DNA of 64,000 nucleotides, taken from NCBI GenBank assembly GCA_044229975.1, contig JBGARZ010000002.1, forward strand, positions 288,001 through 352,000, read 5' to 3'. Position numbers and translations under genes: made by a program. Below are positions 1 to 64,000 of the stretch, in pieces; positions within the stretch are counted from its first letter, which is position 1; every line of letters begins with the position of its first letter. Under the pieces are notes generated by a model, which was not told where the DNA came from, did no database searches, and saw only the letters and a list, made by a program, of their open reading frames with translations. This stretch comes from Polyangiales bacterium. GTDB taxonomy: Bacteria > Myxococcota_A > Polyangia > Polyangiales > Ga0077539.

Positions 1-2
1 GC

Positions 3-584
3 CCGGCAGGGTCCATCTGCACCAACAACTGGCTGCAGCTCATGACCGGTCAGACCGAGGCGGCGGGCTGCCTGCCGTTCTGCACCGAGGACAGCCAGTG
101 CGCGGGCCTCACCGCGGGTGACGCCTCGCTCATGCGCTGCAACGTCCGCACGGGTCGCTGCGCGAGCGCGCCGGTCAACATGGCACTCCTCCCCGACGGC
201 TCGGCCTGCAACCCGATGCTCGCCCAGAGCAGCGGCGTCAACCCGTGCCGCGGCATCTGCTTCGCGGTCACCACGGGTCGGCCGACCGAGGGTCTCTGCG
301 GGTCGTTCATCAACCTCCGCGCCGCTGCGGATGGCTGCCCCGATGGCGCTTCGTTCCAGCCGCGTGGTCCGGGAGACAACCTCTCGGTCTGCATCTTCAA
401 GGACTGCGACAACAACACGCAGTGCGAGGGTGATCTGCGCTGCGTGTTCCCGGAAAACGCCATGGGCATCATCGCCGGTCAGCCCGCGAGCTGCGGCTAC
501 CGCACGACGCTCCAGCCCAACGGCATCCCGCTCGCCGGTGCTGACGGTGGCGTCCCCTCGGACGCCGGCATCCCCACCGACTGA
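3..584 (+). CDS. 3' part of a Cys-rich secreted/lipoprotein (5' end lies outside the window)
   Basis: The frame is open from base 3 (PAGSICTNNWLQLM...). It has many paired Cys (CxxDxxC-type motifs) and an acidic DGG..DAG tail typical of myxobacterial exported proteins. Confidence 0.7.
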   Translation, partial: PAGSICTNNWLQLMTGQTEAAGCLPFCTEDSQCAGLTAGDASLMRCNVRTGRCASAPVNMALLPDGSACNPMLAQSSGVNPCRGICFAVTTGRPTEGLCGSFINLRAAADGCPDGASFQPRGPGDNLSVCIFKDCDNNTQCEGDLRCVFPENAMGIIAGQPASCGYRTTLQPNGIPLAGADGGVPSDAGIPTD

Positions 585-636
585 TCGCTCCCACCTCCCT
601 CTCTCTCCTCCCTTCAAGACCACTCACCCCCCGCCT

Positions 637-659
637 GCGACCGTTCACCGAACGGTCGC
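637..659 (+). terminator. Stem-loop after the Cys-rich gene (possible terminator)
   Basis: Perfect 10-bp inverted repeat GCGACCGTTC-acc-GAACGGTCGC. No U-tract follows. Confidence 0.4.
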
Positions 660-718
660 GGCGCAGGGTGATTCACGCCTTGACCTCCCGAGGTCTTTCC
701 CACTACTCCCAGCGCGCG

Positions 719-1468
719 ATGAGCGAGCACGACAACGGCCACACGCCGGCCGAGCCCCGACCCCACCCGCGTCTCTCGGTGGTGATCCCGATCTACAACG
801 AAGAGAAGATCCTTCACGCCGCGGTCACCGACCTGCGCGACCAGCTCACCGAGTTCGGGTGGCCCTTCGAGATCATCCTGGCCGAAAACGGCTCGCGCGA
901 CGGCACCGTCCCCCTCGCCCGCGCGCTCTCCGAGAAGTACCCGGAGGTGGTGTCGTTCTCGCTGGGTGAGCCCAACTACGGCAAGGCCCTGCGCGAGGGC
1001 ATCTTCAAGGCCCGCGGCGAGTTCGTCATGTGCGACGAGATCGACCTCTGCCAGATGGACTTCTACCGCCGCTCGCTCGACGTGCTCACCCAGGACGAGG
1101 CCGACCTCGTCATCGGGTCGAAGGTGCTCGAAGGCGCCTCCGACGAGCGACCGATGGTGCGCCACGCGGCCACGCTCTTCTTCAACGGCCTCCTGCGCCT
1201 CACGCTCAACTTCAAGGGCACCGACACGCACGGGCTCAAGGCGTTTCGCCGCACGGCCATGCTCGACGTGGTGCGCGCCTGCCTCGTCGACAAGGACGTC
1301 TTCGCGAGCGAGCTCGTCATCCGCGCCGAGCGCGGCGGCGTTCGCATCAAGGAGATCCCGGTGCGCATCCTCGAGAAGCGCCCGCCCTCCATCAACCTCT
1401 TCAAGCGCGTGCCCAACGTCCTCAAAAACGTCGGCAAGCTCTTCGTCGCCATCCGCATCAAGGGCTGA
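719..1468 (+). CDS. Glycosyltransferase family 2 (polyprenol-phosphate sugar synthase-like)
   Basis: LSVVIPIYNEE, ENGSRDGT, NYGKALREG and TDTHGLKAFRR motifs. Confidence 0.9.
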   Translation: MSEHDNGHTPAEPRPHPRLSVVIPIYNEEKILHAAVTDLRDQLTEFGWPFEIILAENGSRDGTVPLARALSEKYPEVVSFSLGEPNYGKALREGIFKARGEFVMCDEIDLCQMDFYRRSLDVLTQDEADLVIGSKVLEGASDERPMVRHAATLFFNGLLRLTLNFKGTDTHGLKAFRRTAMLDVVRACLVDKDVFASELVIRAERGGVRIKEIPVRILEKRPPSINLFKRVPNVLKNVGKLFVAIRIKG

Positions 1469-1513
1469 CACCGCGCTCCCCTCTCCCCGGGGAGCGCCGT
1501 CGCCTTCAGCGCA

Positions 1514-3145
1514 TCAACGCTCTTCCACCGCGACCACCAGCGTCGGCCGCCCGGCCGTCTCCGGCAGCACCCGCCGCGCCGCTCGTCGCGCCGCCTCGCG
1601 CACGGTCTCCGCGCCCGGTCGCGGCTCCGACCCGGCGTGCTCTCGCACCGCGCGCTCCACCGCGTCGCGCAGCTTGTCGACCATCTCCGGCGACGTCACC
1701 ACACCGCGCGCGAGCACGCCCACCGACCCGTCGAGCCGCCACTGCGGCGTCACCGGAACCGTCACGAACAGCGCCCCCGACTCCGCCATCATCGCGCGCT
1801 CCTTGAGCACCTCGGTGGGCACCTCCTGCCCGGCGTCGATGTGCACGCGACCGACGCGCACCGACGCGCCCGTGCTCAGCCCGTTGGAGTCGACGAGCAC
1901 GGTCTGACCGTTCTCCACGAGCTCGACCTCGGAGACGCCCAACGTGCGCGCGAGCTTCGCGTGCTGCATCAGGTGGTGGAAGCTGCCGTGCACGGGAACG
2001 AAGCCGCGCGGCTGGATCCACTCGATCATGCGCGACTGCTCCTCGCGGCACGCGTGACCCGAGACGTGCACCGACGGATCGGTCGCCGGGACGTGCACGT
2101 CGATGCCCTTGCGCTCGAACTCGCAGACGAGGTCCCACACCGCGCGGTCGTTGCCGGGGATGGTGCGCGCCGACAGGATCACCGCGTCGCCCGCGTTGAG
2201 CTTCAGCCGCGGATGGTCGCCCCACGCGAGGCGCGAGAGCGCGCTCTGGGGCTCTGCCTGCGTGCCCGCCGCGATGACCAGCAGCTCCGAGCGCGGGACC
2301 TCCCTGGCGCGATCGGGCGACACCATGAGGTCGCCGGTGAACCCGAGGCGGCCGAGCTCCGTCGCGGCGCGCGAGTGCGTCTGCACGCTGCGGCCGATGA
2401 GGCAGATGCGGCGGCCGGTGGCGCGCGCGACCTCACCGAGGGTCTTCAGTCGGTAGATGTTGGACGGGAAGATGCCCACCACGACGCGGTGGCGCTTGGA
2501 GGCGATGAGCGTGCGGAGCGTCGCGGCGACGTCGGCCTCGCGCCCGGCGGTGCCCGGCACGTCGACGTTGGTGCTGTCGGAGAGCAGCAGCGAGACGCCC
2601 TGCTTGCCGAGCGCCTCGAAGCGCTCGCGGTCGTACCCCTCGCCATCGAGAGGACCATCTTCGAGCTTGAAGTCGCCCGTGTGGATGACCATTCCGCCGG
2701 GGGTCTCGATGGCCAGCGCGGTCGCGTCGGGGATGGAGTGCGTGACCCGCAGCGGCTCGACCCGGTAGCGGCCGACGGAGAAGCGCTGCCGCGGAGTGGT
2801 GGGGTTGAGCTCCATCTCGGGGACGTCGCGAAACTCCTTGAGGCGCTCGCGGATGAGGGCGAGCGCGTAGGGCGGAGCCCACACCGGGCACGGGACCTTG
2901 CGGAGCAGATACGGGAGCGCGCCGATGTGGTCTTCGTGGCCGTGGGTGATGACCACCCCGCGGAGGTCGTCGGCGCGCTCTTCGAGGTACTCGAACAGCG
3001 GGTGGATGACGTCGACGCCGTACTTCTCTCGCGGGAAGGTGATGCCGCAGTCGACCACCAGGATGCCGTCGGGCGACTCCAGGGCCATGCAGTTCATCCC
3101 GATCTCACCGAGACCCCCCAGCGGAACCACTCGCAGATAGCTCAC
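1514..3145 (-). CDS. rnj: Ribonuclease J
   Basis: PLGGLGEIGMN, THGHEDHIG metallo-beta-lactamase motif, HTGDFK, DSTN, HVSGH, PVHG. Confidence 0.95.
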   Translation of the reverse strand: MSYLRVVPLGGLGEIGMNCMALESPDGILVVDCGITFPREKYGVDVIHPLFEYLEERADDLRGVVITHGHEDHIGALPYLLRKVPCPVWAPPYALALIRERLKEFRDVPEMELNPTTPRQRFSVGRYRVEPLRVTHSIPDATALAIETPGGMVIHTGDFKLEDGPLDGEGYDRERFEALGKQGVSLLLSDSTNVDVPGTAGREADVAATLRTLIASKRHRVVVGIFPSNIYRLKTLGEVARATGRRICLIGRSVQTHSRAATELGRLGFTGDLMVSPDRAREVPRSELLVIAAGTQAEPQSALSRLAWGDHPRLKLNAGDAVILSARTIPGNDRAVWDLVCEFERKGIDVHVPATDPSVHVSGHACREEQSRMIEWIQPRGFVPVHGSFHHLMQHAKLARTLGVSEVELVENGQTVLVDSNGLSTGASVRVGRVHIDAGQEVPTEVLKERAMMAESGALFVTVPVTPQWRLDGSVGVLARGVVTSPEMVDKLRDAVERAVREHAGSEPRPGAETVREAARRAARRVLPETAGRPTLVVAVEER

Positions 3146-3369
3146 ATATTCCCTTTAGGCTTCGCGGCGACGCCGTCACGGCCTCTTGAAGGTGCGCGCC
3201 CGGGGCGTAACCGCAGGCGCGGCGCAACCTACGTCCCGGCTCTCCGCACGGTCAAGCGTCGCCGCGCTCGCGTCGGCGATGACGCGCGTTGACGGTGCTC
3301 TCGCGCGCATGTTAGCCCCTGCCGCCGCCTCGTTCGGGTCGTCTCGGACGGATGGGGCACCGGAGGTCC

Positions 3370-5253
3370 ATGCGTCGCCCGTCGCCTGCCGCTCTCGCCG
3401 TGATCGTCGCCGCGTTCACCCCCGCCGCGCTCGCTCAAACCGCCTCGCAGACCCCCGCCCCCACCGCCACGCCGTCGGTCGACTCCGCGGGCATCAACAT
3501 GGCCGCCGCCACGGCGGAGGAGCGCACCGCCACGACCGGCGATCGCCCCACGCCGACGCCACCGCCGAGCAACCTGCTCGACCGCATCGGCAGCATGTTC
3601 GAGATCCACGGTTACCTCCGCGTGCGCCCCGAGTGGATGCACCAGTTCGACCTCGGGTGGGATGACATTGCGCTGCGCGATGTGCGGCGCGACATCTACG
3701 CGCAGTCGCAGCTCCCGTGGACCCGCAACCCAGACAACGGCGTCAGCCTCTGCCCCGGCAGCGGCCTCGGCCCGATGGGTGATCGCTGCACGGGCCGCAC
3801 GCAGACGATGGCCAACATGCGCTTCCGGATCAACCCGGAGATCCATGTCACGGACAACATCGCGATCTACTCGCAGATCGACATCTTCGAAAACCTCATC
3901 CTCGGCTCGACCCCGCAGGGCTTCTACACCCGCGGCCAGGCGTCGCCCTGGGCGCCCGTCGGCGCCTTCACGCAGACGCAGGTCGCGCCCACCGAGCAGA
4001 ACAGCCTCACGCCGTCCATCCTCGTGAGCCGCGCCTGGGCCGAGGTCACCAACCAGAACCTCGGACAGATTCGCTTCGGCCGCATGCCCGGCCAGTGGGG
4101 CCTCGGCATCCTCGCCAACGCCGGCAACGGCATCGACAGCGACTACCAGACCCACACCGACCGCATCATGTACGCGGCGCGCATCCGCCCGCTGCACCTC
4201 TTCCTCGCGGCCTTCTATGACTTCGCCTCGACGGGCCTGACGTCGCAGACCTTCCTGCGCGAGCCCGGCCAGGGCCAGCCCATCGACGTGTCGCAGCTCG
4301 ACGACGTGAACCAGTTCGGCCTCGCGCTCGGGCGCCGCGTCGATCCCGCCGAGGCGCGTCAGCGGCTCAACCGCGGACAGCTCGTCATCAACGGCGGTCT
4401 CTACGGCCTCTACCGCAACCAGCAGCTCTCCTCCGAGCTCGCGGGCGTCGGCGGCACCGGCAACGTCGACCAGCGCACCGTCGGCACCACCGATGCTGCG
4501 TCCGCCGGCCTCATCAACCGCAACGCCTGGGCCGTCATCAGCGACCTGTGGTTCCAGGTGTTGCACCGCAATTTCCGCTTCGAGATGGAGGCCGCGCTCA
4601 TCTACGGCGAGACCACCATCAACCGCACCGCCGCGCCCAACCAGCAGCGCTACGAGCTCGCGCAGTTCGGCGGAGCGATGGAGTTCGAATACCGCCTGCT
4701 CAACAACCGCCTCACCATCGACTTCCGCACCGGCTACGCCAGCGGCGACAGCGACGTCGAGGGGCTCAACTTCCAGAACAGCTTTACGCCCCCCATCCGC
4801 GGCACCACGAAGGCGTTCACGACCTTCCGCTTCCACCCCGACTACCGCGTCGACCTGATTCTCTGGCGGCAGATCATGCGGCAGATCTCGGGCGCCTACT
4901 ACTTCCGCCCGGCGGTGAGCTACGCCTTCGTCAACTCGCCCGGCGGCGATCGCCTCTTCGCCCGCGTCGCCGGCATCTGGTCGCGCGCCAGCGATCCCGT
5001 CCAGACCCGCGGCAACGCCGCCGACCTCGGCATCGAGCTCAACGCCGAGGTCACGTACCAGTCCAACTTCCGCGACACCACCCTCGGCGATCGCCCTGGC
5101 GCGGGCTTCTTCGCGTCGCTCCAGTACGGCGTGCTCTTCCCCATGGCGGGCCTCGGTCCGCGCGACGACGAGCGCAGCAGCTCGTCCTCCTACTCGGGCT
5201 TCAGCTTCAGCACCGCGCAGACACTCCGCGGTGTCGTCGGTGTGATGTACTGA
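3370..5253 (+). CDS. Myxobacterial outer-membrane beta-barrel protein (TIGR04551-like)
   Basis: GGAGG RBS, signal peptide (PAALAQ), FEIHGYLR, ANMRFRINP, RAWAEV, GRMPGQWGLG, FRFHPDY, and a terminal aromatic residue (GVMY). Confidence 0.8.
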   Translation: MRRPSPAALAVIVAAFTPAALAQTASQTPAPTATPSVDSAGINMAAATAEERTATTGDRPTPTPPPSNLLDRIGSMFEIHGYLRVRPEWMHQFDLGWDDIALRDVRRDIYAQSQLPWTRNPDNGVSLCPGSGLGPMGDRCTGRTQTMANMRFRINPEIHVTDNIAIYSQIDIFENLILGSTPQGFYTRGQASPWAPVGAFTQTQVAPTEQNSLTPSILVSRAWAEVTNQNLGQIRFGRMPGQWGLGILANAGNGIDSDYQTHTDRIMYAARIRPLHLFLAAFYDFASTGLTSQTFLREPGQGQPIDVSQLDDVNQFGLALGRRVDPAEARQRLNRGQLVINGGLYGLYRNQQLSSELAGVGGTGNVDQRTVGTTDAASAGLINRNAWAVISDLWFQVLHRNFRFEMEAALIYGETTINRTAAPNQQRYELAQFGGAMEFEYRLLNNRLTIDFRTGYASGDSDVEGLNFQNSFTPPIRGTTKAFTTFRFHPDYRVDLILWRQIMRQISGAYYFRPAVSYAFVNSPGGDRLFARVAGIWSRASDPVQTRGNAADLGIELNAEVTYQSNFRDTTLGDRPGAGFFASLQYGVLFPMAGLGPRDDERSSSSSYSGFSFSTAQTLRGVVGVMY

Positions 5254-5257
5254 GAGA

Positions 5258-5277
5258 CATTCCCTGTCACGGGAATG
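5258..5277 (+). terminator. Hairpin right after the porin stop codon
   Basis: CATTCCC-tgtcac-GGGAATG inverted repeat 4 nt after the TGA. Confidence 0.4.
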
Positions 5278-5314
5278 ATTGCGCCGTGACGTCGCGGCGC
5301 GCTACGACCCGCCC

Positions 5315-6721
5315 GTGAAGGACACCGCCGTCTTCGTCTGTCAGTCCTGCGGCGCGTCGCAGCCCAAGTGGTCCGGTCGCTGCCCCGCCTGCGGCGTCTG
5401 GAACAACATGGTCGAAGAGCGCGCCCCCCGCGGCCGCGCAGCCCGCGCGCGCAACGCCATCGCGGTGTCGGCGGGGGGCGGCGCGGTCTCCCTCGACGAG
5501 GCGATGGACGCCGAGTGCCCCCGGGTCGAGACGGGCCTCCCGGAGTTTGACCGCGTCCTCGGCGGCGGTCTCGTGCATGGCTCGGTGGTGCTGCTCGGCG
5601 GCGAGCCCGGCGTGGGCAAGAGCACCCTGCTCCTCCAGGTGGTGGCCGCGCTCGTGGCGCGTACCCGCGGGGAGGACGTTCGCGGCGGCGTGCTGTACGT
5701 GAGCGGCGAGGAGTCGGCCTCGCAGGTGGCCTCGCGCGCACGGCGCCTCGGGGTGGCGGGTGACGCGGCGCTGAAGCTCCTGGCGACGGGCGAGCTCGAC
5801 GCCCTGGAGGCCGCGGTGGCGAAGATCGACCCGTCGGTCATCGCCGTCGACTCGGTGCAGACGATGCGCGCGACCGACCTGGAGAGCGCGGCGGGCAGCG
5901 TCTCGCAGCTCCGCGAGGTGACGGCGCGGCTGGTGACCATGGCCAAGCAGCAGGGCCGCACGGTGCTGCTCGTGGGGCACGTCACCAAGGACGGATCGCT
6001 CGCCGGCCCGAAGCTGCTGGAGCACCTCGTCGACGTGGTGCTCGCCTTCGAGGGACAGCGCTCGGGCGGGCCGCGCATTCTGCGAGGCATCAAGAACCGC
6101 TTCGGCGCGTCGGGCGAGCTGTGCGTGATGGAGATGACCCGCGACGGCCTGCGCGAGGTGGCCGACCCCTCGGCGCTGTTTCTGGCCGAGCGCCCGAAGG
6201 ACGTCCCAGGCTCCGTGGTGGTGTCGTCGGCCGACGGCGCGCGCCCGCTGCTGCTGGAGGTGCAGGCCCTGGTGACTCCGTCGGCGGCGCCCAACCCGCG
6301 GCGCATCGCGACGGGCGTGGATGGCACGCGGCTGTCGATCCTCGCGGCGGTGCTGGCCCAACGCGCGGGGCTGCCGCTGCGCGACCGGGACGTGTTCGTA
6401 TCGGTGGCGGGCGGCGCGTCCATCGAGGAGCCCTCGGTCGACCTCGCGGTGACCTGCGCCGTCGCGTCGAGCGTCGTGGAGATGGCGATGCCGTCTGACC
6501 TTGTTGTGTTTGGCGAGGTCGGCCTCGCGGGAGAGGTGCGGGCCGTCCCGCGGTGCACGCCGCGGTTGGAGGAGGCGCTCAAGCTCGGCTTCAAGCGGGC
6601 GCTCATCCCGAAGGCCAATCTCGATCGGGGGGAGGTTCCGCCCGGCATCACGGCGCACGGCGTCGCGCACGCCCGGGAGGTTGCCGCGTGGATCGAGCGC
6701 CGGGCCCGGTCGCGCGACTGA
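5315..6721 (+). CDS. radA: DNA repair protein RadA/Sms
   Basis: CxxC-CxxC zinc ribbon, Walker A GEPGVGKST, KNRFG motif, Lon-like C-terminal domain (GEVGLAGEVR). GTG start is inferred. Confidence 0.96.
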   Translation: MKDTAVFVCQSCGASQPKWSGRCPACGVWNNMVEERAPRGRAARARNAIAVSAGGGAVSLDEAMDAECPRVETGLPEFDRVLGGGLVHGSVVLLGGEPGVGKSTLLLQVVAALVARTRGEDVRGGVLYVSGEESASQVASRARRLGVAGDAALKLLATGELDALEAAVAKIDPSVIAVDSVQTMRATDLESAAGSVSQLREVTARLVTMAKQQGRTVLLVGHVTKDGSLAGPKLLEHLVDVVLAFEGQRSGGPRILRGIKNRFGASGELCVMEMTRDGLREVADPSALFLAERPKDVPGSVVVSSADGARPLLLEVQALVTPSAAPNPRRIATGVDGTRLSILAAVLAQRAGLPLRDRDVFVSVAGGASIEEPSVDLAVTCAVASSVVEMAMPSDLVVFGEVGLAGEVRAVPRCTPRLEEALKLGFKRALIPKANLDRGEVPPGITAHGVAHAREVAAWIERRARSRD

Positions 6722-6779
6722 TCGTTGGGCAGCGAACCACTCACTAAACGCGCGAGCAGCGTTTGCGGTGGGCGAGCGT

Positions 6780-6795
6780 TTACCGTTACTGGTAA
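6780..6795 (+). promoter_or_regulatory. Palindrome next to the MarR start (candidate autoregulatory operator)
   Basis: TTACC-N6-GGTAA lies 3 nt before the ATG at 6799, in an AT-richer intergenic stretch. Confidence 0.4.
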
Positions 6796-6798
6796 GGG

Positions 6799-7263
6799 AT
6801 GTCCGACCGCCTGCCCAAGTCGCTGCGCGAGAGCCCACTGTTCCTGACGGCGCGAGCGGCGCAGGCGCTGAGCCAGCGCTGCCGGGAGGCGTTGTCGAAG
6901 GCGGGCTTCGAGGACGTCGGCGCGCCCGACCTCGCGGTGCTCGCCGCGCTGGAGGGCCTCGACGGCGGAGAGAACCCCTCGAAGCTGGCGCGCACCCTGC
7001 GCTACGAGAAGTCCACGCTCACCCCCATCCTGCTGCGTCTCCGCGAGGCGGGGCTCATCGTCCAGGAGAAGGACCCCAAGGACGCGCGGGCCCTCCGGGT
7101 GACCATCACGAAGAAGGGCTCGAAGCGCCGCAAGGAGGCCGAAGCGGTGATCGAGGAGACCACCGCGGCGCTACTGAGCGACGTGCCGAAGAAGGTGCTG
7201 CGGCACCACGTGGAGTTCTGCGAGTCGGTGCTCCGGGCGGTCGAGAGCGACGAGGAGAAGTAG
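6799..7263 (+). CDS. MarR-family transcriptional regulator
   Basis: Winged helix pattern [35 protein letters not shown]. Confidence 0.9.
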
Positions 7264-7303
7264 TCTCCACGGGTCGCGGCGAGCGCTGGTAGAGTCGCTC
7301 TCC

Positions 7304-7462
7304 ATGAGGCGCTACCGCTGCACCGTGTGTGACCACATCTACGACCCGGCCGAGGGAGACCCGGACTCTGGCATCGCGCCGGGGACGCCCTTCGAGAGCT
7401 TGCCCGCCGACTGGTCGTGTCCCGACTGCGGCGCGCAGAAGGCGGACTTCGAGCCCATCTGA
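7304..7462 (+). CDS. Rubredoxin (52 aa, absent from the ORF track)
   Basis: Hand translation [52 protein letters not shown], with two CxxC motifs and the GT.F..LP.DW.CP.CG signature. Confidence 0.95.
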
Positions 7463-7481
7463 CGCGAAGGTGGAGGACGGC

Positions 7482-8447
7482 GTGACGCTGCGGGCGACGG
7501 TCGAGCGGGAGGTGCCCATGCGCTACCGCGACGGGGCGGACGACGGCACCGATCGACCCGCGTTCGTGCGCGCGGGCTCCGGTGTGACGTGGTGGCAGGG
7601 ACGACTCGCCGTGGTGCAGGACGACACGGCGTTTGTCGCGCTCGTCGACCCGGAGACGGGGCTCGCCGACGCCATCACGCTGCCCTCGACGGACGGCGTT
7701 CGGCAGTTTGGTAATGACCGCGGCAACAAGCACCTCAAGGCCGACCTCGAAGCCGTGCTCACGCTCCCCGATGGACGGCTGCTGGCCTTCGGATCGGGGT
7801 CGACGTCGGCCCGCGAGCGGCTCCTCCTGCTCGACGTCGACGGCTCGCCGCGGTGGGTCGACGCGGCGCCGCTCTACCGCGCGCTGCGTGAGGCGCGGGC
7901 GTTCTCGGGGAGCGAGCTCAACATCGAAGGCGCGACGGTGCGCGGCGATCGGGTGTGCCTCTTCCAACGGGGCAACGGCGCGGTGGTCGACGGCGTCGCT
8001 CCCATCAACGCGACGGTGGAGCTGTCGCTCGAAGAGCTCCTCGCGTCGCTCTCGCGGTGGGTGTTGGGCCTCGACGCTCCGTCCCCCGCGCTCGGCGAGG
8101 TGCGAGCGTACGACCTGGGCACCGTCGCGGGGGTCGCCCTGAGCTTCACCGACGCGAGTCCCTGGTCGGCCGCCCACCCGGGGCGCATCGCGTGGATCGG
8201 CGCCGCCGAGGACTCCCCGGACACCTATCGCGACGGCGAGTGCGTGGGCGCCGCGCTGGGGTGGATCGACCCGGACGGCCGCGTCGCGCAGGCCCCGCTG
8301 CGAACGCCCGACGGCGCGCTGTACGCGACGAAGGCCGAGGGTCTGGTGTTCGACCGCGACGACCCGACGCTCGCGTGGGTGGTGTGCGACGTCGACGACC
8401 CGACGCGCCCGTCGTGCCTGTGCCGCGTGCGCGTCGTCACCGGGTGA
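7482..8447 (+). CDS. Beta-propeller-like hypothetical protein (DUF6910/DUF6929-like)
   Basis: GGAGGA RBS then GTG. Motifs AGSG, QDD, KADLEA, FGSGS, LNIEGA, SFTDA, AAED and KAEG. Confidence 0.7.
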   Translation: MTLRATVEREVPMRYRDGADDGTDRPAFVRAGSGVTWWQGRLAVVQDDTAFVALVDPETGLADAITLPSTDGVRQFGNDRGNKHLKADLEAVLTLPDGRLLAFGSGSTSARERLLLLDVDGSPRWVDAAPLYRALREARAFSGSELNIEGATVRGDRVCLFQRGNGAVVDGVAPINATVELSLEELLASLSRWVLGLDAPSPALGEVRAYDLGTVAGVALSFTDASPWSAAHPGRIAWIGAAEDSPDTYRDGECVGAALGWIDPDGRVAQAPLRTPDGALYATKAEGLVFDRDDPTLAWVVCDVDDPTRPSCLCRVRVVTG

Positions 8448-10983
8448 AGGTGACGTAGTCCTCGCGGGCGCAGCGCTCGACGAGACCATCGAGCTTGCCG
8501 AGGCAGCGCGGCAGCGGCGGGGCAGCAACCCGCGTCGTGGGCTCACGAACCGAACGTCCGCTCGATGATTCGGTCTGCGAACCATCGGGCGAGAGCGCCG
8601 CGCGGGCGTCCTTGAGGAGCGCGTGGAGCTCGCGGCGTGCGCCGCTCCAGCGGGGGAGCACCTTGCCGAGCAGCGCGTGGTCGAGGGCCCAGCCGGGCGG
8701 CACGGCGAGCTCGTCGCGGTCGCAGCGGTCGACGAAGCGGAGCACCTCGGAGACGACGCGAAACCCGAAGGGTCGACCGTGGGTGGACATCACGGCGTGG
8801 AGGCGGTCGAGGGTGGCGCCGACGCCGTCGCGGCCCATGGCGAGCAGCATGGCGCGCGTGGGGTCGTCGTCATCGCCCGCGGAGAGGAGCGCGAGGCGCT
8901 CGGCGGGCACGGCGGGCTCCTCGGCGGGGCTCGGATCGACCCAGGCGGTGAGCAGCGCGCTCGGCGCAGCGGCGGGAAACTCCCAGAGCCAGGCGCGGTC
9001 GAGCACCTTGGGGCTGAGCGGGTGGGTGGTCTCGTCGACGTTGATGGTGGCGATGACGACCACGTTGCGACCGATGGCCACGGACGATGGTACGGCGACC
9101 GAACGATCGGCCGAGAGCACCGGGTCGACGCGGCCGTGCAGGTCGACGGGCGCCCCGCTCTCGACGGCGGAGAGCAGCTCGGCGAGGTAGTGCTCGGGGC
9201 GGGCGAGGTTCATCTCGTCGAGGATGAGGAAGTGGGCCTCGTCGGGGTGAGCCGCGGCGTGCAGCAGCACGCGCAGCGCGGGCGTGGGCTCGTAGTGGGG
9301 CGGGTCGCGGAGCACGTTGACGTAGCCGAGGAGCCCGCGGGAGTCGATCCAGTCGGGGCGCACCGAGACCACGGCGACCCGCGGCGCCGACCCCCCCGGG
9401 AGCGCGCCGGTGACGAACTGCGCGAGCCGGAGCGCGAGGCGGGTCTTGCCGGTGCCCGAGACGCCCGCGAAGACGGCGAAGGGGCGGGTGCGAAGGCCCA
9501 CGAGGACGGCTCGCAGGAGGTCGAGCTCGAAGCGCAGCCCCTCGGCCCGCAGCGATCGCTCGAAGCGCCGCGCGAGGGCCTCCAGCGTGGCGGGGCGCTG
9601 CATCGCTGGAACGATCTCCCACGCCCGCGCGAGCAGCACCTCCGCGGGCCCCGTCGACGCCGCCGGGGCGCACTGGAGGTCTCCCAATGCGCGGTGTGCC
9701 GCGAGCCAGAGCAGCGGACGAACGGCGGCGTCGGTGAGGCAGTCGTGCAACGCCGCCCACGACGGCCCGAGGAGCCCCGCGTCGAGGAGGCGCGAGGCCC
9801 CCGTCGCGGCCTGGAGCGACCACCGCGGGCGCACCCGCGACGCGACGCTGGTGGGGTCGGGTGATCCCGTCCACGGCGCCCCGACGAGGAGACCGACGAG
9901 GGCGACCGCGACGTCGCCGCTGGCGTCTCCGAGCGCGTGCGCGACGAGGGCCGACAGCACCGGCGCGTCGCCGTCGCGAAAGCTTGAGGGGACCAGGAGG
10001 TTCGCCCGGTGAACCATCGCCCCGTCGCCGTCGAGGTGACGCGCTCGCAGCCAGGACAGGAGACGGGCGCGCAGCGCGGGGTCGGCCGATCGACGGTGCT
10101 CGGCCGGGGCGCCTTCGGCGTGCGGATGGCGCTCGCTCCACCGGGCGTTGGCGACGGTCGGTGGGGAGAGCGCAGTGAATCGTTGGGGGGCGAACCACCC
10201 GGTCGTCGGGTCGTAGCACCACGCATCGGACGACGGCAGGAGGGCCGCGGGCGGGGCGTCGAGTGCGACGGCGCGCTCGTCCCAGCGCAGCGAGCGAATC
10301 GCGGCGATGGGTCCGCGCGATGGGGGCGTCGGCGCGAGCGGGAGCTTCCAGCCCAGGAGGAGCGCCCAGAAGTCCAGCAGGCGGGCGCACCGCTCGGAGG
10401 CCCAGCGGGCGAGCAGCAGTGGGGAAGGACCAGGGAGCGCGAGTCGTCCGCGCACGTCCGCGACGGCCGGGTCGTCGGAGGCGCGGAAGCGGACGGCGCC
10501 CGCGGCGACGGCGGCGATCCAGTCGAGCTCGGACAGGGCCTCGACGGATTCGCGGTGGGCGTGGAGCGTCGCGCCCGCGGCGCGGAGGGCGGCGAGCAGC
10601 GTCGGGAGCACGTCGGCCAGGTCGCGCTTGCGACGGGCGAGGTCACCGAGGCGCGGGCGGCGTCCGGCGTCTTCGCGACCGCGGGCGGAGAAGCCCGCCG
10701 TCACCACCACGTCGTCGGGGGTGAGCGCGACGACGAGCGCGGCGTCTTCGACGGCGCCGGGGGGCGCCCAGCGCACCCAGTGGGTGTCGGACGACGGATG
10801 GTTCGTGGTGCGTACCATCACCGCGAGCGGCGGGAGCAACGCCTGGATGGCAGCGGCGAGCTGTCGGACGAGCCGACGGCGCGCGGGCTTGTCCGAGGCG
10901 TCGGTCGGGTCGGGGAGCATCGGGTCCGTCGGGGGAGAGCGCTTCGACCGCACCATGGGCGCCGATGCGCGCGACGCTACCAT
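8437..10983 (-). CDS. McrB-family AAA+ GTPase with a long divergent N-terminus
   Basis: Walker A GVSGTGKT, VRPDW..LLGY, Walker B LILDEMNLA, TINVDETT..SPKVLDRA, FGFR and KVLP. Start is uncertain (10983 or 10920). Confidence 0.85.
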   Translation of the reverse strand: MVASRASAPMVRSKRSPPTDPMLPDPTDASDKPARRRLVRQLAAAIQALLPPLAVMVRTTNHPSSDTHWVRWAPPGAVEDAALVVALTPDDVVVTAGFSARGREDAGRRPRLGDLARRKRDLADVLPTLLAALRAAGATLHAHRESVEALSELDWIAAVAAGAVRFRASDDPAVADVRGRLALPGPSPLLLARWASERCARLLDFWALLLGWKLPLAPTPPSRGPIAAIRSLRWDERAVALDAPPAALLPSSDAWCYDPTTGWFAPQRFTALSPPTVANARWSERHPHAEGAPAEHRRSADPALRARLLSWLRARHLDGDGAMVHRANLLVPSSFRDGDAPVLSALVAHALGDASGDVAVALVGLLVGAPWTGSPDPTSVASRVRPRWSLQAATGASRLLDAGLLGPSWAALHDCLTDAAVRPLLWLAAHRALGDLQCAPAASTGPAEVLLARAWEIVPAMQRPATLEALARRFERSLRAEGLRFELDLLRAVLVGLRTRPFAVFAGVSGTGKTRLALRLAQFVTGALPGGSAPRVAVVSVRPDWIDSRGLLGYVNVLRDPPHYEPTPALRVLLHAAAHPDEAHFLILDEMNLARPEHYLAELLSAVESGAPVDLHGRVDPVLSADRSVAVPSSVAIGRNVVVIATINVDETTHPLSPKVLDRAWLWEFPAAAPSALLTAWVDPSPAEEPAVPAERLALLSAGDDDDPTRAMLLAMGRDGVGATLDRLHAVMSTHGRPFGFRVVSEVLRFVDRCDRDELAVPPGWALDHALLGKVLPRWSGARRELHALLKDARAALSPDGSQTESSSGRSVREPTTRVAAPPLPRCLGKLDGLVERCAREDYVTFTR

Positions 10984-11056
10984 GTGACCGGTGCGCGCCG
11001 AGCGGTGGACGTGTACGCTCGCGGCTCGCAGACCCAACGACAGGGAGAACAACTCG

Positions 11057-12145
11057 ATGAGCGGGATGGCGGCAGGATCACGGGTGATGGCCTCATGGCT
11101 CGGCGGCGGCTTCGCGCCAGGCACCGCGGTGGAGATCAACCCCGCCGCGCAACTGGTGAAGGTCCGCTTCGATGACGGCCGCGAGGCGTGGGTGAGCAAC
11201 ATGAACGTCCGCCTCGCGCCCAACGCCCCCGCAGGAGCGCCTCAGCCCATCGGCGCGCCCGTGGCCGGTGGCAACTTCGGCGCGGGAGGGTCCTTCGGCG
11301 CAGGAGGCTTCCAGCCCATGGCCGCCGGGGGCATGGTCGGAGGCAGCCCCTTGGCGGGCCTCAATCCCTTCTCGAAGCCCAGCGCCCCGGCCGCTCCGGG
11401 CGCTCCGCCCGCGGCGCCCCAGGCACCGGGTGGCGGTGGGTTTCTCGCTTCCGCGGCCGGCGCTCTCTCGGCTGGCGTCGCGCGCATCGCCACCTTTGGC
11501 GGCCCGCCCAACGCTCCGCCCGCTGCACCCGGCCAGGCGGCTCCTCCGATGCCACAGATGCAGCCGCCGCCGCAGGCGCCGGGGTTCAACCCCTTCGCCG
11601 CACAGTCGCCGCAGGCCGCCCCTCCTGCGCAGGCACCACAGGCTCAGTTCAACCCCTTCGCCGCGCAGGCCGCTCCGCCCGCCCAGGCACCTGCCGCTCC
11701 CTTCAACCCCTTCGCGGCCAACGCGCCCCCTGCCCAGGCTGCGGCTCCCGCGCAGGCGCCGTTCAACCCCTTCGCGGCGGGCCCGCCCCCGGCGCCGCCT
11801 CCCGCTGTCCAGGGCAACATCCCCGAGCCCGCCTTCAACCCCTTCGCCGCGGCCCAGCCCGCAGCCCAGGCGGCGCCTCCCGGCTTTCCGCCCACCCAGG
11901 CGATGCCCGCGATGCCGATGCCCATGGGCGCTCCCGCTGCGCCGCAGGGCAACATCCCCGAGCCGTCGTTCAACCCCTTCGCTGCGACCGCGCCCGCGGA
12001 TGCTGCCGCGCCGTTCAACCCCTTCGCGTCGGCGCCGGAGGCGCCCGCCAACGCACCGCAGGCCGCTCCCGCCGCGGCCGCCGCCGAGGCCCCGCTCCCG
12101 CCGCCGCCCGGGGAGTTCAAGCCCTTCGTCCCGTCCGGCTCCTGA
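11057..12145 (+). CDS. Tudor/SH3-like N-terminal domain plus Pro/Ala/Gln-rich tail with FNPF repeats
   Basis: GGAG RBS. N-terminus RVMASW..FAPGT..VKVRFDDGREAWV, followed by 8 NPF motifs in low-complexity sequence. Confidence 0.75.
   Translation: MSGMAAGSRVMASWLGGGFAPGTAVEINPAAQLVKVRFDDGREAWVSNMNVRLAPNAPAGAPQPIGAPVAGGNFGAGGSFGAGGFQPMAAGGMVGGSPLAGLNPFSKPSAPAAPGAPPAAPQAPGGGGFLASAAGALSAGVARIATFGGPPNAPPAAPGQAAPPMPQMQPPPQAPGFNPFAAQSPQAAPPAQAPQAQFNPFAAQAAPPAQAPAAPFNPFAANAPPAQAAAPAQAPFNPFAAGPPPAPPPAVQGNIPEPAFNPFAAAQPAAQAAPPGFPPTQAMPAMPMPMGAPAAPQGNIPEPSFNPFAATAPADAAAPFNPFASAPEAPANAPQAAPAAAAAEAPLPPPPGEFKPFVPSGS
11585..12027 (+). repeat. Dispersed coding repeat TTCAACCCCTTCGC (F-N-P-F-A), 7 copies
   Basis: Copies near 11585, 11648, 11702, 11762, 11834, 11969 and 12014. 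CAGGGCAACATCCCCGAGCC is duplicated at 11810 and 11945. Confidence 0.9.
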
Positions 12146-12191
12146 ACCCACTTCCCACCATCGGCCTCGCGCCCGAAGGAGTAACCCTGCC

Positions 12192-13691
12192 GTGACGACC
12201 TCTCCCCGGACGCTCCTCCATCACATCGGCGCGGGCGACGTCCCGTCCCACCAGGGCGACACCTTCGAGGTGCGCTCTCCCACCGACGGCTCCGTCGTGG
12301 CGGTCGTCGCGCGCGGGTCGCTGGTGGACGTCGAGCGCGCCGTCGCGGCGGCCCGCACTGCCTTCGGTCGGTGGTCCAACACACCAGCGCCTGCCCGTGG
12401 TGAGGTGCTCTTCCGCGCGGCGCAGCTCCTCGTCGAGCGACGTGACGCCATCGCGGAGGTGATGGCGAAGGAGATGGGCAAGCGGCTCGAAGAGGCGCGC
12501 GGCGACATCCAGGAGGCCATCGACACTGCCTTCTACGCGGGCAGCGAAGGACGCCGTCTCTTCGGTCGTACGGCCCCGTCCGAGCTTGGCGAGAAGATGG
12601 GCTTCACCCTCCGCCGCCCCATCGGCGTCGTCGGCGTCATCACCGCCTGGAACTTCCCCGTCGCCGTCCCGAGCTGGAAGATCCTGCCCGCGCTGGTGTG
12701 CGGCAACACCGTCGTGTGGAAGCCCGCCGAGGAGTCCCCCGCGAGCGGCGCGATGTTCGCCCAGGCGCTCTGGGACGCCGGGCTTCCGCCGGGCGTTCTC
12801 AACGTGGTCCATGGCTTCGGCGAGGAGGTCGGCGCCGCGATCGTCGAGCACCCCGACACGCGCGTCCTGACCTTCACGGGTAGCACCCCGGTGGGTCGCG
12901 CCATCGCCGAGTCGGCGGGTCGTCGACTGAAGCGTGTCTCCCTGGAGATGGGCGGGAAGAACCCCGTCATCGTGATGCCCGACGCCGACGTCACGCTCGC
13001 GCTCGACGGTGTCCTGTGGGGCGCCTTCGGCACCGCGGGCCAGCGCTGCACCGCCACCAGTCGGCTCATCGTGGTGGGCGACGCGCATGACCGGCTCGTC
13101 GACGCCCTCGTGGGGCGCGCGAAGGCGCTGCGGTTGGGCGACCCCCTCGACCCGACGACGGAGGTGGGGCCCCTCGTGAGCGAGGCGCAGCGCGCGCGGG
13201 TGCACGGATTCGTCGAGCGAGCGGCGGCGTCCGGGGCGACCGTTCGTTGCGGCGGCGCGGTGCCCACCGAGGCGGCGTTGCAGGGCGGCTGGTTCTACCC
13301 GGCGACGGTCGTCGACGACGTGGCGCGCACGAGCGAGATCGCGACGACGGAGGTGTTCGGCCCGGTGCTGTCGGTGATTCGCGCGGCGAGCTTCGACGAG
13401 GCCGTGGAGATCGCCAACGAGGTGCCCTACGGCCTGAGCTCGTCGATCTACACGCGCGACATCAACCTCGCGATGCGCGCCGTGCACCGCATCGAGGCGG
13501 GCATCACCTATGTCAACGCGCCCACCATCGGCGCCGAGGCGCACTTCCCCTTCGGCGGCGTGAAGGACACCGGCAACGGCCACCGCGAGGGCGGTTGGGC
13601 CCCGTACGAGTTCTTCACCGAGCTGAAGACCGTCTACGTCGACTACTCGGGCGCCCTGCAGCGCGCGCAGATCGACAACCGCGACGGCTGA
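12192..13691 (+). CDS. Aldehyde dehydrogenase family protein
   Basis: AAGGAG RBS then GTG. ITAWNFP, FTGS, LEMGGKN, GQRCTA, EVFGP and PFGG motifs. Confidence 0.95.
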   Translation: MTTSPRTLLHHIGAGDVPSHQGDTFEVRSPTDGSVVAVVARGSLVDVERAVAAARTAFGRWSNTPAPARGEVLFRAAQLLVERRDAIAEVMAKEMGKRLEEARGDIQEAIDTAFYAGSEGRRLFGRTAPSELGEKMGFTLRRPIGVVGVITAWNFPVAVPSWKILPALVCGNTVVWKPAEESPASGAMFAQALWDAGLPPGVLNVVHGFGEEVGAAIVEHPDTRVLTFTGSTPVGRAIAESAGRRLKRVSLEMGGKNPVIVMPDADVTLALDGVLWGAFGTAGQRCTATSRLIVVGDAHDRLVDALVGRAKALRLGDPLDPTTEVGPLVSEAQRARVHGFVERAAASGATVRCGGAVPTEAALQGGWFYPATVVDDVARTSEIATTEVFGPVLSVIRAASFDEAVEIANEVPYGLSSSIYTRDINLAMRAVHRIEAGITYVNAPTIGAEAHFPFGGVKDTGNGHREGGWAPYEFFTELKTVYVDYSGALQRAQIDNRDG

Positions 13692-13697
13692 GTCACT

Positions 13698-14651
13698 TCA
13701 CTCCACGATGATGGTGCGCTCGATGACGTCGAAGCCGCCGCGCGTGTCCTGCGCCGTGAAGAAGAAGCGCGCGGTGCCCGCGGCCGTGGGGGCCGTCCAG
13801 CGGCTGCGGATGGGGCCGTTGGGCATCACCGACGAGTCGACGCGGAAGGCGCTGTCGATGGTCCCCTTGTCGACGAAGAACCCGAACTGAAGGCGCTCGG
13901 GGGTCATCACCCGGTTGCCCTGGAGGTCGAAGGTCTGCTGGGTCTCGCGCGACCCGTCGGTCACGCGGAGCTCGATGGTGTGCTCGGGGCACGGGTCGGT
14001 CGTGCAGCGCGCCACCCGCAGCGGAGCGTCGGCGACGAGCGGGACGGCCCCTTCGCTGGTGAGCCCGCTGCGGATGAAGAGCACCTCGGTCAACGCCGGG
14101 TTGTGGTTGGGCGGGAGCGTCTCCTCGGTGCGAACGAGAATCGACCGGGTCATCACCCACGAGGCGCTCCCCTCGCCGCGACACGAGGGCTGCATGGTGG
14201 TCGGGTCGAGGGCGACGGTCCCCCCGGCGCACGCGAGGGCGATGGCCTGGATGCGCGGGCGGTTGGAGCTGTCGACGGCGTACTCGATGCGCGGCACCGG
14301 GTACTCGACGGTGGTTCCGTTGAGCACGCTGAGCCCGCCGCCGGCGCAGCCGAAGGTGGTGCCGGTGACGACGGCCTGCGGACAGATGACCCAAGTGACG
14401 CTGAGGTTGCGCGGGGTAGGCGCTGGGTCGACGTAGCTGAGCGAGAGACGGACGGTGTCACCCGGCGCGGCCTCGGTGACGCCGGGGTCGGGCGTCGGGC
14501 GGGCGGCGCGGGTGAGGTTCTCGATCTTGGCGCCGAAGAGTCGGAAGGCGCGAATCTCCCAGGCGGGGGCGAGGTCGTCGCCGCAGCCGCCCAGGAAGAG
14601 GGCTCCCACGAGGCAGGCGGCGACCCGATATCCGATGAGCTCAGTATTCAA
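13698..14651 (-). CDS. Lipoprotein co-transcribed with the TonB-dependent receptor
   Basis: Inferred TTG start overlaps the end of the receptor gene. Lipobox LFLGG-C and C-terminal WTAP..DTRGG pattern. Confidence 0.75.
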   Translation of the reverse strand: MNTELIGYRVAACLVGALFLGGCGDDLAPAWEIRAFRLFGAKIENLTRAARPTPDPGVTEAAPGDTVRLSLSYVDPAPTPRNLSVTWVICPQAVVTGTTFGCAGGGLSVLNGTTVEYPVPRIEYAVDSSNRPRIQAIALACAGGTVALDPTTMQPSCRGEGSASWVMTRSILVRTEETLPPNHNPALTEVLFIRSGLTSEGAVPLVADAPLRVARCTTDPCPEHTIELRVTDGSRETQQTFDLQGNRVMTPERLQFGFFVDKGTIDSAFRVDSSVMPNGPIRSRWTAPTAAGTARFFFTAQDTRGGFDVIERTIIVE

Positions 14652-17298
14652 AGCGCAACCCGAGGTTGGGGAAGAACGGGATTCCCGTGATCGTGGTCGA
14701 TTGGGTGTAGTTGTAGTTGTACTGAATGCCTTCGGGGTTGGCATTGTTGTAGACGTTGAGGACTTCCAGGTAGAGGTCGAGGTTGCCTCGCCGGAAGTTC
14801 CACACCTTGTCGACGCGCAGGTCGAGCTGGTGGAAGGGCGCGTTGCGCACCGAGAAGGGCACGCCGGGAATCTGCTGATAGGTCCCGCTGTCGCCGTTGT
14901 AGATCGCGCCGATGATGGGCGTCGCGGGGTTGCCGGTGACGAAGCGGAAGCGCAGGCCCACCTCCCAGCCGCGGCCGAGGCGGTAGCTGCCGATGAGCGT
15001 GAGGATGTGCGTCTGATCGAACTGGAAGATGCGGTACGCGGACTCCGGGGAGTCGCGGCGCTCGGAGCGCGAGATGGTGTACGCGAGCCACCCGAAGAAG
15101 CGCGCCGACGGCCGATGTCGGAAGAGAATCTCGGCGCCGTAGATGCGCCCGATACCCGTGTTGAGATAGGCCGGGCCCTGGACGGAGGGCTGCGCGATGA
15201 CCTGGTCGTCGAGGTCTTTGTAGAAGCCCTCGACGGAGAGGGAGAGGTATCGGGAGAAGTTGTGCTCGACGCCGAGGCCGTAGTGCACCGAGCGCTGCGT
15301 GGCGAGGAAGGGGTTGCCGACGGTGGTCGACGGGTTGAAGGAGTTGACCGCGCTCGAGCTCTGCTGCGGCTGCGGCGGCTGGTTGAAGAGACCGACGCCG
15401 CCCTTCAAGAACCAGTCGCGCACGAACTCCCACCGAAACGAGAAGCGCGGCTGCACGGCCCACGAGCGGTCGGCGTCGCGGGTGTAGTCCACGCGCAGCG
15501 AGGGGATGAGCCGCAGCCGGGGCGTCGGTGTCACCTCGAACTCGGCGTAGGCGCCCGGTCGGTAGAGCGTGTCGGCGTCCTGGGTGGAGACGCGGGCGAG
15601 GGCTTGCGGGTTGACGTTCTGCCCCTCGGTGGGCGCCCGAACACCATTGAACTGAATGGTCGCGGGGCCGCCCGTGAGGTCGAGGCCGAAGTTGCCGCGG
15701 ACGTGTCGGTTGAGCTGTGCGGTGAGCTCGTAGCGGCCCGTGATGTTGAGGAAGGTGAGGTCGAGGCCGAAGACGTCGCCGCCGCCGATGTTGATGGCGT
15801 TGCGGTTGATGGAGAACATCGCGCGGCTGGAGACGTTGGCCGAGAAGGTGTGGTCCCAGAGGAGCTGCCCGGCGTGGAAGCCGATGCCTGTGGAGAAGCT
15901 GCCAGAGAAGCGCGGCGCCGCCTCGGACGGCGTGTTGAGGATGAGCGAGAGCGAGTCGTCGGAGCCCAGAAACGCGAGGCGGATGCGATCGCGCGACGTG
16001 GGCCGGTACTCCAGCAGCGCCTGGTAGTCCCAGTAGACGGGGAGCGAGGTGAAGGACACCGCGCTGACCCCGGTGAGCACCGCCCCGAGGATGGCGTCGA
16101 TGTAGCTGCGGCGAAACGACACCGCGAAGGAGAGGTTGCGGGTGATGGCCCCCTCGGCGAACACGCTCGCGTCGATGAGGTTGAGGTTGGCGACGAAGCG
16201 GTAGCCCGTCCGGCGCGGCGAGCGCAGCCCGACGTCGACGATGCCGCCCTGGGCGCGGCCGTACCGGGCGCTGTAGTTGCCCGGGTAGAAGTCGATGCGG
16301 TCGAGGAGCTCGGTGCTGATGACCGAGGAGAGCCCGCCGAAGTGATAGACGAGCGGGATGTTGGTGCCGTCAGCGAAGATCTGCGTGTCTTGCGGGGTCG
16401 ACCCGCGGACGATGAGCAGGCCGTTGATGGCGCGCGCGACGCCGGGGAAGTTCTGCACGGCGCGGAGAGCGTCGCCGCCGGTGCCGGGCATGCGGAGAAT
16501 CTCGCGAAACTCCAACGACTGACGGGTGACCTCGCGCGGCGGGCGGCGGGCCCGCACGGTGGCCTCATCCTCCTCGGCGGCGGGCGCAGCGGCGGGGCCG
16601 GGCGTCGTCGGCGCCGCCGTCGGCGCGGGGCGCGTCGGGGTGAGACGGTAGGTGAGCGAGACGTCTTCGCGATCGGCGACGGCTTCGGTCACCTCCGTCT
16701 GGTCGTAACCGTCGGCGCGAATCGTCAGGCGGAGGTTGCCCACCACGTCGAGCTCGAAGCGAAACGCACCCGTCGCGTCGGTGGTGGCGGTGCGCGTGCT
16801 CTCGTCGGGCAGCGTGAGGGTGACCGTCGCCCCCGCGAGCGCGACGTCCCCCCTGCCCCGCACGGTCGCTCGCAGCAGCGCGTGAACGCGGGGCTGCTGG
16901 GCAGCGCGGGCCGCCGCCGCGCTGAAGCGGTAGCGGTAGCGGAGGATGGACGCGACGGGGCTGCCGTCACGACGCGCAGGCTCGAAGATGAAGTTGCGCG
17001 CGGCGGCCGTGGCCGCTTCGTCGAAGCCGTGGGACAGGGCCTGGACGACCGTGACCTGCGTGACGTGCCCCGTCGGGTCGATGGTGAGTTCGAGGAGCAC
17101 CGAGCCTTCGAGGCCCTGCGCGAGGGCCTCGGCGGGGTAGTCGGCCTGCACGAACTGGGTGAGCCGCGGAGCTGCCGTGGCGGCGGGCGCAGGCGTCGCC
17201 GGATCGGTCTGGGTGGTGGCCCCGATCTGCGCGGACGCGGGAGCCGCGGCGGCGAGGGTGGCGACGAAAACGCGAGCACGAGTCCGGCGGATCAACAC
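14641..17298 (-). CDS. TonB-dependent receptor with N-terminal TonB-C and carboxypeptidase-regulatory-like domains
   Basis: Signal peptide. TonB_C region YPAEALAQGLEGSV..FDEAA..FEPA. Plug GDALRAVQNFPGV..YHFGG..FYPGNYSARYG. Barrel FHQLDLRVDK with terminal FEY. Confidence 0.92.
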   Translation of the reverse strand: MLIRRTRARVFVATLAAAAPASAQIGATTQTDPATPAPAATAAPRLTQFVQADYPAEALAQGLEGSVLLELTIDPTGHVTQVTVVQALSHGFDEAATAAARNFIFEPARRDGSPVASILRYRYRFSAAAARAAQQPRVHALLRATVRGRGDVALAGATVTLTLPDESTRTATTDATGAFRFELDVVGNLRLTIRADGYDQTEVTEAVADREDVSLTYRLTPTRPAPTAAPTTPGPAAAPAAEEDEATVRARRPPREVTRQSLEFREILRMPGTGGDALRAVQNFPGVARAINGLLIVRGSTPQDTQIFADGTNIPLVYHFGGLSSVISTELLDRIDFYPGNYSARYGRAQGGIVDVGLRSPRRTGYRFVANLNLIDASVFAEGAITRNLSFAVSFRRSYIDAILGAVLTGVSAVSFTSLPVYWDYQALLEYRPTSRDRIRLAFLGSDDSLSLILNTPSEAAPRFSGSFSTGIGFHAGQLLWDHTFSANVSSRAMFSINRNAINIGGGDVFGLDLTFLNITGRYELTAQLNRHVRGNFGLDLTGGPATIQFNGVRAPTEGQNVNPQALARVSTQDADTLYRPGAYAEFEVTPTPRLRLIPSLRVDYTRDADRSWAVQPRFSFRWEFVRDWFLKGGVGLFNQPPQPQQSSSAVNSFNPSTTVGNPFLATQRSVHYGLGVEHNFSRYLSLSVEGFYKDLDDQVIAQPSVQGPAYLNTGIGRIYGAEILFRHRPSARFFGWLAYTISRSERRDSPESAYRIFQFDQTHILTLIGSYRLGRGWEVGLRFRFVTGNPATPIIGAIYNGDSGTYQQIPGVPFSVRNAPFHQLDLRVDKVWNFRRGNLDLYLEVLNVYNNANPEGIQYNYNYTQSTTITGIPFFPNLGLRFEY

Positions 17299-17312
17299 GT
17301 CGCCTCGGTAGA

Positions 17313-17331
17313 TGCATCGGGACACGATGCA
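17313..17331. promoter_or_regulatory. Inverted repeat upstream of the receptor operon
   Basis: TGCATCG-N5-CGATGCA, 14 nt upstream of the inferred GTG start. Confidence 0.35.
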
Positions 17332-17366
17332 GTTGCAAGCTCTTCGCGCTGCGGCGGCAGAGCCGC

Positions 17367-19271
17367 TCAGGCGGGCGCTGCGGCGCGAAGCATCGTGAGC
17401 AGCGCCTGGCCGTAGGCCTCGACGCGGGCGGGCCCGAGGCCGTGCACCTGCGCGAGCGCCGCGAGGTCGTTGGGGCGTCGGGCGGCGACCTCCTGGAGCG
17501 TTCGGTCGAAGGCGACGACGTAGGCCGGGAGCCCACGGCGCTTCGCCTCTTCGGCGCGCCACGCACGCAGTCGGTCGTAGAGGGCGTGGTCGTAGTGGCC
17601 CACCGTCGCCTCCGGGGCGGCGGGGCGTCGGGCGGTCGCAGTGCGCGGGCGCTCGCGGTCGGGGGGCAGGCGAAAGCGCACGGCGTCGTTGGCTCGCATC
17701 ACCGCGGCACCCGCTGCCGTGACGAAGGGAACCGGGTGCTCGGTCGGCGTCAGGTCGATCCATCCGGCGGCGAGGAGGCCACGGAGCAGGGAGAGCACCC
17801 ACGGCTGCGAGCGGTCGCGCAGAAGGCCGAAGGTGGAGAGCTGGTCGAAGCCGAATCGCATCGTGCGCTGGGAGTGGGCGCCGCGGAGCATCTCCGCGAT
17901 GGCCTGGAGACCGCCGCGCTGTCGGGCGCGCGCGACCCCCGAGAGTGCCATGCGAACGGCGGTGTCGACCTGCGACTGGGGGACATCGTCGGTGGGCTGG
18001 TCGAGGCTCGCGCAGATGTCGCAGTGACCGCAGCCACCGAGGATCTCCCGCTCGTCGCCGAAGTACCGGAGCATGAAGTCGTGTCGGCAGGTGCCGGCGT
18101 CGAGGTAGCGCAGGAGATCGCAGAAGAGGTGCCACGCGCGGGCCGACTGCGCGGGGTCGGGGGCCTGCCCGTCGGAGCCCATCTGGGTGAGCCGTCGGCG
18201 TAGCGCGATGTCGACGCCCGAGCAGAGGAGCAGGCCGTGGGCTTCGGCGCCGTCGCGGCCGGCGCGCCCGACCTCCTGATAGTAGGACTCGATGCTCGAC
18301 GGGGGTTGGAGATGGAGCACCGTGCGGATGTCGGGCCGGTCGATGCCCATGCCAAAGGCGTTGGTCGCGACGACGACGTCGAGGGTGCGCGCGCTGAAGC
18401 GCTCCGAGAGGCTCGACCGCTCGTCCGGTGCGAGGCCGGCGTGGTAGGGCGCGGCGTTCCACCCGGCGCGGCGCAGCTCGTCGGCGACCTGCTCGGTGGC
18501 CTTGCGCGTGGCGGCGTACACGATGGCTCCGCCCGCGGGACGCGTCGGCTCGCCGAGCACGCGCTTCAGCTCGCGTCGCACCGTCTCCTTGGACTCGGTG
18601 GGCCCGTCGACGGTGCGCGCCGAGAGGTGGAGGTTGGGCCGCGCGAAGCCTCGGAGGACGACCCTCACCTTCTCGCGATCGAAGCGCAGTCGTTCGAGGA
18701 TCTCGTTGCGGACGTCGGGCGTCGCGGTGGCGGTGCAGGCGAGCAGGCGCGGCGGGCGGAGGCGCTCGATGAGGTCGCCGATGCGAAGGTAGTCGGGCCG
18801 GAAGTCGTGGCCCCACATGGAGATGCAGTGGGCTTCGTCCACGGCGAGCAGCGAGATCTTCGCGCGGGCGCACGCGTCGACGAAGCCGTCGAACTGGAGG
18901 CGCTCGGGCGCGAGGTACACCAGCTTGTAGCGGCCCGCGATCATCCCCGAGATGCGCGCCCGACGGACGTCGGGGGTGAGCGTCGAGGCGAGGAAGGTGG
19001 CCGAGACGCCGCGCTGATCGAGCGCCCGCACCTGGTCTTCCATGAGCGCGACGAGCGGCGAGATGACCAGCGTGACGCCGGGGAGGCAGGTCGCGGTGAA
19101 CTGATAGGTGAGGCTCTTGCCGCCTCCGGTCGGGGCGACCACCAGTGTCTGCCCACCGTCGAGGAGGGCCTCGATGGACTCCCGCTGCCACGGGCGGAAA
19201 TCATCGAGCCCAAAACGATCGAGGAGTGCTTCGCGGAGGGGGTCGCGAGCGACGGGTGGGTCAGCGTCCAT
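17367..19271 (-). CDS. recQ: ATP-dependent DNA helicase RecQ
   Basis: PTGGGKS, DEAHC.S.WGHDFRP, TATAT, ATNAFGMGID, YYQEVGRAGRDG, zinc-binding Cys cluster, RQC and HRDC domains. Confidence 0.95.
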   Translation of the reverse strand: MDADPPVARDPLREALLDRFGLDDFRPWQRESIEALLDGGQTLVVAPTGGGKSLTYQFTATCLPGVTLVISPLVALMEDQVRALDQRGVSATFLASTLTPDVRRARISGMIAGRYKLVYLAPERLQFDGFVDACARAKISLLAVDEAHCISMWGHDFRPDYLRIGDLIERLRPPRLLACTATATPDVRNEILERLRFDREKVRVVLRGFARPNLHLSARTVDGPTESKETVRRELKRVLGEPTRPAGGAIVYAATRKATEQVADELRRAGWNAAPYHAGLAPDERSSLSERFSARTLDVVVATNAFGMGIDRPDIRTVLHLQPPSSIESYYQEVGRAGRDGAEAHGLLLCSGVDIALRRRLTQMGSDGQAPDPAQSARAWHLFCDLLRYLDAGTCRHDFMLRYFGDEREILGGCGHCDICASLDQPTDDVPQSQVDTAVRMALSGVARARQRGGLQAIAEMLRGAHSQRTMRFGFDQLSTFGLLRDRSQPWVLSLLRGLLAAGWIDLTPTEHPVPFVTAAGAAVMRANDAVRFRLPPDRERPRTATARRPAAPEATVGHYDHALYDRLRAWRAEEAKRRGLPAYVVAFDRTLQEVAARRPNDLAALAQVHGLGPARVEAYGQALLTMLRAAAPA

Positions 19272-19365
19272 GGGGCGGTGGCGGACCATAGCATCACGCC
19301 GCGAGCGCCCGCCGCTGAGCATCGGCGAGGGCGGGGACATAGCCTGTCCGAGTTGTTCGGAGGGG

Positions 19366-19713
19366 CTACGCCGCCCTGGCGTGGGCGTCGATGGCGGTGA
19401 CGTCGTTGGCGAAGGGCGCCGTCACGTCGATGCGAGAGAGGCGGCGCGCGGTGATGGCCAGCGAGAGGGTGACGGCCTGCGCCTCGACGCTGCGACCGGC
19501 TGCCATCGGAATCGAGCGGGCGAGCGCGAGGAGGGCGAGCGCGCGCCCGCGGATCGCGTCGCGGGTGTCGTCGGCGATGGCACACGTGACCCAGTGCCGA
19601 CGGCCGGTGCTGGGGTCGACGCGCCACAGGCTGACGCGCGCCTGGCCTTGGGCTATACGACGCCAGGTAAAGCAGAAGCCGGCGGCGCGGAGGATGGGGG
19701 CGGGGTTGATCAT
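19366..19713 (-). CDS. Small hypothetical protein, paralogue of 58364..58723
   Basis: GGAG RBS. Colinear similarity to the 58364..58723 product (RAAG..FTW, WR..WVT, AQAV..LAIT..RL) supports coding status. Confidence 0.75.
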   Translation of the reverse strand: MINPAPILRAAGFCFTWRRIAQGQARVSLWRVDPSTGRRHWVTCAIADDTRDAIRGRALALLALARSIPMAAGRSVEAQAVTLSLAITARRLSRIDVTAPFANDVTAIDAHARAA

Positions 19714-19896
19714 CGGGGGACTCCGTGTGGGTGGTGGGTTGTTGCTCGGCCGGGCGGTCTGCCCTTCGGCTGAACGGATGTACCCTGGCTTCCGTCGGGT
19801 TTCATAAATTGTGGCAACGGATGTTCAGCTACTGCGATCGTGCAGGTGGCCGATAAGAAGATTGGAGACAGCGACGATGGTGACGGGGGCGGAGCG

Positions 19897-20880
19897 ATGG
19901 GCGATCTGAACGGGATGTCGACGGAAGACCGGGTGGCGGTCGACCGCATCTTCGAGCGCCTGTCGGGGCGGACGCACTACGAGGTGCTGCAGATCGCCCC
20001 GGACTCGTCGTGGGAGGTCATCGACCAGGCGCTGCGCGACCTTCGGCGTCGGTGCGATCCGGCGCGATTTGTGGGCATCCCGAGTGACGAATATCGGTAC
20101 CGCATCGACGCCATCGTCCGCGCCTTCGACGAGGCGACGCAGGTGCTCGGCGACCCCGTGCGGCGCTTCCTCTACGACCAGCAGACCCTCCGCGGCGAAG
20201 GGCGGCGAGGCGTCACGCCCCCTCCCCCGCAGTCAGCCGTTACGCCCATTCCTCCGCGCCCCATCGCGTCGGGTCGGATGCCCGAACGCGACACCCCGTC
20301 CATCCGACCTCCTGCGATGGACTCGCCGCTCGTGGTGCCCGCGCCGCTGAAGCGCGACGGCGGCGGCGTCACGGAGACGCGAGGCAGCTACCGCCCATCG
20401 GGCAACCGCCCGTCGGTGGCGCCGGGGCGCCCGGAGGTGAAGGTCCCTGTCGACCAGGGAGCGCCGCGCGTGGCGCCGGGTGACGACGCCCATCACCGCG
20501 ACCTCACGGCGTTGATGGTGGAGGTCGAGCGCATCGCGGTGGCGGTGCAGTTCTGCATCGCGCAGTCGATCGATCCGCAGGCCGAGCGGGTTCCGGCGCT
20601 GCAGACTGCGGGGCAGGCCCTTGCAGACACCCGGTCGGCGCTGGCGTCCATCCAGGCACGTCGTGAGGAGGAGGTCGGGCGCTGGGCGGAGGCTGCCATC
20701 CATTGGCAGCGTGCGTCGCGCGCGAGACCGATGGACGCGACGATTCTCGCGCGGCTCGCCGAGGCGCTGAGTCGTTCGGGCGACCCGCGCGCCGCGGACG
20801 ACGCCGCTAGACGCGCGCTGACCATCGACCCGGCGTGCGAGGCGGCGCGCACCACGCTCTCCGCGATCGGTCGCCGCTAG
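19897..20880 (+). CDS. J-domain-like plus TPR protein
   Basis: THYEVLQI..A..VLGDP.RR..YD J-domain pattern, Pro-rich linker, C-terminal TPR helices (ARRALTIDP). Confidence 0.75.
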   Translation: MGDLNGMSTEDRVAVDRIFERLSGRTHYEVLQIAPDSSWEVIDQALRDLRRRCDPARFVGIPSDEYRYRIDAIVRAFDEATQVLGDPVRRFLYDQQTLRGEGRRGVTPPPPQSAVTPIPPRPIASGRMPERDTPSIRPPAMDSPLVVPAPLKRDGGGVTETRGSYRPSGNRPSVAPGRPEVKVPVDQGAPRVAPGDDAHHRDLTALMVEVERIAVAVQFCIAQSIDPQAERVPALQTAGQALADTRSALASIQARREEEVGRWAEAAIHWQRASRARPMDATILARLAEALSRSGDPRAADDAARRALTIDPACEAARTTLSAIGRR

Positions 20881-20926
20881 GCGTTTGAGGCTATCGGGGG
20901 GCTCCGACCGGAGCCCGTCAGTGCGC

Positions 20927-21115
20927 TCAACCTCCGGTTGGCGCGGCGGCGGGCGCGGGGGCCGACGGGTCGACGGCGGGCGCCGGATCAGGCGTCGGGG
21001 CCACGACAGCGACCGGCGCGGGGGGCGGCGGTTCGGCCGGCTCGGCGGGAGCGTTGAGGGCCGCGCCGACGCACACGAGGGCGACGGCGCTGAGGTAACC
21101 AAGCCACTGGGTCAT
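20927..21115 (-). CDS. Small membrane-anchored Pro/Ala-rich peptide
   Basis: MTQWLGYLSAVALVCVGAALN hydrophobic helix followed by a Pro/Ala tail. It fills an otherwise empty gap. Confidence 0.5.
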   Translation of the reverse strand: MTQWLGYLSAVALVCVGAALNAPAEPAEPPPPAPVAVVAPTPDPAPAVDPSAPAPAAAPTGG

Positions 21116-21167
21116 GGGGTGCGAGTACCATGCGCAGGCGGTGCGCGACAACGGATCCGACGGGTGG

Positions 21168-23477
21168 TCAGGGGCGGCGGGCCAGCGCGTCGCGTACGCG
21201 GGTGGGAAGCGCCTCGACGTCGTCGAGCGAGGCAGGCCCGTCGAGGCGAACGAAGGGTGATTGCTCCAGCGCCGAGCGCGCGAAGGCTCCGACGGGACCC
21301 GTCATCGCGGTGAAGCGGGCGGTGGCGTCGACGCCTCCGACGTCGCGCACGAGCGTGTCGCCGTTGGCGCCGTTGGCCAGCGTGAGCAGAAGGCGCGCAG
21401 CTCGGGCGGCGCGGGCCGATCCGAGGCCGAGGCACCAACCCCAGGTGCGACCGATCACCGCGCGCCCGCCCTCTTCGGTGGTGTCGCCGAGAGCATCGAG
21501 CTGCAAGCGGTCGCCGCGGGGAGGACGGGCGAGGACCCAACCCTCGGCGCCGTGGGCGTTCCACCACGAGAGCGAGGCCCAGCGTGCGACGACGGACGCG
21601 TCGTCCGCGCCGGCGATCGCGCCCATGGAGGACAACAACGTCTGGGCCTCGCGGGCCGGTGTGAGGGCATCACCCGCCGGAACATTGCCGTCGAGCGTCA
21701 CGCCGAGCGAGCCCCAGCGCGCGAGCGTCGCGGCGACGCCTGCCGGGTCGTGGGCCTCGGCGGCCGCGAGGTGCGAGCCGTCGCGAGACCAGCACCACGA
21801 GGCGGCGACGAGGTCCCACGACGTCCAGGTACCGAGGTCGTGTCGCGGGCCGAGCCCTGACGGGAGGCGCAGCCCATGATGCGCGCGCAGCCACGTCTCG
21901 ATCTCTGCTCGTCGCGTCGAGACGCACTCGTTTGCGTCTTGCAGGGCGTCGGCGCGCACCCCGAAGGCCACGAGATCGACCGCGACGGGGAGCGCGTAGG
22001 TGCCCTCACCCGCGACGCCGACGCTCGCGCCCCAGGGCAGCGTCTCGGCGCGGAGCGTCGTCCGGAGCGCGAGGTATCCGCTCCCATCGACTTCGGGCAA
22101 CAGCGTGTCGAGGCGCCGCACGGAGTCGGTCGTCACCAACGCGCGCAGGGACTCCGAGGGGACGAGCGCCACGTCGACCTCGCCCGTTCGGAGAGCGCGC
22201 GCGGTCGCGACGGCTCCGCCCAGGTCGACACGCTCGACGCGCGCACCGACCGCCGCTTCGAGGCGACGCCGAACATCGGGCTGCAACCATCCAGCGCCGA
22301 GCCCCGCTGGTACGCCGAGGCGCAGCGGGCTCCCGCGCGGCACCACCGCCCGCTGCGTCGAGGGCCCGCGCGCGGCCGGTCGCGTGCGTCGTTCGGCGAG
22401 CACGCTCACGACCAGCACGCCGACGGCGATGGCGACGCGCTCGAACAACACCCTCCGCTTGCGCAACGCCGCGGGCACGACCGACGGCGGCGAGGCAGGC
22501 CCGCGATCTTCTGGCGACGCGGCGTCGGTGAGCGTTCGATCGCTCGGGGCGAGCGCCGGCGCGTCGGGCCCCGAAGCGACGGCCACGAGGGCGCGGAGGC
22601 CATCGACGTCCGGTCGCACCCCGAGAGCTTCGGCCGCGGCGCGCAGGGCCTGACGCAACTCGGCCGCCGTGGCGAAGCGCGTGTCACGGGCGCTGGCGAG
22701 GGCGCGGTCGAACACTGGTGCGAAGGCCGCGAGCGAGGCGGGCAGCGCGACGGGCTCCACCTGTCCGAGGGTCGCGCGCTCGCGGAGGTTCTCTCCTGTC
22801 GCGGTCCCGTAGGCGCGGGTGCCGGTCAGCATCTCGCGCAGCACCGACGCCGCCGAGAAGAGGTCGGCCCTCGCGTCGACGGCCTCTCCCCTCGCCTGCT
22901 CGGGCGCCATGTACGCGAGCTTGCCCATCACGGCTCCCGCGTCGGCGGTCGACGTCGCGCTCGTCTGGGCGGCGTGGGCGATGCCGAAGTCCGCGAGCTT
23001 CACCTCGCCCGCGTGCCCGAGCAGCACGTTATGCGGCGAGACATCGCGGTGCACGAGACCCAGCGGGTCGCCGTTGGTCGAGCGCAGCGCGTGGACGTAC
23101 CCGAGCCCGTCGAGCAGGGCTTCGACCACGGCGAGTGCGACCCCGGGCGGCAGTTGTCCATCGTCGGCGCGGCGCAGCAGGGCGGCGAGGTCACATCCCT
23201 CGACCAGCTCCATGGCGAGGAAGTAGTGGTCGCCCGCGCGGCCGAACTCGTACACCTGCACGACGTTGGGGTGGCGCAGCCTCGCGGCGACGCGCGCCTC
23301 GTCGACGAAGCGCCGCACCGCCTCGGGGTCGAGCGCGAGCCGCGGGTGCACCCGCTTGATGACGAGCTCGCGGGTGATGCCCTCCGCGCTCACGAGCTCG
23401 GCGCGGAACACCTCTGCCATTCCTCCAGCGCCGATGCGTCGGAGCAGCCGATAGCGCTGCGGGAGCCCTTCCGTCAC
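21168..23477 (-). CDS. Transmembrane Ser/Thr protein kinase with a C-terminal solute-binding-like domain
   Basis: GAGGMAEV, VIK, HRDVSPHN, DFG and YMAPE are intact. TM segment VAIAVGVLVVSVLA. Distal YALPVAVD pattern. Confidence 0.9.
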   Translation of the reverse strand: MTEGLPQRYRLLRRIGAGGMAEVFRAELVSAEGITRELVIKRVHPRLALDPEAVRRFVDEARVAARLRHPNVVQVYEFGRAGDHYFLAMELVEGCDLAALLRRADDGQLPPGVALAVVEALLDGLGYVHALRSTNGDPLGLVHRDVSPHNVLLGHAGEVKLADFGIAHAAQTSATSTADAGAVMGKLAYMAPEQARGEAVDARADLFSAASVLREMLTGTRAYGTATGENLRERATLGQVEPVALPASLAAFAPVFDRALASARDTRFATAAELRQALRAAAEALGVRPDVDGLRALVAVASGPDAPALAPSDRTLTDAASPEDRGPASPPSVVPAALRKRRVLFERVAIAVGVLVVSVLAERRTRPAARGPSTQRAVVPRGSPLRLGVPAGLGAGWLQPDVRRRLEAAVGARVERVDLGGAVATARALRTGEVDVALVPSESLRALVTTDSVRRLDTLLPEVDGSGYLALRTTLRAETLPWGASVGVAGEGTYALPVAVDLVAFGVRADALQDANECVSTRRAEIETWLRAHHGLRLPSGLGPRHDLGTWTSWDLVAASWCWSRDGSHLAAAEAHDPAGVAATLARWGSLGVTLDGNVPAGDALTPAREAQTLLSSMGAIAGADDASVVARWASLSWWNAHGAEGWVLARPPRGDRLQLDALGDTTEEGGRAVIGRTWGWCLGLGSARAARAARLLLTLANGANGDTLVRDVGGVDATARFTAMTGPVGAFARSALEQSPFVRLDGPASLDDVEALPTRVRDALARRP

Positions 23478-23508
23478 GGGCGAACTCTACTAGACTCCGA
23501 GCCATCCC

Positions 23509-25443
23509 ATGGACCTCGTGACACTCCGGCGGAACGGGCAGAGCCCGCCCCGCGACTTGCGCCGCTTTCTGCCCACCACCCGGGAGGAGATGGAAGCGCG
23601 CGGCTGGGATGCGATCGACATCCTCATCGTCAACGGCGACGCCTACGTCGACCACCCGGCCTTCGGCGGCGCGCTCATCGGGCGCTTCCTGGAGGGTCGG
23701 GGTTTTCGCGTCGGGATGATCGCGCAGCCCGACTGGCGCGACACCAAAGACCTCCTGCGGATGGGTGTTCCGCGGCTGATGGTGGGCATCACGGCGGGCA
23801 ACCTCGACTCGATGCTCAACAAGCTCACCGCGCAGAAGAAGACCCGCGCGGAGGACCAATACTCCCCCGGCGGTCGCACGGGCTTGCGCCCCAACCGCGC
23901 GTCCATCGTCTACGCCAACCTGTGCCGGCAGGCGTTTCCGGGCGTGCCGCTGGTGCTCGGCGGCATCGAGGCGTCGCTGCGACGCATCGCCCACTACGAC
24001 TACTGGTCTGACAGCGTGCGGCGCTCGCTGCTCCTCGACGCCAAGGCCGACCTGCTCATCTTCGGCATGGGCGAGAGCCCGGTGTGGGAGGTCGCGCGGC
24101 GACTCAAGGCGGGCGAGCGCATCGATCAGATTCGCGACGTGCGCGGCACCGCCTATGTGCTCCGCAAGGGCCAGTGGGAGGACATCCCGCCGAGCAAGCA
24201 CGTCACCGACGGCGGCGTCGTGGTGCTGCCCTCCTACGACGAGGTCCGCACCAGCAAGGACGCCTTCGCCGAGATGTCGCGGGCGTTTCAGTACGAGACC
24301 AACCCGGGCAACGCGCGGCCGCTGGTGCAGGCCCACGAGCACGAGGCGGTGTACTTCAATCCCCCAGCGTTCGCGCTCGACACGCAGACCATGGACGGGC
24401 TCTACGACCTGCCGTTTCTGCGCAAGGCGCACTGGCAGTACGACGCGCCCATCCCTGCGTTCGAGACGGTGAAGCACTCCATCGTCACGATGCGCGGGTG
24501 CTTTGGTGGGTGCACGTTCTGCTCGATCACCGAGCACGAGGGGCGGGTGATCTCGTCGCGCTCGGCTGACAGCGTGATGCGCGAGGTGCGCGCGCTGCGC
24601 CGGATGGACGGCTTCAACGGCGTCATCAGCGACCTCGGCGGCCCGACGGCCAACATGTACGAGATGCGCTGCAAGGACGACAAGATCGAGAGCGCCTGCC
24701 GACGGCTCTCGTGCGTGCACCCGGGCATCTGCGAAAACCTCGTGACCGACCACGGGCCGTTGCTCTCGCTGATGAAGCGGGTGCGCGAAGAGCCCGGGGT
24801 GAAGAAGGTCTTCCTCGCGTCGGGCGTGCGCTACGACATCGCCGAGCGGTCGCCGGAGTTCATCGAGACGCTGGCGAAGCACCACACGGGCGGACAGCTC
24901 TCGGTGGCGCCCGAGCACTCCAACAAGGACGTGCTCGACAAGATGAAGAAGCCCGGCATCGAGAGCTACGAGCGCTTCGCCGAGCAGTTTCAGTGCGCGA
25001 GCGAAGAGGCCGGGAAGAACCAGTTCCTCGTGCCGTACTTCATCAGCGGGCACCCGGGCTCGACGCTCAAGGACATGGTCGACCTCGCGCTCTGGCTGAA
25101 GGAGCGAAACATGAAGCCCAGGCAGGTGCAGGACTTCATCCCGACGCCGATGAGCGTGGCCACGACGATGTACTTCACGGGCATCGATCCGCTGTCGCGC
25201 ACGCCCGTCTACACGGCGCGTGACCTCTACGAGAAGCGGCTCCAGAAGGCGCTGATCCTGTACTGGGATCCTGCGCACCACGACGAGACGCGCGAGGCGC
25301 TGGTGAAGGCGGGCCGCGGTGACCTCATCGGGACCCGACCGGGGTGTCTCGTTCCGCCGGCGTCGGGGAAGGGATCGCTGTCGATCCACCAGCAGCGGGC
25401 GGGGGCGAAGGGTCGGCCGCTGGGTCGCGAACGTCGCGGTTGA
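23509..25443 (+). CDS. YgiQ-family radical SAM protein
   Basis: [41 protein letters not shown] and YFISGHPG. Confidence 0.93.
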
Positions 25444-25596
25444 AGCGACCGAACGGGCAAAGTATGGTTCGCCCCGCGTGAGGCGAGGCCGGTGGTCGGC
25501 GGGGCGACGAAAGCTCTGTCGGCCAACGTGCGTAAGACGTCGCCGAGTGGCGGTGTGGGTGGCGCTCGGTGAGCGTCACCAGAGGAGTTCGGTGAA

Positions 25597-26931
25597 ATGG
25601 GACTGATCGACAGCGCGAAGAACTTCCTGCAGAGCGATGTGGTGAAGAACGGCGTCCGCGAGATGATGATCGCGCGCCCGGAGGACAACAACGACCTGAT
25701 CTGGAAGCACCCCGATCAGACCATCCCGATGTTCGCGCAGTGCACGGTGCGCGCGGACGAGTGGGGTGTGTTCTCCAAGGAGGGTCGTCCCGTCGGTACG
25801 CTCGACGCGGGTCGCTGCACCCTGTCGACGGCCAACATCCCGTTCTTGTCGAACTTCATCGACCAGTACACGGGCGGCAACTTCCTCATGACGGAGCTTT
25901 TCTTCGTCAAGCGCACGCCCTTCCCCAAGAAGTTCGGCGGCACGCTCGGCAACATGATCGACCCGATGACCAGCATCCGCCTCCGGGCGCGCTGCCACGG
26001 TGAGATCCTGCTCCGTGTCGAAAACCCCGAGACGCTGATCTACCAGTACTTCGGGATGCGGAAGTTCCAGGAGCACGCCGACATCTTCGACTGGTTCGTC
26101 AACAGCTTCTTCAACACGGTGAAGAGCACCATCGGCAAGCTCGCTCGCGAGCAGCGCCGCTCGGTCCTCGACATCATGGACATGCAGGACGAGCTCGCGC
26201 AGGCGTGCGTCGCCAACGCGACGGAGCTCGCGCAGGCCGGCATCCGCATCGTCAAGGTGACCAAGCTCGAAGTCGACGTCCCCGAGGAGGACGTGAAGCG
26301 CTTCGACGAGATGCGCCAGAAGGTCGCCGAGCAGATGGTCGGCCTCCAGGTCGACGAGATCGGCATCCAGCGCGCCGCCCTCCAGGCGCAGGCCGCCGCG
26401 GCCGCCGCGCAGGTCGGCGTCTCGACGGCGCAGTACCAGGCCCAGGCCGCCCAGTTCGGCATCGACCAGCGGCGCGCCAACGACGCCGCCTACGTTGGGC
26501 TGGCGGGTGGTGACATCAACCGCCTCGGTCAGTTCGAGGCGATGCGTGGCGCGGGCGCGGGCCTCGCGCAGGGCGGCGGCAACACGGGCCTCGCGGGCAT
26601 GGCCGCGCAGGTTGGCGTGGGCGCGTCGCTCGGGTCCAACCTCGCAGGCGGCGCCCTCGGCGGGCTCGTCGGCGGTGGCGCCGGTGCTCTCGCGGGCGCG
26701 GTCGCCGGTGGTGCGGTCGCGGGCGGCGCAGCGGCGCAGGGCGCGCTCATCGCGTGCCCGCACTGCAACGCGCAGGTGCGCCCCGGGAAGTTCTGCGCGG
26801 AGTGCGGTGGCAACATCGCCGTCGCCGCGAAGAAGAACTGCGCCAACTGCGGCGTGGAGCTGGGCGCCAACGCCCGCTTCTGCCCCGAGTGCGGCACCCC
26901 GGCGGTCGCTCCGGCCGCTGCCCAGCGCTGA
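25597..26931 (+). CDS. SPFH-like (YdjI-type) domain protein with double zinc ribbon
   Basis: GAGGAG RBS. LIWKHP, LSTANIP, ELFFV, a coiled region, a Gly/Ala-rich segment and four CxxC motifs (KFCAECG, RFCPECG). Confidence 0.85.
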   Translation: MGLIDSAKNFLQSDVVKNGVREMMIARPEDNNDLIWKHPDQTIPMFAQCTVRADEWGVFSKEGRPVGTLDAGRCTLSTANIPFLSNFIDQYTGGNFLMTELFFVKRTPFPKKFGGTLGNMIDPMTSIRLRARCHGEILLRVENPETLIYQYFGMRKFQEHADIFDWFVNSFFNTVKSTIGKLAREQRRSVLDIMDMQDELAQACVANATELAQAGIRIVKVTKLEVDVPEEDVKRFDEMRQKVAEQMVGLQVDEIGIQRAALQAQAAAAAAQVGVSTAQYQAQAAQFGIDQRRANDAAYVGLAGGDINRLGQFEAMRGAGAGLAQGGGNTGLAGMAAQVGVGASLGSNLAGGALGGLVGGGAGALAGAVAGGAVAGGAAAQGALIACPHCNAQVRPGKFCAECGGNIAVAAKKNCANCGVELGANARFCPECGTPAVAPAAAQR

Positions 26932-27007
26932 CGGCAGCTCGCTCCCGAGGAGGGCGCTCCCCCCGGCGCCCTCATCCCCTCCCCCCAACACCTCGATCAG
27001 ACGTCGA

Positions 27008-27835
27008 TCAGAACTCCATCGCCAGGCCGAGGTTCCACGTCTCGGAGCCGAGGTGGAGCTGCGCGCGCGCGCCGATGGTGCCGAGGTCGGAGCGCGTGTA
27101 CTCGGCGAAGAGGTAGCTGTGGTTGACGCCCATCTGCTGGTCCCACGCGCGCTGCACCGCGGGCTCGAACACGTCGAGGCGCAGCATCAACCCCAGCGCG
27201 AGGTGGGTGCCGATCGACCCGCCGGTGGCGGCCTGGCCGAGGTCGGGGTCGCTCGCGTTGGCACCCGGGGAGAGCGTGAGCGAGCGGCGCGAGAGGGTGT
27301 CACCGTTGGTGATCCACCAGTAGGCATACCCGACGCCGTATTTCACGTACGGCACCACGGGGATCACCGTGCGGCGCGCCAGCACGTCGAGGCGAAACAC
27401 GCCGACGACGTAGCCAGGGATGACCTCCAGCGCGGTCTGCTGACCATCCGTGGGTCGCTGCCAGCCGGAGGCCGGAGGCATCGGCGACTGGGTGAGCGGC
27501 GCGATGGCAGAGATGGACGTGTAGCCCGCGCCGACGCCGAGACCGAGCGACCCGATGGGGTTGATGCGCAGAAACTGCCAATCGATTTCCGCCGAGAGCA
27601 GCAGGCGATCAGTGGTGCCGAACATGTCGGCGAAGGGCGTCGCGCCGTTGTTGAACTCCGAGTCGACGGCCGGGTACCAGGGCCCGCCGCGGAGCTCGAC
27701 GAGGAAGTTCTGCGACGACTCGTGGCGGCTCACCGACCGGTCACGACCGAAGAGCTCGAAGGTCTGCGCCTCCACGACGGACGGTGCCGTCCCCGCGAGA
27801 AGGCCCGCGACCGCACATGCCCACCAGCGCCTCAT
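27008..27835 (-). CDS. Outer-membrane beta-barrel protein (MXAN_2562-like)
   Basis: Signal peptide. ELRGGPWYPAVDSEF, PVVPYVKYG.GY.YWW, GVNHSYLF and terminal LAMEF. Confidence 0.8.
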   Translation of the reverse strand: MRRWWACAVAGLLAGTAPSVVEAQTFELFGRDRSVSRHESSQNFLVELRGGPWYPAVDSEFNNGATPFADMFGTTDRLLLSAEIDWQFLRINPIGSLGLGVGAGYTSISAIAPLTQSPMPPASGWQRPTDGQQTALEVIPGYVVGVFRLDVLARRTVIPVVPYVKYGVGYAYWWITNGDTLSRRSLTLSPGANASDPDLGQAATGGSIGTHLALGLMLRLDVFEPAVQRAWDQQMGVNHSYLFAEYTRSDLGTIGARAQLHLGSETWNLGLAMEF

Positions 27836-29010
27836 CGACTCTTCCTCCTCCGACGCACCCAGACCGCGACGCCAACCACGAGACCCATCCACGCACCCGA
27901 AGCGCCCACGCGACCCGCCGACACCGCACAAGCGCCGGGCAGCGCCTGGCCGCCCGCGGCCCGGTACGACTCCCAGAAGTCCGTCACCGGAACCGGGGTC
28001 ACGCACCGAGGAGCCACCGACACCACGCTGCGGTTGCCCGCGAGGTCCTGCGCCACCACCGCGAGGTGATACGGGCGGCCGTTGGTGAGGCCCTGCGCCA
28101 CCGCGCGCGTGGCCGTCGCGCCCACGAGATCGCTGCACCGATACCGGGCAAACGCGGCGCTGTCGTTGGGGTTGAGCGTCGTCAGCGCGGAGGCTCCGCA
28201 GGTGCCGCCCGCTCCGTCGTCTCCCTCGTCCTCGTCGTCCGCGTCGAGGCGCACGTACGAGGAGTCGCCCGCGTCGGTTCCGCCGTCAGAGGCGGTGGCG
28301 CTCAGCGGCGGATCGCACAACAACCAGTAGCCCTGGAGGTCGGGCGGCGCGGCCGTCGTGGTGCCGCCGTCGGTGTCGGTCGAGAGCGAGCCGGGGTACG
28401 TCCACGTCACGATGGCGGCGCCCTCGCCGGGGCCAGCGACGACGTCGGTCGGCGCGTCGGGCGGCGTGACGTCGTACGCGACGGAGTACGTGCCCACCAC
28501 GTTGCTGTCCGAGGGAGGAAACGCCAGCAGTGAGAGGTAGTTGGTGTTGGCCGTCCCCTGCGTGGTGCCGGGCGTCGCGCAGTTGCCGCCCTCGGGGTCG
28601 ACCAGGTAGCGGCTCTGGATGCGCACCGTGTAGCTGAGCGGCGTCGTCGGGTTGGTGAACGTCAGCGACGGCGTCTGGCGGATGGGCCAGCAGCGGGCCG
28701 TGCCCGACGTCACCGGCGCGCGCGCGTTGGCCATGGTGCAGGCCATCGCGTCGGCGCCGACGAAATACTGAAGCGACGTCGTGGTCATGCCGCCGGGGTT
28801 GGCGGAGAAGTTGATCGTGAAGGTCCACTCCTCGCTCTCGCAGTCGCGCAGCCCGATGGGCGACGTGATGTTGAGCGACGACTGGATGCCGCCGGGGTCT
28901 TGCGTGCGAGGTGAGCCCGAGCGCGAGATGTTGGTGAACACCTGCGCCGACGCCTCGCTCGTCAGTCCGAGGAGGGCCACCGCCAACAGCAGCGAGGTCG
29001 TGCGCGACAT
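27832..29010 (-). CDS. Secreted FN3-like protein with MYXO-CTERM-like anchor (MXAN_2561-like)
   Basis: Signal peptide. PPDAPT..GEG, GLTNG..Y..AVVAQDLAGN and DFWESYRAAGG, then GAC + TM + RRRR. ATGA overlap with the barrel gene. Confidence 0.8.
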   Translation of the reverse strand: MSRTTSLLLAVALLGLTSEASAQVFTNISRSGSPRTQDPGGIQSSLNITSPIGLRDCESEEWTFTINFSANPGGMTTTSLQYFVGADAMACTMANARAPVTSGTARCWPIRQTPSLTFTNPTTPLSYTVRIQSRYLVDPEGGNCATPGTTQGTANTNYLSLLAFPPSDSNVVGTYSVAYDVTPPDAPTDVVAGPGEGAAIVTWTYPGSLSTDTDGGTTTAAPPDLQGYWLLCDPPLSATASDGGTDAGDSSYVRLDADDEDEGDDGAGGTCGASALTTLNPNDSAAFARYRCSDLVGATATRAVAQGLTNGRPYHLAVVAQDLAGNRSVVSVAPRCVTPVPVTDFWESYRAAGGQALPGACAVSAGRVGASGAWMGLVVGVAVWVRRRRKSR

Positions 29011-29126
29011 CCGCGGGATGAACAGCAAGGCGCGTTCCTCACGGGGAGCGACGTCGCGAGCGGAGTTCTCCGCGGATTCACGTATGGAGAGCGATGCCAC
29101 GCGCTGCCAGGATGTCACGCCGACGG

Positions 29127-30152
29127 TCATGCCCGGGTCGAAGGCGTCACACCGAAGGCCCGCTCGGCGACCTGAACGGCGTTGAGCGCGGCACCCTTGC
29201 GGAGGTTGTCGCCAACCACCCAGAGGGACAGCGCTTGCGGGTCGTTGAGGTCTTGCCGCACGCGGCCCACGGCGACGGCGTCGGTGCCCGACACCTGCCG
29301 CGGCTGCGGATGCTGGCCGGGCCCGATGCGGTCGTCGACCACCACGCCCGGCGCGGCGCGCAAGCAAGCGAGCGCCTCGTCGCGCGTGACGGTGCGGCTG
29401 AAGCGCGCCCAGACGCTCTGCGAGTGGGCGTTGCGCACGGGCACGCGCACGCAGGTCGGAGACACGCGGAGCCCCGGCAGCTCCATGATCTTGCGGCTCT
29501 CGGCGACGATCTTCAGCTCCTCCTCGGAGAAGCCCGAGGGCTCGTGCGACCAGTCCGCGAGCAGGTTGCCCGCAAGCACGCCGGGCAGCACCGCCGTCGG
29601 AGGCTCTTCGCCCGCTGCGATGGCGCGCTGCTGACGCTCGAACTCGTCGACGGCCCGCGCGCCCTTGCCCGAGATGGCCTGGTAGGTCGACACCACGACG
29701 TGTTCGAGGCCCGCGAGGTCGTGCAGGGGCTTGAGCGCGAGCAGTAGCTGGATGGTCGAGCAGTTGGGGTTGGCGACGATGCCGACGCGCGACGCTGGGA
29801 TGCGGTGGCCGTTGACCTCGGGCACCACCAGCGGGAGGTCGTCGTGCATGCGGAACGCGCTGGAGTTGTCGACCACCAGGCAGCCCGCCTTCGCCGCGAT
29901 GGGGCCCCACTCGCGGGCCACCGACGAGCCCGCCGAGAACAGCGCCACCGAGGCGCCCTCGAAGACGCTCGCCGAAGGCGGCTGCAGGGTGAGGGGCTCG
30001 CCGCGGAAGTTCACCGTGCCGCCCGCGGACTTCTCCGACGCGATGGCGCGCAGCTGGCGCACGGGAAAGTCACGCTGCTCCAGCACGCGGAGCATCTCCT
30101 GCCCGACAGCGCCGGTCGCGCCGACGAGCACCACATCCATGCGTTCGTTCAT
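29127..30152 (-). CDS. asd: Aspartate-semialdehyde dehydrogenase
   Basis: GATGAVG, DNSSAFRM, ANPNCSTIQ, STYQAISG, CVRVPV and DNLRKGAALNA. Confidence 0.96.
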   Translation of the reverse strand: MNERMDVVLVGATGAVGQEMLRVLEQRDFPVRQLRAIASEKSAGGTVNFRGEPLTLQPPSASVFEGASVALFSAGSSVAREWGPIAAKAGCLVVDNSSAFRMHDDLPLVVPEVNGHRIPASRVGIVANPNCSTIQLLLALKPLHDLAGLEHVVVSTYQAISGKGARAVDEFERQQRAIAAGEEPPTAVLPGVLAGNLLADWSHEPSGFSEEELKIVAESRKIMELPGLRVSPTCVRVPVRNAHSQSVWARFSRTVTRDEALACLRAAPGVVVDDRIGPGQHPQPRQVSGTDAVAVGRVRQDLNDPQALSLWVVGDNLRKGAALNAVQVAERAFGVTPSTRA

Positions 30153-30243
30153 GGCGGAACTCTCTACCGAAGATTGGTCCCCGCGCACAATCGCGCGGAG
30201 ACCGATCGGGTGATTTGGGAGGGGGATTTCGGAAGGAGGATCT

Positions 30244-32451
30244 TCAGCGACGCGGGCGATCACCACCGCGGCCGGGCGGGCCGCGACGGTCACCACCGGA
30301 GCTGCGGGGCGGCTCGTTGTGGGACTTCTCCATCCGCTCCTTGGCGCGCTCGCCCTCCTCCCCTTCGGGGAGCGGGAGCACCGCGCGGCGGGAGAGGCGG
30401 ATCTTGCCGGTGCCATCCTCGATGGAGAGCACCTTGACCTCGACCTCCTGGCCCTCCTTGAGGACGTCGGCGACGTTCTCGATGCGGACGTGGTCGAGCT
30501 CGCTCACGTGCACGAGCCCTTCGGTGCCAGGGAAGATCTCGACGAAGGCGCCGAAGTCGACGACCCGCTTCACGGTGCCCTTGTACACGGCCCCGATCTC
30601 CGCCTCGGCGGTGAGGCCGCGGATGATGTCGATGGCGCGCTGCACCGCGACGCTGTCGGCGCTCGCGATGTTGACCGTTCCGTCGTCCTCGACGTCGATG
30701 GCGACGCCGGTCTGGTCGACGATGCCCTTGATGGTCTTGCCGCCGGGGCCGATGACGAGGCGGATCTGCGAGGGATTGACCTTGAGCGTCGTGATGCGCG
30801 GCGCGTACTTCGACAGCTCGGTGCGGTGCGTCGGCAGCGTCGCGAGCATGCGCCCGAGGATGTGCAGCCGCGCGTCGCGGGCCTGCTTGAGGGCCTTCTC
30901 CAGGATCTCGCGCGAGAGCCCGTCGATCTTGATGTCCATCTGGATCGCGGTGACGCCCTTGGCGGTGCCGCAGACCTTGAAGTCCATGTCGCCGAGGTGA
31001 TCTTCGTCGCCGAGGATGTCGGTGAGGATGGCGATCTTGTCGCCCTCCTTGATGAGACCCATCGCGATGCCGGCGACGGGGGCCTTGATGGGCACGCCGG
31101 CGTCCATGAGGGCGAGCGCGCCGCCGCAGACCGAGGCCATGGAGCTCGACCCGTTGGACTCGGTGATCTCGCTCACGATGCGGACGGTGTACGGAAACTG
31201 CTCGGCCGGCGGGATCATCCGCGCGAGCGCGCGCTCGGCGAGGTTGCCGTGACCGATCTCGCGACGGCCGGGGCCGCGCATGGGCTTGGTCTCGCCGACC
31301 GAGTACGGCGGGAAGTTGTAGTGGAGCAGGAAGCGCTTCCACTTCTCGCCGACGAGGCCGTCGATCTTCTGCTCGTCCTGCGCGGTGCCGAGGGTGGCGG
31401 TGACGATGCCCTGGGTTTCGCCGCGGGTGAAGAGCGCGCTGCCGTGCACGCGCGGGAGCAGGCCGACCTCGCACGCGATGGGTCGCACGGTGACGCTGTC
31501 GCGGCCGTCGATGCGCACCTGCTCGTCGACGATCATCGTGCGCATGACGTTGCCCTGCACCTCGCTGAACGCCTCCTTGAGCAGCCCCTCCTTCTCGGGG
31601 AACTCGGGCTTGAGCGCCTCGAGCATCTGGCTCTTGAGCGCCTTGAACTTCCCGTAGCGCTCGCCCTTCACGCGGGTGCGCGACGCGTCGCTCAGGCCCG
31701 CGCCGACGACCTCGCGGATGCGGCGGAACATGTCGTCCGTGGGGCGCTTCGCAGCGAAGACCTTCTTGGTCTTGCCCACCGCCTCGCGGATGCGCTCCTG
31801 GAGTTCGAGCACCGGCTGCATGCTGCGGTGCGCGAACATGAGCGCCTCGATGAGCTCGTCCTCGGAGAACTCGTCGGCGGCCCCCTCGACCATCACGATG
31901 GCGTCCTTGCTGCCCGCGACGATCATGTCGAGATCGCTCTTGGCGATCTCGTCGAAGGTGGGGTTGGCGACAAGCTTGCCGTCCACGCGACCCACGCGAA
32001 CGCCCGCGATGGGGCCAGCCCAGGGCACGTCGCTGATGTGCAGCGCGGTGCTGGCGCCGATGAGGGCGAGCACGTCGGTGGTGTGCACCTTGTCGGCCGA
32101 GAGCACCGTCGCGATGATCTGCACGTCGTTGCGGTAGCCGTCGGGGAAGAGCGGGCGGCAGGGGCGGTCGATGAGCCGCGAGGTGAGGATCTCCTCGTCG
32201 CGGAGACGACCCTCGCGCTTGAAGAACCCGCCGGGGATGCGGCCCGCGGCGAAGGTCTTCTCCACATAGTCGACGGACAGGGGGAAGAAGTCGATGCCAG
32301 GGCGCTCGTCCGAGCTGGCGCAGGCGGTCACGAGGACGATGGACTCGCCCGCGCTGATGAGCACGGAGCCGTTCGCCTGCTTGGCGACGCGGCCCGTCTC
32401 GATGGTGACGGTGGTGTTCCCGATCTCGACGCTCTCACGAATGATCGACAT
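30244..32451 (-). CDS. pnp: Polyribonucleotide nucleotidyltransferase (PNPase)
   Basis: Two RNase PH domains (GFFKREG, RREIGHG, DHLGDMDFK), KH (IGPGGK) and S1. Confidence 0.98.
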   Translation of the reverse strand: MSIIRESVEIGNTTVTIETGRVAKQANGSVLISAGESIVLVTACASSDERPGIDFFPLSVDYVEKTFAAGRIPGGFFKREGRLRDEEILTSRLIDRPCRPLFPDGYRNDVQIIATVLSADKVHTTDVLALIGASTALHISDVPWAGPIAGVRVGRVDGKLVANPTFDEIAKSDLDMIVAGSKDAIVMVEGAADEFSEDELIEALMFAHRSMQPVLELQERIREAVGKTKKVFAAKRPTDDMFRRIREVVGAGLSDASRTRVKGERYGKFKALKSQMLEALKPEFPEKEGLLKEAFSEVQGNVMRTMIVDEQVRIDGRDSVTVRPIACEVGLLPRVHGSALFTRGETQGIVTATLGTAQDEQKIDGLVGEKWKRFLLHYNFPPYSVGETKPMRGPGRREIGHGNLAERALARMIPPAEQFPYTVRIVSEITESNGSSSMASVCGGALALMDAGVPIKAPVAGIAMGLIKEGDKIAILTDILGDEDHLGDMDFKVCGTAKGVTAIQMDIKIDGLSREILEKALKQARDARLHILGRMLATLPTHRTELSKYAPRITTLKVNPSQIRLVIGPGGKTIKGIVDQTGVAIDVEDDGTVNIASADSVAVQRAIDIIRGLTAEAEIGAVYKGTVKRVVDFGAFVEIFPGTEGLVHVSELDHVRIENVADVLKEGQEVEVKVLSIEDGTGKIRLSRRAVLPLPEGEEGERAKERMEKSHNEPPRSSGGDRRGPPGRGGDRPRR

Positions 32452-32666
32452 AAAGCCTCACGGATTCCGTCGGCGGTGGGGGACGGAGCGAGGCGGCGGG
32501 GGTCGATCGGGGTCGTTCGGTGTCCTCGGTTCCTGGGCGCACGCCGACGGGGCGTGGCGCACACGAAGCGAAGACCGGAGCGACGCGGTTCGATCGGAGC
32601 CTCGCGGTGTCGAGGTGCGCGCCGACGAGCGCCCTGGACATCGCGTGGGTAACCCCAGAAACACCG

Positions 32667-32695
32667 ACGCCCCGCCGGGTGATCGGGCGGGGCGT
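32667..32695 (-). terminator. Hairpin downstream of rpsO
   Basis: ACGCCCCGCC-N9-GGCGGGGCGT, followed on the minus strand by CGGTGTTTCT. Confidence 0.55.
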
Positions 32696-32709
32696 TGGCG
32701 GGTGCAGAC

Positions 32710-32979
32710 TTACTTGCGGAGGTTGAGCTCGGCGATGATCTTCCGGTAGGCCGGAACGTCGTGGCTCTTCAGGTAGTCGAGGTGCCGACGGCGCTGGCTC
32801 ACCATCTTCAGCAGCCCGCGCCGCGAGTGATGGTCCTTCTTGTGGGTCTCGAAGTGACCCTGGAGCAGCGAGATGCGCGCCGAGAGCAGCGCGATCTGGA
32901 CCTGAGGAGAACCCGTGTCCCCCTCGGACTGGCGGAACTTCTCGATGATTTCAGTCTTGGTGGACGTGTGCAGCGACAT
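32710..32979 (-). CDS. rpsO: 30S ribosomal protein S15
   Basis: [10 protein letters not shown] and [23 protein letters not shown]. Lies upstream of pnp. Confidence 0.97.
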
Positions 32980-33011
32980 GTTGTGCGTTCCTTGATCGAA
33001 AACGGGCGCGG

Positions 33012-33039
33012 AGTATCTCCGCTTCAGGACAGGTGTCAA
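33012..33039 (-). promoter_or_regulatory. Sigma70-like promoter of rpsO-pnp
   Basis: Minus strand TTGACA-N16-GATACT, about 30 nt upstream of the ATG. Confidence 0.6.
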
Positions 33040-33170
33040 TCACCACCTGATGTGATAGTGCGCGGTCTCCCATCCATCGGGTGGGCTCAAGGCGTCGGGG
33101 CGATCTCTCGCACGACTCTGTCTCTGGTGACTACCCCGGGCCATGGCGCCCGATGCGAGCGGCTACTCCT

Positions 33171-34928
33171 ATGCTGGAAGGACTTCGTCGGCACTCCAAC
33201 TCCCTCTTCCTCATCGTGCTGGTCGCGTCCGTCGCGACCATCTTCGGCGTGGGGTGGGGGCCTGGATCGCAGGGCTGCTCGCAGGGCAGCCTGAGGGTCA
33301 ATTACGCCGCCAAGGTGTACGGGCGCACGCTCACCGAGGGTGACTACGTCGCGGCCATCAGCTCGCTGCCGCGCTTGATGCCTGGCTCCCAGAGCGAGAA
33401 CCCCGCCATCGCCGGGGCCATCCGTCAGGGCGCGCTCGACGGCCTCATCGAGCGGGAGCTCCTGGCCCACGAGGCCGAGCGCCTCGGCATGCGGGTGACC
33501 GACGAGATGGTCAACGACGAGTTTCGCAACTGCCGCTTCTACGCCTCCGTCGGCGTCGGGGCCGAGCCGATCCTGAGCGTGCAGTCGGGCCACGTCGACC
33601 TGCCCCCGACCATGTGCGGCGGCGCCGGCGACCGCTTCGACTACGCCCAGTTCGAGCGGCGCATCGCGCGCGGCCTCTTCCGCCGCGCGGTGCCCGACCT
33701 GCGCGCGTCCATGGTGCGCGAGATGCTCGCGCAGCGCATGCGCGACGCGGTGCGCTCGACGGTGCAGATCTCCGACGAGGAGATGTGGCGCGACTACCAG
33801 CGCACGCACGACCAGATGGCGGTGCGCTACCTCCGCTTCCCGCTCAGCTTCTACCGCGCGCTCGTCCGCGACGACGACCCGGCGCAGGTCGAGGCGTGGG
33901 CGGGCCAGCACAACGACGAGATCCAGCGGCAGTGGGAGCGGCGCCGCGAGAGCCTCCGCGGGCTGCATCGTGAGTTCCGCGCGCGGCAGATCGTCGTGCG
34001 CTTCCCGGAGGGCGCGACCGACGCGCAGAAGGCGGAGGTGCGAGCCCGCGCCGAGGCCATCCGCGCGCAGCTCGTGGCGGGCGGCGACTTCGTGCGCCTC
34101 GCGCGTCTCTACTCCGATGACTCGCTCACCTGGCGCGAGGGTGGCCTGATGACCTGGGCGCCCGTCGAGGGCGGCTCGCTCGACGCCGCGGTGGTTCGCG
34201 CCACGGTCGCGCTCCAGCCCAACGGCATCACCCCGGTGACCGACACCGCGACGGGCGTGCACATCGTTCAGCTCCTCGGGTTTCGCGAGGGCGACGTGCC
34301 CGAGGCCGAGGCCAAGCGCGACATCGCCCGCACGCTCTTCCGCGAGACGCGCGGCGCCGAGCTCGCCCGCGAGGCTGCTCGCGCGGCGCTCACGAGCCTC
34401 GGGTCGGCGACCAACCTCGACGAGGCGTCGACGGCCGTCCGCACTGCCGCGCTGCGGGAGTTCTACCGGGGCGAGACGCCGGCCGCGATCACGCTGGCGG
34501 GCAACGTTTCGCTCGCGCCCGTCGAGCGCACCGACCTCGGCGCGCCTGCTCTTCAGGACAGCGAGGTGTTTGCGCGCAACGGCTTCGTGGTCAACGACGT
34601 CGAGCACGGCGAGCTGCTCACCAACACGGCCTTCTCGCTCACGCAGGAGCACCCGTTCGTGCGCGAGCCCGTGCAGGCCGGCGAGGACTGGTTCGTGATG
34701 CGCTTCAAGGACGGCAGCCGCACCGTCGCCACGCGCGAGGAGTTCGGCCGTCAGCGCCAGGAGCTGCTCTCGACCGCCGCTGCCTCGGCGCTTGCGGCGC
34801 GACAGCGCGACGTGCTCGTGCAGTACGTCACCCGCCTGCGGCAGGAGGCTGAGCACGAGGGTCAGGTTCGCATCGGCAACTCGCCGCGACTGCGGGCGCC
34901 CGCCGAGGGCGACACCGAGGGCAACTGA
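33171..34928 (+). CDS. PpiD/SurA-type membrane-anchored peptidyl-prolyl isomerase/chaperone
   Basis: N-terminal TM, SurA_N pattern (LIERELLAHEAERLGMRVTD), parvulin-like DFVRLARLYSDD..EGG..GVHIV. Confidence 0.85.
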   Translation: MLEGLRRHSNSLFLIVLVASVATIFGVGWGPGSQGCSQGSLRVNYAAKVYGRTLTEGDYVAAISSLPRLMPGSQSENPAIAGAIRQGALDGLIERELLAHEAERLGMRVTDEMVNDEFRNCRFYASVGVGAEPILSVQSGHVDLPPTMCGGAGDRFDYAQFERRIARGLFRRAVPDLRASMVREMLAQRMRDAVRSTVQISDEEMWRDYQRTHDQMAVRYLRFPLSFYRALVRDDDPAQVEAWAGQHNDEIQRQWERRRESLRGLHREFRARQIVVRFPEGATDAQKAEVRARAEAIRAQLVAGGDFVRLARLYSDDSLTWREGGLMTWAPVEGGSLDAAVVRATVALQPNGITPVTDTATGVHIVQLLGFREGDVPEAEAKRDIARTLFRETRGAELAREAARAALTSLGSATNLDEASTAVRTAALREFYRGETPAAITLAGNVSLAPVERTDLGAPALQDSEVFARNGFVVNDVEHGELLTNTAFSLTQEHPFVREPVQAGEDWFVMRFKDGSRTVATREEFGRQRQELLSTAAASALAARQRDVLVQYVTRLRQEAEHEGQVRIGNSPRLRAPAEGDTEGN

Positions 34929-34942
34929 CGCCCCAACGGTCG

Positions 34943-36253
34943 ATGCACGACGTCCGCACGCACCGGCTGTCCAATGGACTGCGGGTCCTGACGATTCACC
35001 GGCCCCATCTGCACCGCGCGGTGACGGCGGTCTACGTCCACGTCGGCTCACGGCACGAGCGGCCCGCCCACAACGGGCTCTCGCACTTCCTCGAACACAT
35101 GTTGTTCCGCGGCTCCGAGGCGCTGCCCTCGGCGGCGCTGGTCAACGACGCGGTGGAGTCCCTCGGCGGCTCCATGAACGCCGCGACCCACACCGACTTC
35201 ACGGTCTTCGAGCTCGACGCGCCGCCCGACGTGCTCGGTGAAGCGAGCGCCATCCTCGGCGGGCTCCTCACGCGCCCGGTGTTCGCCGACCGCAAGGTCG
35301 AGGTCGGCATCGTGCGCGAGGAGCTGCTGGAGGACGTCGACGATCGCGGCCGCGACATCTCCCCCGACAACCACGTGCGTCGTCTCGTGTTCGGCGAGCA
35401 CCCCCTCGGCGCGCCCATCGCGGGAACGGTGCGCAACGTCACCCGCTTCACCGACGGCGACCTGCGCGCCCACCACGGCCTCCACTACGTGGTCGGCAAC
35501 ATGGTCGCGTGCGCCGCAGGTCCCCTCCCCCACACGGAGCTGCTGCGTGCGGTGAGCGGGTCGCTGCGTGCGCTCCCCTCGGGGCCGCGTCAGGTGCCGC
35601 GTTCGTACGAGCGGGCGCAGACCCGGCCGCGGCGATCGATGGTCCACCACGCGGGCGGAAGTCAGACGGCGTTGCGCATCGCGTTTCCATGCGAGGGCCT
35701 CGACGACCCGGCGGGCGCCGCGACGGAGATGCTGCTGCGGGTGATCGACGACGGGATGTCGACGCCGCTCTACCGTCGCGTCTGCGAAGAGAAGGGCCTC
35801 GCCTATGACGTGTCGGCCAACATCGAGCGCTTCACCGAGGTGGGCGTCGTCGAGGTGGCGGCCTCCGTCGCACGCGGCTCCGTCGGGGCGGTGATCGAAG
35901 AGGTGACGGCCATCCTCCGCGGGCTGGCGGCCGACGGACCCACGGGCGCCGAGATGGAGAAGGCGCGACGGCGCTTCGGCTTCGACCTCGACGCCCTCGA
36001 CGACGACCCGCAAGACCTCTGCGACTTCTACGGCCCCGCAGAGCTCTTCGGTCAGCGGCGAAAACCCGCTGCCCGACGACGCGAGCTGATGTCGCTCCGC
36101 GCGGCCGACCTGCGCGCGGCCGCCCGGCGGATCTTCGACCCGTCGCGCATGAGCGTGGTGCTCGTCGGTCCGCGAGCGCCCCGCTACGAGGCCGAGCTCA
36201 CCGAGCTCTCCCGCGCGACGCGCGCCCGCTGGCGGGGGGCCGTCTCGCCGTGA
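34943..36253 (+). CDS. M16 family zinc peptidase
   Basis: GLSHFLEHMLFRG (HxxEH), NAAT, and STPLYRRVCEEKGLAY. Confidence 0.93.
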   Translation: MHDVRTHRLSNGLRVLTIHRPHLHRAVTAVYVHVGSRHERPAHNGLSHFLEHMLFRGSEALPSAALVNDAVESLGGSMNAATHTDFTVFELDAPPDVLGEASAILGGLLTRPVFADRKVEVGIVREELLEDVDDRGRDISPDNHVRRLVFGEHPLGAPIAGTVRNVTRFTDGDLRAHHGLHYVVGNMVACAAGPLPHTELLRAVSGSLRALPSGPRQVPRSYERAQTRPRRSMVHHAGGSQTALRIAFPCEGLDDPAGAATEMLLRVIDDGMSTPLYRRVCEEKGLAYDVSANIERFTEVGVVEVAASVARGSVGAVIEEVTAILRGLAADGPTGAEMEKARRRFGFDLDALDDDPQDLCDFYGPAELFGQRRKPAARRRELMSLRAADLRAAARRIFDPSRMSVVLVGPRAPRYEAELTELSRATRARWRGAVSP

Positions 36254-38031
36254 CCGTGTGGCAGCGCCTCCAGCGGGTGCGCCTCGGCTTCGAGGCCGCC
36301 TTCGCGGTCGTGACGCTCAGCCTCGCGGCGCCCCTCTACGCCGCTGCCCACGCGCCGTTGCAGGACCTTCCCCAGCACATCGCCGCCGTGTCGGTGCTGC
36401 GTCGGCTGCTCTTCGGCTCGTCGCTCGACGCGATCTTCGAGGTCACGCTCTCTCGAACGCAATACCTGCTCGTGTATGCGTTGGGGGTCCCGCTCTCGAC
36501 CGTGATGGGCGCCGAAGGCGCGGTGCGCCTCCTGGCCGCATTGACGCTGGTGTCGATTCCGTACTCGCTCCGCTTCGCGCTGCGGCGCACCGGCGGCGAC
36601 GAGCGCCTCGCCGCCCTCTCCTGGCCGCTGCTCTGGAACCCGCAGTTCTTCCTGGGCTTCCTCAACCTGCTGCTCGGCGTGCCGCTCGCGCTCGTCGCGG
36701 TCGGTCTCTTCGCCGACCCAGAGCGTCGCACCGAGCCTCGGCGCCAGGTGCTCATGGGCGTGCTGGCGCTCGGGGCCTTCTACGCGCACCTCATCCCCTT
36801 CGGCGTGCTCGGTCTCGGCGTGCTCGTCACCCTCACGCTGCCGTCGTGGAGCCTCCGAACGCTGCGCGCCGACCTCACCTCCCTCATGCGTCAGGTGGCG
36901 TTCCTCATTCCCTCGCTGTTCGCGGTGCTGCTCTGGATCGTACGCACGCCCGCGACCGACGACAGCGTCCGCGCGGGTGGCATCGGCCGCGTGGCCCAGG
37001 CCGAGTGGCCCGCGGTCGCGAGCCTCGCGCGCGAGTTCACCAACACCCTGCTCGATGTTCCGGGCGATCGCGACGAGCGGCTGTTGCTGGCGTGGGGACT
37101 CGCCGCACTGGCTGCTGTTGCGCTCACGGGCAACGACCGCGCACCCGAGGGCGAGGAGACGGCGAGCCGCCTCCGACGTTGGGCTCCCGTCACGGGCGCC
37201 ATCACGGTCGCGGCGATCTACCTCGTACGGCACCGAACCTTCGTCGCGTTGTGGGGCCCCGACGCGCCGGTCGAAGCCACCTGGGGAGAGATCGTCTTCC
37301 GCGCCGTGACACTTGCCGCCGTCGGCGCGCTCGTCGGGTCGTCGCTCGACCGCTGGTCCCTCCCGGCGACGCCGGGCCCCGAGCGCCGCTCGCTCGCGTG
37401 GGTGCCCGCCATCTGCGCGCTGCTCTACGTCGTCACGCCGTCGAGCTACGGCTGGATCTGGCCCATCCACACGCGCTTCCCGCTCGTCGCGGCGCTGCTG
37501 CTCCCGCTCTGGCTGCCGCGGCGCTCGATGGGGCGGGGCGGCTGGCTTCTCGTCGCCGCCCTGGGCGCAGCCTCGGTGGGCTTCGTCGTCGACCTGCGCG
37601 CTCGCGTGGTGCAGTGGCAGGCGACGGAGCTCGGTGACCTCGACGAGGCGCTCTCCCACGCGCGACCGGGCAAGCGGCTCGTGGCGATCCTCGCGCCGCA
37701 GTCGAGCGCGTGGGTGCCCAACGTCCCGACGCTCCACGCGGCGGCCTACTACCAGGCCCGCGGCGGCGCGGTCGCGACCTTCTCCTTCGCGGACTTCCCG
37801 CAGTCGCCGTTTCGGTATCGCGAGGGCGCGAACCGCCCGGCCCGGCTGCCCCCGCGCTGGGAGTGGACCGCGTCGCTCGACGTCGCCGACCCCGACCGGC
37901 GCTACTACGACTATGTGCTCGTGCGCCGCGGAACGACGGACATCCCCTCCACCGACACGATCAGGTATCGTGCGACGTACTCGGGTCGCGAATGGCTCCT
38001 GTATGAGCGCACCCGCGAGGTGATTCCCTGA
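36250..38031 (+). CDS. Polytopic membrane protein, GT-C-like
   Basis: About 11-13 hydrophobic segments, PLQDLPQH after TM1, GFLN, and a soluble C-terminus (YDYVLVR). GTGA overlap with the peptidase. Confidence 0.7.
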   Translation: MTVWQRLQRVRLGFEAAFAVVTLSLAAPLYAAAHAPLQDLPQHIAAVSVLRRLLFGSSLDAIFEVTLSRTQYLLVYALGVPLSTVMGAEGAVRLLAALTLVSIPYSLRFALRRTGGDERLAALSWPLLWNPQFFLGFLNLLLGVPLALVAVGLFADPERRTEPRRQVLMGVLALGAFYAHLIPFGVLGLGVLVTLTLPSWSLRTLRADLTSLMRQVAFLIPSLFAVLLWIVRTPATDDSVRAGGIGRVAQAEWPAVASLAREFTNTLLDVPGDRDERLLLAWGLAALAAVALTGNDRAPEGEETASRLRRWAPVTGAITVAAIYLVRHRTFVALWGPDAPVEATWGEIVFRAVTLAAVGALVGSSLDRWSLPATPGPERRSLAWVPAICALLYVVTPSSYGWIWPIHTRFPLVAALLLPLWLPRRSMGRGGWLLVAALGAASVGFVVDLRARVVQWQATELGDLDEALSHARPGKRLVAILAPQSSAWVPNVPTLHAAAYYQARGGAVATFSFADFPQSPFRYREGANRPARLPPRWEWTASLDVADPDRRYYDYVLVRRGTTDIPSTDTIRYRATYSGREWLLYERTREVIP

Positions 38032-38930
38032 TGGAGATCGTCATCGAGCGAGGGCGCATCGTCCGCTTCGAAGAACTCCCCCTCCGCAGCATCGCCCTCG
38101 ACGGCTACGTGCTCGGACCGCGCATCGACGCCGAGCGGGAGCGGTACAGCTTCGACCACCACGGCGACTGCGTGCGCCACGCGACGCGCAGCACCGCCGA
38201 GCAGGTCCACGACGCCATCGCCCTCGGGCTGAAGCCGCGCGAGCTGTCGGTGTTCGTCAACGACGTCGACCTCGACACGGCCCTCGCGGTCTGGCTGCTG
38301 CGCCACATCGACCGCGCGCAGGAGCCCCTCGTCAACCGGCTCGTGCTCTGCGCCGGCCTGCTCGACGCGCACGCCGGCGCCTACCCCCTCGCGGGCGACA
38401 TGCCGACCATCGTCGAGTGGCTCTCCGAGCCCGAGCTCCGCGCGCGCGCCGACGGCAGCTACTACACCCTCGACAACGCGGGCCTGCGGGCGCTGCTCGA
38501 CGAGGTCGGGCGGCGCATCTCCGTCTACGCCGACGGCGCATCACACGCGTACACCGAGCACTTCGTCGTCGACCATCGCTACCGCGTGCTGCGCGAGGGC
38601 ACGGGCTGGGAGCTCGTCGAGAGCCTCGGGTATCGCGCCCACGCGCGGCTCTTCGCCGACGGTCACCAGCGGGTGATGATCCACTCCGATCTGCGCGACG
38701 GCTCGCACGCGTACACGGTGGCGAAGCGGTCGGAGTTCGTGAAGTTCTTCCCCGTGCGCGCCATCCTCGCGGCGCTCAACGAGCGCGAGCGGGGTTGGGG
38801 CGGCGGCAGCACCGTCGGAGGAGCGCCGCGCAACGCCGACGGGTCGCGCAGTCGGCTCACGCCCGATGAGGTCTTCGACATCGTCGAGTCGGTGGTGCGC
38901 GCCTCCGCCGCGTGCCTCGGCGACGATTGA
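38031..38930 (+). CDS. DHH-like phosphoesterase candidate
   Basis: FDHH, DVDLD, LLD and WGGG..GGAPR. TGATG overlap with the previous gene. Confidence 0.6.
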   Translation: MEIVIERGRIVRFEELPLRSIALDGYVLGPRIDAERERYSFDHHGDCVRHATRSTAEQVHDAIALGLKPRELSVFVNDVDLDTALAVWLLRHIDRAQEPLVNRLVLCAGLLDAHAGAYPLAGDMPTIVEWLSEPELRARADGSYYTLDNAGLRALLDEVGRRISVYADGASHAYTEHFVVDHRYRVLREGTGWELVESLGYRAHARLFADGHQRVMIHSDLRDGSHAYTVAKRSEFVKFFPVRAILAALNERERGWGGGSTVGGAPRNADGSRSRLTPDEVFDIVESVVRASAACLGDD

Positions 38931-39005
38931 CAGTGCCCTACCCGCGAACCATCGTTGGCCGTCCGCAACCCGACGCGCCGCGCGCGTCTTGAAGGAGCAT
39001 CCGCC

Positions 39006-39338
39006 ATGGCATCCGATCTCGTGAAGACCGTCACCGACCAGTCCTTCGACGCCGAGGTGTTGAAGTCCGACGTTCCTGTGCTCCTCGATTTCACCGCCAC
39101 GTGGTGCGGGCCCTGCAAGGCTCTCTCCCCCATCGTCGACAAGATCGCCAACGGCTACGCCGGGCGTCTCAAGGTCGCCAAGATCGACATCGATGACTCT
39201 CCCTCGACCCCGTCGAGCCTCGGCATCCGCGGCGTCCCGACGGTGATCCTCTTCAAGGGTGGCCGCGAGGTTGCCCGCTCGGTCGGTCTTGCGCCCGAGT
39301 CGAAGCTCGTCGCGATGTTCGAGCAGCACCTCGGCTGA
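39006..39338 (+). CDS. trxA: Thioredoxin
   Basis: WCGPC active site, GVPT, and AAGGAG RBS. Confidence 0.95.
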   Translation: MASDLVKTVTDQSFDAEVLKSDVPVLLDFTATWCGPCKALSPIVDKIANGYAGRLKVAKIDIDDSPSTPSSLGIRGVPTVILFKGGREVARSVGLAPESKLVAMFEQHLG

Positions 39339-39348
39339 CCGTCCCCGG

Positions 39349-41034
39349 TCAGTCGTCTTCGATCAACTCGATCTCGTCCAGGGTCTCCATCCGCGGGACC
39401 CGCCGCTCCGCATCCAGCATCTTCGCCGCCCGCAACAACCTCGGATCGATGACGTCGTCGTCGCGCAGCGAGCGTGACGACGCGCCCGGCGACGGCGCAG
39501 ACCGCGGAGGCGGAGCGCCGTACTGGGGAGGCGCGGACGGCTGCGGTCGGCCGCTCTGGAGCGGAGGCAGCACGCGCGTCTTCACGGGCGTCTTCTCGCT
39601 CGCAGGAGGAGACGTGAGGCCACCGGGAGGACCCGAGCGCACCGCGAGGTTGGGCGGCGGCCCGGAGGCCGCGATGGCCGCGTGGGCGACGGCGTTCACC
39701 ACCAACGGGAGCGAGGCCGTGGCGCTGCCGAGTCGACCCTGCGCGGGGTCTCGCTCGGACTCGGTCTGCGGCGCGATGGTTGGCAGGCGCGACGAGGGAT
39801 GTGGCTCGGGGCGGGCCTTCGCGCGGGTCACCTCGTCGACCGCCGGCTGCACCGCGACCTGCTCGGGCAGCGGGAGCGGCGGGTCGGCGGGTCGCTGCGA
39901 CAGACCCACCATCGCCGAGAGCGCGTCGAGGAGCATGCGGCTCCCGGCCGGTCGACGACCGGGCTCGCGGTCGAGCAGCGTGGCGACGGCGCGACGTAGC
40001 TCCGGGGTGAAGCTCGACAGGTCGGGGCCGCGGTCGGGCGTTGCGCCTCCGATGATCTCGGTGGTCATCGCGCCGAGGGCGTAGAGGTCGGCGCTCGCGG
40101 TGGGGCGTCGACCCGCGACGACCTCGGGCGCGAGGTACGGCATCGCCTCGGCCTGCGACGCGCGCACCCGCTCGACCAGCCGATCGGGGGGGATGCACAC
40201 GCCGAGGATGCCGTCGGTCAGGAGCAGGCCGCGCGCGGTGACCATGACGTTTTCGGGGCGCAGCAAGCCGTGCGGCGAGGCCGTGTGCATCGCCTGGAGC
40301 GCGATGACGAGCGAGTGCACCACCCGCAGCGACTCCTCCGCGGAGAGGGCCGCGCCGCGGGACTTGCGGGCGTCGAGCACCGCGCGCAGCGACACGCCGT
40401 CGACGAGCGGGCTCACCACCGCGACACAGCCCGGCGCGAGCACCACGTCGGAGGGCAGCACGCACCCCGCGAGCGAGCGCTTCGTGAACATCTCGCACTT
40501 GCCGTGGAAGTCCCGCCGCTCGCCCTCGTTGAGGAGCAGCAGCGCGCCCATGACCTTCACCGCGACGTCGGGCCCGCCGGTGGTGTCGGTGGCGCGCCAC
40601 GTCGTCCCGAAGAGCCCCTCACCGAGCCGCGCCGTGAGCTGAAAGCGCTCGCGCAGCCACTCACCGGCCGACAGTCGGAGCTGCGGGTTGGTGAGGGCGC
40701 TCTGGGTGTCGACGTCGTCGTCCTCGACCACCAGGAGCGCAGGACGCGGAGGCGCCTTGGGGAGCGTCGGCGGCGGTGGTCGCGGCGGCGGCGCGGCGGG
40801 TGGCGACGGCGACGCGGACGACGGTCGCAGCGAGGCGTTGGGCACGCGCGCGTTGGGTGGCGGCCCGCTCACGTTGAGACGCGAGGGGGCGACCCGCGCC
40901 GCGGGCGACGAGGACGGCGGACGCGAGGCGGGCGGCGGGAGCGGCCGCGCGTTGGCGAGCGAAGCCTTGCACACCGGGCATCGAGAGGCCGACGGGTCGA
41001 GGCGCGCGTTGCAGTACGGGCAATGGGTCAGCAC
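39349..41034 (-). CDS. Zinc-ribbon plus Ser/Thr kinase-fold protein (probable pseudokinase)
   Basis: CPYC..CPVC, GEGLFG, VAVK, HGLLRPEN, YLAPE and ADLYALG. Confidence 0.8.
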   Translation of the reverse strand: MLTHCPYCNARLDPSASRCPVCKASLANARPLPPPASRPPSSSPAARVAPSRLNVSGPPPNARVPNASLRPSSASPSPPAAPPPRPPPPTLPKAPPRPALLVVEDDDVDTQSALTNPQLRLSAGEWLRERFQLTARLGEGLFGTTWRATDTTGGPDVAVKVMGALLLLNEGERRDFHGKCEMFTKRSLAGCVLPSDVVLAPGCVAVVSPLVDGVSLRAVLDARKSRGAALSAEESLRVVHSLVIALQAMHTASPHGLLRPENVMVTARGLLLTDGILGVCIPPDRLVERVRASQAEAMPYLAPEVVAGRRPTASADLYALGAMTTEIIGGATPDRGPDLSSFTPELRRAVATLLDREPGRRPAGSRMLLDALSAMVGLSQRPADPPLPLPEQVAVQPAVDEVTRAKARPEPHPSSRLPTIAPQTESERDPAQGRLGSATASLPLVVNAVAHAAIAASGPPPNLAVRSGPPGGLTSPPASEKTPVKTRVLPPLQSGRPQPSAPPQYGAPPPRSAPSPGASSRSLRDDDVIDPRLLRAAKMLDAERRVPRMETLDEIELIEDD

Positions 41035-41069
41035 GTCAGCGGTCCCTTCGCCGACGTTACCACGTCCCC

Positions 41070-41516
41070 TCAGCGGCCCGTGGAGCCGAAGCCACCACCG
41101 CCACGCGCCGTGGGGTCGATCTCCGAGACCTCGGCGACCTCGACCCGCGCGACGGGGGCGATGACGAGTTGGGCGACGCGCTCGCCGCGACTGATGACCA
41201 CCGGGACCTGTCCGAGGTTGGCCAGAAGCACCTGGAGCTCTCCGCGGTAGTCGGCGTCGATGGTTCCGGGGGCGTTGAGCACGGCGAGGCCCTCTCGGAG
41301 GGCCCGACCCGAGCGAGCGCGCACCTGCCCCTCGTGCCCGTCGGGGATCACCAACACCAGCCCGGTCGGAACGAGCGCACGACCACCGGGAGCGAGGGTC
41401 AGAGGCTGGTCGGCGGCGACCGCGGCGTGCAGGTCGAGCCCGGCGGACTGCGGGGTCTGATAGGTCGGGAGTGGGAGGTCGGTCGCGTGGGCGAGCCGCT
41501 GGACAAGCAGGCGCAT
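41070..41516 (-). CDS. dut: dUTP diphosphatase
   Basis: [23 protein letters not shown] and [10 protein letters not shown]. Confidence 0.96.
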
Positions 41517-41520
41517 CGCC

Positions 41521-42276
41521 TCAGCGATCGTCGCCCGGCGGCAAGGCGGTCAAGTTTCCCGTCGGGTCGGCCGCGAGTCGTCGCAGCGCCTCACCCGCCG
41601 CCGCCTGCTCCGCGCGCTTCTTGCTGGTCCCGACGCCGCGGGTTCGCAGGTGGGGGTCGGCGATCATCTCGACCTCCCAGGTGCGATGGTGGTCGGGCCC
41701 CTCGGCGCTCACCACCTCGTAGCGCGGCGTGATGGCGAGGCGCGCCTGCACGACCTCCTGGAGCCGCGTCTTGTCGTCGAGGTCGGGCGTCGCGCGGGTG
41801 AGCGCAGTGTCGATCTCGGGTGTGAGCAGCCGGTCGACCACCACGCGCGCCGCGTCGAGGCCGCCGTCGAGGTACACCGCCGCGAGCGTCGCCTCCAGCG
41901 CGTCGGCGAGCAGCGACGGCTTGGCCCGACCGCCCGTCTGCGCCTCGCCGCGACCGAGCTGGAGCGCGTCACCGATGCCCAGTCGTGTGCTGAGACGGGC
42001 GAGCGTCGCCTCGTTGACCACGGCGGCCCGCAGCCGGGTGAGGTCGCCCTCGCGCGCTTCGGGCAGACGTCGCCAGAGCAGCTCGCTCACGCAGAGCGAA
42101 AGCACGGCGTCGCCCAGAAACTCCAGGCGCTCGTTGTCGGCCGGACGCGCGCCGCGACGGGCCGCGCGCACCTCGTGGGCAGACGATCGGTGGGTCATCG
42201 CCATCTCCAGCAGCGACGGGTCGCGCAGCGTGATGCCGAGGGCAGATTGGAGGGCGGTGAGGAGTTCCTTGTCCAC
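41521..42276 (-). CDS. rnc: Ribonuclease III
   Basis: [22 protein letters not shown], and dsRBD ([20 protein letters not shown]). GTG start is inferred. Confidence 0.95.
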
Positions 42277-42376
42277 GGGGGTCTCGGCCTCTACCACCGG
42301 CGGGGGCGCGGGTTCCAGTCCCCTCCCTTCGAGCGGTTCGCTGTGCCGCGTCGCGGTGGTAAAGGGTGGAGCCGAG

Positions 42377-43450
42377 ATGTTGCCGCTCGTCCTCACGCTC
42401 GCCGCGGTCACCGTGTTCGCGCTGGGGGTCCTCCTCTGGCTGTCGGTCTCGTCGCGGGTCCTCCGCCGGGGCTTCGCCTTCGACGCCGTCGAGACCGTCG
42501 CCACACCCGATGGCGCCCACATCGTGCTTGGGCACCTGCTCCCGCGTGGCACCCCGTCGGCGCTGCCGCCCATCGTGCTCTGCCACGGCCTCGCGATGAA
42601 CCGCCACGCCTTCGCCCTCGACCCCGACCGCTCCCTCGCCGCGCACCTCGCCTCGCTCGGCCGCGACGTCTGGGTGCTCGAACTCCGCGGCGCCCACCCC
42701 GACACCCGCAGCGCTGCCACGCGCTTCAGCACCTTCGACACCTACGTCGAGGTCGACGTCCCGACGGCCATCACCGAGGTCTGCGCCCGCACCGGCGCCT
42801 CCACCGTCGACTGGATCGGCTTCAGCATGGGCGGCATGCTCGCCTACGCCTACCTTGGCGCGTGCCGCGGCGACCGCGTGCGCCGACTGGTCACCATCGG
42901 CTCGCCCGCGCGCTTCGCGGCCCATCCCCATGGGCGCCAGCTCATCCCGCCGCGGCCCATCGTGGCGCTCGCGGGCAAGCTCCGGTACACGCCCTTCCGC
43001 TCGCTCGCGCTGCTCGTCGCGCCGCTCATGCTCAAGCGCGCGCCCTACCGCCTCACCCGCGCCGTGCGCCCCTGGAACTACAGCACCCCGATGCTCCGCT
43101 CGGTCATGGCCAGCAGCTTCGGTGACGTTCCGACCGGGGTCACGATGCAGTTCATCCGTTGGATCAACCAGGGCAGCTTCGACAGCAACGACGGCCGCCG
43201 CGACTACGACGCCGGGCTCCGCGAGCTCAGCGTCCCGATGCGGGTCATCGTGGGCTCGCGCGACCGCCTCGCGCCGCCGCCCGTCGCCCGCCACGCCTTC
43301 GACGTCAGCGGATCCCCCGAGAAGGACTTCCAGGAGGTCGGCCGCGCCACCGGCGCCGGGCGCGAGTACGACCACCTCGATCTCGTGCTGGGCGCCGATG
43401 CGCCCGACGAGGTGTTTCCGCTCGTGGTCGACTGGCTCTCGCGCGAGTGA
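42377..43450 (+). CDS. Membrane-anchored alpha/beta hydrolase
   Basis: N-terminal TM, LCHG, GFSMGG nucleophile, GSRD, and YDHLDL. Confidence 0.88.
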   Translation: MLPLVLTLAAVTVFALGVLLWLSVSSRVLRRGFAFDAVETVATPDGAHIVLGHLLPRGTPSALPPIVLCHGLAMNRHAFALDPDRSLAAHLASLGRDVWVLELRGAHPDTRSAATRFSTFDTYVEVDVPTAITEVCARTGASTVDWIGFSMGGMLAYAYLGACRGDRVRRLVTIGSPARFAAHPHGRQLIPPRPIVALAGKLRYTPFRSLALLVAPLMLKRAPYRLTRAVRPWNYSTPMLRSVMASSFGDVPTGVTMQFIRWINQGSFDSNDGRRDYDAGLRELSVPMRVIVGSRDRLAPPPVARHAFDVSGSPEKDFQEVGRATGAGREYDHLDLVLGADAPDEVFPLVVDWLSRE

Positions 43451-45025
43451 TCAGCGCGGCACGGCGAGCACGTAGACCACGAACACCGAGTTGGGCGGCG
43501 AGTCGGGGCGGTCGCCCTGCGCCACGCCCACGCCAACGAAGCGCGACGCGGCGTCGAGCAGCGGCTCCAGTCGCTCGGCGCCGTCGATGCGCGGGCCAAA
43601 CGCCGCCGCCACGCTGATGCGCCGGTAGAGCAGGCCCTCGCGCTGCATCCGTCCGCTCGCATCCTGAAGCGCCTGCTGCTGCGTGCGCGACGGGTCGCGG
43701 AAGAAGCCGGTCGCCGCTTCGAGGGCCGCCGTCGTGAGGTTGGGACGCTCCTCCAGCACGGCGAGGCCGCGACCCTGGCGAGCGAGGTTGACGGCGCGCA
43801 ACAACGACCGGGCGGCCGCGGCCGCGTCGATGGACGTCGCGACGGCGATGAAGTCCTGGGTGACGAGGAGCCCGTTGCCCGTCGGGTCGCGCACCACGCC
43901 GATGCCAACGTGGGTGACCTCGGCGTTGAGCAGGTTGGCGCGGTGCCCGGGGCTCGCCATGAGCCCGTCGAAGATCTCCCTCGGACCGTATCCGCGCGCG
44001 ACGTTTTCCAACGTCAGCCCGCTGCGGAGACCGGCGCGTTGCAGACGATCGGAGGTGGTCCCCTGCGTGGGCGAGTTGTGCGCGACGAAGCGGTGCTCGG
44101 CCATGTCCTGGCAGTGCGCGCGGGCCACCTCGGTGAGCGCCGGGAGCGTTGCGAGCGGGCGAAGGCTCGCGTGCGTGCGCGCGTCGTTGAGGAGGCGCAG
44201 CAGCTCGGCCTCGACCTCTTCGGGAGCACCCACCACCTCCGCAGCGCCATCTTCAGGCGACGCCGGCGCGGCCGTGTCGACGTACACCGGGAAGTTGGCG
44301 AGCACGGTGTTTCCTTCGGGCCCGACGGCTTCGAGCTCCACCTGCCACACACCGCGCGCGTCGAGCGCAACCCTCCCCAGGAACTCCGGACCATCGCCCA
44401 ACGGGATGTCTTCGACCCGACCGTCGGGGTGCGCGAGCGAGAGCGTCGGCGTGCGCAACCCGGCCTCGATGGCGCCTTCCAACACGAGGCGATCACCGAC
44501 GGCGAACTGGCGCGCGACGGCCCCGAGACGCAGCCGCCGCCGCGAGAGCGCGACGACCATCCAGCGCTCGCCGCCGCGCTCGACCTCGGCGACGCCGAGG
44601 TGCGTCGGGTGATCTTGCGAGGCGATCTCCCGCAGGCCCGCGGCGGTCTCGTCGCTGAGCGGACCATCACCGCCACGGCGCACCGTCACGATGGTCGGGA
44701 TCGGGTCGGTGAGCCCGACCTGCCACGAGAGCCCCTGCACCAGCCGCGCGCTCGGTGGGCGGTGCGACGGATCGTTGGCCACCCGCTGCGCGATCGATCG
44801 TGCGGTCTCGGTGAGCGCCGGATCGATGGCGAGCGAGGCGCCCGACGGACCGAGCGCCGCGCGCGCCACGTCGGCGAGCTGTCGGGTCGGAGCGGGAGCT
44901 TCCCACGCGGACGACTGGACGTAGCGGGAGACGGCGACGGCGGTTGTGCCGCGGGTCTGCGACGGCGGCGAGCACGCGACGGCGCACGCCACCAAGGCCG
45001 CGAGGGTCGCCCGCCGGCGGGTCAT
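43451..45025 (-). CDS. CAP (SCP) domain lipoprotein
   Basis: Lipobox AVA-C, LNDAR..L.PL, AHCQDM, ENVA, and [18 protein letters not shown]. Confidence 0.88.
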
Positions 45026-45606
45026 GGCGCGGCGGACTGCTCGGCCAGGCCGTCGCCGTCGCGGGCGAAGGTGCGCGAGCACGCCTTGCACTTGAGCGTG
45101 GTGTCGAGGCGCTCGCCGCAGCGGCACATCCAGCCCATGAAGCGCGCCGGCACGCCGCCCACCATCGCGAACGGGGGAACGTGGCGGGTCACGACCGCGC
45201 CCGCCGCGATGAAGGCGCCTTCGCCGATGTCGTGGCCGCACACGATGGTGGCGTTGGCGCCGATGCTGGCGCCGCGGCCGACGCGCGTCTCGCGGTACTC
45301 GTCCTTGCGCGGAAACGCCGACCGCGGGTTGAGCACGTTGGTGAACACCGCGCTCGGGCCCACGAAGACGTCGTCCGACAGGTGGACGCCGTCGTAGAGC
45401 GAGACGTTGTTCTGGATGCGGACGTTGTCGCCGACGGTGACGCGGCTTCCGACGTAGCAGTTCTGTCCGAAGGAGCTGCGCTTGCCGATGCGCGCGCCCG
45501 GGCTGATGTGACAGAAGTGCCAGACCTTGGTGCCCTCGCCGAGGGTCGCGCCCTCGTCGACGATGGCGCTCGGGTGGACGTAGAACGACGCGGTGGTTTC
45601 GGCCAT
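45022..45606 (-). CDS. Hexapeptide N-acetyltransferase (WbpD/WlbB-like)
   Basis: [37 protein letters not shown], and GWMCRCG. Confidence 0.9.
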
Positions 45607-45644
45607 GGCGGTGATCCTGGTGGGCGGTGACGGGGGAGCGGACG

Positions 45645-46658
45645 TTACAGGATGATGGGGGCGCCGCCGCGGCGGAGCGATGCCTCGGCGGCCGCGAGCG
45701 CTTCGACGACGCGACACGCCTCGGGGCCGCCGGTGCGCGGGGCCTTGCGGTCGCGCACACACTCGATGAAGTGACGCACCTCCAGCCGGAGCGGCTCCTC
45801 CATCGGGACGCTCGGAATCAGGATGTCTCCGTCGCGCAGCGTGAGAAACGCGTCGTACGTCTGGTACTCCTGCGGCCGGTCGAAGCCCTTGTCGTGGATG
45901 CGGATCTTCTCCGTCGGATGCCCGTCGTCGAACACCAGCATCTTCTTGGAGCCGACCACCGTGAGCGAGCGGTTCTTGTGCGGGTCGAGCCAGGAGAGCT
46001 GCACGTTGGCCATCACCCCCGACTTGAAGGCCACGTTGACGAAGACGACGTCCTCGGTGCCCGGCCGGAGGTACGCGTGGCCGCGCGCGGCGACGGAGGT
46101 CATCGGCTCGTTGATGAGCTCGAAGATCATCGAGAAGTCATGCGGCCCAAGCGACCACAGGGCGTTCTCGTCGGTGCGGATCTTCCCGAGGTTGACCCGC
46201 TGCGCGTAGATGTAGAGCACGTCGCCGAGCGCGCCCGAGCGCACGATGTCCACGACCCGCTGAAACGCCGGGTGATAGACCATCAGGTGGCCGCACATCA
46301 GCACGCGCCCGAGCCGCGCGGCGTCGTCGGTGACCGCGCGGGCATCCGCGATGTTCTGCGCCAGGGGCTTCTCGACGAAGACGTCCTTGCCCGCGGCGAG
46401 CGCCTCGCGGGCGAGCTTCGCGTGCGACGAGCCGGGCGTGGCGAGCACCACCGCGTCGACGTCCGTCATCGCCAGCAGCTCTTCCCACGACCCCGTGATG
46501 CGGGCCTGCGGATACTCGCGCTTGAGCCGCGCCTGAACCTTCTCGTCGGCGTCACACACCGCGGCGAGCTCGGCGCCCTCGGCGGTGGCGAAGTTGCGAA
46601 CGAGGTTCTTGCCCCAGTAGCCGGCGCCGACGCAGCCGATGCGAACCTTGCCGCTCAC
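45645..46658 (-). CDS. Gfo/Idh/MocA oxidoreductase (WbpB-like sugar 3-dehydrogenase)
   Basis: GAGYWG, VEKP and HD. GTGA overlap with the aminotransferase gene. Confidence 0.88.
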
Positions 46659-47779
46659 GAGGCGCCGCCTTCCACCGCGCGAACCGCGTCGCGCACGGCG
46701 TGGCAGACCGTCTCGATCTCGGGCAGCTCCAGCTCGCTGTGCACCGGGATGGAGAGCACCTCGTTGCACGCGCGCTCGGACAGCGGGAAGTCGCCGGGCT
46801 TGTGGCCGAGCGAGGCGAACACCTTCTGATACGGCATCGGCATCGGGTAGTAGACCTCGCTGCCCACGCCCTTCGCGCGCAGCGCCGCCGAGATGGCGTC
46901 GCGCTTCGGGTGGCGGATGGTGAACTGCGCGTAGACGTGCCGACCCTCCGCGTCGTCGGTCGGGAGCACGAGCTGAGACGAGACGTCCTTGAGGGCCGCG
47001 CGCAGGCGGTCGGCGTGGTCGCGGCGCTTCGCGATGCGGGCCTCGTAGTGCGGGAGCTTGGCGCGCAGGATGGCAGCCTGGAGCGGGTCGAGGCGGAAGT
47101 TGCCGCCCGGGAGGTCGTGGACGTTCTTGGCGGTGGCGCCGGTGACGCGGACCTTCTTCATAAGGTCGGCGAGGGCGGGGTCGTCGGTGACGCACGCGCC
47201 GCCGTCGCCCGCGCAGCCGAGGGGCTTGGCGGGGAAGAAGCTGAAGCACCCGATGACGCCGAGGCCGCCCGTGCGACGACCGTGGCGCTCGCCGCCCGCG
47301 GCCTGGGCGACGTCCTCGACGAGGTGGATGCGGCGGTCGCGCGCGAGCGCACCGAGGGCCACGGTGTCGGCGACGCGGCCGAAGAGGTGCACCGCGAGGA
47401 TGGCGCGGGTCTTCGGGGTGATGCGCTCGGCGACGCGGGCCGGGTCGAGGTTGAAGGTCGCAAGGTCGATGTCGGCGAAGACCGGCGTGGCGCCGACGCG
47501 GTGGATGGCGCTGGCCGTGGCGAGGTAGCTGAAGGCCGTGGTGATGACCTCGTCGCCGGGGCCGATGCCGAGGGCCTGGAGCGCCACGACGATGGCGTCC
47601 GAGCCGTTGGACACGCCCACCGACGCGGAGGCGCCGCAGTAGGCGGCGAACTCGTTCTGGAAGGCCTCGACCTCCGCGCCGAGGATGTAGCCCCCGGAGC
47701 GCAGCACGCGGAGCGCAGCCTCCTCGATGAGACCCTGGTGTTGACGGTGTTCGCGGGCGGGGTCGGCGAGGTTGATCAC
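46655..47779 (-). CDS. DegT/DnrJ/EryC1/StrS aminotransferase (WbpE-like)
   Basis: GAGGAGG RBS then GTG. NGSDA, EDVAQA, FSFFPAKPLG..GDGG, and NFRLDPLQAA. Confidence 0.92.
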   Translation of the reverse strand: MINLADPAREHRQHQGLIEEAALRVLRSGGYILGAEVEAFQNEFAAYCGASASVGVSNGSDAIVVALQALGIGPGDEVITTAFSYLATASAIHRVGATPVFADIDLATFNLDPARVAERITPKTRAILAVHLFGRVADTVALGALARDRRIHLVEDVAQAAGGERHGRRTGGLGVIGCFSFFPAKPLGCAGDGGACVTDDPALADLMKKVRVTGATAKNVHDLPGGNFRLDPLQAAILRAKLPHYEARIAKRRDHADRLRAALKDVSSQLVLPTDDAEGRHVYAQFTIRHPKRDAISAALRAKGVGSEVYYPMPMPYQKVFASLGHKPGDFPLSERACNEVLSIPVHSELELPEIETVCHAVRDAVRAVEGGAS

Positions 47780-47909
47780 GGTGACGATGGCCTCCTCAAA
47801 AGGACTGTGCGGCGGCGCGTCTACCATGGAAGCGATCGCCCTGTGAAACCCCTCTTGCGGGAGAGCGTTGGCGACCGCTGGCAGGGCTCTTGAAACGCGT
47901 ACACTCGCC

Positions 47910-48791
47910 ATGCCCACGATGAACGCCACCCGCGCGCCCAACCTTGCGGACGAGACCCTGGCCGAGCACTGGACCCGGCAGGTGAAGACCAACCTCCTGC
48001 GCGGCGCTCGGCTCGCTTCATGGGTCGCCCAGCCCGCGAACTTTCCGTCGCCCGCACATGCACCACCAGGTGCCCGGCTCGGGGTCGTCATCGCGGAGGA
48101 GCGCGTCTCGCTGCGCCGCACCGATGCGTCCGCCGAGCCACTGTTCGAGGAGGGCAAGCGCATCAACCTCGCGCTCGCAGCGCCCGCCTTCGAGGCTCTG
48201 CTCCTCGGCCCCGACCGGCCGCTGTCCTTCTGGCGCACGCTCGGCCGCGTCACCGAATCCCGCGGCTACCGCCACGGCATGGAACTCCGTGGCGGCTGCA
48301 TCCTCCCCGCCATCGGCGGCGGTCTGTGTCTGCTCTCCAACGCCCTCTTCGCCCTCGCCGCCCGCGCAGGCTTTCGCATCATCGAGCGCCACGGCCACTC
48401 GCTCGAAGCCGTCCCACCCACTGAGGGCGCGCTGTGGGGCATCGATGCGACGGTGTTCTGGCCGTACGTCGACCTCCGCTTCGCGCCCGATCGTCCGGTC
48501 GCATTGTCGGTGCGCGTCGACGCCGATGCCCTCGTCGTGCGTGCCCTCGCCGCCGAAGTGAGCTCCGACCGATTCGAGCTGATCTCCCTCGACGAGCACA
48601 TCGAGTATCACGCGACGGGTCCCCTTCGCATCAACCGTGTCGGTCGTCGGCGCGTGGGGACGACCGCGGTCGAGGTCATCGCCCACAACCGTCGACGGGT
48701 GCTCGACACCTCCGAGCAGCGCCGGAGCTGCCTCACCTGCGACGAGACCGACTGCCACTCGCACGTCACTCCCCCGGCGGTGGTGCGGTGA
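47910..48791 (+). CDS. VanW-family protein with C-terminal Cys motif
   Basis: K.INL, SFW..LG, GY..G, IGGGLC.LSN, ER.GHS, DATVFWPYVDLRF, and RSCLTCDETDC. Confidence 0.85.
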   Translation: MPTMNATRAPNLADETLAEHWTRQVKTNLLRGARLASWVAQPANFPSPAHAPPGARLGVVIAEERVSLRRTDASAEPLFEEGKRINLALAAPAFEALLLGPDRPLSFWRTLGRVTESRGYRHGMELRGGCILPAIGGGLCLLSNALFALAARAGFRIIERHGHSLEAVPPTEGALWGIDATVFWPYVDLRFAPDRPVALSVRVDADALVVRALAAEVSSDRFELISLDEHIEYHATGPLRINRVGRRRVGTTAVEVIAHNRRRVLDTSEQRRSCLTCDETDCHSHVTPPAVVR

Positions 48792-49945
48792 TCGCCGTCG
48801 TCGCCCCGGAGCCGGCGCCCTGGCTTGCCCCGGTGGTCGAGGCCGCGCTGCTCGCGGGTCGCGTCACCATCTTCGCGCCCTGGGCGTTGCCCTCCGCCCT
48901 CGCCCGTCTCGCGCCGTCACGCTTCGCCTCCGGCCTCCAGCGCCGGACGCTCACGCTCGCTCCGTTTCAACCGACGCACGGGTGGTTCGCCGTCGAGGCC
49001 CTCGCCCGCCTCTGGAGCCGCGATCGCACCGACCGCGCGATGCTCGCCCGCTTCGCGCTACGGCGCATGGTGGGTGAGCTCGCCGCCCGCTGGCTCCCGT
49101 CCGACTGTGACGCGGTGATCGCTCCGTCGCTCACCGCCCGCCACACCTTCGCGACCGCTGCGCGGCGCAATGTGGCGACGCTGCTGGTGGAGGACGTTCC
49201 GACGTTGCGGGCGCTGCACGCCGACCTCGACGCGGCCGCGGTGCGGCACCCGGATGCCCTTTTTCTCAAGCGCTTTCGAGCGTCACCCGCTGTGATCGCA
49301 GAGCAGGAGGCCGAGCGTGTGCTCGCCCGCCATGTGCTGGTGCGCGGGCATCACGCACGAGACCTGCTCGGTGATCGCGGGACCGACGGCGTGCTCGATC
49401 TGCCGGGCTCCGTTGGCGCTCGCATCATCGCGGCGCGCGATGGTGGACCGAAGCGCGTCCTGCTCGCGGGTCTCGCGGCCGCGCGTCACGGAACCTTCGA
49501 GGCACTCGACGCCCTTCGCGAGCTGCCCGTCGAGCTGCTGGTGCGCGCCGGGGAAGGCAACGAGCCCCGCGACCTGTTGAGTCGTCCGCGGGTGCGCTCA
49601 TCGACGCGCGAGGAGCGAGAGACGCTGGCGGGCGTGGACGTCGTCATCGCGCCGTCGTGGTGCGAGAGCCACGCGCCCGAGGTTGCGCTCGCGGCGGCCA
49701 TGGGGGTTCCGGTGGTGGCGACGCGGCGTGGTGCGGGGCTCGTCGACCTCGGTCGCGCGGGCGTTGAAGTGGCGCCTGGAGACGCGGCGGCGCTTGCGGC
49801 TGCCATCGAGCGGGCGCTCGTGATGACGGTCGAGCCCGCGACGAACAACCGGGCCGCTCAGGCGCTGACCGAGCGACTCCAGACGATACTGCGGCGGGGT
49901 GCACCGGCGCCCAAGCGGGTCGTGCGGCTGCCCGTCATCGCCTGA
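48788..49945 (+). CDS. GT-B (family 4-like) glycosyltransferase
   Basis: DVVIAPSWCE..AAAMGVPVVAT..PGDAAALA. GTGA overlap with vanW. Confidence 0.8.
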   Translation: MIAVVAPEPAPWLAPVVEAALLAGRVTIFAPWALPSALARLAPSRFASGLQRRTLTLAPFQPTHGWFAVEALARLWSRDRTDRAMLARFALRRMVGELAARWLPSDCDAVIAPSLTARHTFATAARRNVATLLVEDVPTLRALHADLDAAAVRHPDALFLKRFRASPAVIAEQEAERVLARHVLVRGHHARDLLGDRGTDGVLDLPGSVGARIIAARDGGPKRVLLAGLAAARHGTFEALDALRELPVELLVRAGEGNEPRDLLSRPRVRSSTREERETLAGVDVVIAPSWCESHAPEVALAAAMGVPVVATRRGAGLVDLGRAGVEVAPGDAAALAAAIERALVMTVEPATNNRAAQALTERLQTILRRGAPAPKRVVRLPVIA

Positions 49946-50201
49946 GCGGGCCCGCGTCGTCGCGGAGGCCTCCGTCGAAGCCCGACATCACCGAGGGGAT
50001 CACCTCGCGGCGGATCTTGGTCGCGACCTGATCGCTCGCGGAGCGGATGTCGTGGCCGAGTTCGTGGGCTTCGGGCGTTCCGAGGATGCGGCGGGTGTGC
50101 TCCCAGAGGGTTCGCGTGCCGCCGATGGGCACGAAGAAATACGCGTAGAGCACGATGAGGGTGAGGAGGCTCGATACGATCCAGCGGCCCGCGCGGAACA
50201 T
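49935..50201 (-). CDS. Small membrane protein
   Basis: TM LLTLIVLYAYFFVPIGG followed by RTLWEH..RI. Confidence 0.65.
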   Translation of the reverse strand: MFRAGRWIVSSLLTLIVLYAYFFVPIGGTRTLWEHTRRILGTPEAHELGHDIRSASDQVATKIRREVIPSVMSGFDGGLRDDAGPLRR

Positions 50202-50254
50202 TCGTCCGCGAGAGGGGAGCGCGCGGACCCGATGGGCGCAAGTATCCGGCGCGC

Positions 50255-50282
50255 TTGACACCCCCGCGGGCCCGGTGATGGT
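50255..50282 (+). promoter_or_regulatory. Sigma70-like promoter
   Basis: TTGACA-N16-GATGGT, upstream of the ATG at 50317. Confidence 0.4.
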
Positions 50283-50316
50283 CTGCCGCGCCTTCGAGCC
50301 CAGAGAGAAAACCCAC

Positions 50317-50793
50317 ATGGCCCAACGTCCCGCCCGCAAAGATCCCCGTCACCCCGCTCCTCCCGCCGCCGCCAACACCGGGCGCCCCGGACCCAACGAC
50401 CCCAAGGGCTATCGCGGCCCCGGCTTTCAGGACGCGCCGACCTGGGACTACAAGATCGACTACGCGGGCCTCCCCAAGGACGAAGAGGAAGACCTCGCCG
50501 CCGCTCCACCTCCGACGACCAACACGCTCCCGAGCGCGGTGCTTACCTCACACGAGGCGCACAACCGCGGCGGTCGCTCGCCGCGCGGCATGGGCGGCCG
50601 ACGCCACGACCGCAACGGGACGGACCCCAACGCCTATCGCAGCCCCGGCTTCAGCGAGCAGCGCGACGCCCGCTTCCGCGGACACCCGATGACCCGCGGG
50701 GACATCGGCGCTCCCCCTGCGAGCGACGCACCCGACGAAGCCGCTGCCGCGCCCGAAGAGACCGTCGCCGCCCCCGTCCGCTCCGAGGACTGA
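50317..50793 (+). CDS. Disordered hypothetical protein with a duplicated DPxxYRxPGF motif
   Basis: GC3-rich codons, purine-rich leader, and an internal repeat. Confidence 0.6.
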   Translation: MAQRPARKDPRHPAPPAAANTGRPGPNDPKGYRGPGFQDAPTWDYKIDYAGLPKDEEEDLAAAPPPTTNTLPSAVLTSHEAHNRGGRSPRGMGGRRHDRNGTDPNAYRSPGFSEQRDARFRGHPMTRGDIGAPPASDAPDEAAAAPEETVAAPVRSED

Positions 50794-50849
50794 GCGTGAG
50801 GTGATCGACGACGAGGGGTGTGATCGTCGGCGTGATACAACCGCCACCT

Positions 50850-51719
50850 GTGCCGAGCGCTCGCCGCCATCTGCTCCCAGCGCTCATCTCCGCAGCCCTC
50901 GCCGCCTGTGCGACGGCGAGGGAGGAGCCCGACGACGCATCGTTCCCCGTCGACTCGATCGACGTCCCTGACGTGGCGGAGGTTGCGATCGACGCTGCAG
51001 CGCCGGTCGACGTGACCGTCTCCGCGGACGTCGGCGTCGACGCTCCCGCGCCGATGGACGTGCCCGTGCCAATGGACGTCCCCGCGCCGATCGACGTCCC
51101 CGCGCCGATCGACCTGCCGACGGTGCGCGACGTCCCAGCCGACGCGGGACCGGTGGACACCGGTGCGGCCGACATCGTCGACGTCGGCACCCCCGACGGG
51201 ACCGCGGGCGCGTGCCCCGTCTCGCTCGCGATCGGCAACTTCGACAGCGGCAGCGACGGCTGGGTGTTCGACGCCTTCTGGCGCCCAAGCGCGGGCGCCA
51301 TGGCGGGTGGCTCCACCACCCGTTACCTGTCCATGTACACGGCGAACCTTACGAGCGGCGTCGACGCCGATCTCTCCGGGTGCGGCGCGGCGACCCTCAC
51401 GTTCACGGTGCGCCTCGACGACAACCCTTCGTCCGACGCGATCGACGGCTCCGAGCGCCTCACGCCGCAGTGCTCGAACGACGGCCTGGGGTGGATCGAC
51501 CTGACCCCCAACCCCTGGCCCGCGAACCAGGTGTCGTGCGTGAACAGCTACTGCTCCGGCGGGCGCACTTCGCGCGCGTTCGCGGCCACCGCGCAGTCCA
51601 TCGTGCTCCCGGCGACGTGCCGCGCGCGGACCACCCGCATCCGCTTCCGCGCCCGCGGCGCTGGCGCGTTGCGGCTCCGCGACCCCGGCTGGATCGTCGA
51701 CTCCGTGCGCATCAACTGA
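50850..51719 (+). CDS. Lipoprotein with Asp/Pro linker and C-terminal beta-sandwich-like domain
   Basis: Lipobox ALAA-C, DVP repeats, and FD..SDGW..LSG..LTF..RIRFR..GWIVDSVRI. Confidence 0.75.
   Translation: MPSARRHLLPALISAALAACATAREEPDDASFPVDSIDVPDVAEVAIDAAAPVDVTVSADVGVDAPAPMDVPVPMDVPAPIDVPAPIDLPTVRDVPADAGPVDTGAADIVDVGTPDGTAGACPVSLAIGNFDSGSDGWVFDAFWRPSAGAMAGGSTTRYLSMYTANLTSGVDADLSGCGAATLTFTVRLDDNPSSDAIDGSERLTPQCSNDGLGWIDLTPNPWPANQVSCVNSYCSGGRTSRAFAATAQSIVLPATCRARTTRIRFRARGAGALRLRDPGWIVDSVRIN
51045..51116 (+). repeat. In-frame tandem repeat, 18 bp x 4
   Basis: Units of cccg(c/t)gcc(g/a)at(g/c)gac(g/c)t(g/c) encoding PAPMDV, PVPMDV, PAPIDV and PAPIDL. Confidence 0.9.
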
Positions 51720-51737
51720 CCCCGTGGGTGTCGCGCG

Positions 51738-52106
51738 CTAGCGGACCCAGCGGCGGATGGCCGCCTCGCTGTCGCCGGGCGTGGTGTTGAAGCAGATGCG
51801 CGCCCGCGGTGCGTGCTCGTGCACCGCGTTGATGAGCGTCTCGAACAGCGTCAGCATCGGCGGCGCCGCGCGCACTCCGGCGCCGATGAGCACCACGTCG
51901 TAGTCCTTCGCGGCGATCGCTGCGATGGTAACGGCGGCGGCCGTCTCGCCCCGGTCGATGCCAACGAAGTCCGCGTCGAAGCCCGCGGCGCGGAGCCGCG
52001 CCACCTGCTCACCGAGCTGTGCGGTGAGCTTCTCCTCGGTGAGGTCGGGAAGCGCGGTGAAGTCGACGAAGCGGGGTTCGAGTCCCAGGTAGAGAACGGC
52101 GGTCAT
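51738..52106 (-). CDS. Conserved hypothetical protein (small alpha/beta fold)
   Basis: YDVVLIGAGVR..LFE.LIN.VHEHAP.ARICFNT.P. GC3-rich codons. Confidence 0.75.
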   Translation of the reverse strand: MTAVLYLGLEPRFVDFTALPDLTEEKLTAQLGEQVARLRAAGFDADFVGIDRGETAAAVTIAAIAAKDYDVVLIGAGVRAAPPMLTLFETLINAVHEHAPRARICFNTTPGDSEAAIRRWVR

Positions 52107-52186
52107 GGTGGGGGCGACGGTACCATCGCCGGGGGCGACCCCGTCGGCTTGCACAGCGCCCCGGGTCCGTCGGTGCAGACGCTCGG

Positions 52187-52790
52187 TCACGCAGGGTGTT
52201 GGCGCGCGGTCACCAGGTTCGGATCAAGAGCCCGCACGTTCTCGGGGCCGAAGCCGCGGGCGCCCGCCTCGATCCAATGGTCGTGGTCGTAGCGCTTGCT
52301 CGTGCGCTGGACGTGGGCCACGAGCCGACTAAGCAGCTCGACGGGCCACAGCGGCGCCTTGAGCGCGAGCAGGTTGCCATCGACGGCCTCGCCGGGGAGG
52401 ACCTGGACCTTCATCGTGAGCTCGATCCCGAAGCCACTGGTGGTCGGAAGGGGCGACGCCTTGGGTCCCATCTCGGTGAGTCCCCAACCGACGTAGTGGA
52501 GATAGGAGCCCCGCGTCGTCGATCCGATACACCCGCACGAGGGCGAGCGGCGACGGCGGCGGCCGCGACCAGGCGAGCGGCGCCTGGTCTCCGAACACCC
52601 CCGAGAGGGCTTCCTGGATCGACCCAAACACCGCCAACACCTCCGGGTCGTCGAGCTGACCGGTCAGCTCCACCGCCACGCGCATCGCCGCGGCGAGCGG
52701 CGGCATCGGCTCCCAGGTGGATTCCCACGTCGGTTGGAACGGCGGCGTCGAGACTTCGGGCGTAGGCGGCGAGCGGCGGAACCAACCCAC
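52187..52790 (-). pseudogene. Suppressor-of-fused (SUFU)-like gene, frameshifted and C-terminally short
   Basis: The N-terminal half (..SIQEALSGVFGDQAPLAW..PLALVRVY) and the C-terminal half (LHYVGWGLTE..SGFGIELT..PLWPVELL) are in different frames, which switch at the C4 run 52509-52512. Confidence 0.7.
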
Positions 52791-52801
52791 GCGTGAGCCC
52801 C

Positions 52802-53833
52802 TCAGCTCTCGCGCAGGAAGCGCTCCGCGGCGGCCACGTCGTCGCGGCTCCCGATGTACAGCGGCACCCGCTGGTGCAGCGACTTCGGCATCACGTCCTG
52901 GATGCGCCCGCGTCCGTCCGACGCCGCGCCGCCCGCGGCCTCGCACAGCATCGCCATCGGCGCCGCCTCGTAGAGCAGCCGCAGCTTCCCCTGGGCGTTC
53001 TTCTTGTCGGCGGGGTAGGCGAACACCCCGCCCTTGAGCAGCGTGCGATGGAAATCGGCCACCAGCGAGCCGACGTATCGCGCGGAGTACGGCGAGCCCA
53101 TCTTGCCGTCGGCGCCCGCCTTCGGGGTCTTCATGTCCTCGACCCAGCGGCGCACGCCATCCGACCAGAGGTGCGTGTTGCCCTCGTTGACCGAGTAGAT
53201 CTTGCCCTTCGTCGGGATGCGGATGTTCTCGTGCGAGAGGAAGAACTCGCCCACCGCGGGGTCGAGCGTGAAGCCGTGGACGCCGTTGCCCGCGGTGTAC
53301 ACGAGCACCGTGCTCGACCCGTAGATGACGTAGCCCGCGGCGACCTGGGCGGCGCCACGTTGGAGACAGTCGGCCTCGGTGCCGTGGCGGCCGACGGTGA
53401 TGCGCCGGTGGATCGAGAAGATGGTGCCGATGTTGATGTCGACGTCGATGTTGGAGCTGCCGTCGAGCGGGTCGAACATCAGCACGTACTTCCCCGTCTG
53501 GAACTGCTCGGGGATGCGGACGATGCCCTCGTTTTCCTCGCTCGCCATCACGCAGAGATGGCCGCCCGCCTCGACCGAGCGGATGAGGACGTTGTTGGCG
53601 AACTCGTCGAGCTTCTGGACCTCCTCGCCCTGGACGTTCTTCTCGCCGGTGAGGCCGAGGATGCCCGCGAGGCCCGCCGAGCGGACGCGCGAGTTGATGA
53701 CCTTCGCCGCGAGCGCGATCTGCTGGAAGAGCCCCGTGAAGTCACCGGTCGCGCCGGGGACCGAGAGCTGCTCCTCCAGGATGTGCCGCTCCAACGTGAC
53801 GCCCTGCGCCGAGAGTGCCGAACCCGAGTACAT
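52802..53833 (-). CDS. fbp: Class 1 fructose-1,6-bisphosphatase
   Basis: NVQGEEVQKLD, FDPLDGSSNID, RYVGSLVADFHR, and GKLRLLYE. Confidence 0.96.
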   Translation of the reverse strand: MYSGSALSAQGVTLERHILEEQLSVPGATGDFTGLFQQIALAAKVINSRVRSAGLAGILGLTGEKNVQGEEVQKLDEFANNVLIRSVEAGGHLCVMASEENEGIVRIPEQFQTGKYVLMFDPLDGSSNIDVDINIGTIFSIHRRITVGRHGTEADCLQRGAAQVAAGYVIYGSSTVLVYTAGNGVHGFTLDPAVGEFFLSHENIRIPTKGKIYSVNEGNTHLWSDGVRRWVEDMKTPKAGADGKMGSPYSARYVGSLVADFHRTLLKGGVFAYPADKKNAQGKLRLLYEAAPMAMLCEAAGGAASDGRGRIQDVMPKSLHQRVPLYIGSRDDVAAAERFLRES

Positions 53834-53909
53834 CGCTCTGTATTCTCCGTGAAGGTCTGAAGGGAAGTGCCGCCGCCGCGCCGGTTCTGGCACAGGGGCG
53901 GCGGGTTCA

Positions 53910-54743
53910 TCAATGGGGGTCGGGCGGGCCTTCCGCCAGGGCCCGCGCGGCGGCGATCGTCTCCGGGCTCACCCGCGCGTCGGACTCCAGCGGAACCAGC
54001 ACCCGCGCGAGCACCGCCCGGTAGAGCGAATGCACCGTCGGGTCGTCGGCCATGGCGCCGAGGTGCCGCGCGAGGGTCTCCACGTCATTGCGGAGCAGCG
54101 GCGAGGCCAGCGACGCGTCGGCCCCGAGGTGACGGATGTTGCGCGCGACACTCACCAGCAGCGACGCGATGGCCGCCCGGAGGTCGTCCTCGGTGGGCGC
54201 TGGCGAGACGGCTGTACCGAGCAGCCACGAAGCGCCCTGGGCGATGGCCACCGCACCCGACGCCACCATCGCAGCGCCCGCGTGATAGCGAGCGCGATCG
54301 ACCCCGTCGGCGACGATGAGGTGACCGCCCGCGAGCGCAGTGATGGTGCGCGCGGCCTCGATCGCCGCGGGGTCGCCCTCCACCATGAACGCCGCCCCCC
54401 CGAGGTCACCCGGCGGGTCGAGCGTGGCGATGGCGGCGAGCGGGTGCATCGCACCAACGGCGACCCCGGATGCGCGCGCGTCGGCGAGCACCTCCAGGCC
54501 GCGCGCACCGGCGAGGTGCAGCACCACGTCCCCTGCTCGAAGGTTCGGGACGAGGCTTCGGGTCACCGCGGCGATCACGCCGTCACTGACGGCGAGCACC
54601 CACAGCGTCGCGGCGTCGGTCGCACGAACGATCGGAGCGCCGCGTGCCGCCGAGGTGATCACGGCCTGGCCGTGGGCTTGTGCGAGCGCGACGAAGGCCC
54701 GGCCCATGCGCCCGCGGCCGACGACCTGCCACGGCGCCGTCAT
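53910..54743 (-). CDS. Rossmann-like plus DUF2520 protein (PanG-like)
   Basis: GRGRMG, LAVSD, HLAGA, MHPL, and YHAGA. ATGA overlap with nadD. Confidence 0.8.
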   Translation of the reverse strand: MTAPWQVVGRGRMGRAFVALAQAHGQAVITSAARGAPIVRATDAATLWVLAVSDGVIAAVTRSLVPNLRAGDVVLHLAGARGLEVLADARASGVAVGAMHPLAAIATLDPPGDLGGAAFMVEGDPAAIEAARTITALAGGHLIVADGVDRARYHAGAAMVASGAVAIAQGASWLLGTAVSPAPTEDDLRAAIASLLVSVARNIRHLGADASLASPLLRNDVETLARHLGAMADDPTVHSLYRAVLARVLVPLESDARVSPETIAAARALAEGPPDPH

Positions 54744-55288
54744 GGTTGGCCGTAGATGCCGTTGGCGCGGGCGTACGCGATGACGTCGCGCGGGACGAGG
54801 TCGTCGACGGGCTCGCCCGCGGCGAAGCGGGCGCGCACCTCGGTCGAGGAGATCTGCGGCACCACCGCGGGCGGCGCGTCGGGCGCGGGATGACCCAGGC
54901 GACCGAGCACCAGCGGCGGGGCGAGCGCGATGACCTCCGACCACGCGAACCAGCGATCGGTCTCGCCGAGGATGTCGGCGCCGATGACGAGCCGGAGCGA
55001 CCAGTCGGGGTGCGCCGCCTTGAGGGCTTGCAGGGTGTAGAGCGTGCGGGAGGTCTCGCCCATGTCCTGCTCGATGGAGGAGATCTCGACGTCGCGCAGG
55101 TGGGCGAAGGCCCGCTCACACATGGCGCGGCGATGGACGAAGGGCGCGAGCTCCTTGCCGAGTGGGTGGTCGAAGCAGGGGACGACGAGCACGCGGTCGA
55201 CGGGCTGCGTCGCGAGCACGTATGACACCGCGAGCACATGGGAGATGTGGGGCGGGTTGAAGCTGCCGCCGTAGAAGCCGACGTTCAT
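54740..55288 (-). CDS. nadD: Nicotinate-nucleotide adenylyltransferase
   Basis: GGSFNPPH.SH, IGAD, W..W, and ISSTEVR. Confidence 0.93.
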   Translation of the reverse strand: MNVGFYGGSFNPPHISHVLAVSYVLATQPVDRVLVVPCFDHPLGKELAPFVHRRAMCERAFAHLRDVEISSIEQDMGETSRTLYTLQALKAAHPDWSLRLVIGADILGETDRWFAWSEVIALAPPLVLGRLGHPAPDAPPAVVPQISSTEVRARFAAGEPVDDLVPRDVIAYARANGIYGQP

Positions 55289-55380
55289 GGGCCGCCGACA
55301 GTACGGCCGAACGCTTCCGATGCGCGACCGCGTGATAGAAAGCCGACCTCACTCACCGCACCCATTCCTCAGGAGTCCAC

Positions 55381-56766
55381 ATGACCGGTCGCTGCACGAT
55401 CGTCCTGGCCGCGGGCCAGGGCACCCGCATGAAGAGCTCGTTGCCCAAGGTGCTGCACCCGGTGGCAGGCGTGGCGATGGTTCACTGGTCGGTCGAGGCT
55501 GCGCTCGCCGCGGGCTCGGACACCGTCGTCCTCGTGGTGGGCCACGGGCGCGAGGCCGTCACCGCCGCCGTCACCGCGCGCTTCGGCGACCGCGTGCGCT
55601 TCGCCGTGCAGACCGAGCAGCGCGGCACCGCCGACGCCGTGCGCGCGGGCATGACCGAGGTCCCCGCCGACGCGACCGAGGTGCTCATCACGTACGGGGA
55701 CGTTCCGTGTGTCCCGGCCGAGGCGCTCAAGAAGCTCATCGAGGCGCGCAGCGGATCGCCCCTCGCGATGATCACCACCGAGGTCGCCGACCCCACCGGC
55801 TACGGTCGCATCCTGCGTGACGCCGCGGGTCGTATCCGCGCCATCCGCGAGCACAAGGACTGCTCCGCCGACGAGCGCGCCGTGCGCTGCGTCAACCCCG
55901 GCCTCTACGTCGCCGACCGCGCCTTCCTGGCGGCCTCGCTCGGTCGCATCGGCTCGACCAACGCGCAGGGCGAGTTCTACCTGACCGACCTCGTGGAGAT
56001 CGCCGCGGGCGAAGGCGGCGTGGGCGAGCTCTCGTGGGAGCCCATCGCGCTCCGCGGCGTCAACGATCGCGCCGAGCTCGCGGCCACCGAGGCGTACCTC
56101 TGGCAGCGCATCGCGGACGGCCATCGCCGCGCCGGGAGCAGCGTGGCGCAGGGCGTGTTCATCGACCGCGACGTGACCATCGAGCCCGGCGCCACCATCG
56201 GTCCGTGCGTCGTCATGCGCGGCAAGACCACCGTCGGGTCGGGCACCACCGTCGACGTCGGCTGCGTGCTCGACGACGCGAGCATCGGCCGCGACGTGCT
56301 GCTCAAGCCGTACACGCTGGTCACGCGCTGCGAGGTGCACGAGGGCGCGCAGCTCGGGCCGTTTGCGCACCTCCGACCCGACAGCGTGGTGGAGGCCGGC
56401 GCGCACGTCGGCAACTTCGTCGAGCTGAAGAAGACCCGCCTGGGCAAGGGCGCCAAGGCCAACCACCTCGCGTACCTCGGTGATGGCGTCGTGGGCCCGA
56501 AGGCCAACATCGGCGCGGGCACCATCTTCTGCAACTACGACGGCTTCCGGAAGCACACGACGACCATCGAGGAGGGGGCCTTCGTCGGCTCCAACAGCTC
56601 CATCGTCGCGCCGGTCACCATCGGCAAGAACGCCTACGTAGGCTCCGGGTCGGTGGTGACGAGGGACGTCCCCGAAGACGCGCTCGCCGTCGGGCGCGCC
56701 AAGCAGGAGAACAAGGACGGCTACGGCAAGCGGCTGCGCGAGCGCTTCGGCGCCGCCAAGCGCTGA
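55381..56766 (+). CDS. glmU: Bifunctional GlmU
   Basis: LAAGQGTRMKS..KVLH, YGRI, EFYLTD, GVND, GNFVELK, and CNYDG. Confidence 0.97.
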   Translation: MTGRCTIVLAAGQGTRMKSSLPKVLHPVAGVAMVHWSVEAALAAGSDTVVLVVGHGREAVTAAVTARFGDRVRFAVQTEQRGTADAVRAGMTEVPADATEVLITYGDVPCVPAEALKKLIEARSGSPLAMITTEVADPTGYGRILRDAAGRIRAIREHKDCSADERAVRCVNPGLYVADRAFLAASLGRIGSTNAQGEFYLTDLVEIAAGEGGVGELSWEPIALRGVNDRAELAATEAYLWQRIADGHRRAGSSVAQGVFIDRDVTIEPGATIGPCVVMRGKTTVGSGTTVDVGCVLDDASIGRDVLLKPYTLVTRCEVHEGAQLGPFAHLRPDSVVEAGAHVGNFVELKKTRLGKGAKANHLAYLGDGVVGPKANIGAGTIFCNYDGFRKHTTTIEEGAFVGSNSSIVAPVTIGKNAYVGSGSVVTRDVPEDALAVGRAKQENKDGYGKRLRERFGAAKR

Positions 56767-58313
56767 CGTCGCGCCACCAACGCCAGCAACACGCCCGCGA
56801 GCAACACGCCGCGAGCGTCTCCCGACCGCGCTCCACCCACCCGACATCCGCAGCCCTCCGTCGTTCGCCCGAAGGTGCGCGTCCCCGCGTCCGTCCCGGC
56901 GTCGATCCCCTCGCCCGCGTCGGGCGGATCGACCCCCACGTCCCTGGCAAACGATCCGACGTCACCGAGCGCTGGCGCATCGCGCGCGACGCCCCCGTCG
57001 GGCACCGGGATCACCACGCAACGACCGCTCTCGCAGCGCTCGCCGCCGGGACACCGCGCGCCCTCGCACGCGTCGACGCAGCGGCCGTCCACGCAGCTCG
57101 TCCCGCTCGCGCAGGTGACCGTCGCGCACGCCATCGCGCGGCAGCGACCATCGGTCCCGCACGCCTGCCCCGCGCCGCACCGTCGGCACTCGCAGCGCGG
57201 AACGCACAGCCCCTCGACGCACACCTGATCGCTGTCGCAGGTCACGCCCTCGCACGCATCGACGCACCGGCCCGCGCGGCACGCGAGGCCCGCCGGGCAC
57301 ACGATGCCGTCGCACGCCCCGACGCAGCGCCCGTCTTCGCAGCGCTCTCCCACGTCGCAGCTCGTGGTCTCGCAGGCCGCCTCGACGCAGGTTCCGCGCG
57401 TGGTGCAGCGCAGCCCGGGGAAGCACCCGAGCTCGCTCAGGCAGCGGTCGACGCAGCGCCCGCGGTCGCACACCTGCATCGTTCCGCAGAGCCCGTCGCC
57501 GTCGTCGACCTCGCCGTCGCAGTCGTTGTCGACGCCGTCGCAGCGCTCGGCCGACGCCGTCACCGCAGGAACACATACGAGTGAGCCCGCGCGGCACTGC
57601 AACGTCCCCGCGCCGCACGCGCCGTTCATGGACGTGTCGCAGCTCCCGCCGCTGCCGGTGCAGACGATCTCGTCGACGAGCGCGATGAAGTCCGTGAAGT
57701 TGTTGTCGCCGCCCGAGAAGAGGTCCTCCCAGGTGAAGTAGAAGGCGCGCGCGGTGACCCGGGAGTCGTAGGTCAGCAGGTGGATGTACGAGTCGGCCCC
57801 GACGTTGTCCTCGTTGTACGCGCGCTCCGAAAAGAACGAGTGCCCGCCCCGCGACAGCGACGCGCAGCAGTCGCCCGAACAGGTTCCCGACGAGCCGTCT
57901 TCGGGGGTTCGGAGGAAGAAGCCGATCTCGCCGCCGAGGTACGCGGGGTTGGTGCGGAGGTTGAGCGTGAAGCGCTCGTTGGCCATCGCCCCGCACGGGA
58001 TGAGCACCTGAAGATCGCGCGGCGGGTTGTCGCGCGAGGGCGTGACGCCGGGCCGGACGTTGTACCAGCCGAAGACATTGCGAAAGGCCGCGCTGCCCCG
58101 AGTGATGAGCGTGAACGTGAGGTTGCAGCCGGGCACGAAGCGCTCGGGGACGATGGCCGCGTCCTCGCGCACGCGGATGGCCTCACCGCGGGCGGTGAAG
58201 AGGTCTTGGAGCTGGTTGCCGACCGGGATCTGCGGGCCGCCGCGGGGCTGGTTGATGGCGTGGGCCGACGAGGCGAGGAGCAGGGACGCGAGGAAGAAGA
58301 GCGCGGCGCGCAT
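56721..58313 (-). CDS. Surface protein: DUF4114-like domain, Cys-rich repeats and MYXO-CTERM-like anchor
   Basis: GGAGG RBS and signal peptide. NVFGWYN..WEDL..DNNFTD, ERCDGVDNDCDG, CxGVxC repeats, then GCGC + TM + RR. Confidence 0.85.
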   Translation of the reverse strand: MRAALFFLASLLLASSAHAINQPRGGPQIPVGNQLQDLFTARGEAIRVREDAAIVPERFVPGCNLTFTLITRGSAAFRNVFGWYNVRPGVTPSRDNPPRDLQVLIPCGAMANERFTLNLRTNPAYLGGEIGFFLRTPEDGSSGTCSGDCCASLSRGGHSFFSERAYNEDNVGADSYIHLLTYDSRVTARAFYFTWEDLFSGGDNNFTDFIALVDEIVCTGSGGSCDTSMNGACGAGTLQCRAGSLVCVPAVTASAERCDGVDNDCDGEVDDGDGLCGTMQVCDRGRCVDRCLSELGCFPGLRCTTRGTCVEAACETTSCDVGERCEDGRCVGACDGIVCPAGLACRAGRCVDACEGVTCDSDQVCVEGLCVPRCECRRCGAGQACGTDGRCRAMACATVTCASGTSCVDGRCVDACEGARCPGGERCESGRCVVIPVPDGGVARDAPALGDVGSFARDVGVDPPDAGEGIDAGTDAGTRTFGRTTEGCGCRVGGARSGDARGVLLAGVLLALVARRQRLAAPKRSRSRLP

Positions 58314-58363
58314 GAGGGCCTCCCGGATGACTGACCGTGGGAGGTTGTACCGCGGAAGGGGAA

Positions 58364-58723
58364 TCAGGCGGCGGCAGCGCGCCCGCCGACGAGGCGCTTG
58401 AGCGCGACGACCATGGCCGGGTCGCGGCGCTCGGGCATGCGGGTGAGGCGGTCGTGCGTGATGGCGAGCTGCTCCATGACGGCCTGCGCCTTCGGGTCGC
58501 GGCGCGCTGGCACATCCAGCGACACGACCCACGCCACCAGTGCCATGGCACCGGCGTAGGCACCGTCACGGTCGGGGCGGCAGCTCGCGCGCGTGACCCA
58601 GTAGCGCTCGTCACCGCTGGCAGACTCGCGCCACATCTCCAGCGAGGCGCGGCCCCCGCTGTCCGACGGCGCCCACGTGAACAGGTACCCGGCGGCGCGG
58701 AAGGAGCGTTCGGTCTGATTCAT
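58364..58723 (-). CDS. Small hypothetical protein, paralogue of 19366..19713
   Basis: GAGG RBS and colinear similarity to the 19366..19713 product. Confidence 0.75.
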   Translation of the reverse strand: MNQTERSFRAAGYLFTWAPSDSGGRASLEMWRESASGDERYWVTRASCRPDRDGAYAGAMALVAWVVSLDVPARRDPKAQAVMEQLAITHDRLTRMPERRDPAMVVALKRLVGGRAAAA

Positions 58724-58783
58724 CGGCTGACCTCGCGTGGTGGAAGATGGTCTGGAACGTTTGGAGCTCTGGGCGAACACCAC

Positions 58784-58799
58784 AGCAAGGCGCAGGCCA
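58784..58799 (-). promoter_or_regulatory. Candidate sigma54 (-24/-12) promoter
   Basis: Minus strand TGGCCTGCGCCTTGCT fits TGGC-N7-TTGC(T) (GG-N10-GC), 60 nt upstream of the ATG at 58723. Confidence 0.5.
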
Positions 58800-59053
58800 C
58801 GAGCGGCAGCGAGGCAAGCGACCGTAAGCACTTATGAAAGTGACGATGGGAGTCGTCGAGAATTGCCGCGTGGGCCGCTTGTCGTCGCAGGCGCCATGGG
58901 GTGAGGCGATCGGTCACGCGTGCGGCACACGTGAACATCACTGCCCACATGCAGCGTTTGCAAGACGAGACGTTCAAGGTTGCAACCGTTGCGGGGCGAC
59001 CGCGTCGGGAGCGTTTGACGGGAGCACCCGGCGCGGTGCAACGCTCGCCCTCG

Positions 59054-60283
59054 ATGCGAAGGCTGGGCCTCGTCCTTGGACTGCTGCTGGGCTGTGAGCA
59101 GGCGGCCATCGGTCCGACGGTGGCGATCGATGCGGCGACCGACCTCGGCGTGCTCGTCGACGTCGCGACCAGCGTCGACCGTCCATCGGTGGCGGTCGAT
59201 GCGGGCGTCGCGGTCGATCGCCCGACCAGCGATGCCAGCGCTCGGCTCACCACGCTGCGGGTCCACTACCCCGCGGGCGCCCGTTCGCTCAGCCTGCGCG
59301 GCGACCTCACGGGCCTGTCATGGGACCGCGGTGTGCCGCTCACCCGCCTCGATGGCGACGTCTGGCAATGGACCTCCGGCGACGTCGCGCGCCCCTTCGA
59401 GTGGAAAGCCCTCCTCGATGATCGGGAGTGGTCCATCGGCATCAACTACCGCGCGACACCCGGTGCCACCTTGGACATCTATCCCCGCTTCATGGCCCGC
59501 TCGGGCCGCTGGTCGCGCTCGGTCGCGCGCTTCCACTCCAACCTCCTCAACAACGATCGCGGGCTCTGGGTCTACCTGCCGCCCAGCTACGACGAAAACC
59601 CCTTGGCCCGCTTCCCCGTCGTCTACATGCACGACGGTCAAAACCTCTTCGACCCCTCCGCGGCCTTCGGTGGTCAGGCCTGGAACACCCAGGACGCCCT
59701 CAACGTCGGCGCCGAGAGCGGCGCCATCCGCGAGGCCATCGTCATCGGCGTCGAGAACACCAACGCCCGCATCGACGAGTACACCCCGACGCGCGACGCG
59801 GGTCGCATGGCGGGCGGCCGCGGCGAGCTCTACCTCCGCATGCTCGTCGAGGAGGTGAAGCCCATGGTCGACCGCACCTGGCGCACGCTGCCCGGTCGAG
59901 CGGACACCGTGCTCGTGGGCTCGTCGCTCGGCGGGCTCATCTCGCTCTACGCGGGCGTTCATCGCGGCGAGGTCTTCGGCCACATCGGGGCGCTCTCGCC
60001 GTCGACGTGGTGGGACAACCGGATGATTCTCGGTGAGGTCGCCACGCTCGCGGGTAGCACCTCGCGACCGCTGCGGGTGTACGTCGACAGCGGTGATGCG
60101 GGCTCCAGCAACGACGGCGTGGCGGACACCGCGATGCTGGCCGACGCGCTGCGGACGGCGGGCTACCGCGACGGCGTCGACCTGCGCTACCTGGTGCAGC
60201 GCGGGGCCGAGCACAACGAGTCGTGGTGGGCGCAGCGCCTGCCGGGCGCGCTGGCGTTTCTGCTCGGGCCGCGCGACCCCTAG
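59054..60283 (+). CDS. Lipoprotein esterase (Fes/IroE-like alpha/beta hydrolase) with a CBM20-like domain
   Basis: LLG-C lipobox, LRG..LSW..FEWK, VYLPPSY..PVVYMHDGQN, GSSLGG, and HNE..W. Confidence 0.88.
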   Translation: MRRLGLVLGLLLGCEQAAIGPTVAIDAATDLGVLVDVATSVDRPSVAVDAGVAVDRPTSDASARLTTLRVHYPAGARSLSLRGDLTGLSWDRGVPLTRLDGDVWQWTSGDVARPFEWKALLDDREWSIGINYRATPGATLDIYPRFMARSGRWSRSVARFHSNLLNNDRGLWVYLPPSYDENPLARFPVVYMHDGQNLFDPSAAFGGQAWNTQDALNVGAESGAIREAIVIGVENTNARIDEYTPTRDAGRMAGGRGELYLRMLVEEVKPMVDRTWRTLPGRADTVLVGSSLGGLISLYAGVHRGEVFGHIGALSPSTWWDNRMILGEVATLAGSTSRPLRVYVDSGDAGSSNDGVADTAMLADALRTAGYRDGVDLRYLVQRGAEHNESWWAQRLPGALAFLLGPRDP

Positions 60284-60293
60284 CGGGCGCTCG

Positions 60294-61316
60294 TCAGGGG
60301 ACGAGGAGGACCTTGCCGACGTTCTTGCGGTCGTGGATGCGCTGGTGCGCCTTGGGCGCCTCGTCGAAGGAGAAGGTCGAGTCGATGACGGGCTTGATCG
60401 CCCCTTCGCGATAGAGCCGGAGGAGCTCGTCGAGCTGCTTCAGGAGGATCGCCGACTCGTTCCAGAGGTGCCCCATGTTGACGCCGAGGATGCCGCGGTT
60501 GTCGTTCATGAGGTTGAGCGGGAAGAGGTCGATGAGGGGCATCTGGAAGAAGCCCTTCACCATCGAGAAGAGGTCGCGCTTGCCGTCGGGCGCGAGCGAC
60601 GCCGCGCCGAAGGAGAAGAGACGACCCGTCGGAGCGAGCACGCGGAAGCTCTTCTTCAGCGAGTCGCCGCCCTGCGCGTCGAGCGCGATCTCCACGCCGC
60701 GCCCGTTGGTGATGCGCTTCACCTCGGTGGAGAAATCCTGCGTGTGATAGTCGATGGCGTGGTCGAGCCCGGCGGCCTTCAGGTACGCGTGCTTCGACGC
60801 AGACGCGGTGCCGATGGTGGTCGCCCCGACGTGCTTGCAGAGCTGGAGCGCGGCGAGGCCGACCCCGCCCGCGGCGGCGTGGATGAGCACGGTGTCGCCC
60901 TTCTTCACGTTGCCCAGGTGCACCAGCATGTGGTGCGCGGTGAAGTAGACGACGGGCAGTCCGGCGCCCTCCTCGAAGGACATCTCCGCGGGCATCTCGA
61001 TGGCGAACTCGTTCTTCGCGCAGACGGTGTCGCTGTATCCGCCGAAGCGCACCGCGGCGAGCACGCGCTGCCCGACGCGCGATGCGTCGACGCCCTCACC
61101 AACGGCGTCGATGATGCCCGCGACCTCGTAGCCCACGACCATCGGAGGCGGCGGCGCGTCGGGGTAGATGCCGATGCGGGCCATGAGGTCGGCGAAGTTG
61201 ATGCCGCTCGCCTTCACGCGAACGCGCACCTCCCCGGCCGCGGGCGTGGGGTCGGGCGCCTCGCGCAAGACGAGAACGTCGGGGTCGCCGTGTCGGGTAA
61301 TCCAGATCTGCTTCAT
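60294..61316 (-). CDS. MDR-family NADPH:quinone oxidoreductase (VAT-1-like)
   Basis: GINFAD..G.YP, HAAAGGVG, and KNVGKVLL. Confidence 0.9.
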   Translation of the reverse strand: MKQIWITRHGDPDVLVLREAPDPTPAAGEVRVRVKASGINFADLMARIGIYPDAPPPPMVVGYEVAGIIDAVGEGVDASRVGQRVLAAVRFGGYSDTVCAKNEFAIEMPAEMSFEEGAGLPVVYFTAHHMLVHLGNVKKGDTVLIHAAAGGVGLAALQLCKHVGATTIGTASASKHAYLKAAGLDHAIDYHTQDFSTEVKRITNGRGVEIALDAQGGDSLKKSFRVLAPTGRLFSFGAASLAPDGKRDLFSMVKGFFQMPLIDLFPLNLMNDNRGILGVNMGHLWNESAILLKQLDELLRLYREGAIKPVIDSTFSFDEAPKAHQRIHDRKNVGKVLLVP

Positions 61317-61356
61317 GGCGGGCGCAGCGCTACCACGCGCCCGGGCGGGGTGTCGA

Positions 61357-62820
61357 TCAGCGGCGGGGGACGAGGCCGCGCAGCAGTGTGTCGATGGCGG
61401 GGCCGAACGGGGGGCGCAGGAGAAACGATCCGTTGACGCGTCGCTGATGGAAGACGGGCTTCATCCTCGACATGGTCTCGAAGCCCTCGCGACCGTGGTA
61501 GGCGCCCATGCCGCTCGGGCCGACGCCGCCGAACGGAAGGTCTTCCTGGGCGAAGTGGATCATCGTCTCGTTGACCGCGACGCCGCCCGACACGGTGCGA
61601 TCGATCACGGCCTGCACGGCGGCGCTGTCGTCGCCGAAGGGGTAGAGCGCGAGCGGTCGCGGGCGGTCGTTGATGTACGCGATGGCGTCGTCGAGCGTGT
61701 CGTAGGGGACCACCGGGAGCAGCGGCCCGAAGATCTCCTCGTGCATCACCTCCATGCTGTCGTCGACGTCGACGAGCAGCACCGGCCCGAGCTTGCGGCC
61801 GCCCTCGAAGGACTCCCCCGCCGCGAGCTCGATGACGGTGGCGCCGCGGGCGCGGGCGTCGTCGATGAGCGCGCGGAGGCGGGCGTGGTGGTGATCGTTG
61901 ACGATGGAGGTGTAGTCCGCGTTGTTGGCGAAGGTGGGATAGAGCTTCGCGGCGACGGCGCGGCACTCGGCCACGAAGGCGTCGCGCTCACCGCGCTGCA
62001 CCAGCGCGTAGTCGGGCGCGATGCAGGTCTGGCCCGCGTTGAAGAGCTTGCCGCCGATGAGGCTCGGGACGAGGCGCGACAACGGCGCACCGGGCGTGAA
62101 GACGGCGGGCGACTTGCCACCGAGCTCCAGCACGACGGGGGTGAGGTTCTCCGCGGCGGCGCGCATGATGTGCTTGCCGACGCGCGTGGAGCCCGTGAAG
62201 AAGAGGAGATCGAAGGGGAGCGCGGAGAAGTTCGCCGAGAGCTTCGGGCCGCCCTGAACGACCGCCACCTGCTCCGGGGGGAAGCACTCGCGGACGATGT
62301 CGGCGATGAGCGCGCTGATGCGGGGGACGAACTCCGAGGGCTTGAGCATCACGCGGTTGCCCGCCGCGAGGGCGTAGACGAGCGGGGCGCCGAGGAGCTG
62401 GAAGGGGTAGTTCCAGGGGCCGATGATGCCGACGACGCCGAGGGGCTGCGGGACGATCTCGGCGCGCCCCGGCTGGAAGAGCCAGCGCACGGGGCGGGGC
62501 GAGACGTTCATCCAGTCGGCTAGGTGCTCGCGCGTGTGCTGGATGGACTGGAGCGTGACGAAGAGCTCGGCGATGAGGGTCTCGTGCCGCGAGCGATGAC
62601 CGAAGTCCTCGGCGATGGCGCGGATGATGTCCTCCTGACGGCGGAGCATCACGTCGGCGAGGCGCTGGAGGTCGCCCATGCGCTCGTCATAGGTGCGGGC
62701 CTTCCCGCGGCGGGACGCGCGGTGCATCGGATCGAAGATCGCGCGCAGGTCGGCGGCGGTGGGCTCCGGCGCTTCGACGGGGCGGGGCGGGGTCGGGTCG
62801 AGGGAGACGTCGGTGCTCAT
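61357..62820 (-). CDS. Aldehyde dehydrogenase (coniferyl-aldehyde dehydrogenase/ALDH3-like)
   Basis: PWNYP, KPSE, FTGST, LELGGKSP, NAGQTCIAPDY, EEIFGP, and GMGAYHG. Confidence 0.92.
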   Translation of the reverse strand: MSTDVSLDPTPPRPVEAPEPTAADLRAIFDPMHRASRRGKARTYDERMGDLQRLADVMLRRQEDIIRAIAEDFGHRSRHETLIAELFVTLQSIQHTREHLADWMNVSPRPVRWLFQPGRAEIVPQPLGVVGIIGPWNYPFQLLGAPLVYALAAGNRVMLKPSEFVPRISALIADIVRECFPPEQVAVVQGGPKLSANFSALPFDLLFFTGSTRVGKHIMRAAAENLTPVVLELGGKSPAVFTPGAPLSRLVPSLIGGKLFNAGQTCIAPDYALVQRGERDAFVAECRAVAAKLYPTFANNADYTSIVNDHHHARLRALIDDARARGATVIELAAGESFEGGRKLGPVLLVDVDDSMEVMHEEIFGPLLPVVPYDTLDDAIAYINDRPRPLALYPFGDDSAAVQAVIDRTVSGGVAVNETMIHFAQEDLPFGGVGPSGMGAYHGREGFETMSRMKPVFHQRRVNGSFLLRPPFGPAIDTLLRGLVPRR

Positions 62821-62836
62821 GGTCTCGCTCCGGGTC

Positions 62837-63316
62837 TCAGCCGAGCGCGGCGTTGATGGCGGAGCGCAGCTCCTGCGACTCGGGCGAGGCGCCCGACCCG
62901 AAGCGCCCGACGATGGCGCCGTCACGACCGATGAGGAACTTCTCGAAGTTCCACTTCACGTCGCCCGGCGGGGTCGAGGCGGTGGTGAGCCATTGGTAGA
63001 GCGGGTGCTGCCCGGGGCCCTTCACCACGATCTTCGACGCCATGGGGAAGGTGACGTTGTAGTTGGTCTCGCAGAAGGTCTTGATCTCCGCGTCGGTGCC
63101 GGGCTCCTGCGCGCCGAACTCGTTGGCGGGCACGCCGAGCACCATCAACCCGCGGCCCTCCAGCTCCTTGTAGAGGCCCTGGAGCCCCTTGTACTGCGGG
63201 GTGTATCCGCAGCGGCTCGCCACGTTGACCAGCAGGACGACCTTGCCCTTGAGGTCGCTCAGCGCGTGCTCGACGCCGTTGATGTCGGTCAGCTTGAAGT
63301 CATGGAGCGTCGTCAT
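62837..63316 (-). CDS. Glutathione peroxidase (Cys type)
   Basis: NVASRCGYTPQY, P.N.FG.QEPG, and WNFEKFL. AGGAG RBS. Confidence 0.95.
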   Translation of the reverse strand: MTTLHDFKLTDINGVEHALSDLKGKVVLLVNVASRCGYTPQYKGLQGLYKELEGRGLMVLGVPANEFGAQEPGTDAEIKTFCETNYNVTFPMASKIVVKGPGQHPLYQWLTTASTPPGDVKWNFEKFLIGRDGAIVGRFGSGASPESQELRSAINAALG

Positions 63317-63395
63317 GGTGGGGTTGATCTCCTGCGGTGGTTGCGAGCGATCGAAGCGCGGCGCGCATCGGCGCCGTCTCAGGGCTACTGACGCC

Positions 63396-63998
63396 TCAGC
63401 GGGCGATCGTCCAGAGGGTGGGATACCTGGTCGCCGTGAAGCCGAACGCAAAGGGGCGCTCGTCGGTGCTGGCGGCGATGCACGGCCCGCCCGAGGCGTC
63501 GGTGACGCGCACCATGCGCCCGCCAGCGCAGGGCACGGCCGCGAGCTGTGACGGGTCGAAGGGCGCCACGCGCCACGAGGGGTCGGCGAAGAGCTCGCCG
63601 AAGAGCTCGCGCTGCCCCTCTTCGATCTCGGCCTCGGGGACGTCGAGGGCACGCGCGAGCTCGCGGGTCTTGAGCGCCGTGAGCGACATGATGGCGTTGA
63701 GCTGACGGCCGACCAGCGCCGCGTGGACCTCCTGCGCGAGCCCGACCAGCGCACGCGCATCGGCCTCACCCGGGGGCGTCGCGGGAGCGTCCTGCCAGGC
63801 CCAGCGGCCGTACGCGCGCTCGGCCGGGACCGTGAACTGCCGCTCCCACACGCTGGTGAGCGTTCCGGGCTCGACGGGCATCAGCCCTTCGTCCCAGCGA
63901 AAGCTCGCGAGCACGCCTGCGGGGCCGGGATCAGTACCGTGCTCGCCCGCAATGAGCTTCACGGTGACGCCGCGCGCCCCACCGATCGCCTTGCCCTC
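63396..63998 (-). CDS. Hypothetical protein, 3' part (5' end outside the window)
   Basis: The frame is open to the window edge and has GC3-rich codons. No family recognised. Confidence 0.6.
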   Translation of the reverse strand, partial: EGKAIGGARGVTVKLIAGEHGTDPGPAGVLASFRWDEGLMPVEPGTLTSVWERQFTVPAERAYGRWAWQDAPATPPGEADARALVGLAQEVHAALVGRQLNAIMSLTALKTRELARALDVPEAEIEEGQRELFGELFADPSWRVAPFDPSQLAAVPCAGGRMVRVTDASGGPCIAASTDERPFAFGFTATRYPTLWTIAR

Positions 63999-64000
63999 AT

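Follow-up and report, generated by a model that had tools for sequence, protein, structure and literature searches.

The activity of the SOS division inhibitors SulA and YneA is ended by proteolysis; SulA has a RecA-like fold, and YneA and SidA, a further inhibitor of this kind, have a transmembrane segment. SOS division inhibitors are described as unrelated proteins specific to each lineage (PMC4211646). In Myxococcus xanthus, lexA mutants are reported to filament, and the mechanism of the damage-induced division block is presented as still to be clarified (PMC12288472). LexA-type control combined with ClpXP turnover has been described for RecN, UmuD' and cleaved LexA of E. coli (PMC10165496, PMC6590174), and the same combination is predicted here for one of two small genes located in a 64-kb window (the whole stretch of DNA analysed, 64,000 nucleotides) of an uncultured Polyangiales-type genome. 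Literature searches on RecQ in LexA regulons of the Deltaproteobacteria and on intrinsically unstable SOS or ClpXP proteins returned no match, and an unnamed family is unsearchable by name.

The two genes, hereafter A (19366..19713, 115 aa) and B (58364..58723, 119 aa), lie 39 kb apart on the minus strand. The initial annotation had placed both open reading frames at these coordinates and on this strand, listed their common motifs and C-terminal ends (RAA in A, RAAAA in B) and counted by hand about 37 identities in 87 columns (~42%); all of these observations were reproduced, with BLASTP yielding 37/89 identities (42%), one gap and an E-value of 1e-16. The Smith-Waterman score of 148 exceeds the best of 5000 shuffles, which reached 63; this confirms that the similarity is real and indicates that A and B are paralogues of an undescribed protein family. 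The less GC-rich upstream regions previously remarked upon are likewise present (183 bp at 62% GC before A and 330 bp at 65% GC before B, versus 71% for the window), and GC3 is 0.90 in A, B and recQ alike. Two further claims stand in part. Each gene had been called stand-alone, but a gene on the same strand follows both: a recQ helicase gene (17367..19271, minus strand; DEAD, Helicase_C, RecQ_Zn, RQC and HRDC domains) begins 95 bp beyond A, and 50 bp downstream of B lies a DUF4114 / Cys-rich surface-protein gene (56721..58313, minus strand), each with a conserved promoter-like element of its own. The ribosome-binding contexts, described as similar, have only GGAG / GAGG in common. An unfiltered profile search of the 97,810 ORFs of the host genome detected no third copy, leaving A and B only, and Rfam returned nothing in the 64-kb window.

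Across the genomes of the host's family, all of them MAGs of uncultured Polyangiales-type bacteria, the protein family was found in 30/31, with one copy in 17 genomes, two in 12 and three in one. These amount to 44 copies; in the host genome itself, the profile search for additional copies proposed with the initial annotation found none beyond A and B. The family was absent from all 397 other genomes of a 401-genome sample of the phylum, in which only the four host-family genomes matched. These figures uphold the suggested lineage specificity and contradict the suggested expansion: with one to three copies per genome and a second copy in 13/30 positive genomes, they indicate a near-core, near-universal gene of one uncultured myxobacterial family that is often duplicated, not expanded. 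No distant family was present among the 25 hits of a profile search against 1.84 billion representatives, which were family members or fragments apart from two apparent chimeras and two matches driven by repeats; ESM Atlas yielded no usable hit, which speaks for neither novelty nor absence. Three weak out-of-family matches (E 0.002–0.005) were discarded as partial only, the deeper profile having found none beyond the host family, and viral contigs yielded a single 18-residue match and nothing more. The sole negative genome, G025 (90% complete), also lacks a match to the host recQ, so that an assembly gap is possible. Median pairwise dN/dS values of 0.26 for eight A orthologues and 0.19 for seven B orthologues indicate that the family is under purifying selection; the host-genome A evolves fastest among the A orthologues (dN/dS 0.37–0.60).

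A C-terminal Ala-Ala constitutes the core of the ClpXP/ssrA degron. This dipeptide ends 40/42 distinct genome-derived proteins of the family (110–150 aa among genome copies), against a background of 43/2553 coding-like ORFs (1.7%). One of the two exceptions is truncated by a contig end and the other ends in CACE; the latter (L061:3869-4279, in G010) alone among the complete genome copies lacks a terminal Ala-Ala and, like the representative P0044, which has none either, offers a natural degron control. Among all 51 members, 50 carry the Ala-Ala end, on a tail extending 20–34 aa beyond the last core residue. Identity among 19 A orthologues is 74% in the core, 31% in the tail and 100% in the last two residues. 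This conservation at the end of so variable a tail, together with the excess over background, shows that the free terminal Ala-Ala noted in the initial annotation is under selection. The tail is disordered in the AlphaFold2 model of A and partly helical in that of B. The host genome contains clpX, rpoN and lexA (C28:61231-61923), and its tmRNA tag ends in FAA; the products of its imuA, imuB, dnaE2, bet and lexA genes and of both recA genes all lack an Ala-Ala end. In an E. coli screen, terminal Ala-Ala is described as necessary and not sufficient, with Leu or an aromatic residue favoured upstream and His depleted at position 3 (PMC10862746). Compared with that screen, Ala or Arg at position -4 of the family tails fits, Leu at -3 is absent and His occupies this position in 6/51 members; the tails HARAA, RRHAA and RAAAA do not match the strongest consensus, which is E. 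coli-derived. Judging from these ends, the proteins are likely to be proteolysed via the tail, with ClpXP as the likeliest protease.

Inspection of the promoter region of A identified two LexA-box-like sites on the minus strand. The distal site (19813..19828) has a perfect CTGAAC half-site; the proximal site (19770..19785), 43 bp from it, has a perfect GTTCAG half-site and overlaps the putative -10 of a sigma70-type promoter (19777..19805, minus strand; -35-like element at 19800-19805, 17-bp spacer, -10-like element at 19777-19782), which was delineated from conservation and was not picked up by an E. coli-consensus promoter/terminator scan. Promoters of copies outside the clade containing B (the B clade, see below) have two such boxes, one starting with CTGAAC and one ending with GTTCAG or near it, at a spacing of 42–43 bp (about four helical turns) in 27/30 copies. 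A matrix that separates non-B from B-clade copies at 27/30 versus 0/13 is partly circular. With the published M. xanthus LexA-box consensus (PMC9705874), at least one site with two or fewer mismatches was found upstream of 24/30 non-B-clade copies, 1/13 B-clade copies and 5/500 background regions, and two or more such sites upstream of 16/30, 0/13 and 0/500, respectively, these counts leaving out G007B, the upstream region of which is missing. The two sites of gene A have 2 and 3 mismatches to the M. xanthus box, and LexA is reported not to have bound an M. xanthus recN box with 2 mismatches (PMC9705874).

A matrix derived solely from the promoters of relatives was used to rank 252 sites in the host genome. 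It placed the imuA-imuB site first, the two sites of gene A second and seventh, bet (Bet recombinase) fourth, dnaE2 ninth, top6B 11th, an AlkB-like gene 15th and lexA 52nd, with other high-ranking sites preceding unrelated genes. Gene A is the only gene in the genome with a strong double site at 42–43 bp spacing. No hexamer is commoner upstream of lexA than CTGAAC/GTTCAG, which occurs there in 29/30 genomes. A lexA-only matrix, which represents one orthologous site and is over-fitted, placed 9/30 non-B and 1/13 B-clade copies above the 99th background percentile and scored gene A at 3.5, below the 90th percentile. The two recA genes lack a strong box (scores 8.6 and 8.5), and copies G015 and G021 have degenerate boxes only. 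A box with 2 mismatches persists at all eight SOS-type copies that have no recQ downstream, and at six of these the neighbouring genes are different or uncalled; this retention indicates that the boxes belong to gene A. On this comparative evidence, binding of LexA to the promoter of A is highly probable, and the separate regulation of the two genes put forward in the initial annotation, with LexA-type boxes at A and a sigma54 motif at B, emerges more strongly than could be seen at that stage.

Other loci of the host genome (G000) also came to light. A 172-aa ORF (L076:2691-3206; G000 C38, ~249,190) with no Pfam or NCBIfam match is preceded by the third-best LexA-type box of the genome, which makes it a further candidate SOS gene without characterisation. 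A LexA-type box also precedes a gene for a phage-type Bet/RecT recombinase (L077:2587-3327; G000 C11, ~111,090), the neighbours of which are apparently non-phage. Two identically scoring partial matches to the LexA N-terminus lie in long ORFs, possibly of mobile elements, at G000 C14:132929-133141 and C32:624534-624746.

An SOS-type copy lies directly before recQ in 21/30 cases, elsewhere in 8/30 and at a contig edge in 1/30, and a divergent DnaJ-like/TPR gene (19897..20880, plus strand) is a conserved neighbour of A. The interval between A and recQ contains a conserved palindrome, GACA-N5-TGTC (19335..19349, minus strand), and a conserved extended -10-like element (19285..19293, minus strand), on the basis of which recQ likely has its own promoter. 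An A-recQ operon, the first reading of this arrangement, was downgraded because recQ shows these conserved elements of its own, with read-through possible; A lies in a DNA-damage locus, but co-transcription of recQ with A does not follow from this.

All 18 loci in a set chosen by eye have the palindrome; two recQ-linked loci outside this set (G009b, G018b) lack it. Its top 45 sites in the genome include those before ruvB, recN, top6B, recQ, priA, ssb, gyrA, yoaA, topB, gyrB, radA and an HTH-WYL-WCX regulator gene (L162:509-1513; C38, ~976,000); the radA site lies within the window (5253-5271, before radA at 5279-6718). GACA-N5-TGTC looks like the mark of a second, LexA-independent DNA-damage regulon, for which the WYL protein is a candidate regulator by analogy to DriD. 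The latter is described as binding its own promoter and those of repair genes (PMC9186387); the DriD site given in that source differs in sequence from GACA-N5-TGTC. Both a LexA-type box and the palindrome lie before a bacterial gene for subunit B of DNA topoisomerase VI (L083:763-2877; G000 C38, ~243,900). Of the 71 radical-SAM matches in G000, about 30 form an unusually dense cluster on the 150-kb contig C30.

Upstream of B we identified a sigma54 -24/-12 motif (TGGC-N7-TTGCT; 58784..58799, minus strand) that is conserved in the B clade. Scored as GG-N10-GC with a consensus taken from PMC7910581, 12/13 B-clade copies reach at least 6, as do 2.5% of 600 background regions, and the 30 other copies score 3 or less. 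An AGAGCTCC element with a conserved GAGCTC lies near the predicted start site of B (58763..58770, minus strand); GAGCTC is invariant in 12/12 aligned B-clade upstream regions, located close to the predicted transcript start in some copies and within the sigma54 motif in others. Some 150–190 bp upstream, in the region common to B and a divergent esterase gene (PF00756; 59054..60283, plus strand) that, like the DUF4114 gene, is a conserved neighbour, two GCA-N5-TGC palindromes 31 bp apart (58951..58992) form a candidate enhancer for a sigma54 activator. Tandem palindromes about 30 bp apart occur in 6/7 same-genus B copies and are single or absent elsewhere. Of the 54 strict sigma54-like sites in the host genome, that of B alone has the pair, which could serve the esterase instead of B. 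Sigma54-dependent transcription of B can be predicted with good confidence from these features. The DUF4114 gene may have a promoter of its own, as suggested by a conserved GGTACAAC element (58344-58351) in the interval that separates it from B.

The maximum-likelihood tree of 42 proteins, built from proteins and labelled from promoters, places the copies lacking the LexA-type box pair in one clade, the B clade, with a single change of promoter type, on the branch supported at 99/95; G007B and G013 were left out of the tree, G018b and G019b are unlabelled and the root was not inferred. The positive genomes each contain one non-B copy, no more and no fewer, and a B-clade copy is always an extra, a distribution that suggests that the SOS-type promoter is the older state. 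The third copy of G019 (L043), a B-clade member with a weaker sigma54 motif, lies in a ketosynthase / short-chain dehydrogenase neighbourhood.

The AlphaFold2 models are confident for both proteins and agree with the beta-rich N-terminal half and helical C-terminal half anticipated from the sequence: model A (pLDDT 87.4) comprises a helix, three strands and two helices (core 1-94) with a tail disordered from about residue 95, and model B (pLDDT 87.7) four strands and three helices. The family is thus modelled with confidence as a small alpha/beta fold. Pfam, NCBIfam, PHROGs, PADLOC and PDB sequences gave blank or chance-level matches, in keeping with the initial statement that no known domain could be assigned, and the structural comparison proposed with it produced no match at E 0.001 with Foldseek (PDB and BFVD) and none at Z 8 with VIA-align for either model. 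The best structural row is MmoD (6d7k_H), with Z 7.0, rmsd 3.1 and 65 aligned residues for model B and Z 5.3, rmsd 2.8 and 59 aligned for model A, followed by T7 gp1.2 (7u65_G; Z 5.1, rmsd 3.1, 71 aligned) and PsiB (3nct; Z 4.6, rmsd 3.7, 78 aligned); all rows remain below Z 8, where models that have no genuine match typically score, at 8–14% identity.

Combining these observations, we propose that LexA would repress gene A through two operators, that DNA damage would release LexA and give rise to a pulse of the small basic A protein, and that this protein would transiently inhibit a step of the cell cycle or of DNA handling, with the divisome, the replisome or RecA as conceivable targets, until cleared by ClpXP via its Ala-Ala tail once LexA returns. 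Duplicate B would deliver the same activity under a sigma54 activator. We consider this reading as a whole, a LexA-repressed, protease-cleared SOS inhibitor of SulA-like logic with a sigma54-driven duplicate, to have somewhat less than an even chance of being correct. The regulation and the degron are predicted from strong comparative evidence. The inhibitor function, if the remainder of the reading is granted, would be an evenly balanced call, resting on design logic and precedent: a double operator and a degron together would keep the basal level very low and remove the protein quickly, which is what a product that does harm by persisting would require. The high pI of the proteins fits nucleic-acid binding equally well.

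The same regulation could instead serve a nucleic-acid-binding repair accessory, such as an ssDNA binder or a RecQ or RecA helper, with the degron resetting its level after repair, as for RecN, the level of which is described as set by ClpXP (PMC10165496). The proteins are basic (pI 9.5–12.0) with conserved R9, W31, R32, R40, W42, R52 and R92, the Arg and Trp residues lying on strands, and recQ adjoins 21/30 copies. Many dsRBD rows align with model A (Z 3.7–5.0, many at 4–5), and ssDNA-binding chains of the PC4/PUR/Whirly type, with PUR/PC4 heading the Foldseek list, align with model B at E 0.028 or worse (TM 0.23–0.29; Z 3.1–3.6), but these fold scores are below significance. The eight SOS-type copies and the B clade without recQ downstream, the promoter-like elements of recQ itself and the location of the sigma54 copy beside an esterase and a surface-protein gene, hard to reconcile with a dedicated repair role, all speak against such an accessory, which we regard as unlikely, if the most credible of the alternatives. 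More doubtful still is an unstable second-tier transcription regulator relaying LexA or sigma54 signals through an AP2/Arm-like sheet that reads DNA. Its attractions are a small, basic protein with a three-stranded sheet, a helix and an R-x-W strand, AP2 rows at Z 3.0–3.5 and the described use of C-terminal Ala-Ala degrons on regulators (PMC7142297), but none of the 51 members has a Pfam match to AP2, Arm or HTH domains at E 0.5, and hhalign against a bacterial AP2 alignment, in which only four AP2 repeats were compared, gave a probability of 0.2%.

It is improbable, too, that LexA does not act on A through the upstream boxes, which would instead bind another regulator or serve the divergent DnaJ-like gene, leaving the A protein with no link to DNA damage. 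The weak lexA-only result, the imperfect sites and the absence of a strong site at recA would fit that explanation, but the motif selects imuA-imuB, dnaE2, bet and lexA, agrees with the published M. xanthus box and accompanies the gene to places where its neighbours differ. An SOS-induced, HicA-like RNase toxin of dsRBD fold, neutralised by proteolysis rather than by an antitoxin and inducing dormancy, is very improbable: model A does match the alpha-beta-beta-beta-alpha order of that fold and A does begin with a HicA-like L-x-x-x-G-aromatic turn, but membership in the HicA family (PF07927) fails on the missing G-S-H catalytic motif, nearly invariant in 27 HicA sequences, and on the profile comparison (hhalign probability ~1% over 10–11 columns), model B has a strand where the first helix is expected, and no HicB neighbour was seen at the loci.

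The proposed SOS inhibitor can be taken a step further, to a reading that we consider unlikely in its full form: the protein would serve a single myxobacterial family as its inhibitor at the DNA-damage checkpoint, being soluble, a new variant of fold and kept off by paired LexA operators and by a degron for ClpXP, with a sigma54-captured duplicate pulling the same cell-cycle brake in starvation or development. If true, arrest in the SOS response would thereby be tied to development. In the genomes searched, no member turned up beyond the host family, so the family cannot explain the division block of M. xanthus itself. It does provide a concrete candidate SOS effector, with exact operators and tail, for one Polyangiales-type lineage, as well as a clean, tree-supported case of a duplicate moved from predicted LexA to predicted sigma54 control with its degron kept.

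Compared with known systems, A resembles SulA of E. coli, YneA of B. subtilis and SidA of Caulobacter in being small, lineage-specific and, by prediction, SOS-induced. No sequence or fold link to these inhibitors was found: the models contain no RecA-like fold, unlike SulA, and no transmembrane segment, unlike YneA and SidA. MmoD, T7 gp1.2 and PsiB are small alpha/beta inhibitor proteins, from which A and B differ by an extra helix and the degron tail. With the ClpXP-cleared SOS proteins, A has in common an ssrA-like Ala-Ala end, carried here by an unrelated 115-aa protein, and, set beside SulA, YneA and SidA, only the A/B family includes a paralogue with a predicted sigma54 promoter.
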